From contig CAVQUB010000015.1 of assembly GCA_963716725.1 (NCBI GenBank), forward strand, positions 96,001-160,000: a stretch of DNA of 64,000 nt, read 5' to 3'. The notes beneath the pieces were generated by a model that saw nothing but the letters and a program-made list of their open reading frames with translations, searched no databases and was not told the DNA's origin. Below are positions 1 through 64,000 of this stretch, one piece after another (positions within the stretch are counted from its first letter, which is position 1; the number at the start of each line of letters is the position of its first letter). This stretch comes from an uncultured delta proteobacterium (GTDB lineage: Bacteria > Myxococcota_A > Polyangia > Polyangiales > Polyangiaceae). Both the position numbers and the translations under genes were made by a program.

Positions 1-67
1 GGCTCGCGCCGCCCTGATTCTGCTCCGCCCGCGCTCGCGCGGCGGATCCCCAATCGTGAGAGGTTCG

Positions 68-1207
68 ATGACGTCAGCAGCACACGAGAGCATCTACAGA
101 GCGGCGGAAAGCGACGGCGACGGCGACGTCGTGCGCGTCCTCGGCCCCGATGGGAGCTTGGACGCGGAAAACGACCCGAGGCTCAGCGCCGAAGAGGTCG
201 TGCATCTGTACCGACACATGCTCCTGACGCGCCTGATCGACGAGCGCCTGGTGATGCTGCAGCGTCAGGGACGCATCGGCTTCCACATCGGCTCATTGGG
301 CGAAGAAGCCTCGATCATTGGCTCGGCTTACGCGGTCCGAACGCAGGACTGGCTCTTCCCCTGCTATCGCGAGTTCGGCGCGGCGTTGCTGCGCGGCATG
401 CCGCTCCAGGGCTACTTCGACAACATGTTCGGCAACGCCAACGATCCGGCGAAGGGTCGCCAGATGCCGGATCACTACACCTGCAGGGCGGCTCAGTTCG
501 GCAGCGTGAGTTCGCCGATCGGCACCCAGATCACGCAGGCGGTGGGTTTTGCGTGGGCCGCCAAGATCCAGAAGAAAGACCTGGTGGCGCTCACTTACTT
601 CGGCGAGGGCGCGACCAGCTCGAACGAGTTCCACAACGGTCTGAACTTCGCCGGTGTCTTCAAGACGCCCACCGTGTTCCTGTGCCGCAACAACGGCTGG
701 GCCATCAGCGTGCCTGCCGAGCGCCAGACGGCGAGCCGTACCTTCGCCGAGAAGGGCGTCGCCTACGGGGTGCCCGCCGTGCGGGTGGACGGCAACGATA
801 TCTTCGCGATGATCGCGGTGACTCGCGACGCGGTTCGGCGGGCGGCCGCCGGCGAGGGACCCACGCTGATCGAAGCCATCACCTATCGAATGGGAGGCCA
901 CTCGACCAGCGACGACCCCACGCGCTACCGCGACCAGAGCGTGCTCAGCCCCTGGACCAGCCGCGACCCGCTGGCCCGCCTCCGAGGCTACTTGGACAAG
1001 CAGGGCTGGTTTTCCGATGAGGAAGAGCAGAAGGCCAAGGTCGAAATCGATGCGCGCCTGAAGCAGGCCGTCGAGACCGCGGAGAGCACCCCGCCCCCGA
1101 CGCTCGAGTCGATGTTCGACGACGTGTTCGAAGAGTTGCCCTGGCACCTCCGTGAGCAACGAGACGAGTTGCTCCAAGGCCCCCGCGCCCCTGCGGCACA
1201 TCACTGA
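68..1207 (+). CDS. 2-oxoacid (pyruvate/branched-chain) dehydrogenase E1 alpha subunit
   Basis: TPP-binding motif FGEGATS...NNGWAIS and TYRMGGHSTSDDP loop; first gene of E1a-E1b-E2 cluster; start could also be GTG at 56. Confidence 0.92.
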   Translation: MTSAAHESIYRAAESDGDGDVVRVLGPDGSLDAENDPRLSAEEVVHLYRHMLLTRLIDERLVMLQRQGRIGFHIGSLGEEASIIGSAYAVRTQDWLFPCYREFGAALLRGMPLQGYFDNMFGNANDPAKGRQMPDHYTCRAAQFGSVSSPIGTQITQAVGFAWAAKIQKKDLVALTYFGEGATSSNEFHNGLNFAGVFKTPTVFLCRNNGWAISVPAERQTASRTFAEKGVAYGVPAVRVDGNDIFAMIAVTRDAVRRAAAGEGPTLIEAITYRMGGHSTSDDPTRYRDQSVLSPWTSRDPLARLRGYLDKQGWFSDEEEQKAKVEIDARLKQAVETAESTPPPTLESMFDDVFEELPWHLREQRDELLQGPRAPAAHH

Positions 1208-1276
1208 ATCACGCCGGCGCGGGCTCGCCTGCGCCGGTCAGCGCTCACCCAGATCCGGTCGAGGAATAGAATCGTC

Positions 1277-2253
1277 ATGACTCAGATGAACATGGTGCAG
1301 GCCATCAACGACGCGCTTCGCCTCGAGATGCGCAAAGACGAGCGCGTGGTGGTCCTGGGCGAGGACGTCGGCAAGGTCGGCGGCGTGTTCCGCGTCACCA
1401 GCGGGCTCTACGACGAGTTCGGTGACGCGCGCGTCGTCGACACGCCGCTCTCCGAGGGCGGCATCATCGGCGCTGCCGTCGGCATGGCGCTGTACGGCCT
1501 GATCCCGGTGCCCGAGATCCAGTTCTCGGACTTCATCTGGCCCGCCTACGACCAGATCGTGAGCGAGGTTGCGAAGCTCCGTTACCGCTCCGGCGGCGAG
1601 TACCCCTCGAAGATGGTGATCCGGACGCCGGTGGGCGGCGGCATCCGTGGCGGGCACTACCACTCGCAGCACCCGAGGCGCAGTTCATCCACGTCGCGGG
1701 GCTCAAGGTCGTCTGTCCCTCGAACCCCTACGACGCCAAGGGCCTGCTCCTGGCGTCTATCGCCGACCCGGATCCGGTGCTGTTCTTCGAGCCCAAGCGC
1801 ATCTACCGCGCGGCGAAGGGCGACGTGCCCGAGGGCGAGTACACCGTGCCGCTCGAGAGCGCTGCGGTCGTGCGCGAGGGAACTCACGTCACCCTCTTCG
1901 CCTATGGCGCCATGCTCTACGAGGCGCTCGACGCTGCGCAGAAGGCCGCCGAGCAGGGCGTCGAGACCGAGGTCGTCGATCTGCGCACGCTCTGGCCGGT
2001 GGACATCGAGACCATCATCGGCAGCGTGAAGAAGACCGGGCGCCTGATCATCGTTCACGAGGCGCCCAAGACCTGCGGCTTCGGATCGGAGCTCGTGAGC
2101 CTGGTCTGCGAGAAGGCCTTCTACCACCTCGAGGCGCCGCCGGTTCGGGTGACCGGCTACGACACTCCCTTCCCCTACACGCTCGAGATGGAATACCTGC
2201 CGCTCTCGCACCGTATCCTGCCTGCCATCCTCGACACGGCCCGCGCCGTCTGA
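1277..2253 (+). CDS. 2-oxoacid dehydrogenase E1 beta subunit (one-base frameshift near 1672, probable sequence error)
   Basis: N-half GEDVG..GGVFR..DTPLSE in ORF 1277; C-half [21 protein letters not shown] in ORF 1777; adding one C to CACCCGAG restores HSQHPEAQFIH. Confidence 0.9.
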
Positions 2254-2269
2254 AATTCGGAGCCGACCC

Positions 2270-3658
2270 ATGAGCAATTTCGAGTTCAAGCTGCCGGACA
2301 TCGGCGAAGGCGTGACCGAGGGCGAGATCGTCAGTTGGCTGATCAAGGAGGGCGACATCGTCCGCGAAGATCAGGAGATGGTCGAGGTGATGACCGACAA
2401 GGCGACGGTCACCATCGGCGCGCCGAAGGCGGGCACCGTCCTCCGGCTCGGCGGCAAGGTCGGCGAGATCGTTCCGGTGGGGCAGGTCCTGGTGGTGCTG
2501 GCGGTCGGGGGAGCGGCCGCGCCGGCGGTGGCGCCGCACGCTGCGCAGGCCGCGCCGACGTCCCCGAGCCAGGACGGTCCCGCTGCCACGGCGGTGGGCG
2601 ACATCCGGGAGGTGCTCCCGGGCATGGGCGCGCTGGCCGCCAAGAAGCCGGCTCCGGTCATCGCGCCCAGCGGCAGCGGCGGTGGCTACTTCCACGACAA
2701 GCCGCTGGCCGCGCCTGCCACTCGCAAGCTCGCACGGGAGATGGGCGTGGACCTCCGTCACGTTCCGCCGACCGGGTCAGCGAGCCGCGTCACCCGGGAC
2801 GACGTCGAGAGCTTCGCGGTCCGCGGCAAGGTCTCCGCGCCCATCATTCATATGCCTGCCTCGGACGTCTCGGTGCACCACGCCGTCACGGTCGTTCCGC
2901 AGGCGCCGCCCGCCTCGGCAAAGCGGCCCGAGATTGCCGCGCCGCAGCGCGTGGTCGGCGACCAACGGGTGCCGCTGCGCGGTATGCGCAAGCGCATCTA
3001 CGAGAACATGGCTCGCAGCAAGCACACTGCGGCCCACTTCACCTACGTGGACGAGTGCGACGTTGGGGCGCTCAAGGCGTTGCGCGATCGCACGCGTAGC
3101 TTTGCCGAACGCGACGGAGTCAAGCTCACCTTCTTGCCCTTCATCGTCAAGGCGGTGGTCGCGGCGCTCAAGCGACATCCGGCGCTCAACTGTCTGGTCG
3201 ACGACGCCGCGGGTGAGATCATCCTCAAGGGCAGCTACGACATCGGAGTCGCCGCGGCGACCGAGGCCGGACTCATCGTTCCGGTGGTGCGCGGTGCCGA
3301 TCGACTGAGCATCTTGGAGATCGCAGCAGAGCTCGATCGGCTCGCGCAGGACGCGCGCGTGGGCAAGAGCCGGATGGAAGACCTCGGCGGGTCTTCGTTC
3401 ACCATCACCTCGCTGGGCAAAATGGGCGGGCTGTTCGCCACGCCCATCGTGAACTACCCCGAGGTGGCCATCGTGGGCATTCACGAGATGAAGCGACGGC
3501 CCGTCGTCAAGGGTGACCAGATCGTAATCGGCGACGTGATGCTGCTCAGCCTGAGCTTCGACCATCGCATCATCGACGGCCATGTCGGTGCGGCCTTCGC
3601 CCAGGAGCTCATCGGGCTGCTCGAGGAGCCGGACCGCTTGCTGGTCAGCATGGCGTGA
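2270..3658 (+). CDS. dihydrolipoamide acyltransferase (E2)
   Basis: Lipoyl domain EVMTDKA, E3-binding AAPATRKLARE, catalytic DHRIIDG. Confidence 0.95.
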   Translation: MSNFEFKLPDIGEGVTEGEIVSWLIKEGDIVREDQEMVEVMTDKATVTIGAPKAGTVLRLGGKVGEIVPVGQVLVVLAVGGAAAPAVAPHAAQAAPTSPSQDGPAATAVGDIREVLPGMGALAAKKPAPVIAPSGSGGGYFHDKPLAAPATRKLAREMGVDLRHVPPTGSASRVTRDDVESFAVRGKVSAPIIHMPASDVSVHHAVTVVPQAPPASAKRPEIAAPQRVVGDQRVPLRGMRKRIYENMARSKHTAAHFTYVDECDVGALKALRDRTRSFAERDGVKLTFLPFIVKAVVAALKRHPALNCLVDDAAGEIILKGSYDIGVAAATEAGLIVPVVRGADRLSILEIAAELDRLAQDARVGKSRMEDLGGSSFTITSLGKMGGLFATPIVNYPEVAIVGIHEMKRRPVVKGDQIVIGDVMLLSLSFDHRIIDGHVGAAFAQELIGLLEEPDRLLVSMA

Positions 3659-3741
3659 CTCGCACCCTGTGGGTGCGGGTGTGCGGCCGCCCACAGGTCG
3701 CCGCTGCGGGTGATTGAGTGTAGGCTTGGCGCTTGATTCGC

Positions 3742-4755
3742 ATGAGGGGACTCGTCGACTCAAGAGCACGCCTTGGCCAGATGGCCATGGCCGTGCTGTT
3801 GCTGTCGAGTCCCGTCGCCCGCGCTGCGCCGACCGCGGACGACGTCAAGGCCGCCGCAGTGGCCTTCGATCTCGGCAAGGCGGCCTACAAGAAGCAGAAC
3901 TGGGTCGAGGCCGCCGAACAATTCGAAGCTGCGGACTCCCGCGCGCCCAGCGCGGCGGCGCTCGAACTGGCGTTGCGCTCCCGGGACAAGGCCGGACAGA
4001 TCGATCGCGCGGCAATCTTGGCCGAGTTGGGGCTCGAACGTCACTCGGGCGAGCCTGCGCTGAAGAAGCTCGCGACGTCGGTGATCGCGCGGGCAAAGAG
4101 GGAACTCTACACCCTGCACGTGAGCTGTCGGCCCGCGTGTGATCTCGTGCTCGGGACCATCCTGGTTCATGGCGAGGCGTCGACCGCGCGCACGGTCTAC
4201 CTCGTGCCGGGCGAGGTACGGGTCAGCGCGAGCTGGTCGGGACGACGCGCCCGCGCGGCGCCCATCCAAGCGGTCGCTGGAGGCAGCAGCCAGAGCGCCT
4301 TCACGCCGCCGGAGCCGGCGCCGGAGCCGAGGGACGAGCAGCAGAAGTCCGAGGGGCCCGCGCCCACACCGGCGGTGGTGAAGGTCACGCCGGCGCGCGA
4401 CCCCGGCGCCGACGCGGGCGGCGGGCTGCCTCCGGTGTTGTTCTTCGTCGGTGCGGGACTCACCGCCGTCGCCGCGGGCGTGACGGTCTGGAGCGGCATC
4501 GACACACAGAACAACCCTGGCGCCGACACGGTGCGAACGGAGTGTACCGGGCAGGGCACCAGCTGTCCGGCGTATCAGGACGGCCTCGATCGGCAGCGGC
4601 GCACCAACATCTTGCTGGGAGTGACCGCGGGGCTCGCGGTGACGACCGGCGTGATCGGTGCGCTGCTGACGGACTGGTCTGGAAAGCCGGCGCAGAGCGC
4701 CCGGCTCGAGCCCTGGTTGGGCGTCGGCTCGGTTGGCGCTCGGGGGAGGTTCTAG
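3742..4755 (+). CDS. secreted/membrane TPR-like (PEGA-associated type) protein
   Basis: Signal-like N-terminus, TPR-like helices (AFDLGKAAYKKQNWVEAAEQFEAAD), Pro-rich linker, C-terminal hydrophobic helices; start uncertain. Confidence 0.6.
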   Translation: MRGLVDSRARLGQMAMAVLLLSSPVARAAPTADDVKAAAVAFDLGKAAYKKQNWVEAAEQFEAADSRAPSAAALELALRSRDKAGQIDRAAILAELGLERHSGEPALKKLATSVIARAKRELYTLHVSCRPACDLVLGTILVHGEASTARTVYLVPGEVRVSASWSGRRARAAPIQAVAGGSSQSAFTPPEPAPEPRDEQQKSEGPAPTPAVVKVTPARDPGADAGGGLPPVLFFVGAGLTAVAAGVTVWSGIDTQNNPGADTVRTECTGQGTSCPAYQDGLDRQRRTNILLGVTAGLAVTTGVIGALLTDWSGKPAQSARLEPWLGVGSVGARGRF

Positions 4756-4759
4756 CGTC

Positions 4760-6223
<1,464 letters not shown>

Positions 6224-6227
6224 CCCG

Positions 6228-6428
6228 TCAGGGGTGCTCCTTGGCCCACGAGTAGGCGGTGTACGCGGCGGCGAGGTGACAGACCCAGCCCACCAGGCCG
6301 CCGGTCCCGATCCAGAGCCCCGGCGTGACGATCAACCAAAACAGGCCGCGCAGGAACTTGCCGTTGTAGAACTGCCCGACCCCCGGGATCACGAACGACA
6401 GCACGGCGGCGATGCCCGGTTTGCTCAT
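6228..6428 (-). CDS. small TM2-like membrane protein
   Basis: AAVLSFVIPGVGQFYNG motif plus hydrophobic helices. Confidence 0.7.
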   Translation of the reverse strand: MSKPGIAAVLSFVIPGVGQFYNGKFLRGLFWLIVTPGLWIGTGGLVGWVCHLAAAYTAYSWAKEHP

Positions 6429-6496
6429 TTGGCCCAAGATGGGAGTGGCGCCCGAGGTGTCAACCAGCGCGGCATTCCGGGCCACCGGTCTCCGCG

Positions 6497-6525
6497 TTGA
6501 CACCCGGGGGGTTGGCTGCTAGTTC
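6497..6525 (+). promoter_or_regulatory. putative sigma70 promoter of the prs-rplY-pth operon
   Basis: TTGACA (6497-6502), 17-bp spacer, extended TG-n-TAGTTC (6520-6525). Confidence 0.55.
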
Positions 6526-6594
6526 TCGCCACCCGTTTCTCCCCGGACCAGGGTTTGTTCGTCCTTTCGCGGGGTTAGCGGGCGGGTACGAGCC

Positions 6595-7542
6595 GTGGCC
6601 GTCAAGCGAATTTGTCTGTTCACCGGGAACGCGAATCCCGAGCTGGCGCAAGAGATCTCTCGGGTCTTGGGCTCGCCCATGGGTGAAGCTCGCGTCTCGC
6701 GCTTCAGCGACGGCGAGACCTTCTGCGAGATCCGCGAGAACGTCCGCGGGCTCGACACCTACGTCGTCCAGCCCACGAGCTCGCCGGTCAACGACAACGT
6801 GATGGAGTTGCTCATTCTCTGCGACGCGCTTCGACGCGCCTCAGCGGCATCCATCACCGCGGTCATCCCTTACTACGGCTACGCCCGGCAAGACCGCAAG
6901 GTCGCGCCGCGCACGCCGATCACGAGCAAACTCGTCGCCGACGTGCTGGTGACCGCAGGCGTCAACCGCGTCGTCTGCGTCGACCTGCACGCCGGTCAGA
7001 TCCAGGGTTTCTTCAACATCCCCTCCGATCATTTGTACGCATTGCCGGTGTTTCTCGACGACTACCTGAAGCACCGCTTCGACGAAAACGCCGTGGTCAT
7101 CTCGCCGGACGCCGGCGGCGTCGAGCGTGCGCGGGCCTACAGCAAACGCCTTGGCGCGTCGCTGGCCATCGTCGACAAGCGTCGCGAGCACGCCAACGTC
7201 AGCGAGGTCATGAACATCATCGGTGACGTCGAGGGTCTCGACTGCATCATCATCGACGACATCATCGATACCGCAGGCACGTTGTGCAACGCCGCTCGCG
7301 CGCTCATGGACCACGGCGCCAAGAGCGTTGTCGCCTGCGCTACCCACGGCGTGCTCAGCGGCCCGGCCATTCAGCGCATCCAGGAGTCGGCCCTCAAAGA
7401 GGTGGTCGTGACCAACTCCATCGCGCCCTCGGAAGAGGCGCGCGCCTGCAGCAAGATCAAGGTGCTCAGCATCGGGCGCCTGCTCGGCGAAGCGATTCGC
7501 CGCATCCACAACAGTGATTCCGTGAGCTCGCTCTTCGTCTGA
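6595..7542 (+). CDS. prs: ribose-phosphate pyrophosphokinase
   Basis: [36 protein letters not shown]. Confidence 0.97.
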
Positions 7543-7569
7543 GCTCGCCGAGGTTCGAAGGAAATCGTC

Positions 7570-8244
7570 ATGCAGCTCGCCAAAGTCACCGCATCTCACC
7601 GCCAGATCTCCGGAAAGAACGTCTCGCGTCGCATGCGCGCCGCGGGCTCCATCCCCGCCGTTGCCTATGGCAAGGGCGAACCCGCCCTGAACATCGCGGT
7701 GTCGCCCAAGGACTTGATCGGGGTGCTCGCCCAGCCGCTGGGACGCAACTCGCCCATCGAACTCGACGTGGACGGCAAAGAGAAGCTGACCGTGCTTCTG
7801 GCCGACTACCAGTACCACCCCGTGTCTCGCGCCCTCTTGCACGCGGACTTCCTGAAGATCGCCCTCGACGCCGCCGTCGACGTCGAGGTGCCCTTCGAAC
7901 TCACCGGCAAGGCCAAGGGCGTGGTGGCCGGTGGCGAGCAGCGCCAGGTCTTCCGCAAGCTCCCGGTGCGTTGTCTGCCCAAGGACATCCCCGTCAAGCT
8001 GGTCCACGACATCACCGAGCTCGAACTCGACGAGTCGTTGCCGGTCAGCGCGCTCGCGCTGCCGGAAGGCGTCAGCATCCGCCTACCCGCGGAGCAGACC
8101 ATCGCCGCCGTCGTGACCATGAAGAAGATCGTCGAAGAAGAAACGGCTGCGACTCCGGCGGCAGGAGCTGGCGCGGCGGCCGGTGCCACCCCGGCAGCCG
8201 GCGCTGCGCCGGCCAAGGCCGAAGGCAAGTCCGAGAAGAAGTGA
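7570..8244 (+). CDS. rplY: 50S ribosomal protein L25 (Ctc/TL5 type)
   Basis: IPAVAYG, QYHPVSRALLHADF; position between prs and pth. Confidence 0.93.
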   Translation: MQLAKVTASHRQISGKNVSRRMRAAGSIPAVAYGKGEPALNIAVSPKDLIGVLAQPLGRNSPIELDVDGKEKLTVLLADYQYHPVSRALLHADFLKIALDAAVDVEVPFELTGKAKGVVAGGEQRQVFRKLPVRCLPKDIPVKLVHDITELELDESLPVSALALPEGVSIRLPAEQTIAAVVTMKKIVEEETAATPAAGAGAAAGATPAAGAAPAKAEGKSEKK

Positions 8245-8816
8245 TCCTGGTCGTTGGCCTGGGCAACCCGGGCCCGCGCTACGAATCGACTCGACACAAC
8301 GTCGGCGTGATGGTCGTCGAGCGCGCGGTTGTCCGCGCGCGCGGCGGCCCGTGGCGCGAGCGGTTCAGCGGTCGAGTCGCGCCGCTGTGCCTCGACGACG
8401 CCCCGCTGCTGGCGCTACTGCCTCAGACCTTCATGAACGAGTCGGGGCGCAGCGTTCAGCCTTGCGCAGCGTTCCACCGGATCGAGCCGGGCTCCGTGCT
8501 CTTGGTCCACGACGAACTCGACCTGCCCCTCGGCCAGCTCCGCCTCAAGCAGGGTGGGGGAGACGCCGGCCACCGCGGGATCCGCTCGATCAGCGCCCAC
8601 CTGGGGCCGGAGACGATGCGCCTGCGCGTCGGGATTGGGCGCCCGCCGCCAGAATTTGGGGGTGACGTGGCAGATTTCGTGTTACAGGCGTTCGCCCCTC
8701 AGGAACGGGCGGCCCTCGATGAGGTGCTCGAACGGTCCGTCGAGGCAATTTCGCTCCTCGCCAGCCGGGGTCTTCCGGCAGCGATGAACGAAAGCCATCA
8801 GCGCAACCCGCGTTGA
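8241..8816 (+). CDS. pth: peptidyl-tRNA hydrolase
   Basis: VGLGNPG..TRHNVG, PQTFMNESG, HDELD, GHRG, RLRVGIGRP; GTGA overlap with rplY. Confidence 0.95.
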   Translation: MILVVGLGNPGPRYESTRHNVGVMVVERAVVRARGGPWRERFSGRVAPLCLDDAPLLALLPQTFMNESGRSVQPCAAFHRIEPGSVLLVHDELDLPLGQLRLKQGGGDAGHRGIRSISAHLGPETMRLRVGIGRPPPEFGGDVADFVLQAFAPQERAALDEVLERSVEAISLLASRGLPAAMNESHQRNPR

Positions 8817-8867
8817 TGGCTCCTTGCTCCCGATTTGCTCGGGGGCCGAAGTCCAGAAGGAGAAAAC

Positions 8868-9389
8868 ATGGTCGAGACCAGCACGGCGAGCCCAAGAGCT
8901 CGCGAATACGAAACCATCTACATCATGCGACCGAGCGTGGTGAAAGAGGCCGCGGAGAAGGTCGCGACCCGCGTCGAGGAAGTCGTCGGACGTGAGGGCG
9001 GCAAGCTGACCCAGGTCGAGACCTGGGGGCGGCGGGCGCTCGCGTATCCGGTAGCCAAGCAGCGTCGTGGCGTCTACGTCTACGTGAAGTACTGGGGCGG
9101 CGGCGCGCTCGTCAGCGAGCTCGAGCGAAACCTTCGGATGCTCGACGACGTGATCAAGTACCAAACCGTGCAGACCGGGTCCGAGACCGAGCTCGCGGGC
9201 GTCGCGGTGGACCCCGAAGCCGTGAAGTTCGAGGCCATCGAGGCTCCGGGTGAAGAGGAACAAGAGTACTCGCTGGAGCGGGAGCTCGGGCTGGTCGACA
9301 GCCCGGATGCACATTCGATGCGAGACGACAGCTACGATGACGAGGCCGAGGTTTTGGCGGCCGTCGGTGACGACGAGGAGGAAAAGTGA
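8868..9389 (+). CDS. rpsF: 30S ribosomal protein S6 with acidic C-terminal extension
   Basis: [29 protein letters not shown] before ATG 8868. Confidence 0.95.
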
Positions 9390-9658
9390 GAGACAAAGAC
9401 CGAGGCTCGGTTCCGCCGCCTCCCGGCGGAGAGATGGGCGGTTTCCGCCGCACTCGCCGCCGTGGATGCACCTACTGTTCCGACGAAACGCAGAAGATCG
9501 ACTACAAGGATCCGCAGTCGCTTCGCTATTTCGTCACGGAACGCGGCAAGATCGTGCCGCGCCGCATCTCGGGCGCGTGTGCCAAGCACCAGCGCGAGAT
9601 CCAGATAGCTGTCAAGCGCGCGCGCAACATCGCGCTCTTGCCCTTCACCTCCAACTGA
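9386..9658 (+). CDS. rpsR: 30S ribosomal protein S18 (Zn-binding type)
   Basis: [28 protein letters not shown]. Confidence 0.96.
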
Positions 9659-9668
9659 CGAGGCGACC

Positions 9669-10130
9669 ATGGCTACTCCCATCAAAGTCGTGCTCAGCGA
9701 GGACGTGGACAGCCTCGGCTCGAGCGGTGACGTCGTCCGGGTCCGCCCGGGCTACGCACGCAACTACTTGATCCCGCGCGGCCTCGCCGTTCCGGCAACG
9801 GAGTCGAACTTGGCGCGTGTGGGAGACCTCAAGCGCGCGGCAGCCGCGCGAGCTCAGAGCGAGCTCGTGGCCGCCGAAGAAGTGGCGAAGAAGATCGGCG
9901 GCGTCAGTGTGAAGATCGCGCGGGCCGTGGGTGAAGAGAACAAGATGTACGGTTCCGTCACCACTCGCGATATCGAAGAAGCGTTCGCAAGCGCGGGCGT
10001 CGAGATCGATCGCAAGCGGCTCGTGCTCCCCGAGCCGATCAAGCTCCTCGGTCTGCACGACGTGACGCTCAAGCTGCACCCGAGCGTCAGCGTGCAACTC
10101 AAGGTGGAGGTCGTGAAAGAAGGCGCCTGA
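9669..10130 (+). CDS. rplI: 50S ribosomal protein L9
   Basis: GDVVRVRPGYARNYLIPRG, KMYGSVT. Confidence 0.97.
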   Translation: MATPIKVVLSEDVDSLGSSGDVVRVRPGYARNYLIPRGLAVPATESNLARVGDLKRAAAARAQSELVAAEEVAKKIGGVSVKIARAVGEENKMYGSVTTRDIEEAFASAGVEIDRKRLVLPEPIKLLGLHDVTLKLHPSVSVQLKVEVVKEGA

Positions 10131-10358
10131 GCCTTTGGCGACTTTCAAGCTTGAATTGCGTCACCGCTTCTGAGAGAAGCGGACACGGTCACCCCGGCTG
10201 CCTCGTGCACGCCGGGGTGTCGTGCATTTGGCAACCTGGGGACAACTCGTGGAACTCATCTGGAGAACCTCGGGATTGCCCCGGTTACGAAGCGGGGTTC
10301 GAGCCCCGGAACTTTCCTGACCGATCTGGCGGCGGGAATTGCGCTAGGCGAACGAAGC

Positions 10359-11867
10359 ATGCAGGCAGAACGACACGGGCAACGGGATCTGGCTCACGAG
10401 CTCCGCCCGGCAGGGGGGCGGGTACCGCCGCACGATCTCGACGCCGAAGCCGCGGTGCTGTCGGCGGTGCTGCTCGCCGCAGAGGCCTTCGACCGCGTGC
10501 AGGAGACGCTGTCGCCCGAGCACTTCTACGCCGAGGCGCACCGTCGCATCTACGAGGCCGTGCTCGATCTGCACACCTCGGGCAAGCAGGTCGATCTCGT
10601 CACCGTCGCGGCCTGGCTGCGCGATCGTGAGCGCATCGGGCAGGTGGGCGGCATGGAGTACCTCGCTCAGCTGTCGGACGCGACGCCGGCCGTGGCCCAT
10701 GTTGGGGCTCACGCCACGTTGATCCGCGAGAAGTGGCGCATGCGCCAGCTCATCGCCACCTGCCAGCGGGTGGCCGCCGAGGGCTACACCAACTCCGAGG
10801 AGGTCCAGGCCTTCATCGACCAGGCCGAACAGTCGGTGTTCGACATCGCTCGGATCGCGGAGGGGTCCTCCATCGTGACCGTCAAGGACGCCATCCACGG
10901 GGCGTTCCAGATCTTGGCGGAAGCGGCCAAGCGCGGCGGCGGCATCACCGGCACGCCCACCGGCTTTCGGCAGCTCGACCGCAAGATCGCCGGGCTCCAC
11001 CCGGGCGACCTCTACATCGTGGCCGGTCGCCCGGGCATGGGTAAGACCTCGCTGGTGCTCAACATGGCGGTGAACGTGGCGATGCCGCGACGGAAGGCCG
11101 TGGCCGAGAACTCCGAACCCTACGGCGAAGGCGACATCGAAGAGCCGGGGGACGGCGTTGCCTTCTTCTCTCTCGAAATGCCCCGCGAGCAACTCGCGGC
11201 GCGGCTTTTGTCGGTCGAAGCACGCGTGGACGTCTCGCGCATTCGCAGTGGCGAGATCCGCCGCGAAGACTGGAACAAGCTGACGGACGCGGCGGCGCGG
11301 CTCGGGCGTCTCCCGATCTGGCTCGACGACACTCCGGCGCTCACTCTGCTCGATCTCCGAGCCAAGGTCCGACGGCTGCAAGCCGACGTGAAGCGCGGGG
11401 ATGCCCCCGGGGGCGCGACCAAAATCGGCATGGTCTGCATCGACTACCTGCAGCTGATGCAGGGGCGTCGCGATGCAGGCAGCCGCGAGCAAGAGATCAG
11501 CGAGCTGTCGCGTGGGCTCAAGCAGCTCGCCAAGGAGATGGGTGTGCCCGTGATGGCGCTCTCACAGCTCAACCGATCGGTGGAGACACGGACGACCAAG
11601 GACAAACGCCCGCAGCTCAGTGATCTGCGTGAGTCGGGCGCCATCGAGCAGGACGCCGACGCCATCTTCTTCATCTACCGCGACGAATACTACTTCAAGG
11701 ACAGCCCCGACCGTGGCATCGCCGAGATCATCGTGGCCAAGCAGAGGAACGGTCCGACCGGATCGATAAAGGTGAAGTTCACCTCGGAATTCACCCGTTT
11801 CGACGACCTGGCACCCGACGAGTACGACTTCGACGAGCTGGACGAGTTCGACGCCGGGGCGGCCTAG
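10359..11867 (+). CDS. dnaB: replicative DNA helicase
   Basis: PPHDLDAE, Walker A GRPGMGKT, FSLEM, IDYLQL, SDLRESGAIEQDAD, KQRNGPTG. Confidence 0.97.
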   Translation: MQAERHGQRDLAHELRPAGGRVPPHDLDAEAAVLSAVLLAAEAFDRVQETLSPEHFYAEAHRRIYEAVLDLHTSGKQVDLVTVAAWLRDRERIGQVGGMEYLAQLSDATPAVAHVGAHATLIREKWRMRQLIATCQRVAAEGYTNSEEVQAFIDQAEQSVFDIARIAEGSSIVTVKDAIHGAFQILAEAAKRGGGITGTPTGFRQLDRKIAGLHPGDLYIVAGRPGMGKTSLVLNMAVNVAMPRRKAVAENSEPYGEGDIEEPGDGVAFFSLEMPREQLAARLLSVEARVDVSRIRSGEIRREDWNKLTDAAARLGRLPIWLDDTPALTLLDLRAKVRRLQADVKRGDAPGGATKIGMVCIDYLQLMQGRRDAGSREQEISELSRGLKQLAKEMGVPVMALSQLNRSVETRTTKDKRPQLSDLRESGAIEQDADAIFFIYRDEYYFKDSPDRGIAEIIVAKQRNGPTGSIKVKFTSEFTRFDDLAPDEYDFDELDEFDAGAA

Positions 11868-11947
11868 CCCCGGGCCGTGGCGCGAGGCCCAGTCGCCCGC
11901 GCCGGGCTTGGGCTCGGAACCGTCGCCCGTGCTACGCTGCCCGCGCG

Positions 11948-12838
11948 ATGCAAGCCCGGGTGATTGTCACGGCCCTCACGCTTTGTTCCTTGCCCTTCGT
12001 CGCTTGCGGGCGGTCGGACATGGAAGATGACCTCGGGCCGCCCGGCATCGGTGCGGTCGGTGGCACGGGCACCGTCGACGGTGGCGGTTCCGGTGGCAGC
12101 GGCGGTTTTGGCGGCGTTGCCGGCTCCGGTGCCTTTGGCGGTGCTGGCGGATCGGGCGGGTTTGGCGGCGTCGCGGGTTCGGGGGCGTTTGGTGGCGTCG
12201 CGGGTTCGGGAGCGTTTGGTGGCACGGGTGGAATCGGTGGCACGGGTGGAATCGGTGGCACGGGTGGAATCGGTGGCACGGGTGGAATCGGTGGCACGGG
12301 TGGAACCGGCGGCACGGGTGGAACCGGCGGCACGGGTGGAACCGGCGGCATCAAGGACGGCGGCAACTTCTTCGACGCCTTCCCGTTCCCCGACAGCGGG
12401 CCGATTGCGGACTGCGTCACGTGCGCGGCGCAGAGCTGTCAGAACCAAGTGAACGCCTGCTACAACGATGCGGCCTGCGCTCAGGGGATCGTCTGCGCCG
12501 TGACCAGCTGCGGCGGCTTCAGCCTGCAGTGCGTGCTCCAGTGTTTCCAGGGTAAGTTCCAAGCGGCCATCAAGGCCTTCCAGGCCTTCACCTGTCTGGC
12601 GCAGAACTGCGGGCAGGACTGCGTCGGCGTCGTGACCGGGGGCCCCGGTGGGCCTCCACCCGGGCCCGGCGGCGGGAACGGGAGCGGGAACGGCGCTCCG
12701 ATGTCCCAGGTCCCGCCCCGCGCGGGAGGCTTCTACGGCGTGGTCACGCCCGAGCTCGCGGCCAGCAGCGGGTTGCCCGCGGGCCCCGTGTACCTGCCGT
12801 CGCTGGAGGTATTCGAGAGCGTCGGTCGAGCGCAGTGA
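11948..12838 (+). CDS. lipoprotein with Gly-rich linker and Cys-rich C-terminal domain
   Basis: Lipobox-like VAC-G, GGTGGI repeats, about 10 Cys in the C-terminal domain. Confidence 0.7.
   Translation: MQARVIVTALTLCSLPFVACGRSDMEDDLGPPGIGAVGGTGTVDGGGSGGSGGFGGVAGSGAFGGAGGSGGFGGVAGSGAFGGVAGSGAFGGTGGIGGTGGIGGTGGIGGTGGIGGTGGTGGTGGTGGTGGTGGIKDGGNFFDAFPFPDSGPIADCVTCAAQSCQNQVNACYNDAACAQGIVCAVTSCGGFSLQCVLQCFQGKFQAAIKAFQAFTCLAQNCGQDCVGVVTGGPGGPPPGPGGGNGSGNGAPMSQVPPRAGGFYGVVTPELAASSGLPAGPVYLPSLEVFESVGRAQ
12106..12350 (+). repeat. coding tandem repeats: 27-bp (FGGVAGSGA) and 18-bp (GGTGGI/T) units
   Basis: Repeated GGTGGCACGGGTGGAATC and TTTGGCGGCGTCGCGGGTTCGGGGGCG-type units. Confidence 0.85.
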
Positions 12839-12845
12839 GCTGCGT

Positions 12846-13858
12846 TCAGAGCAGAAGTTGCTCGGCGAGCTCACGCATCAAGTCCTGAGTGCCTTCGTGG
12901 GTGGCGGCGCTGATGAGGCGCAGGTCCTTGCCCAGCTTCGAGAACTCGGCCTTCAGCTCGGGGTAGGCTTCGCGTACGTCCGGTAAATCGGCCTTGCTCA
13001 TGGCGATGAGCTCCGGGCGCGCGAGCATTTCGGGGTTGAAAGCGCCCAGCTCCTGCCGGAGGGAGTGATAGTCCGCGAGGGGGAGCGGCCTGGCTCCTCG
13101 CAGAGCGTGATCAAGTGCAGCAACACGCGAGTGCGTTCGACGTGTTTCAAGAACCGGATGCCGAGGCCCGCACCCTGGCTGGCGCCGGGGATGAGGCCCG
13201 GGATGTCGGCGAGCACGAAGCTCTTGCCCAGTCCGCCGCGGTGATCGCCGACGCTGACGACGCCGAGGTGCGGAACCAGGGTGGTGAAGGGGTAGTCGGC
13301 GATCTTCGGGTGCGCGCGGCTCACGGTGCTGATCAGCGTGCTCTTGCCGACGTTCGGGTAGCCGAGGATCCCGACATCGGCCATCACCTTGAGCTCGAGC
13401 CGGAGGTTTCGCTGTTCACCGGGCTCACCGGGCTCGGCACGACGCGGTGCTCGTTCGACGCTACTGGTGAAATGCTTGTTGCCGCGGCCGCCCTTGCCGC
13501 CTTTCGCCACGATGAAGCGCTCGCCGGGCCGAGTCAGCTCGGTGAGTCGTTCCTGCCGATCCACGTCCACCACGATGGTGCCGAGGGGGACTCGGAGCTC
13601 GGCGTCGGCGCCGGATCTGCCATACATGTCTTTGCCACCGCCGGGATCGCCGGTGTGGGCTCGGAGAACGCGGAGGTGGGCCAGGTCGTACAGGGTGCCG
13701 AGGCCCGAGTCGGCGACGAACACGACGTCGCCGCCGCGGCCGCCGTCGCCGCCCGACGGACCGCCGAACGGCAGGAACTTCTCGCGGCGAAACGCGATGG
13801 CGCCGCGGCCGCCGTCGCCGGCCTCGACGCGCAAATTGCATTCGTCGACGAAACGCAT
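12846..13858 (-). CDS. obgE: GTPase ObgE/CgtA (frameshift in G run 13079-13083, probable sequence error)
   Basis: [33 protein letters not shown]; one extra C joins to [20 protein letters not shown]. Confidence 0.93.
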
Positions 13859-13900
13859 TGGATCACGCCTGGGGGCGTGGGCGGGGGGAGGCCTCGGGGC

Positions 13901-14533
13901 TCACTTCCGACCGGTTGGTGGCTTGAGCGGAAGCGCCGCCGCTTGTTGAGCGCGGGCCGCCGCCGGGCGCTGACCTGACTGCACGGCGTCGATGGCTTCG
14001 ACTGCGGCGAGCACGGCTTCGACACCGAGCTCGCGCGCCGGTGCCTCGTGAAACAGCCGCGGCACGCGCTCGAGCCGGAGCGTCGTCGCCTTGCTCAGAT
14101 CGATCTCGCGCTCCACGAAGGCCTCGAACGAGGCGAAGCCCTTGGCCTCGTACAGGCGCCCGTCCCTGATCATGCCGAGCACCTGTCCGAGCTCGAAGAA
14201 CTTGTCGTTGGCGTGCTTGCGCAGGGCGCGGATCCGGACCATCGCGTTGTGCAACTCGGCGATCTTCGCCTTGATGAGCTCGGCCTTCTCGGGGGTGCGC
14301 AGGGTCGCGCGGGCGCTCCCAGGGGGTGGAGGAGAGGCGTTGCGGGCCCGGGCCTCCGCGGCGTGTTTGGCGGCGTGGCGGGCCGCCCAGGGGGCAGCGC
14401 CACGAAGTCCGCTCCGCTTGCCGTCGACGTCGGCGTCGGCACCCTTCTTGGACCCAGCCTTGGAGGCGGCCTTCTTCGCCCCCTTGGTGGCCGAAGGCGC
14501 CGATTTCTCTTTGGTTTTCGGTTTCTTCCCCAT
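13901..14533 (-). CDS. hypothetical DNA-binding protein with Lys/Ala-rich tail and DUF3102-like helical domain
   Basis: KKAASKAGSKK tail; ELGQVLGMIRDGRLYEAKGFASFEAFVEREIDLSKAT. Confidence 0.55.
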   Translation of the reverse strand: MGKKPKTKEKSAPSATKGAKKAASKAGSKKGADADVDGKRSGLRGAAPWAARHAAKHAAEARARNASPPPPGSARATLRTPEKAELIKAKIAELHNAMVRIRALRKHANDKFFELGQVLGMIRDGRLYEAKGFASFEAFVEREIDLSKATTLRLERVPRLFHEAPARELGVEAVLAAVEAIDAVQSGQRPAAARAQQAAALPLKPPTGRK

Positions 14534-14676
14534 CGTGACTTCCCCCGGGGCCCCGCCGAACTCGGCGCGCTTCGGGGCTCATGAGCGCTGCTGGCTCGGA
14601 GCGTAGTCCAAGCCGTGCCCGCGCGCCAAATTCCCCTTTTCGGAATCGCAGGGTGGGACGTGCTAGACGCCGGCGG

Positions 14677-15720
14677 GTGACGGATCCGAGCGTGCCACCG
14701 CCGAGCGAACGCATCGCGGTCGTGGTGAACGGAAACGCCAAGAGCGTCACCGCCGAGGTGATCTCGACTCTCGACCAAATCCTGCTCGGCGGCGACCTGT
14801 TTGTCTCGCGACGCCTCGAGGACGCCACGGAGATCGCTCGAACGCTGGTCAGTCGCGGCTACGGGACGGTGCTCACGGGAGGGGGCGATGGGACCTTCAC
14901 GGTGATGGTCACCGAAGTAGTTCGCGAAGCGACCGCGGCCGGCAAGCCGGTGCCGCGCTTCGGGCTCTTGAAGCTGGGCACCGGAAACGCGCTCGCGTGG
15001 GTCGCAGGGGCGAGTCGGGCCAAGGGGCGAGGGCTCTCAGCAGACATCCAGCGACTGCAGGAAGACGCCGGAAGCCGCTGGCTGCGCTTGGTCGACGTCG
15101 AGGGATTCCTCGCGCCATTCGCGGGGTTCGGCGTCGATGCTGTGGTTCTGGACGACTACTCGCAGGTCCGAGCCATGCTCGCCCGTACCCCGCTCAAGCG
15201 CTACGCGCCGGGTGGGCTCAGCTACCTGGTCTCGTCGGTGACGCGCTCGCTACCCAAGTTCTTGATCCGGCCCGTTCCTCACTGCCGGGTGCGCAACGAC
15301 GGCGCCGAAGCCTACCGGATCGGCGAAAAGGGCGGGCGGGTCGGCCAGCCCATCGCCCAAGGCGAGATCATCTACGAAGGCCCCGCGCGCATCGCCGGCC
15401 TGTCGACCATTCCGTACTACGGCTTCGGCTTTCGGATGTTCCCCTTCGCGGACGAGCACCCGGGGAGGATGCAGCTCCGGGTATCCACCATCAGTTCCCT
15501 GGGATTCGTGCGGAATTTCCCGGGAATTTGGCGGGGCGACTATCACGACCCAAACGTGGTCTTCGACTACTTGGTGGAGGCCGTGACCCTGGAGATGGAT
15601 CCGCCCACGGAGTTCCAGATCGGTGGGGATCCTCGCGGCGAACGGGTCCGGGTGCGAGCGCGGGTGTCGCGTGAGCCCATTCGCCTCGTCGACTTCTACG
15701 CTCCGCCCAGCGCCACCTGA
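14677..15720 (+). CDS. diacylglycerol kinase-family protein
   Basis: VVVNGNA, GGGDGT, LGTGNA, GFGVDA; start uncertain (14581 or 14677). Confidence 0.85.
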   Translation: MTDPSVPPPSERIAVVVNGNAKSVTAEVISTLDQILLGGDLFVSRRLEDATEIARTLVSRGYGTVLTGGGDGTFTVMVTEVVREATAAGKPVPRFGLLKLGTGNALAWVAGASRAKGRGLSADIQRLQEDAGSRWLRLVDVEGFLAPFAGFGVDAVVLDDYSQVRAMLARTPLKRYAPGGLSYLVSSVTRSLPKFLIRPVPHCRVRNDGAEAYRIGEKGGRVGQPIAQGEIIYEGPARIAGLSTIPYYGFGFRMFPFADEHPGRMQLRVSTISSLGFVRNFPGIWRGDYHDPNVVFDYLVEAVTLEMDPPTEFQIGGDPRGERVRVRARVSREPIRLVDFYAPPSAT

Positions 15721-15770
15721 GGCGCGATTTCGGTGGGATTGTCCAAGACTTGTACGGCATCATGGACGTG

Positions 15771-16203
15771 ATGCGGAAGCTGGCATTCGCGATCGTGGCG
15801 GCGGCCGGCGTTTGGGCGGAGAGTGTCGCGGCCGAGCCGCCGTCGGACGAGGCCCGCCTCGCGTGTCGACGCGAAGCGGCGCCGGGGCGAGTGCTCTGCG
15901 AACTCGAAGTGGAGGTCGCGCGGGGTCGCCTCGCGTGGGCGGACGCGCTGGTCGAGCGCACGCCGGAGTTCGCTCGCGCCCTCCGATTCTCGGGTCGGTC
16001 CTCGGAGCGCCACCGGGGGCACCGCTCGCCGCTTGCGGCTCCCCCTGGCCCTCGCCGCCACGTCCACCGGACAAGGTGAACTCGGGGTACGCGCCCGATG
16101 GGTCGCCTGCGCTCCCCTCGCTACCGGACGCGAGTTGTGTTCACCGCGGACCCGAATGCTCAGCGCCCGCGTGGAAGTCGGGTCCGACTCCGCCGGGCGA
16201 TGA
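15771..16203 (+). CDS. secreted hypothetical protein (extra T near 15988 splits the frame)
   Basis: Signal peptide; removing one T gives LRSRVGPRSATG..VAC..LCSP; stop overlaps next ATG. Confidence 0.55.
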
Positions 16204-17630
16204 TGGCGCGGCGGTTCATGCGCATGGCGGAGCTCGAACGCCTCTCCGGAGTGCCGCGCGAGACCATCCACTACTACCTGCGGGAGGGGCTGCTGCCGGC
16301 GCCGAGCCGCCAGGGAAAGACCCAGGCGCTGTACGACGACGGGCACCTCGAGCGCCTCCGGCTCGTGCGCCAGTTGCGCGAGGAAAAGTACCTACCAGTC
16401 GCGGTGATACGCTCGATCCTTCGAGCAGGGCTCGAGGGTCCGACGGGGCGCGATTTGGACACCCTGGCGGACGTGCTGCGCATCGATCCGCATTTGGGCG
16501 CAGCGGCCGCGCCGGCGGTCGTCGCCGACGAAGAGGTCCACCGCGTCGCCCACGAACTCGGGGTGCTGGCGCCCGGCGAGAGCGCCGACGACCCGACGGT
16601 CGCGCGGGTGCTCGCGACCGTGGCCGAGGTCGTCGGGCTCGAGGGAGTGGCGCGGGATCTCACCCTCGATGATCTTCGGGTCTGCGCGCCCAAGGTAGGG
16701 GCGCTGGTCGAAGCCGAGGCAGCGGTGTTCTTCGACTTGGTGATCCGGCGCGGCGAGATGGCCGAGCCGGTGGCGGCGCTCCGAGCCGGGCGCTCGGCGG
16801 TGGCGCGATTCATCGCCGCATATCGCGATCTGACCCTGCGGCGCATCGTGGAGGAGCTGATCTCGGCGGTCCAGAACGCGGCATCCGAGGTCGAGGGCGC
16901 GAGCCCGCTTCCGCTCGGCGTGGAGCTCGTGGAGCGCCTGGGGGCCGACGATCGCCGCGCCCAGCTCGCGGCGGGCGCGCGGCGCGGAGATCCGGCCAAC
17001 GCCAACGATCTGGTGTGGCACCTGTTTGCGGTGGGCCCCACCCGGGAGCTCGCGAGGCTTTCGGGTTCGATCCGCGCGCTGCTCCGACCGCGGGCAGAGC
17101 TGCTGGTGGCCGCCAGCAAGGATCCACGGGGACTCGACGGCATCTTGTCCCGGGCGGGCAGCTTTCCGCTGGGCGAGATCCTCGCGGCGGAGATCGCCTT
17201 GAGCAGCGCGCTTCGGGATGAACACGCCGGTGAGGGGCTGCTCGAGCGCGTGGTTCCGGCGCTCCGCCGCTTGTTCGACGCTGATCCCGGGCGCGACGCC
17301 GATCCGCTGGCGTCAGCCCTCGGGTTTCTTCGGCGCGGTCTGGTGGGGGTCGCGCTGCCGAGGGCGCTGGGGCGCGGACCCCAGGCCGCACGCGATCTTC
17401 AAGCAGCGCTCGGCGTCGCCCTGGGCTCGCCGGGGCACCTCCACCCCGCCGCCCACGCCTGCATCGAGGCCAACGCGCGGCTGGCCCTCGGTCGATACCT
17501 GCTCGCGCGAGGCGGTCGCGCCGACGCGCGGGTGCAGATCTCGCGCGCCGCGGCCATCGACCCCACCGGTCCGGTGGGGCGTACGGCGGAGAGCCTCGAG
17601 ATCTTGGCCACCGGTGAGCCCGCGGGGTAA
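16200..17630 (+). CDS. MerR-family regulator with long helical/TPR-like C-terminus
   Basis: MerR HTH MAELERLSGVPRETIHYYLREGLLP. Confidence 0.8.
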   Translation: MMARRFMRMAELERLSGVPRETIHYYLREGLLPAPSRQGKTQALYDDGHLERLRLVRQLREEKYLPVAVIRSILRAGLEGPTGRDLDTLADVLRIDPHLGAAAAPAVVADEEVHRVAHELGVLAPGESADDPTVARVLATVAEVVGLEGVARDLTLDDLRVCAPKVGALVEAEAAVFFDLVIRRGEMAEPVAALRAGRSAVARFIAAYRDLTLRRIVEELISAVQNAASEVEGASPLPLGVELVERLGADDRRAQLAAGARRGDPANANDLVWHLFAVGPTRELARLSGSIRALLRPRAELLVAASKDPRGLDGILSRAGSFPLGEILAAEIALSSALRDEHAGEGLLERVVPALRRLFDADPGRDADPLASALGFLRRGLVGVALPRALGRGPQAARDLQAALGVALGSPGHLHPAAHACIEANARLALGRYLLARGGRADARVQISRAAAIDPTGPVGRTAESLEILATGEPAG

Positions 17631-17639
17631 TGCCCGAGC

Positions 17640-18356
17640 ATGCGGCTTCCCGGTCGACTGTCGGCCACCACCCTCGGCGATCTGATCGGAAGCGCCCACC
17701 GCGATCGGACGAGCGGAGTGCTCGAGCTGATCGAGGTGGACGGCCCTTCGCGGGGACGCGTGCATCGGATCCACTTCCGAGCCGGCCTGGTGTCGAGAGT
17801 CGAAACGGCGCTCCGGGTGCCGCGCGTCGGGGCGATCCTCGAGGAGCAAGGGTTCATCGGCAACGAGGCGCTCCGGCACCTCGACCGCGAGCTCAGGCGA
17901 TCACCGCAGCGCAGAGCCGGCGAGATCTTGGTCGACGACGCGCGGCTGTCCCCCAACGCCCTCAGCGCTGCGCTCCGGCGCCAACTCAGGCAGAAGCTCG
18001 ACGCTCTGTTCACGCTCAAAGACGCGGAGATCAGGTTCCGGGTGGCTCGACCCGAGGCGGAGCGCTCGATCCCGCTGTCGCCGCGGGAGTTTTTGCATGG
18101 CCGGGCGCGCAAGCGCGACGGCGAGGCGGCTCCAAGCGCTCGGCCGCGCACGGGGCGGGAGCAGGCGAGGGCTCGGGCGCTCGCGGTGCTCGGCCTCGGT
18201 CCCGACGCGAGCGCCGTCTCGGTTCAGCGAGCCTTCCGCGCCCAGGCCTCGGCGGTGCACCCGGACCGCCACCCGAAGGCCTCGAACGCCGAGCGCGCGT
18301 CGTTGCTCGAGCGCTTTGCCCTTCTCAGCGCGGCGTATCACTCCTTGGTGGCCTGA
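17640..18356 (+). CDS. DUF4388-like domain plus C-terminal J-domain protein
   Basis: GRLSATTLGDLI N-terminus; J-domain with HPD (VHPDRH). Confidence 0.8.
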   Translation: MRLPGRLSATTLGDLIGSAHRDRTSGVLELIEVDGPSRGRVHRIHFRAGLVSRVETALRVPRVGAILEEQGFIGNEALRHLDRELRRSPQRRAGEILVDDARLSPNALSAALRRQLRQKLDALFTLKDAEIRFRVARPEAERSIPLSPREFLHGRARKRDGEAAPSARPRTGREQARARALAVLGLGPDASAVSVQRAFRAQASAVHPDRHPKASNAERASLLERFALLSAAYHSLVA

Positions 18357-19006
18357 GCCCTGCGCCAGCGGTAAAGCAGGGGCCCGAGATCGCCGATGCG
18401 GTCGAGCAGCGCGTCGGGAGCTCTCTCCGCGAGCGCGGCTCGAGGTACGATGTTCCCGACGATGCCGACGGTGCGCGCTCCCGCACGCCGTCCGCAGTCG
18501 ACGTCTTGCGGCCCGTCTCCGACCATGACCGTCGACGCGGGCGCGATGCCCACGCGCGAGCAGAGCCCGAGTAGCGGCGCGGGGTGCGGCTTCTTCTCGG
18601 CCGCGTCGTCACCGGCACTCACGGCTTGGAAGAACGACCTCATGCCCAGCGCTCGAAGCACGCGTTCAGTCGTGCGTCGGGGCTTGTTCGTGCACAGCGC
18701 GAGGGGGAGGCGCCGGTGGAGCGTCACCAGCAGCGCGAGCGCTCCCGTCATGGGGCGAGTCTGGTCCGTGGCGTGTGCCGAGTAGTAGTCGAGGAATACG
18801 CGGAGGGCGGGCTCCAGATCCGGGTCGGACTCGGAGATGCCCGTCGCTCGCGCCATCAGCGTGCGCGCTCCGTCGCCCACGTAGCTCGTGACGACCTGAT
18901 CGGGCAGCGGCGCTCTCCCTCCGGCAGCCAGCGCGAAATTCGTCGCGCGCACGATATCCGCCCGGGAATCGACCAGCGTTCCGTCCAGATCGAAGACGAC
19001 GAACAC
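18338..19006 (-). CDS. HAD-family hydrolase (phosphoglycolate phosphatase-like)
   Basis: FDLDGTLVDS, CTNKP, KPHP, MVGD. Confidence 0.9.
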   Translation of the reverse strand: MFVVFDLDGTLVDSRADIVRATNFALAAGGRAPLPDQVVTSYVGDGARTLMARATGISESDPDLEPALRVFLDYYSAHATDQTRPMTGALALLVTLHRRLPLALCTNKPRRTTERVLRALGMRSFFQAVSAGDDAAEKKPHPAPLLGLCSRVGIAPASTVMVGDGPQDVDCGRRAGARTVGIVGNIVPRAALAERAPDALLDRIGDLGPLLYRWRRAQATKE

Positions 19007-19010
19007 TGCT

Positions 19011-19757
19011 TCAGCGCCCGGCGTGTCGCCACACCGCGCGGCCCACGAAGAAGGGGCCCATCTTTTCCATGTATTCGGCGGTTTGGCGAGTGCGCCGCAT
19101 CGACTGCACGACGTGGGAAAGCGGATACAGTTCCTTGCCGACGAGTCCGATCACGAAGTCGTTGTCGTTCTGATCGAGCCCGTGGCATGCGAGGCGAATG
19201 TCGTGCGCGAGATCCGCGTCGCCGTACGATCGCCCAATGCCACCATGCTCGCGCATGATGCCGCCGCGGTCCTTGGCGTCGAGGCGCTCGAAGGCGCCGG
19301 TGCGGCGCAGCGGGTACCAAATCGCCCACGGCCAGGCTTCGTTCAGCGCCGTCGCGCGCGGGCGCTCGAGGACCCAAAACGGCAGATCTTGCTCGAACCC
19401 CGTCGAGTAGGTGCGCCCGAGCATGCTCATCTCCGGCCGCGGCGTGAGTCCGATCAGCTCCTCGCCGTTGGTGGCGGGCCGCAGTTTGCTCAAGAAGTCG
19501 GCAGGCTCCTCCGAGAAGCCCAGCAGGCCGATGCCATGGGGGTGGTGCACGTCCTCGTAAATGACGGAGGGCATGCCGGCCTTCTCGAGGCGAGCAGCGA
19601 GCAACTCGGTGGCGCGCGCGGGCGGCAGCGTCGGACCGCACTCGAAGCAGGTGAGCTGCATGAAGAGTCGGCGGTCGAGAAACTGTGGCACGCCATCTTT
19701 GGGCGCGCCGCGCTCGCGCACGTCCACGGGTTGGGATTCGGGGGCGCCGTGGCTCAT
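19011..19757 (-). CDS. chlorite dismutase-family heme protein (coproheme decarboxylase ChdC/HemQ-like)
   Basis: WYPLRR..F, MREHGGIG (proximal His), GLDQNDNDFVIG, MGPFFVG. Confidence 0.8.
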   Translation of the reverse strand: MSHGAPESQPVDVRERGAPKDGVPQFLDRRLFMQLTCFECGPTLPPARATELLAARLEKAGMPSVIYEDVHHPHGIGLLGFSEEPADFLSKLRPATNGEELIGLTPRPEMSMLGRTYSTGFEQDLPFWVLERPRATALNEAWPWAIWYPLRRTGAFERLDAKDRGGIMREHGGIGRSYGDADLAHDIRLACHGLDQNDNDFVIGLVGKELYPLSHVVQSMRRTRQTAEYMEKMGPFFVGRAVWRHAGR

Positions 19758-19883
19758 GGGCGCTTCGTAGCTCAAAAGGGCGGCTGGTGGCAGCCCTCCG
19801 CGGCGCTGGGCGGGGACTTCTCGACGCTTCCACGCGGTTGCGGTTCCCTCGGGATGAAAGATGGCCTATCGGAAACGCTGAGC

Positions 19884-21146
19884 ATGCGACCGGGTGAAGA
19901 CAGCCTGACGCACCCGCTTCCCGCGGGCATGCGCGACTTGCTGCCGGCCGAGAGCCGAGCGCTCTCGGCGCTGGGCCGTGGCCTGCTCGGGAGCTTCGAG
20001 CTGTTCGGCTACCAACGCGTGACGGTGCCCGTGTTCGAGTACGCGGCGGTGCTCGAGCGAGGTCTCGGCGCCCTCGACCCGCGCGAGGTGCTGCGCTTCG
20101 TGGAGCCGGAGTCCGGCGAGGTCGTCGCGCTGCGGCCCGACATGACGCCGCAGATTGCGCGTCTGGTCGCCACGCGACTGCGGGACGTGCCGGGGCCGGC
20201 GCGCCTGGCCTACGAAGGCTCGGTGGTGCGGCTTCGTCGCGAGCGCGCGCGGCGACATCGTCAGATCCCGCAGGCCGGCATCGAGCTCATCGGCAGCGCC
20301 GCGCCAGCCGGCGACTTCGAGGTGCTCGAGGTCGCGTGCTCGGCGCTTCGGCGATCCGGCCTCGACCGTTTCGTCCTCGACCTCGGTCACGCGCGCATCG
20401 CGGGCGCGTTGCTCGAGACTCTGCCGGAAGCAGCGCAGGCGGAGCTCGTGGAGGCGCTGGCGCAGAAGGACCACTTCGAGCTCGAACGCCGAGCTCGCGC
20501 CGCAAGCCTCGACGCCGAGATGGTGCGAGCATTGGTCGCGTTGACGGAGCTGCACGGTGGAGCGGAGATCTGGCCCGAGGCGCGGCGCCGGCTCGGGGCA
20601 ACGCCGGCGCGGACGGGCCTCGAGGAGCTCGAGCGGACGTGGGAGCGAGCGACGAGCCTCGCGATGGCGCCGGTGGTCAGCGTCGATCTCGGAGAGGTTC
20701 GAGATCTCGGCTACTACACCGGCGTGACTTTTCAGATGTTGGCAGAGGGCCCCGGTGCGCCGGTGGGGTCCGGAGGCCGCTACGACCGACTCCTGGAGTC
20801 CTTCGGCGCCCCGCGCCCCGCGGCCGGGTTCGCGGTCGCGCTCGATCATCTGAGCTGGGCCCTCGGCCAAGCGCCGGGGGCAGCCGCGCGGGTCCTGGTG
20901 AACGGACGCGATGTCGGAGCCGTGATCGCGGCGCTGCACGCCGACGGTGTGGCCGCAGCCGCGGCCCCAGAGCAGGTCTGGGAGCACGCGCGAGCTTGGC
21001 AGTTCAGCCACGTGCTCGAGCTCGAGCAAGGCCGGACGCTGCTCATTCGTGTCGCCGATGGACGGCAAAGCGAAATCCCGATGGCCGAGTCCGGTCCCAT
21101 TTCACGCGCTGTCGCGCAAGCCCTCGAGAAGGAGCAAAGTCAATGA
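19884..21146 (+). CDS. hisZ: ATP phosphoribosyltransferase regulatory subunit
   Basis: LPAGMRDLL, LRPDMTPQIAR, QAGIELIG, YYTG, GGRYD; upstream of purA. Confidence 0.9.
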   Translation: MRPGEDSLTHPLPAGMRDLLPAESRALSALGRGLLGSFELFGYQRVTVPVFEYAAVLERGLGALDPREVLRFVEPESGEVVALRPDMTPQIARLVATRLRDVPGPARLAYEGSVVRLRRERARRHRQIPQAGIELIGSAAPAGDFEVLEVACSALRRSGLDRFVLDLGHARIAGALLETLPEAAQAELVEALAQKDHFELERRARAASLDAEMVRALVALTELHGGAEIWPEARRRLGATPARTGLEELERTWERATSLAMAPVVSVDLGEVRDLGYYTGVTFQMLAEGPGAPVGSGGRYDRLLESFGAPRPAAGFAVALDHLSWALGQAPGAAARVLVNGRDVGAVIAALHADGVAAAAAPEQVWEHARAWQFSHVLELEQGRTLLIRVADGRQSEIPMAESGPISRAVAQALEKEQSQ

Positions 21147-22444
21147 CCGCCGTCGTGATCGTGGGTGCGCAGTGGGGCGACGAAGGCAAGGGCAAGATCG
21201 TCGACTACTACACCGAGTCTGCCCAGGTCGTCGTACGCTACGCCGGTGGCCCCAACGCCGGACACACGCTGGTGGTCGGCGACGACAAGCTCGTGGTGCG
21301 CCTGTTGCCGAGCGGCATCTTGCGGCCCACGACCAAGTGTATTCTCGGTCAGGGCATGGTGATCGACGCCAAGGTGCTCCTGGGCGAGATCGATCAGCTC
21401 ACCGAGCGCGGGTTCGGTGACCTGGGCAGCCGCCTGATGCTCTCGGATCGGGCGCACATGATTTTTCCGTACCATCTGACCATCGACGCGCTGCGCGAGA
21501 CCGCGCTCGGCCAGAGCAAAGCCATCGGCACCACCAAGAAGGGCATCGGGCCCGCCTACGAAGACAAAGCTCGCCGAACCGGGATCCGCGCCGGCGATCT
21601 GGCGGATCTGAACCGCCTCACCGAGCTGATCGAGGCAGCCCTCGAGGCGTGGCGCCCGACGCTCATGGCGCTCGGCGGCGACAGCCCCAGCGCTCGGGCC
21701 ATCGTGGACGAACTGGCCCCGCTGGCGGCGCGCTTGGTCCCCTTGCTGGGCAACGCTTCGCGCGCAGCCGACGAGGCAGTGACCAGTGGAAAGAACGTGA
21801 TGTTCGAAGGCGCGCAGGGGACGCTGCTCGACATCGATCATGGCACCTATCCCTTCGTGACCTCCAGCTCCGCGGTGGCGGGAGGCGCTACCATCGGCGC
21901 GGGCATCGGTCCCAGCCGCATCGACTGTGTCGTCGGTATCACCAAGGCGTATACGACTCGCGTCGGTTCCGGGCCATTCCCCACCGAGCAGGACGACGCC
22001 GCAGGCAAACACCTGCGCGACGTGGGTGTCGAATTCGGTTCGGTCACCGGCCGGCCTCGGCGGACCGGCTGGCTCGATCTGCCGGCGTTGCGCTACGCGC
22101 GGCGGGTCAACGGCCTCGACGGGCTGGCGTTGACCAAGCTCGACGTGCTCACCGGCCTCGATCGCGTGCGTATCTGCGTCGCCTACGACACGCCTGCGGG
22201 ACGGGTGGACGAGTTGCCCATCGATTTGATCGACCGACCCGGGTTGGCTACGCCCGTGTATCGGGACTTCGACGGATGGACCGAGCCGCTGTCGGGCGCT
22301 CGCCGGCTCGACGATCTGCCCCCGGCCGCGCGGCGCTATCTCGATTTCCTCGAATCGGGCGCGGAAGTTCCGCTGTATCTGGTCAGCGTGGGCCCACGTC
22401 GCGCCGAGACCATCGAGCTCCGGCATCCCTTCGCGGGAAACTGA
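21143..22444 (+). CDS. purA: adenylosuccinate synthetase
   Basis: GAQWGDEGKGK, GGPNAGHT, EGAQG, TGRPRRTGW, TKLDVL. Confidence 0.97.
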   Translation: MTAVVIVGAQWGDEGKGKIVDYYTESAQVVVRYAGGPNAGHTLVVGDDKLVVRLLPSGILRPTTKCILGQGMVIDAKVLLGEIDQLTERGFGDLGSRLMLSDRAHMIFPYHLTIDALRETALGQSKAIGTTKKGIGPAYEDKARRTGIRAGDLADLNRLTELIEAALEAWRPTLMALGGDSPSARAIVDELAPLAARLVPLLGNASRAADEAVTSGKNVMFEGAQGTLLDIDHGTYPFVTSSSAVAGGATIGAGIGPSRIDCVVGITKAYTTRVGSGPFPTEQDDAAGKHLRDVGVEFGSVTGRPRRTGWLDLPALRYARRVNGLDGLALTKLDVLTGLDRVRICVAYDTPAGRVDELPIDLIDRPGLATPVYRDFDGWTEPLSGARRLDDLPPAARRYLDFLESGAEVPLYLVSVGPRRAETIELRHPFAGN

Positions 22445-22454
22445 CCGGACTTCG

Positions 22455-23472
22455 GTGTACGCTTCGTTCGCCGTGCCCAAGATTCGATCACTGCTGGCGG
22501 CGTGTTTGCTGTCCGGAACCGCGGCCGCCCAGGCCGTGCCGGCAGGCCTGAGCGACGCCGCCGTCGCGGCGGACTTGTCCGCTGCCCGGGCCGCGAGTCC
22601 GCGACCCAGCGAGTGTTCGCCCGACGGTGTGGGCCGCACGCTGTGGACGCATTGGGAGCGCGCACGTCGCCCGCAGGTTGCTCGGTACTGCGACGCGCTG
22701 GCGCTGGGCTACGCGGAGCTTGGCGCCACGCCCCAGCGGGCGCTGGCGACCGCCAAGCGGGCAGCGACGCTAGCGCCGGGGCGCGCCGCGCCGGTGGTGC
22801 TCGAGGCACGCGCCCTCGTCGGCGCCGGACGTGCGCGAGAAGCCTTCACGGTGTTTGCCCGGGCTCGGGCCATCGACAAGCGCGGCCTGGCGGAATCCCG
22901 CGGCGTTGCACGACCTGGCCATTGCAGCCCTCGCGAGCGGCGAACACCTCGAAGCCGTCGCGGCTTACCGGGCACTGGTGCCGCGTGCCGGCATGCTCGC
23001 GGACGCGCGGGTTCGGCAGCGAGTCTATCTCGAGGCCGCGATGACCGTCATGCGCCGGGACCCAAAGGCGCTGGACGAGGCCCTCGGTTACCTGGGAGAA
23101 GCCCGGCGGCTGCGGGGCCTCCCGGGTCTCTCCGACGTGGTGCTCGGCGCCACGGCCCTCACGCTCGACCGGCAGGGGCGGCACGAGGAAGCGCGCGGCG
23201 TGGCCGCTGAGGCTCGCGGCCCCTTGGGCGTTGCCGGGCTGGCGACGACGCCGGCGGCCGCGGGCGGTCCCCTGGTCACGCTGCCCGACGGCGAGCTGGC
23301 GGCCATCGCTGCGGTGCTCACGGAGCGAACTCACCCGGAGCTGGCAAAGAAGCTGTGGCGGACGTTCGAGGCCAGCGCTGCGACCGCGGGTTCGCCGTGG
23401 CAAGCGCAGGCGAAGCGGCGCGCCGAGTCCCAGGCAGCGCCTGTCCGCCGCTGGGGCAGGCCGCCACGATGA
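22455..23472 (+). CDS. secreted TPR-repeat protein (one-base frameshift near 22894)
   Basis: Signal peptide and TPR-like helices in two overlapping frames; removing one A gives LADPAALHDLA. Confidence 0.6.
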
Positions 23473-24434
23473 GAGTGTCGATGGCGATTGCCTGCTCGTT
23501 GCTCGCCGGCATCGCTCAGGCCAAGCCCTCCATCTGGGACGTCGCCCGGGAGCCCAGCGTCGAGCGTGACTACCAGACGCTGGTCGCCGTCGAGCGCATG
23601 GTGGCTCGCGACGACAGCGGAGATCCGACGCTGCCCGGGCGCTTCATGCGCGCGGCATTGGCGGTGATCGAGCTGGCGGGCGGTACCCGGAGCGCCGACG
23701 CTCGCCTGCTCTTCGTCGCCGGAGATCTGCTGTCGGATCCCATGGTCGGGCGTGACAAGGAAGCTCGCGCCCTGCTCGTTCGCGCGCTTCGCGTCGCTCC
23801 CGACTCACCCTTGGCGGGTCGCGCTTGGTTCAACCTCGCCATCGCTTCCGCCCGGATGCGGGATCCAGCGAGCGAGCGCAAGGCCTACGGCAACGCGCTC
23901 GAGCGGGTTTGGGAGCCCGGTTTCCGCTCCAACATCCTGGCCAATCGCGCCGAATCGAACATGGTTCTGGGCGACCTCGAAGCCGCCGTCGTGGACTACC
24001 GCAAGGCCATCGCGCTCTCGGATCGACCGGATCTCGCGGCTCTGGGCCACTACGGCCTGGGCGTCGCCCTCGAGCGCAACGGAGATCTGCCCCGTGCCCT
24101 GGACGCGATGGACGTCGCGCGCGCGATCCAAATCCCGGGCGTCGGTTCGGCGCTCGATCTGCCGAGCGTGTTCTTCGTCCCGGCCTACGACATTCACTAC
24201 TACAAAGCTCTCGCTGCCCTGGCCGCGGCGCGCGGTCCCAAGAAGCCCGAGGTCGTTGCGGCTCATTTGCTCGACGCTGGCGAAGAGTGGCAGCGCTATC
24301 TGGAGCAAGCGGTGCCCGAGAAACACCGTTGGATCGATCACGCGCGACGTCACCAGGCCACGACCCTGGCGCGTCTCGAGAAGCTCGCACCGGTGATCAG
24401 GCGGCGTGCGGCAACGATTCGTCGCGAGCGTTGA
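23469..24434 (+). CDS. secreted TPR-repeat protein
   Basis: Signal peptide; TPR motifs (AWFNLAIA, NRAESNMVLGDLEAAVVDYRKAI); ATGA overlap. Confidence 0.75.
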   Translation: MRVSMAIACSLLAGIAQAKPSIWDVAREPSVERDYQTLVAVERMVARDDSGDPTLPGRFMRAALAVIELAGGTRSADARLLFVAGDLLSDPMVGRDKEARALLVRALRVAPDSPLAGRAWFNLAIASARMRDPASERKAYGNALERVWEPGFRSNILANRAESNMVLGDLEAAVVDYRKAIALSDRPDLAALGHYGLGVALERNGDLPRALDAMDVARAIQIPGVGSALDLPSVFFVPAYDIHYYKALAALAAARGPKKPEVVAAHLLDAGEEWQRYLEQAVPEKHRWIDHARRHQATTLARLEKLAPVIRRRAATIRRER

Positions 24435-25512
24435 GCGCCCGGCTCAGCCCCTCGACGTCTTCGACGCGCTCGAGCACCGGACGGAGCCCCGGCATGGCTT
24501 CGTCGTCGCGAAACGCGCCGCTCGCCGCCAGCGCACGCGCGCGCGGTCCGTCGAGCACCAAGAACACGTCCCGCAGGCCGTTTCTCGCCGGAGCGTCGAT
24601 CAAGTCGACGATCTTGCTGCGGTCCAGGTGCAGCTCCTCTTTGCCGCGCTGGATCAGCACCCGGCGGTTCGTCACGAGGTAACGGGTCGAGCCCGCGAGG
24701 CGGCCGGGTTGGATGACGGCCCGGTGAAACAGCACGAACGCCGTCGCGAGCACCGTCAGCGTGGCCAGCCCCAGGCCGGTCACCAGCGCCTCGAAGGCCA
24801 GAGCTTCGGTGGAGATGCCCGCCGCCAACACTTTGCGCAAGGTTGGCACAGCAGTGGACGCCATGCGCACACCGACGCCGAGCAGGATCAGCGAGAGCGC
24901 GACGGTGGACCAGCCGCGCTGGCGGGGCAGGTACGAGCGCCACGTCGGTCGCGGGGCGGCGGCCCAGAGCACGCGCTCTCCGAGCTGGAGTCGCTGGGCC
25001 AGGAGTCGGTCGTCGCGTCCTGCAAGCACGACGTCCTCGTGCCCCGCGATGATGGCGGCGACACGATCGGGCGCCTTCAGCCCATACAATCGCAGCATCA
25101 GCCTGCGGCGAAGCGCGCCCGTTGGAACCGCGCGCACCAGCTCGATGTCACCCACCCCCGGAGCGAGCCAGTGGATCCGGGCGAAACTGACCGCGCGGCG
25201 CTCGATGCTGCGGCGGAAGGGGCCGCGGATGAACACCACGTGGTGTTCGGTGACCTGGTAGCTGACGCGAGCGAGCCACACCCGTGGACCGTGCAGCAGC
25301 GCGAAGCCGAGGGTGGTCGCCCAAGCGCCAAACAAGAGCGTCGGCGCCGGCGACGTGCCCAGCGAGCGGGACAAGACGAAGGCGAAACAGACCGAGACGA
25401 ACGCCGTCGCGAACATCACCAGGGCCGAGGCTCGAAGAAAGGCTGGCGTCTCGAGCCGCTCGGGACGGCCCGTCCAGACGATCTGCTCTCCGTACCGTGA
25501 GTCTCTGGCCAC
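24397..25512 (-). CDS. membrane protein with duplicated bacterial PH-like domains
   Basis: Two GE.(I/V).W...P + TM + Y.VT..(H/R)V units. Confidence 0.65.
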   Translation of the reverse strand: MARDSRYGEQIVWTGRPERLETPAFLRASALVMFATAFVSVCFAFVLSRSLGTSPAPTLLFGAWATTLGFALLHGPRVWLARVSYQVTEHHVVFIRGPFRRSIERRAVSFARIHWLAPGVGDIELVRAVPTGALRRRLMLRLYGLKAPDRVAAIIAGHEDVVLAGRDDRLLAQRLQLGERVLWAAAPRPTWRSYLPRQRGWSTVALSLILLGVGVRMASTAVPTLRKVLAAGISTEALAFEALVTGLGLATLTVLATAFVLFHRAVIQPGRLAGSTRYLVTNRRVLIQRGKEELHLDRSKIVDLIDAPARNGLRDVFLVLDGPRARALAASGAFRDDEAMPGLRPVLERVEDVEGLSRALNARDESLPHAA

Positions 25513-25635
25513 GTGTCTCGAGGCTTGGACGTTCCTGCCTCTGAGAAAGTCTGATGGAGCGCCGCGCCTCCGTCGAGCCGGTCGCGGTCGTTTTCGAGCG
25601 TTGCAGCCGGACCGGAATGGGTCAGCGGGCCGGCG

Positions 25636-26718
25636 TCAGTGGGTCGGAGCGACGAATACGATCTCGATCCGCTCGTTGCGCGGCCTAGAACCCGGTCGCG
25701 CCGGGTCGACCACGGGCTCTGCGCTGCCGGCGGAGGCTCCGTCGACGCGGCTTGCCCCGGCGCTGCCGAGCGCGTCCGCGATGACTTTCTTGCGCGCCTC
25801 GTCGCTGCCCCGGCCGTGAAACACGACCAGCAGGGGAAAGCTCGGGTGCGCCTTTGCCACGCGCCCCAACGACTCGAGCACGCGCTTGCCCTCGGCCCCG
25901 AGCGCGCCCTTGGCGTCGAACACCCCACGCAGCGTGATGACGACACCGCGATCGTCGCGAAACGGGTGGAGGGATCCGACTCGGCTCAGCTCGGCCAAGA
26001 GCGCGTCGGTGACGCCTGCGGCGGGAGCGGCGCTCGCGGCGGGCCGGCGTGCTTCCGTCAGCAGGCGCAGGCAGCTCGATCGCGCCGCCACGGCAGCGTC
26101 GATGGGCGCCGCCTTCGGGCTCGATGCCAGCGCGCGATCGAGCTGGGCGAGCTTGTCGAGCTCGGCGCCGACGGCCGCGAGCTTGGGATCCAAGAGCCGC
26201 GTCGCGACACACAAGAGGCGGGCCTGCGATGCCAGCGCGCGGGCGGCGTCGAGGCGCGCTTTCTCACGCTCGGGTCCGGCCGGAGCGTTGGGCACTAGCG
26301 GAAGCGCGTCTTCGGCGACCCGGATCCGAAGTTCGAGATCGCTTGCTTCGGCGGCGACACGTCGGTGCTTTTCGTCGATATCGGCCAGCGTACTCTTGGC
26401 CTGCGCAAGATCGCGATTGGCGACCCCGAGCTCGCGTTCGGCACGCGCCAGCCGCGCCAGGACGAAGGCTCGCGAGTACGCCGCGAGGGCGTGTTCGCTG
26501 GCGATCTGAGCGGAAGCCGTGTCGCCCTCGCGGTGCGCGTCCTCGGCGCGGGCTCGGAGCGCCTCGGCGGCGGCGTGGGCTTGGGGGGCGAGCTGCTTGG
26601 ATTCCGCGGCCTGCGCGCCGCTCGATGCCGCGTCCACGTCGAACATGATGCGCGGCCTCGGCGCCGACGCGCAGGCCAGCAAGAGCGCCGATCCCAGCAA
26701 CAAAGCCAGGCGTCTCAC
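25636..26718 (-). CDS. lipoprotein with coiled coil and degenerate OmpA-like C-terminal domain
   Basis: Lipobox LLAC; DDRGVVITL..RNERIEIVF; GTG overlaps stop of upstream gene. Confidence 0.7.
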   Translation of the reverse strand: MRRLALLLGSALLLACASAPRPRIMFDVDAASSGAQAAESKQLAPQAHAAAEALRARAEDAHREGDTASAQIASEHALAAYSRAFVLARLARAERELGVANRDLAQAKSTLADIDEKHRRVAAEASDLELRIRVAEDALPLVPNAPAGPEREKARLDAARALASQARLLCVATRLLDPKLAAVGAELDKLAQLDRALASSPKAAPIDAAVAARSSCLRLLTEARRPAASAAPAAGVTDALLAELSRVGSLHPFRDDRGVVITLRGVFDAKGALGAEGKRVLESLGRVAKAHPSFPLLVVFHGRGSDEARKKVIADALGSAGASRVDGASAGSAEPVVDPARPGSRPRNERIEIVFVAPTH

Positions 26719-27236
26719 TTCTGAGCCTTTCCGGCTTTGGCCGGTGGCTTCTTCGGCGGTTTCGTCTCCAGTGGCGGCTGCGCGGGGGGGGCCTTGGGTC
26801 GCTCGAGGTCGTCGAGCTTGGCCTGAGCGCGACCGCGGCGTGCCAAAGCCTCTTCGAGCAAGGCGCGAGCGCGCGAGAGCTTCGTCTCGACGTCCGACAG
26901 ATCTTTCTGCACGTCGCGCTGCTTCTTCTCGGCCTCCGCGGCCCGCACCAGATCGGTACCGGTCTCGGCGTGCTCGCGCGCCAACGCCTCGAGTTCCGGG
27001 GCGTGCTTGGCGTCTCCGGCTCCAAGCGCGTCGTTGGCACGGTCCAGCGCACGGCGAGCCGCGGTCATGGGCTCGCGCGCGAGGCGAGCGTGGGCGGGGA
27101 TCCGAGTCAGGGCGCCGAGGGCGGCTTCGGCGCGGTTCCGATCGCTGCCGGAGCGGTTCGCCAGCGCGACGCCCCCGATGCAGGTCAAGACCGCGAGCGC
27201 GGCCGCCGACGAGGCCCAGCGGGACGAGCGTTTCAC
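26715..27236 (-). CDS. secreted coiled-coil (DUF4398-like) protein
   Basis: Signal peptide, helical Ala-rich body; translationally coupled to OmpA-like gene. Confidence 0.6.
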   Translation of the reverse strand: MKRSSRWASSAAALAVLTCIGGVALANRSGSDRNRAEAALGALTRIPAHARLAREPMTAARRALDRANDALGAGDAKHAPELEALAREHAETGTDLVRAAEAEKKQRDVQKDLSDVETKLSRARALLEEALARRGRAQAKLDDLERPKAPPAQPPLETKPPKKPPAKAGKAQK

Positions 27237-27329
27237 GCGCGAAACAAGCCACGAGCCTCGCGCCGGGTCAAGTGTCGTGCTTGCGGTCGATGATCCGGGT
27301 TATAGGCCTGCGCCGGAGTCGAGACGACC

Positions 27330-27761
27330 ATGCGCAAGAGCTGGGACGAATACTTCATGGCGATTGCCGGCGAGGTGGCGACGCGCTCGACCTGCGACCG
27401 CAAGCATGTCGGCGCGGTGATCGTCCGGGACAAGATGATCGTCGCAACGGGCTACAACGGGTCGATCCGCGGGCTGCCGCACTGCGACGAAGCGGGTCAC
27501 CTGATGGAAGACGGCCACTGCGTGCGGACCGTGCATGCGGAGGCCAACGCCATCGTTCAGGCCGCACGCAATGGCATGCGCGTGGAGGACGCCAGCATCT
27601 ACGTGACCGCGTCACCCTGCTTCGGTTGCTTCAAGCTGGTGGCCAACTCGGGGATCCGTCGCATCGTCTTCGCGGAGTTCTACCGCGATCACCGCATCTT
27701 CGAGTTCAGTCAGCTGCTCGGCGTCGAGTTGGTGCACCTCGAGGGTGCGGCGCCGGCATGA
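27330..27761 (+). CDS. dCMP deaminase (ComEB family)
   Basis: WDEYFM, TGYNG, HAEANA, SPCFGC. Confidence 0.92.
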   Translation: MRKSWDEYFMAIAGEVATRSTCDRKHVGAVIVRDKMIVATGYNGSIRGLPHCDEAGHLMEDGHCVRTVHAEANAIVQAARNGMRVEDASIYVTASPCFGCFKLVANSGIRRIVFAEFYRDHRIFEFSQLLGVELVHLEGAAPA

Positions 27762-28750
27762 GCGCCCTCGCCGTCGCGGTCGTCGCCGGCGGACCTTCGG
27801 CCGAAGCGAACGTGAGTCGCACGTCGGCACGGGCCGTGCGGGCTGCCCTCGAAGAGGCGGGGCATCGCCCGCTGGTGCTCGAGCTCGACGCTGCGCTCGC
27901 CGGGCGACTCGTGAGCGCCAGCGTCGACGTCGTGTTTCCGGTGACGCATGGGCCCTTGGGTGAGGATGGCTGCCTGCAAGGTCTGCTCGAGGTGCTGGGC
28001 CTGCCTTACGTCGGCTCGGGGGTCTTGGCCAGCGCGCTGGCCGCGTCCAAGCCCCACGCCAAAGCGCTATTTCGCAAGGCTTCACTGCCCGTCGCCGACG
28101 AGCTCTTGCTGCGCTGTGACGACGCGCTGCCGGAGGCTGCGACGCGCGCCCGGGCCGAACTCGGTGGGGCGGTGGTGATCAAGCCTGCCTCCGGCGGATC
28201 CGCCATTGGCACGACGCGGCTCCGGGCCGACGCTGAGGTGGACCACTGGGTGGCGGCGCTCCGCGCCGCGTTTGCGGTGGATGACACCGCGCTCGTCGAG
28301 CGCTTCGTGCCCGGCTTCGAGGTGACCTGCGGCGTGATCGAGGACGGCTCCGGGCTGCGCGCTCTGCCGCCGACGCTGATCACGTCGAAGGCCGCCGAGT
28401 GGTACGACTTCCGGTCGCGCTACGCAGCCGGGGGCAGCGAGCACCAGTGCCCGGCGCCTCTGCCCGAGCGAATCACGGCGCGGGTGCAAGAGGTCGCCGA
28501 GTTGGCGTTCCGCGCCCTCGGGTGTCGCAATCTCGGACGGGTCGATTTCGTGGTGGGGGAAGGGGACGACCCGAGGGCAGTGACCTTGCTGGAGGTCAAC
28601 ACCCTTCCCGGCATGACGAGCACGAGCTTGTTTCCCGAGGCCGCGGCGGTCGCTGGCATTGGTTTTCCGTCGCTGTGCGCGGGGCTCGCGGAGCGTGCGG
28701 AGGCACGACCTCGCCGGGCGCGGCCCGTCGAAATCCCGATGCCGGATTGA
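27758..28750 (+). CDS. ddl: D-alanine--D-alanine ligase
   Basis: GGPSAEANVS, HGPLGEDG, KPASGGSAIG, EVNTLPGMT. Confidence 0.92.
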   Translation: MSALAVAVVAGGPSAEANVSRTSARAVRAALEEAGHRPLVLELDAALAGRLVSASVDVVFPVTHGPLGEDGCLQGLLEVLGLPYVGSGVLASALAASKPHAKALFRKASLPVADELLLRCDDALPEAATRARAELGGAVVIKPASGGSAIGTTRLRADAEVDHWVAALRAAFAVDDTALVERFVPGFEVTCGVIEDGSGLRALPPTLITSKAAEWYDFRSRYAAGGSEHQCPAPLPERITARVQEVAELAFRALGCRNLGRVDFVVGEGDDPRAVTLLEVNTLPGMTSTSLFPEAAAVAGIGFPSLCAGLAERAEARPRRARPVEIPMPD

Positions 28751-28751
28751 G

Positions 28752-29351
28752 CTACTTTCTGCGAGCCCGAAGCCGATCGAGCAAATCGTCCCGATTGGCG
28801 GGTGCGGCGACGGTGCGGGGACCGGGCCGTGCGGGCGGGGCCGAAAGCGACGGCGAGACGACGTCCGGCGTGCTCTGCTCCGGCGTGCTCTGCTCCGGCG
28901 TGCTCTGCTCCGGCGTGCTCTGCTCCGGCGTGCTCTGCTCCGGCGTGCTCTGCTCCACGATGGTCGGTGATTCGACTTCGGCCTCGAGCACCAGCGGCTT
29001 CTGCGGCGGGCGGCGGGAGCGGCGCTCCTTGCGTCGGGCCTCGAGGACGCGGTCGATGAAGCGCTTGGTCGCGGCGTCGAATCGTCGGAAGCGCACCCGC
29101 AGGCCACCGGGTCGGTTGCCGTCGGCCGCTACGACCTTGTGCGCTTTTCCCTCGGCGCGGATGGGCCTGGTGCCATCGTCGAGCACAATCTCGAAGCGCA
29201 CCACGGTGTCTTTGGGCAGCGCGGGCTGGTCGATGAGCATCACGGCCTTGTCGTCGATGGTCCACGCCTCGGCCTCGAGGTAGTCGTCCTCGTTGGCGTA
29301 CGGGCGGTGAACACGCAGAACGACGGGGTCGGTCACGGCGGATTTTGCCAT
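28752..29351 (-). CDS. degenerate PilZ-like protein with EQSTP repeat
   Basis: Beta-barrel-like VRFEIVL..AEGK..GLRVRF; no RxxxR motif. Confidence 0.55.
   Translation of the reverse strand: MAKSAVTDPVVLRVHRPYANEDDYLEAEAWTIDDKAVMLIDQPALPKDTVVRFEIVLDDGTRPIRAEGKAHKVVAADGNRPGGLRVRFRRFDAATKRFIDRVLEARRKERRSRRPPQKPLVLEAEVESPTIVEQSTPEQSTPEQSTPEQSTPEQSTPEQSTPDVVSPSLSAPPARPGPRTVAAPANRDDLLDRLRARRK
28864..28956. repeat. perfect 15-bp tandem repeat x6 (TCCGGCGTGCTCTGC)
   Basis: Read directly from the sequence; encodes (EQSTP)6. Confidence 0.95.
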
Positions 29352-29420
29352 TATTAGCGGGACCGCTGCCGCGACGCAATCGATCACGGGGGACTCCATG
29401 CTACGCTCCGCGTCCGCCAC

Positions 29421-30710
29421 ATGACCGGACGGAATGTGCTCGTGTTGGGTGGAGGCGGACGCGAGCACGCGCTGGCCGACGCGCTCCTGGCTTCGGAGTC
29501 GGTGAGCCGAGTCGTGGTGGCGCCCGGCAACGCCGGAACGGCGGAGCGACCACGCTGGATTCCGGACCGCAAAGTGCTCGAGAATCGCGCAGGCCAGGCC
29601 CTCGAAGTCGCTCGCGCTGAGCGGCCCGATCTGGTGGTGGTCGGACCGGAGGGCCCGCTGACGGAAGGCCTCATCGACAATCTAAGGAGCGAGGGGTTCC
29701 TTGCCTACGGACCGTCGCGTCGGGCGGCCGCGCTGGAGGGCTCCAAGTCGTTCATGAAGGAGTTTGCAGCGCGGCACGGGCTCCGGACGGCTCGCTTCGA
29801 GCGCGTGGCCGCGGCCTCGGAAGTCGAGCGGGTGGTCGCCGCATTCGACCTGCCGCCGGTGGTGAAAGCAGACGGCCTCTGCGCAGGCAAGGGTGTGGTG
29901 GTGGCGCGCGATCACGCGGAGGCCGCGCGCGCCGCCCGGGAGATGCTCGCGGGGCGCTTCGGTGAGGCGGGCAGCAGCGTCGTGATCGAAGAGCAGCTGG
30001 TCGGGCAAGAAGCCAGCGTGCACGCCATCTGCGACGGCGAGCGTGCCTTTGTCTTGCCCGCCGCCCGCGATCACAAGCGCATCTTCGACGGCGACGTCGG
30101 ACCGAACACCGGCGGCATGGGCACCTACGCCCCCGCGCCGCTGGTGACTCCCGCCCTCGCCGAGCGCATCGACAAGGAGATCATCCAGCGCGCCCTGGCC
30201 GGCATGGCCGCCGACGGCAATGCCTTCCAAGGCACGCTCTTCGCTGGACTGATGATCACGGCGGCGGGCGAGCCCTACCTGCTCGAGTTCAACGTCCGCT
30301 TCGGTGATCCCGAGACCCAGGTCTTGATGAACGTGCTCGACGGCGATCTGGCGGAGCTGCTCAGCAGCGCGGCCGAGGGCAAGCTTCGTCCTGGTGTCGT
30401 GGCCGTCGCCCCGCGCCACGCGGTGTGTATCGTGCTGGCAGCGCCGGGATATCCTGGCACTCCCGCGACGGGCTCCGTGATCACCGGGCTCGACCGCGCC
30501 GCCGAGATCGAGGGAGTGCGGGTGTATCACGCCGGCACTCGACTCGACCCCGCCGGTTGCGTCACCAGCGGAGGTCGCGTGCTGGGCGTGACCGCGCGCG
30601 GAGCGACGCTGAGCGAGGCGCACGAGCGAGCGTACCGCGCGGCGGATGCCATCGACTTTGCAGGCAAGCAGCTGCGGCGCGACATCGCGGCGCACGCGCT
30701 GGCGCCATGA
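29421..30710 (+). CDS. purD: phosphoribosylamine--glycine ligase
   Basis: GGGGREHAL, GPEGPL, KADGLCAGKGV, GPNTGGMG, EFNVRFGDPE. Confidence 0.97.
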   Translation: MTGRNVLVLGGGGREHALADALLASESVSRVVVAPGNAGTAERPRWIPDRKVLENRAGQALEVARAERPDLVVVGPEGPLTEGLIDNLRSEGFLAYGPSRRAAALEGSKSFMKEFAARHGLRTARFERVAAASEVERVVAAFDLPPVVKADGLCAGKGVVVARDHAEAARAAREMLAGRFGEAGSSVVIEEQLVGQEASVHAICDGERAFVLPAARDHKRIFDGDVGPNTGGMGTYAPAPLVTPALAERIDKEIIQRALAGMAADGNAFQGTLFAGLMITAAGEPYLLEFNVRFGDPETQVLMNVLDGDLAELLSSAAEGKLRPGVVAVAPRHAVCIVLAAPGYPGTPATGSVITGLDRAAEIEGVRVYHAGTRLDPAGCVTSGGRVLGVTARGATLSEAHERAYRAADAIDFAGKQLRRDIAAHALAP

Positions 30711-31322
30711 GCGGCGATTTCGACGCAGCGCTCGCGGCGCTCGCCCGCGGCGGCGTCGTGGCTGCCGCCACCGAGACCTTGTTCGGTCTCTTGGCGGACG
30801 CGACCTCGAGCGACGCCGTGAGGCGCGTCGCGGAGCTCAAGCCGCGGGACGACAAGGCGTTCCCATTGATCTTGCCCACCCGCGCGAGCTGGCCAGACGT
30901 CGCCGAAGAAATACCGGAGGCCGCTCGGGCGCTCGCCGACGAGCTGTGGCCCGGGCCACTCACGATCGCGGTGCAGGCTCGGCCCGGACTCGACGCGCGG
31001 CTGGTCAGTGAGGGCACGGTCGCCGTCCGGTTGCCCGCTGCATCTCCGGCAGCGCGCCTCGCGGCGCGTTTCGGCCGCCCGCTGACGGCCACCAGCGCCA
31101 ACCCGACAGGGCTGCCGCCCACCTTCGACCCAGCGGTAGTGCGCGGGTACTTCGCAGCGCAGATCTCCTCCGGTGAGCTGTTCGTGCTGGGTGACCCGGC
31201 GCCGGGCGGGGCGCCATCGACGGTTGTGGTCGTTCGCGGCAGCGTGGTCGAGGTGGCGCGTGAAGGCGCCATCAGCGGCGAACGGGTGCGAGAGGTGGCG
31301 CGCCGAAAATGCTCTAGCATGA
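30707..31322 (+). CDS. tsaC: L-threonylcarbamoyladenylate synthase (TsaC/YrdC); reads in frame into DUF1015 in this assembly
   Basis: TETLFGL, WPGPLT, VAVR, ATSAN, PSTVV, REGAI; 3' end inferred. Confidence 0.8.
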
Positions 31323-32635
31323 CCCACATGGTCGACGTCGCTCCGCTAGCTCCGCTCGCCTACGCCCCCGAACTGCTCCCGCTCGTGGTGGCGCCGCCCT
31401 ACGACGTGATCGACGCCGAGCTTCGCGGCACGCTCCAAGCGCGGCATCCGGAGAACGTCGTTCACATCGACTTGCCCAGGGGGGAGGGCGCGGAAAGATA
31501 TGCCGAAGCCCGGCGGCTCTTGAGCAAGTGGCAAGAGCGCGGCGTCCTCCGTCGCGAGCGCCAACCGGCCTTCTGGCGCTACGAGCAGACCTTCGATCCG
31601 CCGGGCGGCGGGCCTCGCCGGACTCGCTGCGGCTTCTTCGCGCTGGTCCGAGTCGAGCCCTACGCGTCCCGAATCATCTTGCCCCACGAGCGGACACTGA
31701 CCGGACCCAAGCTCGATCGCCTCGAACTGGGGCGCGCGACGCGGACGGCAATCTCGCCAGGCTTCATGCTCTACTCGGACCCCGAACGCGTGCTCGATGC
31801 CCACCTGGATGACGGCGACACCTTTGCCGATTTCACCACCGACGACGGCGTGCGACACCGGATTTCTCGCGTCAGCCGCGCGACCTCGGTCGTACGCATT
31901 GCCACGGCGCTCGCCGACGCACGCCTGCTCATTGCCGATGGACACCATCGGTACGAGACCGCGCTGGCGCTATCCGCGGAGATCGATGCCGAGGCGCTGG
32001 CGGCCGGGCACCGAGTGGCCGAGCGAGCCGAACACCACTACTTCCCGGCGCTCCTGGCCAACGGCGACGATCCGGGGCTCTTGGTATTTCCCACGCACCG
32101 CCTCGTGCACTCGCTCCCCGAAGCCGACCTCTCGACGCTGGTGGTGCGGGCCGAGGCGCTGTTCGCGGTCACCCCGGCGAGCGGAGAGATCGACGATCTC
32201 GTGGCGGCTCTCGATCGCGCGCCGGACGACGCCATGTGCGTGGTGGCGCCCGATGGTCGCGCCGTGCTGCTGGTCGCGCGAAACGACGTCGATCTCGAGG
32301 CCCATCCGGTGCTCGGGAAGCGCCCCGGGTTGTTGCGTCAGACCGCGGTCACTCTCCTGCACGACGGTGTGTTCGAGCACCTGCTCGGCATCACTCCGGA
32401 AGCTCAAGCGGCGAAGACCAACCTCCGCTATCTGCAAGACGCCCGCGCCGGCGTCCGGGCCCTGGGATCGGGGGAAGCTCAGCTCCTGTTCTTGATGAAG
32501 GCCACCCCGGTGAGCGTGGTCCGCGCCGTCGCGGAGGCGGGGGAAGTGATGCCCCAGAAGTCGACCTTCTTTCATCCCAAGGTCCCGACTGGCCTGTTCT
32601 TTCACACCCTCGATCCGACGCGCAGCGTGAGCTGA
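31319..32635 (+). CDS. DUF1015 family protein
   Basis: APPYDVI, ILPHERT, IADGHHRY, MPQKSTFFHPK; adjacent to serC. Confidence 0.88.
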   Translation: MTHMVDVAPLAPLAYAPELLPLVVAPPYDVIDAELRGTLQARHPENVVHIDLPRGEGAERYAEARRLLSKWQERGVLRRERQPAFWRYEQTFDPPGGGPRRTRCGFFALVRVEPYASRIILPHERTLTGPKLDRLELGRATRTAISPGFMLYSDPERVLDAHLDDGDTFADFTTDDGVRHRISRVSRATSVVRIATALADARLLIADGHHRYETALALSAEIDAEALAAGHRVAERAEHHYFPALLANGDDPGLLVFPTHRLVHSLPEADLSTLVVRAEALFAVTPASGEIDDLVAALDRAPDDAMCVVAPDGRAVLLVARNDVDLEAHPVLGKRPGLLRQTAVTLLHDGVFEHLLGITPEAQAAKTNLRYLQDARAGVRALGSGEAQLLFLMKATPVSVVRAVAEAGEVMPQKSTFFHPKVPTGLFFHTLDPTRSVS

Positions 32636-32642
32636 CGCGTCC

Positions 32643-32671
32643 TTGACGCGGCGCAGCACTGGGGGTACGCA
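32643..32671 (+). promoter_or_regulatory. possible sigma70 promoter of serC
   Basis: TTGACG, 17 bp, TACGCA. Confidence 0.3.
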
Positions 32672-32736
32672 GCCCTCGCGCGAGCGTCGCGCGCCCGAGC
32701 CGTATCGGGCCCGACCGCTTGCAGGTGGAGCTGACC

Positions 32737-33819
32737 ATGCGAGCCATGAACTTCAACGCCGGACCCGCGGCGCTTCCCCTCTCGGCCCTCGAACGCGCAG
32801 CCGGCGAGCTGCTCGACGTCGACTCGACGGGCATGAGCATCATGGAGCACAGCCATCGTGGCAAGGCCTACGAGGCCGTTCACAATCAAGCCATCGCGCT
32901 GGTTCGCGAGCTGCTCGGAGTTCCAGAGAGCTACGACGTGCTGCTTCTGCAGGGCGGAGCCAGCCAGCAATTTGCCGTCGTGCCGATGAACCTGCTCGAA
33001 GCGGGCCGGAGCGCCGATTACGTCCTGACCGGTGCCTGGTCGCAGAAGGCCTACAAGGAGGCCAAGGTCCTCGGCAAGGCGCGGGTTGCGTGCTCGACCG
33101 AAGCCGACAAGAAGTTCACTCGTGTCCCGAAGCAGAGCGAGATCGAGCTCGACGCCGAGGCCGCGTACGTGCACGTCACCAGCAACAACACCATCTTCGG
33201 GACGCAGTTCCACGCATTCCCCGACACCGGCAAGGTCCCGCTGATTGCCGACATGTCGAGCGACATCATGTGGAAGCCCATCGACGTGTCGAAGTTCGGC
33301 CTGATCTACGCGGGCGCACAGAAGAACCTGGGGCCATCGGGCGTCACTCTGGTGATCGTCGACAAGGCCCTGACCGCCGGCGCCCGCAAAGACATCCCGA
33401 CAATTTTCCAGTACAGAACCCACGCCGACAACAACTCGCTCTACAACACGCCGCCGACCTTCGGCGTGTATCTGCTGCGCAACGTCCTCGACGCGCTGAA
33501 GCAAGCCGGCGGGTTGGCGGCCATCGAGCGGCACAACCGCGACAAGGCTGCGCTGCTCTACTCAGCCATCGACGCGCGTCCGGACTTCTTCCGCTGCCCT
33601 GTCGACACAGACAGCCGGTCCACCATGAACGTGGTGTTCAACCTGCCCAGCGAGGCCCTCGAGGCCGAGTTTTTGGCCGAAGCGAGCCGTCGCAAGATGG
33701 TCGGCCTCAAAGGACACCGCTCTGTGGGCGGCGTTCGCGCGAGCATCTACAACGCCTGCAGCAAGGAGTGGGTGCAGGCGTTGGTCGACTTGATGACCGA
33801 GTTCCACAAGGGCGAGTGA
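32737..33819 (+). CDS. serC: phosphoserine aminotransferase
   Basis: [41 protein letters not shown]. Confidence 0.96.
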
Positions 33820-33820
33820 G

Positions 33821-34534
33821 TCACAGCCGCGGCGGGGTAAATCTCGCCGCGATGGTCTTGCCCTTGGCGTCTCGAACGCGGGTTCCACCGGCGCTCAAGA
33901 AGGGCAGCGATCCAAGCACCAGCACAGCGCCCACCGCCAGGGTGATCAAGCCCGCGGTGCGCAGCGCCGCCTGGTCTTCGACCCTGCCGTAGCCCCAGAG
34001 CCCCATGCCCAACAGGGCGACCGGGATACCCCCGGCGAAGCCTGCGGTGCCGATGGCCTTGGAGCGAGCGCTGCCACCGACCACTTTCAGGTTCGCGGTG
34101 CCACGGCCCGGATCGACGCGAAAGGGATTGGAGGTCGTCATGCCCCGGGCGGCTACGCGGACGTCCATGCCCTCGACGCGCAGCACGCGATCGCAGGGTG
34201 CTCGGCACGCCACGGACCACTCGCCGTCGTCGACGTAGCTCCGCAATTCGACCACTGCGTCAGGATAGTCCGCGTGCAAGTGAACGAAGGCTTCATGGAG
34301 CGTATCGATCTTGGAGGCGTCGGGCGCTGCGGGCTGCGCCGCGCCCGCGTCGGCGGGCACCGTCGCGACGGAGGCGTCCACTGCGGCGGGCGGCGGCGGA
34401 GCGGCTTCGACCTCCGGGGCGGCATCCCCAGCGACCTGCTGGTCCACGCTCCCGTCGGCGGGCTCGCTGGCGCCCAGCATGCTGACGAAGACCATCGAGA
34501 GCGCGATTGCTTCTGCGCGACTTGGACCGAGCAT
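33821..34534 (-). CDS. hypothetical membrane protein
   Basis: Signal-like N-terminus, CRAPCD motif, two C-terminal TM helices. Confidence 0.55.
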   Translation of the reverse strand: MLGPSRAEAIALSMVFVSMLGASEPADGSVDQQVAGDAAPEVEAAPPPPAAVDASVATVPADAGAAQPAAPDASKIDTLHEAFVHLHADYPDAVVELRSYVDDGEWSVACRAPCDRVLRVEGMDVRVAARGMTTSNPFRVDPGRGTANLKVVGGSARSKAIGTAGFAGGIPVALLGMGLWGYGRVEDQAALRTAGLITLAVGAVLVLGSLPFLSAGGTRVRDAKGKTIAARFTPPRL

Positions 34535-34615
34535 TTGTGGGCCGCATGGAACCCCAAGGGCAGACCGGACCGCAAGCCCTTGACCTGCACCCCGCCCGAA
34601 GGATACGCGGACGGC

Positions 34616-35044
34616 GTGGAGCCCGTCGTCGATCTAGCCCCGGGTGCGGACCACGTTCCTTTGGCGCTCGAGATCGCCGAGCGGGTGCGGTGCGCGGTGA
34701 AGAAAGAGGCGCTGCGCCGCGACTTCGATCGGATGCGCGGCGCAGTGGGGATCGTGGCGGACCACACCGACACCGCGCTCACTCTCCGCTTCGACTTCGG
34801 CCGCCTCACCATCCACGAAGGACTGATCGGAGTGCCGACCGTGACCATCCGGGGGATCACCCGGGGCCTCGAGGGGCTCTCCGGGTTACCGCCCATGCCC
34901 GTCCGCGGCGTGATCGCCTCGGGCCGGTCCCTCGCGCGGGTGTTCAGCGCGGTTCGCGGCGGGAAGCTCAAGATCTACGGGCTGGCGGCGCACCCGCGTT
35001 TGGTCGTTCGATTGCTGCGGCTGCTGTCGGTCGACGCCGAGTGA
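34616..35044 (+). CDS. SCP2 sterol-binding-like small protein
   Basis: TLRFDFGRLTIHEG..PTVTIRG..GKLKIYG; start uncertain. Confidence 0.55.
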   Translation: MEPVVDLAPGADHVPLALEIAERVRCAVKKEALRRDFDRMRGAVGIVADHTDTALTLRFDFGRLTIHEGLIGVPTVTIRGITRGLEGLSGLPPMPVRGVIASGRSLARVFSAVRGGKLKIYGLAAHPRLVVRLLRLLSVDAE

Positions 35045-35069
35045 GGCGGTGTGGGCAAGAGTAGGTCTT

Positions 35070-35098
35070 TTGACCTTGGCCGCCGAGCTGGCTAACCT
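35070..35098 (+). promoter_or_regulatory. putative sigma70 promoter of the FHA cluster
   Basis: TTGACC (35070-35075), 17 bp, TAACCT (35093-35098). Confidence 0.5.
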
Positions 35099-35120
35099 GA
35101 CGAAGCTAGGCGGAATTTTC

Positions 35121-35996
35121 GTGGGCCGTTACCGACTCCGATTCTTGCTCCAGGAAATCGACCTGCCCCAAGGCGACACCTTGGTGGGCAGGAGCGCCGC
35201 GTGCCACGTGACCATCGAGGACCCACTGGTGTCGAGGCAGCACGCGCGCTTTCGCATCGAGGGAGCCCGGGCCACCGTCGAAGATTTGGGATCTCGCAAC
35301 GGCCTGATCATCAACGGTCGCAGTGTGGCAGGAATTGCCGAGCTGGCGGACGGCGATCGCGTGCGCATCGGAACCCAAGAGCTCGTGTTCTGCGCTGTCC
35401 GCGCGGCGTCGAAGACTGGCGCGTCGGCCGGAACGCGGCCCACGGGCTTCATGTGTCACTGCGCGGCGTGCGGTCTGCCCTACCCGATGGAATCTCCCCA
35501 GTGCCCCAGCTGCGGCTCCCGGGAGAGAATGGACGAGGACACGATCAGCGGGGTCGTCGGTGAACCGAACCGCAACTGGACCCTGGAGCTGTTGGTCGAG
35601 GTGCTGCTTCGTGCCGCGGCGCTCCACCGCTGGGACGATGTCGATAGGATGCTTCGACGCTCCCAGGCCAACATCCAAGAGCGCGTGAAGAGCGGCCAGC
35701 CCGTTCAGCAGGCGCACCTCGACAGCTTGGCAGAGGCCGCTGCTCGCCTGGCGGAAGAGCGCAAGTCCGCGGAGTGGGGCAACTGGTTGCTCGACGTCTA
35801 CGCGGATCTGGGCATGGTGCCCCACGAAAGCATCTCCGTGCGGCTCTCGACCTTGCCTCCCCAGGCGCGCAAGTCGCTGGCGCCTGCTGCGAACCGCGTG
35901 CTCGAGAGCGTGGTGGCCCGCGGCGGTCCGGCCGAGGAGGACCGCGCCGGGTACCAGCAGGTCGAATCCCTGTCGTTCACGCCACCCGAAGCGTGA
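35121..35996 (+). CDS. FHA-domain protein with Zn ribbon
   Basis: GR..SRQH..DLGSRNG FHA motif; CAAC..CPSC. Confidence 0.85.
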   Translation: MGRYRLRFLLQEIDLPQGDTLVGRSAACHVTIEDPLVSRQHARFRIEGARATVEDLGSRNGLIINGRSVAGIAELADGDRVRIGTQELVFCAVRAASKTGASAGTRPTGFMCHCAACGLPYPMESPQCPSCGSRERMDEDTISGVVGEPNRNWTLELLVEVLLRAAALHRWDDVDRMLRRSQANIQERVKSGQPVQQAHLDSLAEAAARLAEERKSAEWGNWLLDVYADLGMVPHESISVRLSTLPPQARKSLAPAANRVLESVVARGGPAEEDRAGYQQVESLSFTPPEA

Positions 35997-36743
35997 ATGG
36001 CCTACGTTCTTCGGTACGGACAACATCAGATCGCCTTGCGCCCGGGCCGCTTCGTGATCGGCCGCGCCGCCGAGGCGCAGTTGGCGCTCGATGACCCCTT
36101 GGCGTCCCGGCAGCACGCGGCCTTGCTAGTGACCGCGGCCGGCGTGACCGTTCAGGACCTGGGCAGTCGCAACGGGGTGGTGGTCAACGGCGTGCGCATC
36201 TCGGGCAGCGCTGCCCTCGCGCCAGGAGATCGGCTGAAGATTGGGCGCCAAGAGCTGACCCTCGACGCAGATGCGCCCTCTCCTCACTCCGGAGGCCGCG
36301 GCGCGCCCACCGCGCGATTCACGGTGTTTGGCGTGGTGGGCAGCCTCGCGGACAAGGCGCTTGGGTTGGGCCATGCCGAGGAGGCGGAGCGTCTGCTGAG
36401 TGGGCTACTGGGCTCCGTCCTCGCCGCAGCCGAGGCCGGCAAACCCGCGGAGGCCAAGACCAACGAGCAGGCGGCGGCCTACGCCACTCGGCTGGCGATC
36501 GGCACGGAAAAGGCCCAGTGGGTGAACTACGTAGTGAGTCTGTACTTTGCGCTGTCACGGCCGCTTCCGGCCGCCATCATCGATGCGCTCCACGAAGCGC
36601 TGCGGAAGGTGGGCGCCATCGACCTCACGCGGCTTCGGAGCTACGTCGAAGCGCTCCAAGTGGCCGCGCCGAAGCTCGGGGCCAGCGAGCGCTTCCTGGT
36701 GAGCAGAATCGAAGGGCTCGAGCGCGTCGCCGCGGCCCGATGA
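35997..36743 (+). CDS. FHA-domain protein
   Basis: IGR..SRQH..DLGSRNG. Confidence 0.85.
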   Translation: MAYVLRYGQHQIALRPGRFVIGRAAEAQLALDDPLASRQHAALLVTAAGVTVQDLGSRNGVVVNGVRISGSAALAPGDRLKIGRQELTLDADAPSPHSGGRGAPTARFTVFGVVGSLADKALGLGHAEEAERLLSGLLGSVLAAAEAGKPAEAKTNEQAAAYATRLAIGTEKAQWVNYVVSLYFALSRPLPAAIIDALHEALRKVGAIDLTRLRSYVEALQVAAPKLGASERFLVSRIEGLERVAAAR

Positions 36744-36798
36744 GCGGCGAACCCGCTGGAATTGCGTCGCGGGTGCGGTATGGTTTTCGCTCAGCACC

Positions 36799-37680
36799 GT
36801 GAGCGACGGCCGACACACCGACCCGATCTTGAACGGGGTCTCCAGCTTGGAGCGACCGCTTCGCTTCGCATTGCTGTACCGGGGACACCGCTTCGAGCTG
36901 CGACCCGGCACGCTCGTGATGGGTCGTGGCACGGCCTGCCAATTGGTGCTGGACGACGCCTTGGTGTCGCGCAAGCACGCCGAGATTGAGGTCTCCGACC
37001 GCGCCGCGACGCTGGTGGATCTGGGCAGCGTGAACGGTGTCTTCGTCAACGGCGCTCGCATCGACGGTCGGCAGGGACTGAACCACGGCGACAAGCTGTT
37101 GATTGGGCAGCAAGAGATCACCCTGCTCGCCGGCCAGGCTCCCTCGGTTTTGCCCGAGTCGCCCACGGGGCGACTGTCGGCTGAGACCCTGGTGGGCATC
37201 GAGTCTCCGATTGCGCCGGGCGCGAGGCCCGTCGATGAGTCTGAGCCGACGCATCAAGGAGACGCCCTGGCGCTGCTCGGCGGAGTCGTCGACAAAGTCC
37301 TGGCCCTGGGCCGCGGCGACGAGGCGGAGCGCATCATCGGCCCGTATCTGAAGAACTACCTGGCCACGGTGCAGCGGACCCAAGCGACGACCCCCGAAGC
37401 CGCGGACAAGGCGGTGGGCTATGCGATGAAGCTCGCGAGCGCTACGCGGAAGGGCGACTGGGTGGACTACGCTTTCGCGCTCTACATGGTTTGCCAACGA
37501 CCACTTCCCGGCGCCGTCGTCGACCAGCTCTACACCTTGATGCGGCAGGTCTCGAGCGTGAATCTCAGTCTTCTTCGCGAGTACCTGGGGGTGTTGCAGG
37601 CGGTTTCGACCCGCCTCGGTCCGAACGAGCGCTTTCTTGCCCAGCGGATCGAGGGTCTCGAGCGCTTGGCTTCCGCCTGA
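36799..37680 (+). CDS. FHA-domain protein
   Basis: MGR..SRKH..DLGSVNG; C-terminus similar to preceding paralog. Confidence 0.85.
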   Translation: MSDGRHTDPILNGVSSLERPLRFALLYRGHRFELRPGTLVMGRGTACQLVLDDALVSRKHAEIEVSDRAATLVDLGSVNGVFVNGARIDGRQGLNHGDKLLIGQQEITLLAGQAPSVLPESPTGRLSAETLVGIESPIAPGARPVDESEPTHQGDALALLGGVVDKVLALGRGDEAERIIGPYLKNYLATVQRTQATTPEAADKAVGYAMKLASATRKGDWVDYAFALYMVCQRPLPGAVVDQLYTLMRQVSSVNLSLLREYLGVLQAVSTRLGPNERFLAQRIEGLERLASA

Positions 37681-38159
37681 TCGGCGCGGTGGGCTCGCGC
37701 GCTTGGTTGGCCAGCGATTGGGCCATCGCATCGGCGATCACTTCCCGGAGCGCGGGGTCATCGACCTTGGCGAGGCGCTGCTCGGCGTCTTCCGACAGCT
37801 CGATGGGGCTGGGGATCTGCCGCGGGGGCTCGCGCGGCGCCGGCGACTCGACGGTGCCGGCACGGAAGCGGATGGAACGTTACCGAGAACCCCCTCAGCC
37901 TCAGCTTCTTGGCGATGTCTTCCGCCAAAAATGAGAGCTCTTGTGCCCAGACCGGCGAGGTGACCGTCACGCTCAGCACCCCGCCATCGAGGGCACCCGG
38001 CGCCGAACGCTGCGCGATTCGATCGCCGGCGACCTCCCGCCAGGTCTCGCGATCGAGCGCCACGCCGGCGCGTCGCGCGGCGGTTCGGTGCGCCTGGGAC
38101 AAGAGATGGCCGAGCGGTTCGAGCCCTCCGCGGCTACCAGTTGTCGGGCGCCTCGCCAT
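37565..38159 (-). CDS. DciA/DUF721-family protein (extra base near 37876)
   Basis: W..VAG..IAQRS.P..L..GVL.V.V.SPVWAQEL; removing one T restores VTSIRFR and a C-terminus ending at 37565. Confidence 0.75.
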
Positions 38160-38225
38160 GAAGTAGCGAAGCTACATGACCTCCTGCACCTCGGCTAGCG
38201 TACCGATCGCCGCTGGTGCGCGCTG

Positions 38226-38531
38226 ATGCTGACGCTTCGGAATGATGCGTTTCCTTCGGAGGCCGTTCGGGACTTGATCGGGATCCTGCGGGCGCTGTAC
38301 GCCGCCGAGCACGTGGCACGGGCTGACTCGCGACGCGTCCGCGAAGTCGCACGGATCGGCCGTGAGTTGGCGGCCGCGGTGGAGCTGGCGACGGCGCATG
38401 CGCCCGGCACGATGGGGCACGCCGCCGCCTGGTCCCGCGCAGAACGGGCGACCGCAGCCCTCGGGGATTTGGTCGACGCCACGACTCCGCTCGCCCCCAC
38501 GCTCGCGGCCGCCGCGCGCCGAGTGCGTTGA
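38226..38531 (+). CDS. hypothetical helical protein
   Basis: 101-aa ORF with GC-rich third positions, located outside the element. Confidence 0.55.
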   Translation: MLTLRNDAFPSEAVRDLIGILRALYAAEHVARADSRRVREVARIGRELAAAVELATAHAPGTMGHAAAWSRAERATAALGDLVDATTPLAPTLAAAARRVR

Positions 38532-38572
38532 CCCTGGGAAACCGCATCGAGATCGACTATAGACCCGGGTCC

Positions 38573-38614
38573 CTAGCCGAAGTGGCGGAACTGGCAGACG
38601 CGGCGGATTCAAAA
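38573..38614 (+). repeat. attL: orphan 5' half of tRNA-Leu
   Basis: CTAGCCGAAGTGGCGGAACTGGCAGACGCGGCGGATTCAAAA, identical to 41894-41935; ends at the end of the anticodon loop. Confidence 0.95.
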
Positions 38615-38718
38615 ACGGCACTGAGCGCACTGCAAGCGTCACGCCAGAGCCAAAAACAAGCCCTTCCGAAAACGCGGGCGAGCACGGACTTACCTCATGG
38701 CCCACCCAAAACGGGCTG

Positions 38719-38949
38719 GTGGGCCACGCCCCGCGACATTCCGCCGCGCCGCAGAGCGAGGGTGGGCCACGGGATCTCGACCCGATCGAAGCGAGTCTCG
38801 CTCGTGCGATCGAGAGCGCGACTGCAGCCGGTGAGTGGAGCGTCGTCGTCGACCTGTCGAGGCTACTGGGCGAGCGCCAACGGCTGCGCGTCGCACCCGA
38901 CGTAGCGAGCCTGGACGCGGCGCGTGCGCGCAAGGATGGTGGCAAGTGA
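38719..38949 (+). CDS. small helical ORF at left end of element; frame open back through attL
   Basis: DPIEASLARAIESATAAGEWSVVVDLSRLLGER..VASLDAAR; no stop between attL and 38947. Confidence 0.5.
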   Translation: MGHAPRHSAAPQSEGGPRDLDPIEASLARAIESATAAGEWSVVVDLSRLLGERQRLRVAPDVASLDAARARKDGGK

Positions 38950-39176
38950 CCCGCCCCGTCATCCTCGAGCTTGACGGGGTGCGGGTCCACATCGGCGCCG
39001 AGCCCGAGCGGTGCGACGGGTGCGAGGCCGAGCGGCCGGCGACGCTGGTCACGCTGGAGCACTGGCATGGCGGCGGCCCGGTGCGGCTCTGCGGCGCTTG
39101 CATGCTCGCCCTGCTACCAGCGTCCGCCCGAGCTGAAACGCCCCCAGCGAGGCGCAAGCGACGCCGGGCCGGGTGA
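38946..39176 (+). CDS. small Zn-finger protein (CxxC..CxxC)
   Basis: CDGC and CGAC; GTGA overlap with previous ORF. Confidence 0.55.
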   Translation: MTRPVILELDGVRVHIGAEPERCDGCEAERPATLVTLEHWHGGGPVRLCGACMLALLPASARAETPPARRKRRRAG

Positions 39177-39274
39177 TCTCGGACCTCGCCCCTTGGCCGT
39201 GACCTCGTGTCGTGGCCGGTGGGCGGGGCTGAGGCACTGACGCCGAAGCCTGCCGCATCGAAAGGACACACCCC

Positions 39275-39553
39275 ATGAACATCACCAAGACCCCCCGGCG
39301 CATCGTGGCCGAGCGTCGCATCTCGCCGCGACAGGTCGACCACTACGCGGGCGGCGACACCGTCCACGCCACGGAGCTGGCCAAGACCCTCACGATCTAC
39401 GTGGTCACCTGGGACAGCGACGGCCCCGACCCGACGCGCCCTGGCGTGGACGTGCGCCAGGGGCAGCTCGCGCACGAACCCGGCCAAGCGTGGGCGAGCC
39501 GCGAGGGCGCCGAGTCGTGGCTCGCTCGCCAGCTCGAGGGCGACGCCGAGTGA
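39275..39553 (+). CDS. hypothetical protein (element cargo)
   Basis: AAAGGA RBS, 92 aa, strong GC3 bias. Confidence 0.65.
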   Translation: MNITKTPRRIVAERRISPRQVDHYAGGDTVHATELAKTLTIYVVTWDSDGPDPTRPGVDVRQGQLAHEPGQAWASREGAESWLARQLEGDAE

Positions 39554-39607
39554 ACCCCCGCGCGCGGTGGCCTCACCCTCGCGAGCCCTGGCACGGCTCG
39601 GCGCGCG

Positions 39608-39862
39608 CTACCTGTATGCCTCACGCCGGTGCAAGACCCGCAGGATCGTCAACGTGCCCGACGTCGGATCGACGGCGAAGCGCACGCGGTAGTCACCCAC
39701 ACGCAGCCGGTGCTCTTCCTCGCTTCCTTGAAGCCGCTTCACGTCCCCGGCGCCAGTGTCGGCGTAGCGTTCGATGGAATCGAGCACTCGCGCCCGATCG
39801 GCGCGGTCAACACCATCCCGGTCCTTCTCCGCGCGTCGCGCCCAAACGATTCTCAGGCTCAC
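39608..39862 (-). CDS. RelE/ParE-family toxin
   Basis: GDVKRLQG..RLRVGDYRVRF..VLHRREAYR. Confidence 0.9.
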   Translation of the reverse strand: MSLRIVWARRAEKDRDGVDRADRARVLDSIERYADTGAGDVKRLQGSEEEHRLRVGDYRVRFAVDPTSGTLTILRVLHRREAYR

Positions 39863-40059
39863 GGCTTCGCAAGCCAGCTCGCGCGCACCGCAGGGTGGGA
39901 GACGACGCGCCCTTGACGCACGTCTTCCTTCGCTTCCTCGACCGCCGCACGCTCTTCCTCCGTCTCCGGCTCGTCATCGATCGGAGCGTTCCGAAGCGCC
40001 ACGATCGCCGGGTGCTCCCCGGACAGGAGGGGCGCGGCTTTGGGGACGGGAGGGGCCAT
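39859..40059 (-). CDS. acidic antitoxin
   Basis: APIDDEPETEEERAAVEEAKEDVRQGRVVSH; GTGA overlap with toxin. Confidence 0.8.
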   Translation of the reverse strand: MAPPVPKAAPLLSGEHPAIVALRNAPIDDEPETEEERAAVEEAKEDVRQGRVVSHPAVRASWLAKP

Positions 40060-40225
40060 GCACCCCAAGTGTAGGAGCCTCGCCCCGGCCGTGTCACTAA
40101 TCAGGCAACAAACCAGCTAAAAGCAGGCGGCCGGCGTGGCGTCAACCACCCGGCCGCGGACAGGGAGTGAAGGTCCCCGTGATCGACAGCGTAGCAGAGA
40201 ATCTCCGAGCAGAGCGCCGAGCCCG

Positions 40226-40519
40226 CTACACGGCCGAGCGCAACGCGGCACCGGGGAAGCGTCGGGCGTACCTGAAAAGCCAGCGGCTCGAGCTGGTGGC
40301 CATGCTCGACCACGCGACGCACACCGCGGACGTGTTGAGCGCGATCAACGGCTCGACGGACATGTCGCCGGCGCGAACCGCGCGAATGAAACGCCGCGGG
40401 CCGAGGGGGCTCGCGTGCTGATCCACCACGTCGGAATCGCCCAGAAGTCGATCCACCACTTTCGCCGCGACAGCAGCGGCGAGCGCATCAATATAGCCGT
40501 CCAGTGCATGCTCGGTCAT
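40226..40519 (-). CDS. hypothetical protein divergent from integrase (possible excisionase/regulator, possibly truncated)
   Basis: Position and IDALAAAVAAKVVDRL..VDQHASPLG..AVRAG segment; 3' part overlaps an opposite-strand ORF. Confidence 0.4.
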   Translation of the reverse strand: MTEHALDGYIDALAAAVAAKVVDRLLGDSDVVDQHASPLGPRRFIRAVRAGDMSVEPLIALNTSAVCVAWSSMATSSSRWLFRYARRFPGAALRSAV

Positions 40520-40607
40520 GCACTCGGTTTTGCGCGTCGCCGGCGTCGAGCGCTAGACGGGACATGCGCTTCGTGGTTGCTTTTGCGCGTCGCGAGACGC
40601 GAGGCCA

Positions 40608-41897
40608 GTGTGCGCGCTGGCGTGTCGGCGGCCGCGGGCGTCGTCGCGGCAGTCATCACGCGGTGCCCAGCTCGACGGCGCGCGCGCCCGCAAGGTGGTG
40701 GACATCATGCAACGGGCCGCTGCCCTCATGGCCGACCGTCCGGCAGATGGTCCGCGCGTGCTCAAGGCGATCGGCGAGGCCGGCGAGCTCGAGGAAGCGC
40801 GCGCGTGCCTGGCCGTGGCAGAGAAGGCCACGAAGCGCAAGGCGCCGGAGCCGGTGTCAGCTGCGCCGGTGGCGACGACGTTCCGCCAGGTGGCCGAGCG
40901 TTGGACGTCGGGCGCGTTGGCGCGAGAGTACCCGGACCATGTTCGAGCCAAGCGCACGGCAGACGACGACGATAGCCGGCTCGCTCGCCTGTACCCCGCG
41001 ATCCAAGACGTTCCGATCGCGGACTTCACGATCGATCACGCGGACGCGGCAATGCGCGCCATCCCCGCCGATCTGTCCAGCTCTTCCCGGCGCCACTACG
41101 CTCAGACGATCGCCCGGGTGCTCGGGCTCGCGGTGTTCCCGTTGCGACTGCTCAAGGTGAGCCCGTTGCCGCGCGGTTGGCTGCCGAAGGTGCGAAGCCA
41201 CAAGGCCACCGCGTGGTTGTACCCGGCCGAAGACGCTGCGCTGCTCAGCTGTACCGAGCTGCCGCTGGCTCACCGGGTGCTGTACGGTTTCCTGTCGCGC
41301 GAAGGGCTACGGCTGGGCGAGGCATCGGCGCTTCGCTGGGGTGACATCGACCTGGAACGCGGCGCCGTTCGGCTCGACGCCAACAAGACGGACGACCCGA
41401 GGGCTTGGGCGCTCGACGCTGGCGTCACTCGGGCGCTCGCCATCTACCGCAAGACAAGGGGCAAGCCCGACGCGGCCCAGCTGGTCTTTCACAACTTCGA
41501 CGAAGCGCACCTGGCGCTGCGGTTCCGTGCGCACCTGGCAGCCGCCGGAGTGGAGCGCGGCGAGTTGTTCGAGCGGACCGCCAAGCGCCGGCCCATCCGC
41601 ACCCATGACCTTCGGGCCACGTTCGTCACGCTGTCGCTGGCTGCGGGGAAGACCGAGGCATGGGTGGCCGACCGCACCGGGCACCGTTCGTCGGTCATGA
41701 TCAATCGCTACCGGCGGGCGGCCCGGACCGCCGCGGAGTTGGAACTGGGGGAGCTGACACCGCTGGACAGGGCCATCCCGGAGTTGTACGAGAGCGCCAT
41801 CGAGCCCACCGGAGGGCCCCAAGGTGGGCCACGGGGTGGGCCACGGACACCGGCCGACGGGCCGACGATTCACGAACCAGCACGAAACATGCACTAG
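40608..41897 (+). CDS. tyrosine recombinase/integrase
   Basis: Catalytic R (GLRLGE), K (NKT), HDLR, GH, Y (INRY); true start uncertain; stop TAG overlaps first base of tRNA. Confidence 0.93.
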   Translation: MCALACRRPRASSRQSSRGAQLDGARARKVVDIMQRAAALMADRPADGPRVLKAIGEAGELEEARACLAVAEKATKRKAPEPVSAAPVATTFRQVAERWTSGALAREYPDHVRAKRTADDDDSRLARLYPAIQDVPIADFTIDHADAAMRAIPADLSSSSRRHYAQTIARVLGLAVFPLRLLKVSPLPRGWLPKVRSHKATAWLYPAEDAALLSCTELPLAHRVLYGFLSREGLRLGEASALRWGDIDLERGAVRLDANKTDDPRAWALDAGVTRALAIYRKTRGKPDAAQLVFHNFDEAHLALRFRAHLAAAGVERGELFERTAKRRPIRTHDLRATFVTLSLAAGKTEAWVADRTGHRSSVMINRYRRAARTAAELELGELTPLDRAIPELYESAIEPTGGPQGGPRGGPRTPADGPTIHEPARNMH

Positions 41898-41935
41898 CCG
41901 AAGTGGCGGAACTGGCAGACGCGGCGGATTCAAAA
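41894..41935 (+). repeat. attR: 42-bp direct repeat forming the 5' half of the intact tRNA
   Basis: Identical to 38573-38614. Confidence 0.95.
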
Positions 41936-41980
41936 TCCGCTTCTCGAAAGGGAGTGTGGGTTCAAGTCCCTCCTTCGGCA
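41897..41980 (+). tRNA. tRNA-Leu (anticodon CAA)
   Basis: Acceptor GCCGAAG/CTTCGGC+A, anticodon arm GCGGA-TTCAAAA-TCCGC, long variable arm, GGTTCAAGTCC T arm; followed by CCG, not CCA. Confidence 0.96.
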
Positions 41981-42076
41981 CCGATCACCCGAGCGCCCCC
42001 CCGGGTGACGAGTTCAGGCCTCGTTCCCGGAGCGCTCAGCAGCTCTCCGAGAGAGCGGCCTCCAACTGATCGCTCT

Positions 42077-43861
42077 TCACTGCCACGTGATCCCACCATC
42101 TTCGCTGGCCAGGGTCTCGACACGGAGCTTCATGCGCTGGTCGCGCCGCCAGAACAAGAACAACTTGCGGTCGCTGGCGGCGACCCGCAGATCGGTGGGT
42201 TTGCCGTGTTCGTTGGGTGTCACGATCATCGCCGCGCGACCGGGGCCGCGGATGCCGGTGGTGTGAACCCAGATCTGGTCCCGGGCGAGATGCGCAACGA
42301 GTACCAGATCACCCTGGCAAGTCGCGACGCTTTGCTTGGCCTTGCGCTCGGTCGTTACGAAGAGCGGCGCGCCGACTCCGAGTTTCGTCAACCGGTTGCC
42401 AATCGGCAGCATGAGCGATAGCTCCTCGTCGCTGCGAGCCAGGAGCGACGGCGGACAGGTGCCGCAGACGCGGCTCAGATCGGGCATCGGCGCGTCGAAC
42501 TTGAGGCCGAAGAGCTTCGGACCGATGGTGACCAGGTACGACTTCTTGGTGTGACGCGCGACGAAGGGCAGCCAGCGTTCGTTGGCTACGCCGCAGGCGA
42601 TCTCCGGGGCCCGATCCATCGCGAGATCGCCTGGTGGGAGCGGAACTCGCTGGGGCTCCGGCCACCCTTCGGCATTTCGAGGCACGTCGTAGAGCGCGAG
42701 CCCCGCGGAGGCCGCGACCCGCTCGAATACGAGCACCCGGGGTCTGGGGCTGACGACGGCGGCCAGGAGCGTGCCGGCAGGCGTGGGCGTCACGTCGAGT
42801 TTCCCGTCGGGCATCAAGCGCACGAGCGCGCCGCCCGCTCGGCTTGCATCCTTTGGACCGATGGCCAGCGTCGGGACCTCGTGCTTGCCTTGATCCGAGA
42901 GCCAGACCGGAGTGCCGGCCTTCAGGGGCTCGAGCCCCTCGGGCAGTGCCGGGACTTCCACCGCCGCATCGATTCCAGGCGGGTCGCGCGTCACGCGCGC
43001 GACGAAGCTGCGCCCGACGGCGCCGTTGGCGTCCTGCGACGTGACCAGCAGCACGCTCGGTGCGCCGTCGCGCAGGCCCACCAAGGGCGCGTTCGTCGCG
43101 CCGCCGACCCGTCCCATACGTCCCGTGATGAGCTCGAAGCTCTTGCCTTCGTCCTTGGACGAAGCGAGGTGCACGCCGATGCTCTCGCTGTCCCGCTCGA
43201 CGGTGAAGCAGTCGAGTCGTAGGCTGCCATCGGGCTCCGCAGCCGCCTGGAACTTGGCGCTGAGCAGGAACTCCACGGGCTCGTCGAGGACCACTCGCGG
43301 CGTTGGCAGCGGCGGTGTCTCGAAGGCGCGCCCTGCGGAGGGGCATGCCCCGGGTGCCACGGCGCCTTCACCCAGGGCGAGCCGGCAAGCGGACTTGACC
43401 AACCCGTCGATGCGGGTGTCGAGCGCGTCGACTTCCCCGGACAACAGCGCATCCGCGCGCTCGCGAAAGAGCGCCTCGCTGAGCCCGGTCAGCAGGGAGT
43501 CGAGGCCGCGAATGCCGTCGCGGTCGCGAGGCAGGCGCAGGCCGACCAGCTCGCGAGCGTCGCGCTGCACCCGGCCGACGAGGGGAGCGCAGGCGGCGAG
43601 CGGCGTCGACTCCGCCGGCCGCTGCTCGATGGCGTCCCGCAAGGTTGCCGCGTCGGCGCGGACCGCGAAGGCGCACTCGGCGAGCTCGACGCTGGCCAGG
43701 TAGAGCGATTCCGAGAGGACCTTTGCGCGGCTCCGCGACGAGAACCAGGTCGCCGCGAAGGCGACGATGCCCAGCGTCAGAGCGCCCGCCAGCAGCAGAT
43801 CGACCGCCCGAAAACGACGGGCACGAGGCGCTTGTCGTTCGATCGCGGGGTCATCTGGCAC
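42077..43861 (-). CDS. membrane-anchored hypothetical protein
   Basis: 594-aa ORF, N-terminal TM, BNR-like S.D.G..(F/W) motifs. Confidence 0.65.
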   Translation of the reverse strand: MPDDPAIERQAPRARRFRAVDLLLAGALTLGIVAFAATWFSSRSRAKVLSESLYLASVELAECAFAVRADAATLRDAIEQRPAESTPLAACAPLVGRVQRDARELVGLRLPRDRDGIRGLDSLLTGLSEALFRERADALLSGEVDALDTRIDGLVKSACRLALGEGAVAPGACPSAGRAFETPPLPTPRVVLDEPVEFLLSAKFQAAAEPDGSLRLDCFTVERDSESIGVHLASSKDEGKSFELITGRMGRVGGATNAPLVGLRDGAPSVLLVTSQDANGAVGRSFVARVTRDPPGIDAAVEVPALPEGLEPLKAGTPVWLSDQGKHEVPTLAIGPKDASRAGGALVRLMPDGKLDVTPTPAGTLLAAVVSPRPRVLVFERVAASAGLALYDVPRNAEGWPEPQRVPLPPGDLAMDRAPEIACGVANERWLPFVARHTKKSYLVTIGPKLFGLKFDAPMPDLSRVCGTCPPSLLARSDEELSLMLPIGNRLTKLGVGAPLFVTTERKAKQSVATCQGDLVLVAHLARDQIWVHTTGIRGPGRAAMIVTPNEHGKPTDLRVAASDRKLFLFWRRDQRMKLRVETLASEDGGITWQ

Positions 43862-43886
43862 GCGCGCATGCTACCGTTTTTCTTCG

Positions 43887-44756
43887 ATGCGCGCTCTGCT
43901 CGGAAGCCTGGTGGTCGGGTTGACGTTCGTCGTTGCTGCGTGCAGCGGCGATGACGGCGGCGAGTCGTCGGGTGGCACTGGGGGAAGCGCAGGAGCCGCC
44001 GGCTCTGGCGCGGGCGGCAGCGGTGGCGCGGGCGGCGGCGGCGGCGCGGGCGGCAGCGGCGGCGTGAGCGGCAGCGGCGGCGCGGGCGGCAGCGGCGGCG
44101 CGAGCGGCAGCGGCGGCGCGAGCGGCAGCGGCGGCGTGAGCGGCAGCGGCGGCGTGAGCGGCAGCGGCGGCGTGAGCGGCAGCGGCGGCGTGAGCGGCAG
44201 CGGCGGCGCGGGAGGCAGCGGCGGCGCGGGAGGCAGCGGCGGCGCGGGAGGCAGCGGCGGCGCGGGAGGCAGCGGCGGTGCCTGCAACGATCCCGGGGTC
44301 GAGCCCAACGACAGTATCGTGCTCGCCGTACCGGCGTGCGGCGTTCCGGCATGCGAGATCGGCGACTGCAACGGAGACGGATCGAAGGGCTATGGCGGTC
44401 CGAAGCCGACCATCGTGGGGGTCGTGAGCAGCGCTGACAGCGACCACTTCAGGTTCGACGGCAAGGATGGACTCGGGTTTTGCCAAGTGGATCCCGCGGC
44501 CAAGACCAAGGACTCCGGCTTCCGGCTCTGTATCTTCGTGCAGTGCAAGCACGGAGCCACGAAGGTCAGCGCCTGTCCCGGTGGGCTGGCGGTGGAGACC
44601 AGCGGAGCGCCCGGTTGCTGCGTGAACACCCCGGGCGAAGCGAAGATCGACTACGACTGCAGTGGCAGCATCAACGACGACGACTCGGCGCGGATCGTGG
44701 TGCGCATGGACCAGGCGACGGCGTGCACGCCTTACGCCGTGGACTACCACTTTTGA
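43887..44756 (+). CDS. lipoprotein with Gly/Ser-rich linker and Cys-rich domain
   Basis: Lipobox VAAC; EPND motif; about 10 Cys. Confidence 0.75.
   Translation: MRALLGSLVVGLTFVVAACSGDDGGESSGGTGGSAGAAGSGAGGSGGAGGGGGAGGSGGVSGSGGAGGSGGASGSGGASGSGGVSGSGGVSGSGGVSGSGGVSGSGGAGGSGGAGGSGGAGGSGGAGGSGGACNDPGVEPNDSIVLAVPACGVPACEIGDCNGDGSKGYGGPKPTIVGVVSSADSDHFRFDGKDGLGFCQVDPAAKTKDSGFRLCIFVQCKHGATKVSACPGGLAVETSGAPGCCVNTPGEAKIDYDCSGSINDDDSARIVVRMDQATACTPYAVDYHF
44005..44280 (+). repeat. 18-bp coding tandem repeat (GSGG[A/V][G/S])n
   Basis: Repeated GGCAGCGGCGGCG(C/T)G(A/G)G(C/A) units. Confidence 0.9.
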
Positions 44757-44763
44757 CGCGAAA

Positions 44764-46277
44764 TCAGGGCTTGCCGGTGCCCGGCGGGTTGTTCTTGCAC
44801 CAATCGATGCCTGCCTGACTCGGCGCAGCGCTCGGCGCGCCCGTCGGCGGAGTCATGAAGGGCGGGTTGTCGAAGTCGAACATGTCCAGGAAGGGCCAGG
44901 CGTTCGCGTCCCGCGCAGTCATGGCGGGCAGGTCGAAGCGGTTCTGGATGAAGCGGGTGACGCTGGTGATGTCCGTCGTGAAGTGGCTCACGTAGCCCTT
45001 CTTGACCCAGGGCGCGGCGATGACGAAGGGCGTGCGGACGCCCAGGCGATCGAATTTGTAGGTCGGCGGGAGGATGCCGTCCGGTTCGCAGGCCTCGGGC
45101 GGAGGCACGTGGTCGTAGAAACCCCCGTGCTCGTCGTAGAGCAAGATGAACACGGTCTTCTGCCAGACCTTCGGCTTGCTCATCAGCTTGTTCAACACGC
45201 GGGCCGCGAACTGCTGTCCCTTCTGGATGTTGGCCGGGGGGTGCTCGTCGTTCTGGCTCGCGCCACTGAAGCTCGGGTCGATGATGGAAAGCGCCGGCAG
45301 TTTGTCGGCATCGACGTCATTGTCGAACTGAGCGATGTTCACACCGAGGTACTTGACCCCGAAGATCACCGCGAACGACGTGATGCCGTCCCGGTAGATC
45401 TTCCAGCTTCGTCCGGCCTTATCCATCGTGTCGAGGAGCTTGTCCGAGCTCTGATAGACGTTGTTGGTGAGGAAGCCGACGTCGGAGGTCTTGATGTTTC
45501 CCCACGACGTTCCGCCGTAAAAGTAGAGCCGGTTTGGCCAGGTCGGACCGAGCAATGAGCAGAAATGGCGGTCGCTCATCGAGAACGTCTTCGCTAGCCA
45601 GTAGTAGTAGGGCAAATCCGTCTGGTCGTAGTAACCCATGGCGCGGGCGCCGCCAGGGTTGTTGGTCGCGACGAAGCCGTCCATCTTGCCTTCGTCGTAC
45701 TGCCAGTGGACTTGGTCCCAGTCATGGGCGACGTCTTCTACGCAGTATCTAGACTCGTGGAAGCGTTGTACCTGCTTGGGGGGATTGGCGTCTGGGTCGA
45801 TGTTCGAAGCGTTGGCCGCGGGCACGTCCACGTCCTTCACGCCGTAGTTGGCGAGCTCCGAAAATAGTGGTCGAAGCTGCGGTTCTCTTGCATCAAGACC
45901 ACGACGTGCTCGAAGGGCATCGCGTCGCCGTGGGGCACCTTGGCGCCGATGGTCTCGGTGGTCTTGGAGCCCGACGTGAACTTGCAGGACTTGCGATTCG
46001 ATTCTTGGGTGTCGTAGCTGGGCGCTGCGCCCGACCCGCCGCTGCCGGCCGCGCCGCCGCTGCCCGAGCTGCCTCCGGCGGCGCCGCTGCCCGAGCCGCC
46101 GCCCGTGCTGCCTCCGGTGCCGCCGCCGCTCGGCGCTCCGCTGCTGCCCGCGGCTCCGCCGCTGCTCGCACCGCCGCCGCCCGGACTCTCGCCGTCGCCG
46201 TCGTCCCCACACGCAAAGGCGCCGAGCGACGCGAGCATCGCCAGCGAAACCCCGAGAACGATCGATCGGCTCACCAC
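44764..46277 (-). CDS. phospholipase C/phosphoesterase-family lipoprotein (frameshift in A run 45861-45864)
   Basis: EHVVVLMQENRSFDHYF, GPTWPNR, YDEHGGFYDHVPPP, LGVRTP; one extra T joins the frames. Confidence 0.88.
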
Positions 46278-46291
46278 TCGCCGAGCATAGC

Positions 46292-47320
46292 TCAGGTCCC
46301 CCCAGGGGTCGTCAGATACACCAGGAAGGTCCCGAGCCAGTGGGTTGTCGCGTAGTCATTGCTGCCGAGCCCGTCCAGGGCCGCGGCCCGGTGCGTGCTG
46401 GCGGCGCCCAGCAGCGCGGGGCGCCGAGCGTCGCCGGGCGCCAGCGCGTCGGCGATGCCCGCGAGCATCCAGGCGCGGCTCGCGTTCAACCCGTCCAGGT
46501 GGACGAGCTTGCCGTCGCTGCGATCCGGGCACGTCACCGGGCGGAGCCACGACGGGTCGCCGCCCTCTGGGATGTTCGGCAGGAACTGCTGGAGCCAGCT
46601 CGAGAACTGCGGCGGGGTCAGCACGCGTCGCATCACGTCGGCTTCGGCGAGGCAGGGGGACAAGAAGTCGTAGCCGGAGGGCTCGAGGTGCAAGGCTCCC
46701 CGGAGATCTGCGGCGTAGAGTTCTCGAACCCGCGCGGCCGCGGATGCGCGCACTTTGCCTTGGGCCCAGTCGAGGAAGAGCGACGCCCCGAACGCGGTCT
46801 GGGAGTGCTCGCCCGTGCGCACGGGATGGGGCAAACCTTCGAGGTAGCGCAGCATGCGTGCCGCGCCGAGCTCGACGATGGGGTCCAGCAGAGAGCACCA
46901 GCGCTCAGCGTCGGCTTCATCCCACTCGCTGAGTTCGCGGTGCAGCGTGAGCAGCCAGCCGATGCCGTAAGGGATCTCGAAGCCAACGCGGTCCGGGTGA
47001 TTTAGGTAGCGGAGCTCCCCGTCCAGCTTCTCCGGGCTGAGGCTGGAGCTCAGCGCTAAACGGGCGGGCCCGACGAAGGGTGCGTCGGGAAACCGGCGGC
47101 ACAGGCGCGCGAGCGTCCAATGGCCGTGCACGGCCGAGTGCCAGTCGTAGCAGCCGAAGAAGGCGGGAGTCAGCGCTCGTGGAGGAGCGACGTCGTCGTC
47201 GCCGGCGAGGGCGTGCGCGATCTTGTTCGGGTACTCTTGTTTCACCGCCGACAGGACGCGACCGGCGATGGCTGCGGCGGTGGTGGGAGCGAGGCGGTCC
47301 ACGGCGGGGTTTGATACCAC
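46292..47320 (-). CDS. DUF2891 family protein
   Basis: EYPNK, PAFFGCYDWHSAVHGHW, HLDGLNASRAW, HWLGTF. Confidence 0.88.
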   Translation of the reverse strand: MVSNPAVDRLAPTTAAAIAGRVLSAVKQEYPNKIAHALAGDDDVAPPRALTPAFFGCYDWHSAVHGHWTLARLCRRFPDAPFVGPARLALSSSLSPEKLDGELRYLNHPDRVGFEIPYGIGWLLTLHRELSEWDEADAERWCSLLDPIVELGAARMLRYLEGLPHPVRTGEHSQTAFGASLFLDWAQGKVRASAAARVRELYAADLRGALHLEPSGYDFLSPCLAEADVMRRVLTPPQFSSWLQQFLPNIPEGGDPSWLRPVTCPDRSDGKLVHLDGLNASRAWMLAGIADALAPGDARRPALLGAASTHRAAALDGLGSNDYATTHWLGTFLVYLTTPGGT

Positions 47321-47397
47321 GCGCCGCGCCGCAGGTGCGCGGATGTAGGCGTGAAGATTCGACTCAAGGAGAGGGGCGGCCCGTCGTTCCGTGGGAC

Positions 47398-47946
47398 GTG
47401 ACTACGCTGGTACCGCTTGGGCTTCACGAACGCATAGCCGCTCTCGAAGCCGCTCTAGCGGAGGCGCGGGTCGAGAAGCGACGCCAGAGCAACTGCCTGT
47501 CGATCGTCGCCTTTAGCGGCGACCTGGATCGGCTCTTGGCCGCCATGAACGTGGCGACTGGCAGCGCGGCCATGGGCATGGACGTCCACGTGTTCTTCGC
47601 GTTTTGGGCCGTCGGAGCGCTGCGATCCGAGCGGAGGGCGAGCCGGGGGCCGTTCGGGTTTCTGACCGCCAAAGGGCCTCGGAGCGCCGCGCTGTCGCGG
47701 TTTCACCTGGGCGGGCTCGGAGCGCTCGTCTTGGCCCGCCGGATGAAGAAGCTCGGGCAGCCGGCGCTCGATGAGTTGATCGAGATGGCCCGAGAGTCCG
47801 GCGTCCGCTTTTCGGTATGCGAAGCCAGCCTGGGAATGCTCGGGCTCGAGATGGGCGATCTCGAGGACTACCCCGGATTGTCCGCGTGCGGAGTGACCAG
47901 CTTCATGGAATCAGCCTCGCAAAGCCAAACCACGTTGTTCATTTGA
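47398..47946 (+). CDS. DsrE2-like (DsrE/DsrF/DrsH) sulfur-carrier protein
   Basis: LSIVAFSGDLDR..GMDVHVFFAFW..VCEASL..GVTSF..TLFI; start uncertain. Confidence 0.85.
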   Translation: MTTLVPLGLHERIAALEAALAEARVEKRRQSNCLSIVAFSGDLDRLLAAMNVATGSAAMGMDVHVFFAFWAVGALRSERRASRGPFGFLTAKGPRSAALSRFHLGGLGALVLARRMKKLGQPALDELIEMARESGVRFSVCEASLGMLGLEMGDLEDYPGLSACGVTSFMESASQSQTTLFI

Positions 47947-48183
47947 ATGGAGCCCGAGATGACCGAGCGCGTGCTGATGACTTTGGGAATGAAGTGCCCC
48001 AAGCCGCTCTTCGAGGTGCACAAGATGATGAAGGACATCCCCGGTGGCGACGTGCTGCGGATCATGAGCGACGACCCGGCGTTCCGACTGGACATCCAGG
48101 CGTGGTGCCGCCGCACCGGCAACGAGCTTGTCGAGCTCAATCAGGAATCCGATCGGCTCGTCGCCGTGATTCGAAAGGTCTGA
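47947..48183 (+). CDS. TusA-family sulfurtransferase
   Basis: GMKCPKP motif, DDP..DIQAWC..TGN. Confidence 0.9.
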   Translation: MEPEMTERVLMTLGMKCPKPLFEVHKMMKDIPGGDVLRIMSDDPAFRLDIQAWCRRTGNELVELNQESDRLVAVIRKV

Positions 48184-48186
48184 CGC

Positions 48187-48555
48187 ATGTCCGACAAGAT
48201 GCTGATCATTCTAGCCACCGGTCCAGAAGACCGCGGCAACCGAGCGACGCTCGCCTTCGCCATGGGCGTCTCCGCCATCATCTCCGGCGTCGACACCACG
48301 GTCTACCTGACCATGGGCGGCGCATTCTGGTCGCGGTCGAAGAGCGTCGGCAAGGTGCACATCGACGGCTTCGAACCGCTCTCCGACTACGTGGGCCAGT
48401 TCACCGAGGGCGGCGGCAAGTTGATGCTGTGTAGCCCCTGTAACGAGTTCTACTGCTCCATCGAGCCCGAGAAGAACCTGGTGCCCGGCACCGAGCTGTG
48501 TGGGCTGGCGCACGTGGTCGACCTCGCCATGGGAGCCTCCGTCGTCACCTTGTGA
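48187..48555 (+). CDS. DsrE-family protein
   Basis: TGPED..RATLAF..GGKLMLCSPC. Confidence 0.85.
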   Translation: MSDKMLIILATGPEDRGNRATLAFAMGVSAIISGVDTTVYLTMGGAFWSRSKSVGKVHIDGFEPLSDYVGQFTEGGGKLMLCSPCNEFYCSIEPEKNLVPGTELCGLAHVVDLAMGASVVTL

Positions 48556-48562
48556 GCATCCC

Positions 48563-49720
48563 GTGCACGCCGATTACCCCATCGACATCCCGCGGCTCGA
48601 TCCCGAGATCGGCGCGGAGTTGCAGCGCGTGCGGCGAGCGTTTCGGGAGGGGCGCGGCCCAGGGGAGTCGGCGCTCTTCGCCCTCGAGCGACTGCTGGCG
48701 CGGAAGCTGGCGGTCATGGCCGCGCAGGCGAGCGCCGTGGCCGACGCCAACGTCCGGGCGGTGGAGCTGGTCGAGAAGCAGGAAGAGATCAGCACGCGGC
48801 TCGACACCCAGAACCGGGAGTTGGCCGAGCAGACCCAGCGCATCGAGCAGGCGCGCGCGGAGCTCGAGTCGCAGCTCGAAGCCATGGTCGCGGCGAACGT
48901 CGATGCGGTCCTGATGCTGGACGACAGCGAGCAGCGCATGCAGGAGATTGCCGGGGCACGAGATCGTCTTTCGGACGTGTCGCGCCTGCTGTTGGACCGC
49001 GCCCGCACCCTCGAGCAGGAAGCGATGGCCCTCGCGGAGTCCAACGCGAGCGCGGTGTTGATGCTCGACGAGCGCGAACACCAGATTGCGACTGCCCAAT
49101 CCGCGGTCAAGAAGCTCGCAGGTGAGCGGGCCGAGTTCGAGCAAAAAGCCTTCGTCGACGCCATGACCGGGCTGTTCAACCACCGCTACTTCAAGGAGCA
49201 GACCATCCTGGAGCTGGCGCGAGCCAAGCGCTACCAGCGGGCGCTGAGCCTCGTGTTCATCGACGTGGATCACTTCAAGAAGCTGAACGACACTCACGGC
49301 CACCAGGTCGGCGACGAGGTCCTGACCGCGGTGGGCCGGATCCTGTCGAGCGAGGTGCGCGGCGCGGACATCACGGTGCGAATGGACGGTGTGCCGTATG
49401 CCGTGCGCTACGGGGGCGAAGAGTTCGTGATCATCCTTCCCGAGACGGACGTCGCGGGAGCGCTGTGCGTGGCAGAGCGATTGCGGGAATGCATTGCGGT
49501 CGCGGATTTGCCGGGAGGGACCACCCAGCCCTCGGGGCGCGTCACGATCAGCGCGGGCGTGGCGGCCTTCGCGCCGGGTGACAGCAACGTCGAGGCGCTG
49601 GTCCAGCGCGCAGACGCCGCGCTCTACGCCGCGAAACGCGGTGGTCGAAATCGGGTCGTCGTCGCGGAGTCGAGCACCGAGTCGAGCGCGCACCCGAGCG
49701 TCGAGCTATCAGGCGTCTGA
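48563..49720 (+). CDS. diguanylate cyclase with repetitive coiled-coil N-terminus
   Basis: DAMTGLFNHRY, DVDHFKKLNDTHGHQVGD, RYGGEEF, ADAALYAAK. Confidence 0.92.
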   Translation: MHADYPIDIPRLDPEIGAELQRVRRAFREGRGPGESALFALERLLARKLAVMAAQASAVADANVRAVELVEKQEEISTRLDTQNRELAEQTQRIEQARAELESQLEAMVAANVDAVLMLDDSEQRMQEIAGARDRLSDVSRLLLDRARTLEQEAMALAESNASAVLMLDEREHQIATAQSAVKKLAGERAEFEQKAFVDAMTGLFNHRYFKEQTILELARAKRYQRALSLVFIDVDHFKKLNDTHGHQVGDEVLTAVGRILSSEVRGADITVRMDGVPYAVRYGGEEFVIILPETDVAGALCVAERLRECIAVADLPGGTTQPSGRVTISAGVAAFAPGDSNVEALVQRADAALYAAKRGGRNRVVVAESSTESSAHPSVELSGV

Positions 49721-50524
49721 AGCCTCGGTCGCGCGGGCGCGACAGACCAGGACCGCGTCGTCCAAGACGTAGATCTCGCGACCGGGATCGCCGCCCGAGA
49801 GGTAGGGCGCGCGGGTCAGCGCGACCACCTCGAGCCCCAACGGTTCGATGACGCGAGCGACGAGCTCCGCGACGGCGTGCTCCCAGGACTCTTGCTCGAG
49901 GGGCAGGCGCTCGTCGGGATCGCGCGTCACGCCGCCCGCGTAGACGAAAGGGCGATAGGGTAGGGGCGTGGCGACCACGAGCCGTCCGTCGTTCGTGAGG
50001 GCGCTCGCGAGATTTCGGAGCAAGGATTGCGGTCGATTCGAGCGATCGATGACGTTGAGGCAGGTCACCAGATCGAAGCGGTCATCGAGGTGCGCCTCGG
50101 CCAGATCCACACGCCGACAGTCGTAACCCCGGCGCTCCAAGCGTCGCGCCATCATGCGCGAGGTCTCGCTCGTCACGACCTGCTCCGCGCGGGTCGCCAG
50201 TCGCGCCGTGACGTCTCCGCAGCCGGCACCCACATCGAGGAGGCGAGGCTGCCGCTGGGGGCCGAGCAAGCGCGTCCACTGTTCGGCGCTCAGCAAGAAC
50301 AACGGATAGGTGCCGAGCAGGGCGTTCACGTCGAAGTCCGAGAGGAAGGTGCCCAGCGCACCGTGCAAGAACGCCATGGATCGACCGTGCCGACGGCGAC
50401 CCGCGGCGTCGGCAAAGGCGCGGGTTTCGTCGTCGACCTCGAGCTGAAGGAAGCGCTCAGCGAGCCTTGGCGGCAGCTGCGTGACGTCGCAGTCGTACGC
50501 AAATTCGGCGTCTGCGGGGCGCAT
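49709..50524 (-). CDS. METTL9/DREV-like class I SAM methyltransferase
   Basis: VNALLG..LFLLS.EQW..LL, LLDVGAGCGDVT, CLNVIDR, LPYRPFV, RAPYL..GD..YVLDDAVLV. Confidence 0.85.
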   Translation of the reverse strand: MRPADAEFAYDCDVTQLPPRLAERFLQLEVDDETRAFADAAGRRRHGRSMAFLHGALGTFLSDFDVNALLGTYPLFLLSAEQWTRLLGPQRQPRLLDVGAGCGDVTARLATRAEQVVTSETSRMMARRLERRGYDCRRVDLAEAHLDDRFDLVTCLNVIDRSNRPQSLLRNLASALTNDGRLVVATPLPYRPFVYAGGVTRDPDERLPLEQESWEHAVAELVARVIEPLGLEVVALTRAPYLSGGDPGREIYVLDDAVLVCRARATEASDA

Positions 50525-50544
50525 GCGTGATCGTAACCCCGCTC

Positions 50545-51810
50545 TCAGGCCGGGCGCCCCAGGGACGAGAACGGACCCTGGATGGCGACGGTCTTGCCCT
50601 CGAGGAACAGGTTCAAGAACAGCGCGCTGCCGTCGGGTGAGAAACATGGGCCGGCGAGCTCGCCGGGCCCACCGGCGTTGAACGCGATGTCGTAGACGTA
50701 GCCCTCCGGGGTGAGGCCGCGCAGGAAATTGCCGTCGGCGCCGTCCTCCGCCATCAACACATGGCCCCAGGGCGCGACGGTGATGTTGTCGGGGCTGTCG
50801 AGGACGTCGGCGTTGGGTGACTCCGCCAAGAGCTCGAGCTCGTCGGCTTTGCCGTCGTTGCCCAGGTTCAGCTTGAAGATCTGGCCGCGGTCTTTGCGGC
50901 CGCCGAGGGTGGTCGCAAAGTAGAGCGCACCGGCGTGGAAGAACGCGCCCTCGCCGCGACGGAACTTCGCGGCGCCGAGCTCGTGCGCTTGCAGCCTCAC
51001 GGTGTCTTCCTTGGGAGCGGGCTCCTTGACCTCGACCCACTCCACGGTGACCCGCGTTCCGGGGGACATGTCGAGCGCCGTTTCGAGGCGCGGGCGGCCG
51101 GTGACGGCGAGGGCCCAGAGCTTGCCGACGAAGGGCTGGTCTTGGTTTGCGGGCACGAAGCGATAGAGGCAGCCGTCCGCGCGGTCTTCGGTCATGTAGG
51201 CGTTGAACGTGGCGGGGTCGAAGCCCACCGCTTCGTGGGTGAAGCGCCCGTATCCGTCGAGTCGATCTGGCTTTGCGACGCGTTCGGCGTCGGGGCTGCA
51301 GAGAAAAGCGTAGCCGTGTCCCGCTTCGTTGATCTCCTCGCAGGCGATCCAGCCCCAAGGGCAGGAACCCCCACCGCAGGTCTTGAGGGTGCCGGTGAGG
51401 ACCAGGTTGTTCGACACCTTCGCCAGCGTCTTGCCGTCGAGCACCACCCGCGTCACTCCGCCGAAGCAGGTCTTGTCGTAGGCCTCCGGCGGCGGGTCGT
51501 TCGAAGCGTACGCGCCATGCCCGAAGTGGCGGGTGATCTCGTGGTTTCTGAGCAAGACCAGCTGGCCGCGCCCGGTGGCGAAGCAGCCCATGCCGTCAGG
51601 CAAGTTGGGGACGCGATAGCCGTCGCTCATGGGCTCTCCGGCGCCGTCGATCACGCGGTAGGTGAAGCCCGGCGGTAGGTCGAGCACCTTGGCGGGGTCG
51701 CGAACCAAGCCCCGCGCTTGGGGCCGTCGCGAACGAAAGATCAGGGGCAGGGCGGCCACCGACGCGGCGACGCCTCCGAGCACGAGCAGCTTCCGACGCG
51801 TGAGCTGCAT
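50545..51810 (-). CDS. Tat-exported PhoX-family (DUF839) phosphatase
   Basis: TRRKLL Tat signal; PDGM, LRNHE, CEE, GRFTHEA, TED, RGEG, PDNI, EDG, GELAGP. Confidence 0.85.
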   Translation of the reverse strand: MQLTRRKLLVLGGVAASVAALPLIFRSRRPQARGLVRDPAKVLDLPPGFTYRVIDGAGEPMSDGYRVPNLPDGMGCFATGRGQLVLLRNHEITRHFGHGAYASNDPPPEAYDKTCFGGVTRVVLDGKTLAKVSNNLVLTGTLKTCGGGSCPWGWIACEEINEAGHGYAFLCSPDAERVAKPDRLDGYGRFTHEAVGFDPATFNAYMTEDRADGCLYRFVPANQDQPFVGKLWALAVTGRPRLETALDMSPGTRVTVEWVEVKEPAPKEDTVRLQAHELGAAKFRRGEGAFFHAGALYFATTLGGRKDRGQIFKLNLGNDGKADELELLAESPNADVLDSPDNITVAPWGHVLMAEDGADGNFLRGLTPEGYVYDIAFNAGGPGELAGPCFSPDGSALFLNLFLEGKTVAIQGPFSSLGRPA

Positions 51811-51816
51811 GGACCT

Positions 51817-53343
51817 TCAGGACGGCGGGAGCCGCTTCTCTCGCAGATGCCAGGCGATCCGGAGAGCCATGCTCATGATGCTGAGCTGCGGATTCACGCC
51901 CAAGCTCGAGGGCAAGATGCTGCCGTCGGCCACGAAGAGCTCGGGCAAATCCCACGCTTGCCCGAAAGGATCCACCACCGAGGCTTGGGCAGAAACGCCC
52001 ATGCGGCAGGTCCCGAGGGGGTGCTGAGAGCTGCTCTCGAGGGCGGTCGCCGGGACGTGATCGAGATCGACGCTCGCGAGTCCATCGCGATCGATGCCGC
52101 CTAGCCCCAAGATCGGCAGGTACACCTCCTCGGCACCGCCCGCGAAGAAGGCCTCGGCCATGCGACGCATGAGCACCGGGATCGCGGCGCGATCTTTGGG
52201 CGCCATGCGGTAGGTCATGAATGATCGATCGAAGAGCGTCTGGACGCGGCCGCCGCCTTCGTCGTGGATCATGCCGCCGAAGATCGCCATGTTCGGAATG
52301 GAAGCGGCGACGCGTTGGTGCGCGAGCCCGATGCCGGGGAGCGTGCCCGCCAGGGCGCCCGGCGGGATGAAGAGGCTCGTCATGGTGATGCGGTCGCGTT
52401 CGAGCGCGTCGGAGTAAGCGCTCTGCAGCGCGCCCTTCCAGCCCTCGACCGGGTCTTTGAAGCGCGCCATGACGCGGAAGCCGGGATGCAGCGTCATGTT
52501 GCGCCCGACTTGCCCGGAGCGCCGGCCGATGCCGCTGCGCTCGAGCAAGAGCGGGGAGGCGTAGGCCCCCGCGGCGACGACGACGCGTCGTGCGCGCACC
52601 CGGAGATGGCCCCGAGCTTTCTTGTGCGGGCCCGAGAGCAAGCGCCCGACGACGCCGCTCGCACGGCCCCGCGTGGCGAGCACCCGGTCGACGCGACAGT
52701 CGGAGTAGAGCCGGGCGCCTGCCGCCAGCGCTCGGGGCAAATAGGTGAGGTCGACGCTGAGCTTTGCGCCGTGCGGACAGCCGAAGTTGCAGCGCCCGCA
52801 GCCGTTGCAGCCCTTGGTATTGCGCCGCATGGGCTCCCAGCCGAGGCCGATGGCGTCCAGGCCTTTCAGGAAGTGCTGGGTGGACCGCGAGCGCATCGCC
52901 GCCGGGACTTCTTCGACGTGGATCCGGCGCTCGACCTCCTCGAAGACGGCCTCCATCCGCTTTGGACTGATGTCTTCGAGCCCGTGATGGGCCGCCCACT
53001 CGTGCATCACTCGATCGGGGATCCGAAAGCACACGCCGCCCGTCAGTACCGACGAACCACCGACGCACTGGCCCATCATCACGTTGATGACCGGCGTGTC
53101 GCCCAGGCCGACGGCGAAGGTGAGGCCCGCGTCGCGCCACATATGACGCAGGTTCTCGCTCGGTCGCATGCGCCCGTAGCGCTCCGGCGGAACGAAGGGG
53201 CCTTCTTCGAGGATCAGGACGCTCTGTCCAGCCTCGGCCAATTCCGCTGCGACCACCGCGCCGCCGGCGCCCGAGCCGATCACGACCACGTCGGCGTCGA
53301 GGCTGAGATCGCCCGCCTGCGCTCGTCCCTCGATGATCGTCAT
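51817..53343 (-). CDS. GMC-family oxidoreductase
   Basis: IGSGAGG FAD motif, VGGSS, CNGCGRCNFGC, HPLGTCRMG, GVNPQ. Confidence 0.9.
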   Translation of the reverse strand: MTIIEGRAQAGDLSLDADVVVIGSGAGGAVVAAELAEAGQSVLILEEGPFVPPERYGRMRPSENLRHMWRDAGLTFAVGLGDTPVINVMMGQCVGGSSVLTGGVCFRIPDRVMHEWAAHHGLEDISPKRMEAVFEEVERRIHVEEVPAAMRSRSTQHFLKGLDAIGLGWEPMRRNTKGCNGCGRCNFGCPHGAKLSVDLTYLPRALAAGARLYSDCRVDRVLATRGRASGVVGRLLSGPHKKARGHLRVRARRVVVAAGAYASPLLLERSGIGRRSGQVGRNMTLHPGFRVMARFKDPVEGWKGALQSAYSDALERDRITMTSLFIPPGALAGTLPGIGLAHQRVAASIPNMAIFGGMIHDEGGGRVQTLFDRSFMTYRMAPKDRAAIPVLMRRMAEAFFAGGAEEVYLPILGLGGIDRDGLASVDLDHVPATALESSSQHPLGTCRMGVSAQASVVDPFGQAWDLPELFVADGSILPSSLGVNPQLSIMSMALRIAWHLREKRLPPS

Positions 53344-53900
53344 GACCGCACCGGCAGCTGCAACGGCTCGGCCGACTTCAGGCAGCGGCCGTCGAAGCCG
53401 ACCTCGCGGGCGGCGTCGGGGTGCTCGTAGTACAGGATGCAGAGCATGGCCTTGACGGCCAGGACTGGAGCCCCGAAGCGATCTTCCAGCCGCGCGAGTG
53501 CCCGCGCGCGATCGCGCACCGACAGCCGAGCCAGGGGAACGAAGCGTCGGATCATCAGCGGGGCCAGGACCCCGACGACGAAGAGCGCCAGCCCGATCAC
53601 CCAGCGGGAGCGGGCGCCTGCGCGCGCCAGCATGTCCTCGACCTCGAGCCCCAGCCACTCGATGCGCTCGCGCGCCGGGGGACCGGCGTCCGTCAGGAAT
53701 ACGGCCTCGGCCACCGTGCACGCCCGGGCGACCAGCCGCGGCGAGACGATCGGGCTGCCGTCTGCCTCCCGGAGCGGGCTCAGCGGGGCGGGCTCGAAGG
53801 CGTCCCCACCCAGGGATTGCCAAGGGTCGTCGGAATCGCGGTCTCGGGAACTCACGGCAGCCGGAGATTGCCCGCGAAAACCCGACGAGACAAGCGCCAC
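53340..53900 (-). CDS. small partner of the GMC oxidoreductase (gluconate dehydrogenase subunit 3-like)
   Basis: ATGA overlap with GMC gene; KAMLCILYYEHP..VGFDG; start uncertain. Confidence 0.55.
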   Translation of the reverse strand: MALVSSGFRGQSPAAVSSRDRDSDDPWQSLGGDAFEPAPLSPLREADGSPIVSPRLVARACTVAEAVFLTDAGPPARERIEWLGLEVEDMLARAGARSRWVIGLALFVVGVLAPLMIRRFVPLARLSVRDRARALARLEDRFGAPVLAVKAMLCILYYEHPDAAREVGFDGRCLKSAEPLQLPVRS

Positions 53901-54023
53901 GATCCGCCTGCCGGCTTGTCCTATACTCCGCGATCGCTACGCCGTCGAAGCCTCCACCCCTTGCGTGTGGTGGCCCTCGGCCCAACGAACTCGGTCACCG
54001 CCGAATAAAGAGGAGAGAACGAA

Positions 54024-54611
54024 ATGGACTTCGAGGTTGCCCCGCTGCCGTACTCAAAAGACGCACTCGAGCCCGTGATGAAGGTGGAGACCTTCGAGTT
54101 CCACTACGAGAAGCACCACAAGGGCTACATGACGAACCTCAAGGGCCTGCTCGAGGGCAAACCCGAGGCGAACAAATCCCTGATCGAGGTGATCAAATCG
54201 AGCTCCGGTGGCGTGTTCAACAACGCCGCTCAGGTCTACAACCACAGCTTTTTCTGGGACGGCATGAAGCCCGGCGGGGGCGGCGCTCCGAGCGGAGAGG
54301 TGCTCGACTTGCTGAACCGCGACTTCGGTGGCGTCGACAAGTTCCGCGAGGCCTTCGTCAAGGGTGGCCTCGGACGCTTCGGCTCCGGCTACGTTTGGCT
54401 CGTGCTCGATGAGGGCAAGGCGAAGGTCATCGACACGCCGAACGCGGAGACGCCGCTCACCACCGCGCAGACCCCGCTCTTGACCGCTGACGTGTGGGAG
54501 CACGCCTACTACTTGGATCACCGAAACAACCGCAAGGGGTTCCTCGAGGCCTTCTGCGACAAGCTCGTCAACTGGGAGTTCGTCGCCAAGAACCTGAAGG
54601 CGGGCAAGTAG
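54024..54611 (+). CDS. sodB: superoxide dismutase (Fe type)
   Basis: HYEKHH, NNAAQVYNH, FGSG, DVWEHAYY. Confidence 0.93.
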   Translation: MDFEVAPLPYSKDALEPVMKVETFEFHYEKHHKGYMTNLKGLLEGKPEANKSLIEVIKSSSGGVFNNAAQVYNHSFFWDGMKPGGGGAPSGEVLDLLNRDFGGVDKFREAFVKGGLGRFGSGYVWLVLDEGKAKVIDTPNAETPLTTAQTPLLTADVWEHAYYLDHRNNRKGFLEAFCDKLVNWEFVAKNLKAGK

Positions 54612-54619
54612 CGCCCGGC

Positions 54620-55147
54620 GTGACGGTTCGCTACTTCGCCTTCGGTGCGAACCTGCACCCCGCCACCCTCGAGCGACGCCGGATCGAGCCGCTCCGACAC
54701 GCGTCGGCGCGGCTCGACGGCCACCGACTGGTTTTCGACTTACCCGGTGTGCCGGTGTTCGAGCCGGCGTTCGCGAATATTCACCCCGCCGACGACCACG
54801 TCTGGGGCGTGCTCTACGAACTCTCGACCGCCGACATGCGCCGCCTGCGCAGCTACGAAGGCGCTGCCTACGGAGAGGTGGACGTCGAAGTCGAGAGCGA
54901 CGGCGCCCGGGTGACCGCCCGGGCTTTCTCCGCGGAAGAGAGGCACCGTCCGCGCCCGCCCTCGCGCAGATATCTGCGAGTGATCACCGAAGGGGCCAGG
55001 CACCATGCGCTGCCTGACCCATGGATCGACCGCCTCGAGGCCCAGCCCTCGGCCTACGTTCCCGGTCTGCACGAAGCCTGGAACGCAGCCTTCTGGCTGG
55101 TCGAGGTCGTTCATCGACGGCTGGTCGCGCCTTCGCGACGGCGATAG
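54620..55147 (+). CDS. gamma-glutamylcyclotransferase-family protein
   Basis: YFAFGANL, VWGVLY, YEG, PSRRYL. Confidence 0.85.
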   Translation: MTVRYFAFGANLHPATLERRRIEPLRHASARLDGHRLVFDLPGVPVFEPAFANIHPADDHVWGVLYELSTADMRRLRSYEGAAYGEVDVEVESDGARVTARAFSAEERHRPRPPSRRYLRVITEGARHHALPDPWIDRLEAQPSAYVPGLHEAWNAAFWLVEVVHRRLVAPSRRR

Positions 55148-55151
55148 CGCT

Positions 55152-55628
55152 TCAGTCGTCGGTGGCGGCGCCGCTCACGGGCAAGATCGGCGCCCAGATC
55201 AACCGTTCGAGCATGGAGTCGTTGACGACGATGCCCCGGTCGCTGAAGTAGAGCGCGTTGAGCTCCGAGCCTTCGCGCTGTTCGCCCACGAAGATGATGC
55301 CCTGACCGCTCTCGTTGTAGCCGAGCTGCACGACGGCGTTCTTCAGCCAGCGCCCGCCGCCGTCGAGCTCGACGGACTCGGGCAAGGTGTAGAAGCCCTC
55401 CGAGGGCAGCGCCTTCAGGGTCTTGGCCCAGGTTGGTGACCGCAGCGGCGTGGTGGGCTCGCCCCAGAACCAGCGATTGCTGCGGTTCTGGCCGGGTCGC
55501 ACCACGAACTTCACGCCGCCGTTTTGCGGCTGTCCGAGGTAGACCAGGACGCCGGCTGGAAACGCGTCTTCGTGGCCGGGAAATGCTTGGGTGGTGCGAT
55601 AAAGTCCGGGATCGGGGAGGTCCAACAT
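55152..55628 (-). CDS. hypothetical protein
   Basis: 158-aa globular-looking ORF with coding bias. Confidence 0.65.
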   Translation of the reverse strand: MLDLPDPGLYRTTQAFPGHEDAFPAGVLVYLGQPQNGGVKFVVRPGQNRSNRWFWGEPTTPLRSPTWAKTLKALPSEGFYTLPESVELDGGGRWLKNAVVQLGYNESGQGIIFVGEQREGSELNALYFSDRGIVVNDSMLERLIWAPILPVSGAATDD

Positions 55629-55715
55629 GATGGGGGCCGGAATCTAACCCATCGTCGGCGATGCACAAGCGTCGCGAGGCTTCGCCGGCCGCGGCAAGGG
55701 TGGCAGACTCGGCTC

Positions 55716-56649
55716 GTGAGTCTCCGATCCATCCCCATCGTCACCGCCCTCGTGCTGTCGGCCTGCACCCCGGCGCGGGGCGGCGGCAGTGGCGGCCGGG
55801 AGGGCACGGCGCCGCTCGACCGACCGACGGGGCCGGTGGGGCTCGAGGAGGCGCGGCGCTACGTGCTCGGGTTGGTCAACCGCGACCGCGCCGAGGCAGA
55901 CCTGCCACCGGTCGAGCGCGACGAAGTTGCCGAACGCGCGGGGCAACGCCACGTCGATGACATGGTCAAGCACGGCTTCACGGCGCATTGGGGGACCGAT
56001 GGGTCGGTGCCTGAGCAGCGCTACACCGAGTCCGGCGGGGTGCACTTCGCGCAAGAGAACGCTGCGTGCTTCTTCGACGGCACGGTCCGCGAGCTCGACC
56101 CCAACCCGACCTTCTCGCCCGACCAACTCGAGCAGATCGAGAGCGCCTTCGTCCATGAGACGCCGCCGAACGACGGACACCGCAAGAACATCCTGAAGAA
56201 GTGGCACAACAAGCTGGGCGTCGGCCTAGGCAAACCCGTCGGGATCGAGCAGCCCTGCATGGCTCAGGAGTTCGTCGACGAATACGGTGAGTACGATGGC
56301 TTGCCCCAGCGGGCGACGCTTGGTCAGAAGATCTCGGTCGCGGGAGAGATCGCACGCGCCGGCGGAGTTTGGCGGGGTCGGCCTCGTGCGAATCGAGCCT
56401 GCCAAGAAGCTCGGCGCGGCGCACCTGAACGGGACGTCGTCGTATCCAGTGCCGAACCCCGACGACCTGTATTTCCCGGCGGGGTTCAAGACGCCAAAAC
56501 CGGTGAAGCTCGAGGGAAAGCGCTTCAGTATCGACCTCGATCTTCGGCAACCCGCCGGTCCCGGTCGCTATCAAGTCAGCGTTTGGGGGCGCTACCCGGG
56601 TGACAAAGCCTTCGTGATGGTCAGTCTCAGGACCATCGACGTGCGATAG
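55716..56649 (+). CDS. CAP/SCP-domain lipoprotein (one-base frameshift near 56352)
   Basis: Lipobox LSAC; LVNRDR, H..DM, GHRKNIL, QEF; C-terminus continues in ORF 56287-56649. Confidence 0.8.
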
Positions 56650-56652
56650 GTC

Positions 56653-57552
<900 letters not shown>

Positions 57553-57566
57553 AACTGGAGGTGATG

Positions 57567-58058
57567 ATGGCGACCAAGAAGAAGATCGTGAAGAAGCCCC
57601 CGGCGACGAGGCCAGTGGACGAGCTGGTGGGCCGCCGCGCGCCCAAGCTCCCGCTCCCGAAGGGCGAGTCTGTCGCCGGTCGGGCTCACGTGGTCTATTT
57701 CTACCCCAAGGACGGCACGCCGGGCTGTACGACCGAGGCCTGTGACTTCCGCGACCACTGGACTCGCCTGGCTCGGGTCGGCGTGCGGGTGATCGGGGTC
57801 AGCCCCGACAGCGAGGCGAGCCACGGGCGCTTCCGGGAAAAATCCGAGCTCCCGTTCACGCTCCTCTCGGACGCTGATCACAGCGTCGCGCGCGCCTACT
57901 CGGTCTGGGTGAAGAAGCAGAACTACGGGCGCGAGTACCTCGGCATCGAGCGCAGCACCTTTCTAGTGGACGCCAAGGGCGTCGTGCGCCGCGCGTGGCG
58001 CCGCGTGAAGGTCGCCGGGCACGTCGAAGAGGTGCTGGCCGCGGCCCGCGAGCTCTGA
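57567..58058 (+). CDS. bcp: peroxiredoxin Bcp/PrxQ
   Basis: YFYPKDGTPGCTTEAC, RSTFLVD. Confidence 0.9.
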   Translation: MATKKKIVKKPPATRPVDELVGRRAPKLPLPKGESVAGRAHVVYFYPKDGTPGCTTEACDFRDHWTRLARVGVRVIGVSPDSEASHGRFREKSELPFTLLSDADHSVARAYSVWVKKQNYGREYLGIERSTFLVDAKGVVRRAWRRVKVAGHVEEVLAAAREL

Positions 58059-59066
58059 GTGTCGGTCCCCCTCGTCTCGGTGCTCCTGCCGGTCCACGAC
58101 GCGATCGGCACGCTGCCGGCGGCGCTGCGCAGCATCCAACGGCAGACCCTGACTGACTTCGAATGTGTGGTGGTGGACGACGGCTGTTCGGACGGCAGCG
58201 CGGGCATAGTCAGGTCGTTCGCGGCCGCGGACGCTCGTTTCGTGCTGGTCTCACAGCCCCACGCCGGCGTCGCCGCTGCCCTCGAGCGGGGGCTCGCTCG
58301 ATGTCGAGGCCGGTACGTTGCTCGCATGGACGCCGACGATCTGTCTCATAAGCGGCGCCTCGAGTTGCAGATCGAGCGGCTCGAGGCGCGGCCGGAGTTG
58401 GCGGGCATTGGGGCGCATGTGTGGATGTTTCCGCGCCGCACGTTGACCGACGGGCTGGCTGCCCACGAGCGCTGGCTCAACTCTCTGGACGAACCCGCGA
58501 GCGTTGCTCGAGACGCATTCGTGGAGTGCCCCATCGTGCACCCGACGCTGTGCATCCGGAGGGAAGTGCTCACCGCCCACGGTTATCGCGACGCAGGTTG
58601 GCCCCAGGACTACGATCTGGTGTTGCGGCTGCTTGCGTCGGGGCAGCGGCTGGCCGTGTTGCCTCGGAAGCTCTTGGGCTGGCGGGACGGACCGAACAGG
58701 ATCACCCGAACCGCCGACTACACGCGGCGTGAACGCATTGTGGCCTGCAAAGCGCACTACCTGGCGCGAGGTTTTCTCGCGGGGAGCCATCGCTACGTGC
58801 TGTGGGGCTACGGTGACACCGGCAGGACGCTGTGTCGGGCGCTCCGGCTCCACGGCAAGCAGCCGCATACCATTGTCGAGCTTCACCCGCGCCGAATCGG
58901 TCAGCAGATTGCCGGAGCGCCGGTGGTGCATCCGAGCGCGCTCGCCGGCCGCGCGGGGCTCGCAGTGGTGATCTCGGTTTCGGGCACCGAGCAGCGCAAC
59001 GAGGCCCGGGCGCGCGCCCGCACGCTGGGCCTGGTGGAGGGCGGGGACTTCGTGGTGGCGGCCTGA
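58059..59066 (+). CDS. glycosyltransferase family 2
   Basis: VSVLLPV, VDDGCSD, ARMDADD, HPT, DYDL. Confidence 0.9.
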   Translation: MSVPLVSVLLPVHDAIGTLPAALRSIQRQTLTDFECVVVDDGCSDGSAGIVRSFAAADARFVLVSQPHAGVAAALERGLARCRGRYVARMDADDLSHKRRLELQIERLEARPELAGIGAHVWMFPRRTLTDGLAAHERWLNSLDEPASVARDAFVECPIVHPTLCIRREVLTAHGYRDAGWPQDYDLVLRLLASGQRLAVLPRKLLGWRDGPNRITRTADYTRRERIVACKAHYLARGFLAGSHRYVLWGYGDTGRTLCRALRLHGKQPHTIVELHPRRIGQQIAGAPVVHPSALAGRAGLAVVISVSGTEQRNEARARARTLGLVEGGDFVVAA

Positions 59067-59068
59067 AC

Positions 59069-59869
59069 TCAGCGTCGCGCGGGGAAGGTCGCGCTGGGGA
59101 GGGGAAATGCCGGGCGCGCATAGAGGTACCCTTGGGCGAACACGACGCCGCAGTCGACCAACGCCGCGTGCTCCTCCGGCGTCTCGACGCCCTCCGCGAT
59201 GGCGTACGCGCCCAGGTTCGCGCAGAGCTCGAGCAGGCGTCGCACCAGCTTTTGTTGTCGGTCGCTGGTGTGAATGGCGGCGATCAGCTCACGATCGAGC
59301 TTCAGGACCTGCGGTTCGAGGTCGACGATGCGCTTCAGGTCGGAGTAGGCGGCACCGAGATCGTCGATGGCGAGCGCCGCGCCCGACCGGTCACGCACCT
59401 CGCGCAATACGCTTCTGCAGAGGTCGAAATGCGTCATCGGCACCGACTCGCTGATCTCGATGCAAAGGTCGTGATCGTGAGCGAAGACCGGATCGTCGGG
59501 CCGGATCAGCCAGCTCTCGTTCAACTCTTGCGGGTGCACGTTGACGAAGAGCGGCTTGCCCGCGCACATGGGGACGGCGATCTCCCGGATCATGCGTCCA
59601 AGCCGACCTGCGCAGTTCTTTTGGACGGCATGCCTGAACAGCGCTTCTGGCCGCGAGAACTCGGGGACGCGACAGCGGACGAGGGCCTCGTAGCCATGGA
59701 CCTGGCGGGTGTCGAGGCGCACGATGGGCTGAAACACCACGCTGAGGTCGGAGGCGCGGACCATCTGCGAGAGCGCGGTCGAGGAGTCCACGGGCAGATC
59801 CCAGGTCTCGTCGCTGGGCGCATTTTGCGCATCCGACAGCCGATTCGAGGGTGGCCGCGAGCGGTGCAT
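59069..59869 (-). CDS. stand-alone EAL-domain c-di-GMP phosphodiesterase
   Basis: FQPIV, YEAL, FVN, DDLG..YS, KLDR, EGVE, QGY. Confidence 0.88.
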   Translation of the reverse strand: MHRSRPPSNRLSDAQNAPSDETWDLPVDSSTALSQMVRASDLSVVFQPIVRLDTRQVHGYEALVRCRVPEFSRPEALFRHAVQKNCAGRLGRMIREIAVPMCAGKPLFVNVHPQELNESWLIRPDDPVFAHDHDLCIEISESVPMTHFDLCRSVLREVRDRSGAALAIDDLGAAYSDLKRIVDLEPQVLKLDRELIAAIHTSDRQQKLVRRLLELCANLGAYAIAEGVETPEEHAALVDCGVVFAQGYLYARPAFPLPSATFPARR

Positions 59870-59963
59870 CGGTCCTCTTCATCCGGTTATCACTCGCGAT
59901 GTTCCCGGGCAAGCGCGGGAGGTCGTGCAGCAGCACGCGGGCTCTGGTATGCGTCCTTTCGCC

Positions 59964-60809
59964 ATGACTTGGTTCACGCGTGCGGCCCTCTCCATCGTGA
60001 TCGTCGCGGCGGTTCCCGCCTGTGACGGCGACAAGAAGCTCAGCCGGTCCAAGGCTGCGGAGCACGTCAGCTCAATGGTCGAAACGGCCACCGCGGACGT
60101 GCAAGAAATCCGCGGCGGGCTCCCCGAGGGCGCCAAGCATTTGGCCAAGCTCTACGAGGGCGCAACCGCACCCAAAGACGATCTCCCGGCGGTGCGCGAA
60201 GCGCTCGACCGGGCACGCAACAAGGTCCAAGATCTGCGCGTCGCCAAGAGCACCTTCTTCGCGCTCCTCGACGATCAAGGGAACGTGCTTCGAAACGATC
60301 AGGACCAGGACCTGATGGCTGGCAAGAACGCGTTCCAGAGCTTTCCGGCGCTGAAGGCGGCGCTCGAAGGCAAGTACGCAGAAGCGCGAGGATCCATGCC
60401 CGAGGCAGCCCGCGTCAAAGGCGCCGACGGCCAATGGGTGGCAGCGGCACCCGTGGAGGTCGCCGGCAAGGTGCGCGGGCTCTACGCCACGGGCTTCTCG
60501 TGGTCCGCCTACGCCTACCGGCTCGAGAACGCGGTTCGCGGCAGCGTGCGCGGCACGATGCCGGAGAACAAGAAGGAGCCGCTCATCTACGTCTACGTCG
60601 TGGTCGAGAAGCAGGCGTTTGGGGCTCCGGTCTCGCCGGAGGTGAACGGCCGAGCGATCTTGGATCTCGATCCTCTGTCGAAGGCCCAGGGCGACGCGGT
60701 GTACTCCGAGGTGCTCGAAATCACCGGGCGAGACTTCGGGCTGGCGATCAAGCGAGCTCCGGCTCTCGGCGTCGACGTCGCCGTCGCCGTGCTGCGATCC
60801 GAGACCTGA
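59964..60809 (+). CDS. hypothetical lipoprotein
   Basis: Lipobox-like VPAC; Cache-like central segment (tentative). Confidence 0.65.
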   Translation: MTWFTRAALSIVIVAAVPACDGDKKLSRSKAAEHVSSMVETATADVQEIRGGLPEGAKHLAKLYEGATAPKDDLPAVREALDRARNKVQDLRVAKSTFFALLDDQGNVLRNDQDQDLMAGKNAFQSFPALKAALEGKYAEARGSMPEAARVKGADGQWVAAAPVEVAGKVRGLYATGFSWSAYAYRLENAVRGSVRGTMPENKKEPLIYVYVVVEKQAFGAPVSPEVNGRAILDLDPLSKAQGDAVYSEVLEITGRDFGLAIKRAPALGVDVAVAVLRSET

Positions 60810-60812
60810 AGA

Positions 60813-60989
60813 CTAGGGCGAGGCTTCGTCCGGGCCGGTACGTCCGAAGCGATGCAGCCCGTAGATCAACAGGACCAGGGAGGGCACCGTCACCACGCCG
60901 CCGGTGGGCGGATCGCCGGTGGCGGCGATGGCGATGCCCACGAGCACCGTGGTCACGCCGATGGCCAGGAGCGAACGCGGGTTGCCCAT
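60813..60989 (-). CDS. 58-aa two-helix membrane protein (below the ORF-track cutoff)
   Basis: MGNPRSLLAIGVTTVLVGIAIAATGDPPTGGVVTVPSLVLLIYGLHRFGRTGPDEASP; TGATG coupling to upstream gene. Confidence 0.65.
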   Translation of the reverse strand: MGNPRSLLAIGVTTVLVGIAIAATGDPPTGGVVTVPSLVLLIYGLHRFGRTGPDEASP

Positions 60990-61525
60990 CAGGGCCAGCG
61001 CTCCGCGTGGGCACGAACCAAGAAGTCGCGCACGTCGCGCGCGAGGCGGCGCTCCGCCGTGATCGTCGTCTGCTCGTGGGCGGTCCCAATCTGGTCGTCG
61101 TAGCGATACTCGGTGTCGTGCAGGATCAGCACGCGCGTCTCGGCGTCGGCACCGATGCCGTGGACCAGTTGCAATGCGTCTCCCATATCCGCGGCCCTAG
61201 CCGGCAACGCGGCGCCGAGCGCGGCGCGTTCGTTGGGCGTCACGTACGCAACGCCGTACTTGCGCCCATCGCCCATCACGTCCACCTCGAGGGCCTTGCC
61301 CTCGGCAATGGGGATCGCCCGGCCGGGGACCGGCGCGTCGTGTTCGTCGTGGAAAGCCTGAGCGATGACCTGCACCGCCCGTCGTTCGTCCAGGCTGCGG
61401 GTCGGGTTCGCGGACTTGGCGGGACCGCTGCCGCAAGCCGCGACGAAAGCCAGGGCGAGGGTGGCGAGGGTTTGGCCGAGGGCGCGGGGCTTTCGCCGGG
61501 CGCCGGAGCTGTCGAGTGCGTGCAT
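60989..61525 (-). CDS. hypothetical lipoprotein
   Basis: Lipobox VAAC-G; start inferred at ATG 61525. Confidence 0.65.
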   Translation of the reverse strand: MHALDSSGARRKPRALGQTLATLALAFVAACGSGPAKSANPTRSLDERRAVQVIAQAFHDEHDAPVPGRAIPIAEGKALEVDVMGDGRKYGVAYVTPNERAALGAALPARAADMGDALQLVHGIGADAETRVLILHDTEYRYDDQIGTAHEQTTITAERRLARDVRDFLVRAHAERWP

Positions 61526-61576
61526 CGGAGCAAAAGGTAGCCAACCGGCGCCCGATTCGCTAGCTCTCGTCCCAGG

Positions 61577-62209
61577 ATGCCCTCCCATCCCGCCCGCATT
61601 TCCGCTTCCGCGGTCCTGGTCCTCGCCTTCGTCTCGTGCGGCGGCCAAGGCTTGCCAGACCCCAAGATCACGGCGGCCGAGTACGCTGCGCGGGTCGAGA
61701 AGGGGGACGCGGACGGGGTCTACGCCATGCTCTCGACCGACGCGCAGCGCACTCATGGCGAGCAGGGCGTGCGGCGCATGGTGAAAGAGTCCCGCGCCGA
61801 GCTCTCGCGAACGGCACGGGCGGTCGCGGCGGCCGGTGCCAAGATCGAGATGCAGGCCACGCTTCGCTACGCTGATGGAGAGCAGGCGAGCCTCGACGTC
61901 GAAGGGGGTTCCTTTCGGGTCGCGAGCGCCGGCGCGCTACCCCTCGGCGCTCGCACTCCCGCGCAGGCCCTCGCGGAGCTCCGCATGGCCCTGGCGCGGA
62001 GGAGTTATGCAGGCGTGGTTCGAGTCCTGTCTTCGGAGTCGCGGAGCGCCGTCGAGAACGACATGAAGTCGCTGGTGCAGGGGCTCGAGCAACCCGAGAC
62101 CCTGGAAGTGAAGGTGACCGGCGATCGCGCGCAGGTTCAGGTGCCCGGGGGGCATTCGGTCAAGCTCAAGCGCGAGGCCGGGTTCTGGCGAGTCGAGGAT
62201 TTCGATTGA
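61577..62209 (+). CDS. hypothetical lipoprotein with duplicated NTF2-like units
   Basis: Lipobox VSC-G; two Y..LS..(A/S) repeats, WRV terminus. Confidence 0.65.
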   Translation: MPSHPARISASAVLVLAFVSCGGQGLPDPKITAAEYAARVEKGDADGVYAMLSTDAQRTHGEQGVRRMVKESRAELSRTARAVAAAGAKIEMQATLRYADGEQASLDVEGGSFRVASAGALPLGARTPAQALAELRMALARRSYAGVVRVLSSESRSAVENDMKSLVQGLEQPETLEVKVTGDRAQVQVPGGHSVKLKREAGFWRVEDFD

Positions 62210-62225
62210 TCGAGGAGCAGGTTCG

Positions 62226-62990
62226 GTGAGGCTCTCGCGTCGGCACGCGCTGGCGGGGCTGGCGGCGCTGGCCAGCTTCAGGCCGGGCCGCGCCCGGGCG
62301 TTCGGGGACGCCGGTGCGTTTCATCCGCGGGTCGTCACCAGCGGAGGGGCCAAACTGGATGTCGAGCGCAGTTCGGCGCCGGCGCGCTGGAGCTACGAGC
62401 TGGTGCGGCGCACCAGCGCACCCGGGCGACTGGCCGCCAGCTCTGTCGCCTTCGATCAGCCCGCCTTCGCCGCCGAGCCCTTCGCGATCTGGGCGGGCGC
62501 GAGCGCGCTCGCTCCGCTCTCCGGTCCCGAACGTCGTGGACTGGAACGGTTCCTGAAGATGGGCGGCGTTCTGGTGGTCGACGACCTCGCCCCGGCCAGC
62601 GGCGCCTTTGGAGCCAGCGCCCGCCGCGAGCTCCGTCGAGTGTTGCCCGACGTCGCCCCGGTGAAGCTCGACTCGTCCCACGTGGTCTTCAAGAGCTACT
62701 ACATCGTCGATCGCCCGGTGGGTCGGGTGCAAGGCCCGCCCCACGTCGAGGCGCTCGTTCGCGGCAGGTACGCCCAAGTATTTCTGCTCAGTCACGATCT
62801 GCTGGGTGCTCTCGCCCGGTCGCGCGCCGGCGGGTTCGCCCTGGACGTCGAGCCGGGCGGCGTGGCGCAGCGCGAGCAAGCAGTGCGCCTGGCGGTGAAC
62901 ATCGCGATGTACGTCCTGTGTTCGGACTACAAAGACGATCAAGTCCACGCTCCCTGGCTGATGCGCCGTCGAGCGCGCCGCCGGCCATGA
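62226..62990 (+). CDS. DUF4159 family protein (Tat signal)
   Basis: SRRHAL; FL..GG.LVVDD; HVVFKSYY; NIAMYVLCSDYKDDQVH. Confidence 0.85.
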   Translation: MRLSRRHALAGLAALASFRPGRARAFGDAGAFHPRVVTSGGAKLDVERSSAPARWSYELVRRTSAPGRLAASSVAFDQPAFAAEPFAIWAGASALAPLSGPERRGLERFLKMGGVLVVDDLAPASGAFGASARRELRRVLPDVAPVKLDSSHVVFKSYYIVDRPVGRVQGPPHVEALVRGRYAQVFLLSHDLLGALARSRAGGFALDVEPGGVAQREQAVRLAVNIAMYVLCSDYKDDQVHAPWLMRRRARRRP

Positions 62991-64000
62991 GCGCACGCTC
63001 GTGGGCGTTCAGCGACGACCTGTCGTCCGTCGTCAGCGTGCTGACGCTGGGATTTGCCACGCTCTCGGTCCTGCTCCTGCTGCTCGAGCTCCGTCGGCGC
63101 GAACGATTGGGAATCACGATTGCAGCGACGGGGCTCGTCGCGACCTTCGCGTTGGCTCTGGCGGTGCTGCGACCCGTGCGTGTGAGCGAGCGCGGCAGCC
63201 TGGTTGGGCCGCGGGTGATCGTGCTCGTCGATCAGTCGCGGCGCCTCGAATTGCCCGCCGAGGACGGCCGCTCACGTCGGGAGCGTGCCGAGGCCAGCGT
63301 TTCGGCGGTTCGGCGCCACTTCGGCGACGCGCGCCTCGCGACCTTCGGCTTCGGATCGGGTCGAGTGCAGCCGGTGGGCGAGTCGGGCTTTGGTGCGCGC
63401 CGAAGCGCCGAGAGCGATCTCGTGGCTGCCCTCGACGACCTCGCCGAGACACCCGGCGAGCGGCCGCGAGCCGTCGTCGTCATCAGCGATGGCCGCCTGA
63501 GCCGCCCCGGTCCGGGCGGCGACGACGACGCTCTTCGGCGAGCAGTCGGCGCGCTCGGAGTTCCGGTGCACAGCGTGCGACTCGCGGAGGCTGGGCCACG
63601 AGATGCGAGTATCCGCGCCGTGCGCGCCGCCGGCGCCGCGGTGGCCCATCAGCCGCTGAGCCTCACCATCGAGGTGGGGTGCTCTGGTGGGCTCGACTGT
63701 GGTGACATCCCCGTCGCGGTGCGGGAGCACCGGCAGGGCGTGGAGCCCGCGGTCCTGGCCAGCGGCACCGCCCGGGTCGAAGACGGAACGGCGACGCTCG
63801 AGCTCCGCGTCACCCTCGAGCGCGCCGGGGCTCGCGTCGTCGAAGTGAGCATCGATCCGCCCGACGGCGACCAAGTTCCGGAGAGCGACCGGCGGTTCAT
63901 CACCTTCAGCGTCGCGCGCGAGCGCGTGCGCCTCTTGCACGTCGCCGGACGGCCCACCTACGACGTTCGCACCCTGCGGCAGTGGCTCAAGAGTGACGAG
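62987..64000 (+). CDS. vWA/glutamine amidotransferase-like membrane protein, runs off the window
   Basis: N-terminal TMs, VIVLVDQS, VVVISDG, RLLHVAGRPTYDVR; ATGA overlap with DUF4159 gene. Confidence 0.75.
   Translation, partial: MSARSWAFSDDLSSVVSVLTLGFATLSVLLLLLELRRRERLGITIAATGLVATFALALAVLRPVRVSERGSLVGPRVIVLVDQSRRLELPAEDGRSRRERAEASVSAVRRHFGDARLATFGFGSGRVQPVGESGFGARRSAESDLVAALDDLAETPGERPRAVVVISDGRLSRPGPGGDDDALRRAVGALGVPVHSVRLAEAGPRDASIRAVRAAGAAVAHQPLSLTIEVGCSGGLDCGDIPVAVREHRQGVEPAVLASGTARVEDGTATLELRVTLERAGARVVEVSIDPPDGDQVPESDRRFITFSVARERVRLLHVAGRPTYDVRTLRQWLKSDE

Follow-up and report, generated by a model that had tools for sequence, protein, structure and literature searches.

A METTL9-like methyltransferase of the DREV family in Polyangiales, a candidate bacterial protein-histidine methyltransferase with a conserved catalytic core and an altered substrate groove

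The window analysed here is a stretch of 64 kb (64,000 nucleotides) from an uncultured delta proteobacterium of the Polyangiaceae, and it encodes a short minus-strand gene run that ends in a methyltransferase gene. The genes and features considered are given below, each with the evidence on which its assignment is based.

49709..50524, minus strand: DREV/METTL9-family SAM-dependent methyltransferase, 271 aa (P0003) (translation, Pfam PF05219, solved METTL9 structures)
50525..51358, minus strand: spurious 5' extension of a 549-aa ORF, outside the gene (codon-position GC, rejection by a gene caller)
50545..51810, minus strand: PhoX-family (DUF839-like) protein, 421 aa, with the twin-arginine-type N-terminus MQLTRRKLLVLGG (Pfam PF05787 E 4.2e-50, translation)
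51817..53343, minus strand: GMC-family FAD oxidoreductase, 508 aa, with a Cys-rich CNGCGRCNFGC motif (GMC_oxred_N 8.9e-48, GMC_oxred_C 3.8e-20)
53340..53855, minus strand: small "partner" protein, 171 aa (gene call)
54024..54611, plus strand: Fe/Mn superoxide dismutase (SOD), 195 aa, divergent from the methyltransferase operon (Sod_Fe_C 9.9e-33, Sod_Fe_N 9.1e-25)
48563..49720, plus strand: GGDEF diguanylate cyclase, convergent with the methyltransferase (Pfam GGDEF 4.3e-45, gene call)
46292..47302, minus strand: DUF2891 protein, 336 aa, with the family motif DWHSAVHGHW (Pfam PF11199 1.3e-109, PDB 8ieu 1.3e-56)

The methyltransferase gene is intact. Translation of 49709-50524 yields 271 aa from an ATG start with 0 internal stops, and the N-terminus resembles neither a signal peptide nor a membrane segment. 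The gene is enclosed within a longer ORF of 549 aa (49709-51358), whose upstream part runs across the PhoX-like gene in a different frame. The first-pass annotation had dismissed this longer ORF as spurious, and base composition agrees, since GC by codon position is 0.87/0.68/0.47 in the upstream extension vs 0.74/0.49/0.83 in the 271-aa gene, while a simple gene caller based upon GC position likewise chose 49709-50524 and rejected the 549-aa version. A 98%-identical protein of 271 aa (P0004) is also recorded from another assembly. Furthermore, the segment 49709-51810 is present whole or in part in 20 of the 22 listed sequencing runs, none of them recorded as RNA; these stem from 8 studies of biofilter, wastewater, sediment, groundwater, and freshwater metagenomes.

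The similarity of the encoded protein to METTL9 extends far beyond chance, which strongly supports its being a genuine bacterial member of this group, as had been proposed from its motifs. The Pfam DREV/METTL9 profile (PF05219, cut-off 26 bits) matches residues 12-261 with 156.1 bits (E 1.2e-45) and spans profile positions 4-263 of 265, whereas the second-best Pfam family, Methyltransf_12, attains 47.8 bits. DREV is thus the best match by >100 bits over generic domains, and the outcome that the first-pass annotation had named as refuting, best matches to generic small-molecule methyltransferases, did not arise. Among solved structures, METTL9 of Ostreococcus tauri (PDB 8bvi) is the best match (E 4.3e-35, window residues 8-263), followed by 8gze, 9vpq, and 7y9c (E 2e-34 to 3.4e-34), with 250+ residues alignable. 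Every motif pair quoted in the first-pass annotation recurs in the phmmer alignment to the METTL9 chain 8gze, namely (window/METTL9) NGLLGRGSMFVFS/NALLGTYPLFLLS, LLDLGAGDGEVT/LLDVGAGCGDVT, CLNLLDRC/CLNVIDRS, LPFHPYV/LPYRPFV, and LPYLCEGD..YVLDDAVFV/APYLSGGD..YVLDDAVLV. Relative to human and mouse METTL9 (protein-L-histidine N-pros-methyltransferase; PDB 7Y9C, 7YF2-4, 8GZE/F, 9VPQ), the whole length of the Pfam family is held in common and the alignment appears to extend over the N-terminal helices wrapped around the Rossmann core. The window protein differs in lacking the N-terminal extension of the human enzyme and in being encoded within a bacterial operon. Databases already place such proteins under DREV, while the clade to which the window protein belongs carries the generic name "methyltransferase domain-containing protein" (for example P0005, P0006, P0061, and P0079, named from Polyangiaceae MAGs; 42-70% identity to the window protein across the 80 stored genome loci). 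These proteins share with it the signatures SDFDxNGLLGTYP[ML] and CLNV[IL]DR and often the same neighborhood as well; nothing of substance but the generic database name sets the window gene apart, and it can be regarded as a typical representative of this Polyangiales clade.

Much of what can be said about function depends upon individual residues, which we compared in 73 bacterial and 51 eukaryote-like representatives using the list of human METTL9 residues in the available portion of PMC10308197. The SAM-binding set of the human enzyme (D151, G153, E174, N210, Y295) is entirely present in the window protein as D97, G99, E120, N157, and Y241. Of the two positions with water-mediated contacts to SAM, human N118 corresponds to N67 and human D156 to C102, the latter position being occupied most commonly by S (21), D (19), N (14), or A (5) among the 73 bacterial representatives. 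The catalytic Asp and the adjoining Arg of the NxxDR motif (human D213, R214) are D160 and R161 in the window. Both are invariant across the bacterial set, as are the positions of human D151 and G153 (73/73 in each case), and among the eukaryote-like representatives D213 is Asp in 50/51 and R214 is Arg in 51/51. The pocket that holds the first His of HxH in the human enzyme (Y295, M126, C297, L308) is likewise recognizable in the window as Y241, L75, S243, and L254, and the eukaryote-like representatives, too, most often have Ser in place of C297 (25/51). Human D300 and Y306 are retained as D246 and Y252. Conservation at the remaining positions is high but not absolute, with the human residue kept by 71/73 bacterial representatives for Y295, 70/73 for N210, 67/73 for E174, 64/73 for L308, 63/73 for D300, and 48/73 for Y306, and with M or L at the M126 position in 69/73.

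The residues that contact the peptide in the human enzyme present a different picture. Of R123, Y247, E249, D300, T115, and V241, only D300 is retained in the window; the others are T72, F193, Y195, F64, and P187, respectively. Beyond this set, the window protein differs from human METTL9 at R114 (D) and H245 (R). The substitutions at the peptide-contact positions are a property of the bacterial clade as a whole, in which R123 gives way to M, T, A, or I and E249 to Y, H, or F; the T115 position holds F or Y in 73/73 representatives and the V241 position P in 67/73. According to the available portion of PMC10308197, R123A and E249A abolish peptide binding in human METTL9, and T115A and V241G reduce it. 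The sequences therefore point to an enzyme in which the catalytic core is kept and the substrate groove is altered, which lowers the expectation of the same specificity, but not that of the same chemistry. Since the groove takes a form of its own in the bacterial clade, the preference for flanking sequence there should differ from that of the animal enzyme. The O. tauri enzyme is instructive in this regard, because it likewise carries F in place of Y247 and yet, as reported in the accessible part of PMC12269839, acts on HxH substrates, if with narrower specificity, which shows that groove changes alter preference rather than abolish activity. The parallel is incomplete, as O. tauri METTL9 retains T115, R123, and E249, all three of which are missing from the bacterial clade. 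A complex prediction of the methyltransferase with SAH and residues 22-60 of the genome's CDF cation-efflux transporter scored 0.01 vs a mark of 0.32, in a run made without controls, and counts neither for nor against such a complex.

An altered groove invites two other interpretations of this protein. One of these would be a protein methyltransferase of METTL9 fold that reads a non-HxH target, for example a single metal-site His in the PhoX-like protein, SOD, or DUF2891. The clade-wide replacement of the R123, E249, T115, and V241 positions is in keeping with such a target, whereas the retention of Y241, L75, S243, and L254 in the pocket for the histidine at position i-2 speaks for continued recognition of a second histidine. 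A PhoX-like client of this kind, being an exported enzyme, would receive its methyl group in the cytoplasm, ahead of export by the Tat route. The other interpretation is that the substrate would not be a protein at all, but a small imidazole compound, such as free histidine, a thiohistidine like the ovothiol precursor, or a His-dipeptide. Consistent with this, the groove has lost two charged contacts to the peptide backbone and gained aromatic residues, an EgtB homologue is present in the genome, and the best NCBIfam match is the C-terminal domain of OvoA (4-mercaptohistidine N1-methyltransferase, TIGR04345), which according to its NCBIfam description is a class I SAM methyltransferase acting upon imidazole N-pi. 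However, that match of 38.3 bits is far below the cut-off of 170 and is confined to 40 residues (149-188) of the common Rossmann core, so the window protein is not a member of the family, and the same model matches all 14 control genomes. An OvoA sulfoxide synthase above its cut-off was not found in the genome (84% complete), the best score being 47 bits vs 400, and the idea of an ovothiol pathway was consequently rejected. Moreover, the characterized family members act on proteins, as far as the available portions of PMC12269839 and PMC10308197 describe them.

The gene neighborhood bears upon both of these interpretations. A tight minus-strand run of partner, GMC, PhoX-like, and methyltransferase genes had been noted from the sequence, and it is real in the window: the partner and GMC genes overlap by 4 nt, the GMC and PhoX-like genes are separated by 6 nt, and the PhoX-like and methyltransferase genes by 20 nt. 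It is not a constant arrangement, as a PhoX-like gene is called directly upstream of the methyltransferase in 22/77 loci (tblastn finds PhoX-like in 23/80), and GMC plus partner occur upstream in 16/77. The partner itself has no Pfam match, but accompanies GMC in 14/15 GMC-holding loci by tblastn. The closest solved relatives of the GMC protein are the catalytic subunits of bacterial FAD glucose/fructose dehydrogenases (PDB 6a2u/8hdd, about 5e-18), and a search of the PDB gave nothing for the PhoX-like protein at E<=0.01. Overall, the methyltransferase is the last gene of a PhoX-like or GMC operon in 30/77 loci (22 and 8, respectively), and where PhoX-like and methyltransferase occur in one genome, they are adjacent in 11/18. 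Both observations, together with the invariance of H165 and H192 in the PhoX-like protein, would suit a non-HxH target, but at a threshold of E<=1e-30 a PhoX-like gene is missing from 21/39 methyltransferase-positive genomes, and the reverse case, PhoX-like with no methyltransferase, is seen in 17 genomes. The commonest neighbor is SOD, which is present in 52/81 loci, upstream on the opposite strand in 50, and divergent to the same-strand run of the methyltransferase in 40/81. Its His set is conserved and could likewise include a non-HxH target, although this adjacency may simply be inherited gene order within one bacterial order. A METTL9-fold enzyme with a non-HxH protein target seems to us rather unlikely. 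With an AhpC/TSA-family protein in 19/81 loci, the antioxidant character of the neighborhood is also compatible with a small imidazole substrate; on the other hand, no conserved biosynthetic genes adjoin the methyltransferase across the compared loci, and we judge a small-molecule function to be quite unlikely.

The other neighbors are less regular. The 3' ends of the GGDEF and methyltransferase genes overlap by 12 nt, and GGDEF occurs in only 1/80 related loci, where it is not adjacent, such that this neighbor is not conserved. DUF2891 is on the methyltransferase strand 2.4 kb downstream. It is located beside the methyltransferase in the closest relatives and within about 3.3 kb of it in 9/10 sampled genomes encoding both, while each of the two genes also occurs without the other. 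A candidate regulatory motif shared among the SOD-methyltransferase intergenic regions (TTGACAG...GAGATTTCC) reads as the SOD promoter on the other strand, with nothing seen that is specific to the methyltransferase, and a scan of 49400-54200 returned 0 promoter-like sites and 3 terminator-like sites vs 2.4 expected.

The distribution of the gene among bacteria is patchy. Relatives are found in 39/151 sampled genomes of the window's family, representing 20/89 genera, with internal stops in none of them. In a sample of 401 genomes of the phylum, relatives occur only within the same order, Polyangiales by record titles, and a scan of 185,579 species genomes yielded 107 relatives, the bacterial ones almost exclusively from Polyangiales-labelled MAGs. 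All of the stored relative loci (80/80) derive from MAGs; their proteins measure about 260-300 aa and show the 42-70% identity to the window protein given above. E. coli, one of the control genomes, has no DREV match at E<=1e-10. By tblastn, the methyltransferase was not found in 72,556 plasmids or 50,697 phage records, and 4 weak partial matches in IMG/VR (23-39% identity) are generic methyltransferases.

In the phylogeny, 44 bacterial-side rows are split from 30 eukaryote-side rows on a single branch (UFBoot 100, SH-aLRT 99), the latter including named METTL9 proteins of oomycetes, kinetoplastids, a green alga, a dinoflagellate, and animals. O. tauri METTL9 belongs on the eukaryotic side by its family features, its own sequence being outside the tree. 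The bacterial copies form their own clan, which is nearest to METTL9 but nested in no eukaryotic group, and they are as divergent among themselves (down to 42% identity) as the eukaryotic copies. Rooting was attempted with an outgroup of three class I methyltransferases from the same genome after removal of three long-branch rows. The resulting root beside clade C (P0205 and kin, on the bacterial side) had supports of 4 to 75, with outgroup branches of 6-10 changes/site, and was rejected as unreliable. The link between myxobacteria and eukaryotes that had been suggested for this gene is supported as a pattern, consisting of the near-restriction of bacterial relatives to Polyangiales and the two clans, and compatible with a transfer in either direction.

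These data also speak to whether the gene could have been inserted recently from a eukaryote, could reflect contamination, or could be decaying, in each case without bacterial function. Such an origin might be entertained from the description of the family solely from eukaryotes, so far as the available text of PMC12269839 goes, and from its patchy occurrence in bacteria. It is nonetheless already contradicted by the window, divergence, tree, and mobile-element data and by the intact reading frames in all 39 genomes. The gene is situated amid SOD, GGDEF, and GMC genes of a 64-kb bacterial window, its local G+C of 0.68-0.69 matches the surroundings, and its codon-position bias is bacterial. We consider this explanation extremely improbable. 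We propose that the methyltransferase gene is vertically maintained in the Polyangiales under purifying maintenance.

Which proteins might be modified is suggested in part by the genome. Its HxH-rich metal proteins include the CDF cation-efflux transporter with an HGHGHGHGHGH tract, LarC with HEHGHTHE repeats, and an unnamed repeat protein, and DUF2891 has an H[GS]H motif in 7/7 locus copies. The CDF tract, the LarC repeats, and the H-G-H of DUF2891 are plausible targets. In contrast, H[ANGST]H is found in 0/53 SOD, 0/22 PhoX-like, 0/16 GMC, and 0/15 partner copies among the conserved neighbors, and none of the operon partners of the window methyltransferase has an HxH motif. We also asked whether HxHxHxHxH is enriched along with the methyltransferase, using a crude DNA-level coding pattern in the 151 family genomes, which are not independent of each other. 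The pattern has matches in 151/151 genomes with control counts of similar size, and enrichment was not seen; the median excess over control is 5 in the 39 positive genomes vs 11 in the 112 negative ones (Mann-Whitney p 0.005), a direction opposite to enrichment.

Based upon the solved human enzyme, several aspects of activity, regiochemistry, substrates, and physiological role can be envisaged by analogy. Firstly, SAM would be held by motif I (D97-V-G99-A-G), E120, and N157, with Y241 touching both SAM and the recognition histidine. Secondly, D160 (human D213) would hydrogen-bond one ring nitrogen of the substrate histidine, leaving the other, N-pi (N1), to attack the methyl group of SAM. Thirdly, the pocket of L75, S243, Y241, and L254 would read the first histidine of His-x-His, as in METTL9, whereas the bacterial groove, with F/Y for T115, M/T for R123, P for V241, and Y/H for E249, would presumably impose a different flanking preference. 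The most likely product by this analogy would be 1-methylhistidine at HxH-like sites, through which metal binding would be tuned. METTL9 orthologues from five eukaryotic supergroups methylate HxH substrates, according to the available portion of PMC12269839. Judged from its sequence, the Polyangiales protein is a good candidate for a bacterial protein-histidine methyltransferase. The reading that we favor, with moderate confidence, is that of a cytoplasmic, vertically maintained DREV/METTL9-family enzyme that makes 1-methylhistidine at HxH-like protein sites and thereby tunes their metal binding.

Protein histidine methylation has been described in eukaryotes, where it is catalyzed by METTL9, SETD3, METTL18, and CARNMT1, and the modification also occurs in archaeal methyl-coenzyme M reductase. 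To our knowledge, there is no known bacterial protein-histidine methyltransferase, and our literature search for bacterial METTL9/DREV homologues found no report. A bolder scenario, which we regard as possible but doubtful when taken as a whole, is that the Polyangiales clade would represent the first bacterial protein-histidine N-pi methyltransferase, tuning HxH metal sites in the CDF/LarC tracts or the active-site HGH of DUF2891, and that bacterial and eukaryotic METTL9 would go back to one ancient transfer, in either direction, linking a myxobacterium similar to the Polyangiales with the eukaryote stem. If this were true, a protein-modification enzyme would join the list of genes shared by myxobacteria and eukaryotes. 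With its two-clan tree and its restriction to one order, the family is also well suited to testing whether genes were exchanged long ago between these groups. As a small, soluble, and intron-free bacterial enzyme having the same core and a different groove, it should also be an easy system in which to study how the groove sets sequence specificity, and if active, it could serve as a tool for site-specific installation of 1-methylhistidine. Moreover, with this bacterial relative of METTL9 one could ask whether His methylation is a means by which bacteria adjust their metal sites.

The methyltransferase gene is certainly a real and conserved member of the DREV/METTL9 family. Read from its ATG, 49709-50524 (-) translates into 271 aa with no internal stop, and a protein of exactly this length and 98% identity is encoded in another assembly (P0004). 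In the ORF list, the gene does not appear by itself but as the 3' end of a 549-aa ORF with a TTG start (49709-51358), which the first-pass annotation had judged spurious. Three lines of evidence agree with that judgment: codon-position G+C is 0.74/0.49/0.83 in the final 271 codons but 0.87/0.68/0.47 in the part of the ORF upstream of them, this upstream part shares sequence with the PhoX-like gene in a different reading frame, and a simple gene caller based upon position-specific G+C, written for this analysis, picks four consecutive minus-strand genes, which head the following list.

49709-50524 (-), methyltransferase
50545-51810 (-), PhoX-family (PhoX-like) protein with a twin-arginine-type N-terminus
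51817-53343 (-), GMC flavoprotein, its nearest solved relatives being the catalytic subunits of bacterial FAD glucose and fructose dehydrogenases
53340-53855 (-), partner, a small protein (171 aa) of no Pfam family
54024-54611 (+), Fe/Mn superoxide dismutase (SOD), divergent and upstream of the operon
48563-49720 (+), GGDEF protein, convergent on the methyltransferase 3' end with a 12-nt overlap
46292-47302 (-), DUF2891 protein
44764-45840 (-), Phosphoesterase-family (PF04185) protein

The proposed homology to METTL9 is likewise borne out. The best Pfam match is DREV (PF05219; E 1.2e-45, 156.1 bits), spanning residues 12-261 and profile positions 4-263 of 265, rather than any generic methyltransferase domain (at most 48 bits), and every METTL9 motif pair given at first pass is recovered when the protein is aligned by phmmer to the solved METTL9 chain 8gze.

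The tight minus-strand run described earlier, in which the partner, GMC and PhoX-like genes precede the methyltransferase gene as the last member, stands as well: a 4-nt overlap joins the first two genes, the next two pairs are 6 nt and 20 nt apart, and a promoter scan found no promoter-like sites inside the four-gene run. The large subunits of FAD glucose and fructose dehydrogenases operate with small partner subunits; the GMC flavoprotein invariably comes with a small protein that belongs to no known family, and the four cysteines of its CNGCGRCNFGC motif (C179, C182, C185 and C189) are invariant in 16/16 relatives. When gene calls were clustered in 81 loci, comprising the window and 80 relatives (methyltransferase called in 77), SOD was found in 52, with an upstream position on the opposite strand in 50. 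All genes intervening between the two lie on the methyltransferase strand in 40 of these 50 loci, and 23 have no gene between. A PhoX-like gene lies directly upstream of the methyltransferase in 22 loci (16 immediately, six across one small called ORF), GMC plus partner occur in 16 (immediately upstream in eight), and 14 have a 2-hydroxyacid dehydrogenase gene directly downstream of the methyltransferase. Other recurrent neighbors are sdhCAB past SOD (about 21-24 loci) and an AhpC/TSA-family protein (19 loci). Since a single bacterial order accounts for all of these loci, the conserved gene order supports a common function only weakly. Among 151 genomes sampled from the window's own family, 18 encode both the methyltransferase and a PhoX-like protein (E<=1e-30), 21 the methyltransferase alone, 17 the PhoX-like protein alone and 95 neither; the two genes are adjacent in 11 of the 18 co-occurring genomes. 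The link between them is real, yet facultative.

Two further features of the neighborhood deserve mention. Upstream of SOD in many related loci, including the window (53856-54023) and the intergenic regions of L008, L014, L017, L021, L022, L056, L059 and others, the element TTGACAG is followed on the SOD strand, after about 17-20 nt, by GAGATTTCC; this is probably the SOD promoter. In addition, the PF04185 phosphoesterase gene lies within 7 kb of the PhoX-family gene and such genes recur downstream of the methyltransferase in 6/80 related loci, which suggests a neighborhood with a phosphate-scavenging flavor.

When examining the distribution of the methyltransferase (DREV Pfam model, E<=1e-10), we found it as a single copy in 39/151 family genomes, corresponding to 33/109 high-quality genomes and 20/89 genera, with no internal stops in any of the 39 copies. 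A phylum sample of 401 genomes yielded 19 positives, all from the window's own order (family f1, 11/29; f2, 3/23; f7, 2/2; f8, 1/1; f9, 1/1), and none in the other families sampled; 14 control genomes were also without a match at E 1e-10. A pattern scan of one genome per species across 185,579 prokaryote species returned 107 relatives, although its patterns were derived from a bacterial alignment and divergent clades in other phyla could escape it. All 80 relatives that were kept are MAGs, of which 65 are titled Myxococcota (47 of these Polyangiales), eight Proteobacteria/Pseudomonadota, four unranked, two Actinomycetes and one Schekmanbacteria. Three MAGs titled Schekmanbacteria or Actinomycetes (L051, L055 and L060; G+C 68-73%) carry methyltransferases placed among Polyangiales copies in the tree, and could be mislabelled bins or cases of transfer. 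The window itself is from contig 15 of a 7.9 Mb assembly (35 contigs, 84% complete), and its G+C at the methyltransferase (0.68-0.69) is similar to the surroundings. The plasmid and phage records searched contained no copy, and the viral contigs searched gave only weak generic matches.

The METTL9 papers that we draw upon present orthologues as widely distributed among eukaryotes, fungi and land plants excepted, and are silent on prokaryotes. Our literature searches on bacterial METTL9/DREV and bacterial protein histidine methyltransferases returned no paper on bacterial homologues. With a profile built from 19 eukaryote-like representatives, we recovered named METTL9/DREV proteins of oomycetes, kinetoplastids, the genera Cymbomonas and Durusdinium, a sponge, beetles, a tick, a nemertean and a hagfish, as well as EukProt and MMETSP transcripts. 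The phylogeny with eukaryotic METTL9 suggested by the first-pass annotation has 74 rows: 30 of the Polyangiales group (the window protein and 29 proteins of related loci), 22 eukaryotes (named or transcriptome), 14 unnamed members of two side groups, clades C and D, and eight unnamed sequences from the eukaryote-like base. A single branch divides it 44 vs 30, with an SH-aLRT of 97 in a quick search and UFBoot/SH-aLRT of 100/99 in a careful one (LG+C20+F+G4). The 30-row side holds all 22 eukaryotes and the eight unnamed rows, which were assigned to it only after tree inspection and two of which pair directly with an MMETSP or EukProt sequence. Clade D is nested among Polyangiales loci, and two members of clade C group with such loci, the other seven forming a separate long-branched group of unnamed organisms. 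Bacterial copies are nested in no eukaryotic lineage and eukaryotes in no bacterial subgroup, a topology that favors a single old event over recent transfer or contamination. An outgroup root fell within the bacterial side, but with saturated branches and supports of 4-75, and was not relied on.

Passages of PMC10308197 assign SAM binding in human METTL9 to D151, G153, D156, E174, N210, Y295 and N118, catalysis to D213 and R214, and the peptide and pocket contacts to R114, T115, R123, M126, V241, H245, Y247, E249, W255, C297, D300, Y306 and L308. According to the same passages, peptide binding is lost in R123A and E249A mutants and reduced in T115A and V241G mutants. We mapped these positions through P0254, a vertebrate-type representative with landmark motifs identical to those of the solved METTL9 chain and letters matching the numbering in those passages, onto an alignment of 138 proteins (the window protein and 137 of the best 150 50%-identity cluster representatives, 13 shorter than 235 aa being left out). 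The window protein has D97, G99, E120, N157, D160, R161, Y241, D246, Y252, L254, N67 and L75 at the equivalent positions.

Residues at human METTL9 positions in a bacterial group (73) and a eukaryote-like group (51, only some members with organism names), both defined post hoc from a FastTree tree
D151, G153, D213, R214: kept in 73/73 bacterial
Y295: kept in 71/73
N210: kept in 70/73
M126 (M or L): kept in 69/73
E174: kept in 67/73
L308: kept in 64/73
D300: kept in 63/73
Y306: kept in 48/73
T115: bacterial F/Y 73/73; eukaryote-like T 45/51
R123: bacterial M 32, T 18, A 8, I 8; eukaryote-like R 30/51
V241: bacterial P 67/73; eukaryote-like V 46/51
E249: bacterial Y 39, H 11, F 8, D 8; eukaryote-like E 43/51
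R114: bacterial D 54/73; eukaryote-like R 14, V 8, variable

Judged by these residues, the bacterial group seems to have kept the chemistry and the first-His pocket intact, whereas the flank-reading groove is remodelled, given the clade-wide changes at the very positions where substitution impairs peptide binding. Such a groove might belong to an enzyme acting on a protein target read differently from HxH, which we regard as unlikely. The best solved match to the window protein is the Ostreococcus enzyme (PDB 8BVI), and both have F at the Y247 position. Passages of PMC12269839 report activity for Ostreococcus METTL9, whose specificity is narrower and whose groove differs in shape; the METTL9 family evidently tolerates such changes. 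A second alternative, that the enzyme acts on a small imidazole substrate, is about equally unlikely, and its ovothiol version is weakened by our failure to find OvoA in the window's genome (84% complete). The same genome encodes an EgtB homologue (G000:C5:222781-223839) scoring 359 bits on the matched part, close to the whole-protein cut-off of 360, and the organism thus probably makes ergothioneine.

If methylation at HxH-like sites is the function, the conserved neighbors offer few targets: H[ANGST]H is found in 0/53 SOD, 0/22 PhoX-like, 0/16 GMC and 0/15 partner proteins. The exception is the DUF2891 protein, which has a family-wide motif, DWHSxVH[GS]HW, in 7/7 locus copies (DWHSAVHGHW in the window); the motif is also present in 8ieu, one of two structures (PDB 8ieu/8iev, E 1.3e-56) of an apparently uncharacterised relative. 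DUF2891 is encoded by 21/151 family genomes, 10 with and 11 without the methyltransferase, and in 9/10 genomes with both its gene is found no more than about 3.3 kb downstream of the methyltransferase (adjacent in six). Genome-wide, our own gene calls contain 445 H[ANGST]H sites vs about 344 expected, and three proteins have 6-8 sites each.

G000:C2:196963-198267, LarC nickel-insertion protein (L083) with an N-terminal HEHGHTHE repeat
G000:C13:40462-41511, CDF cation-efflux transporter (L085) with an N-terminal HGHGHGHGHGH tract ahead of the first membrane segment
G000:C8:239667-240587, 306-aa protein (L084) of no Pfam family with about six tandem GHNHDGSYSGL repeats and 8 H[ANGST]H sites

The repeats of the last presumably resemble metal-binding His-x-His repeats known from certain phage tail fibres. 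By a crude DNA-level count in the 151 family genomes, His-x-His runs are not more numerous in those with the methyltransferase. Within the window's genome, His-x-His is densest in the CDF transporter and LarC, and passages of PMC12269839 list CDF (ZnT) and ZIP transporters among the reported mammalian METTL9 substrates. We consider it somewhat more probable than not that the putative function of the bacterial methyltransferase is protein histidine N-pi methylation at HxH-like sites.
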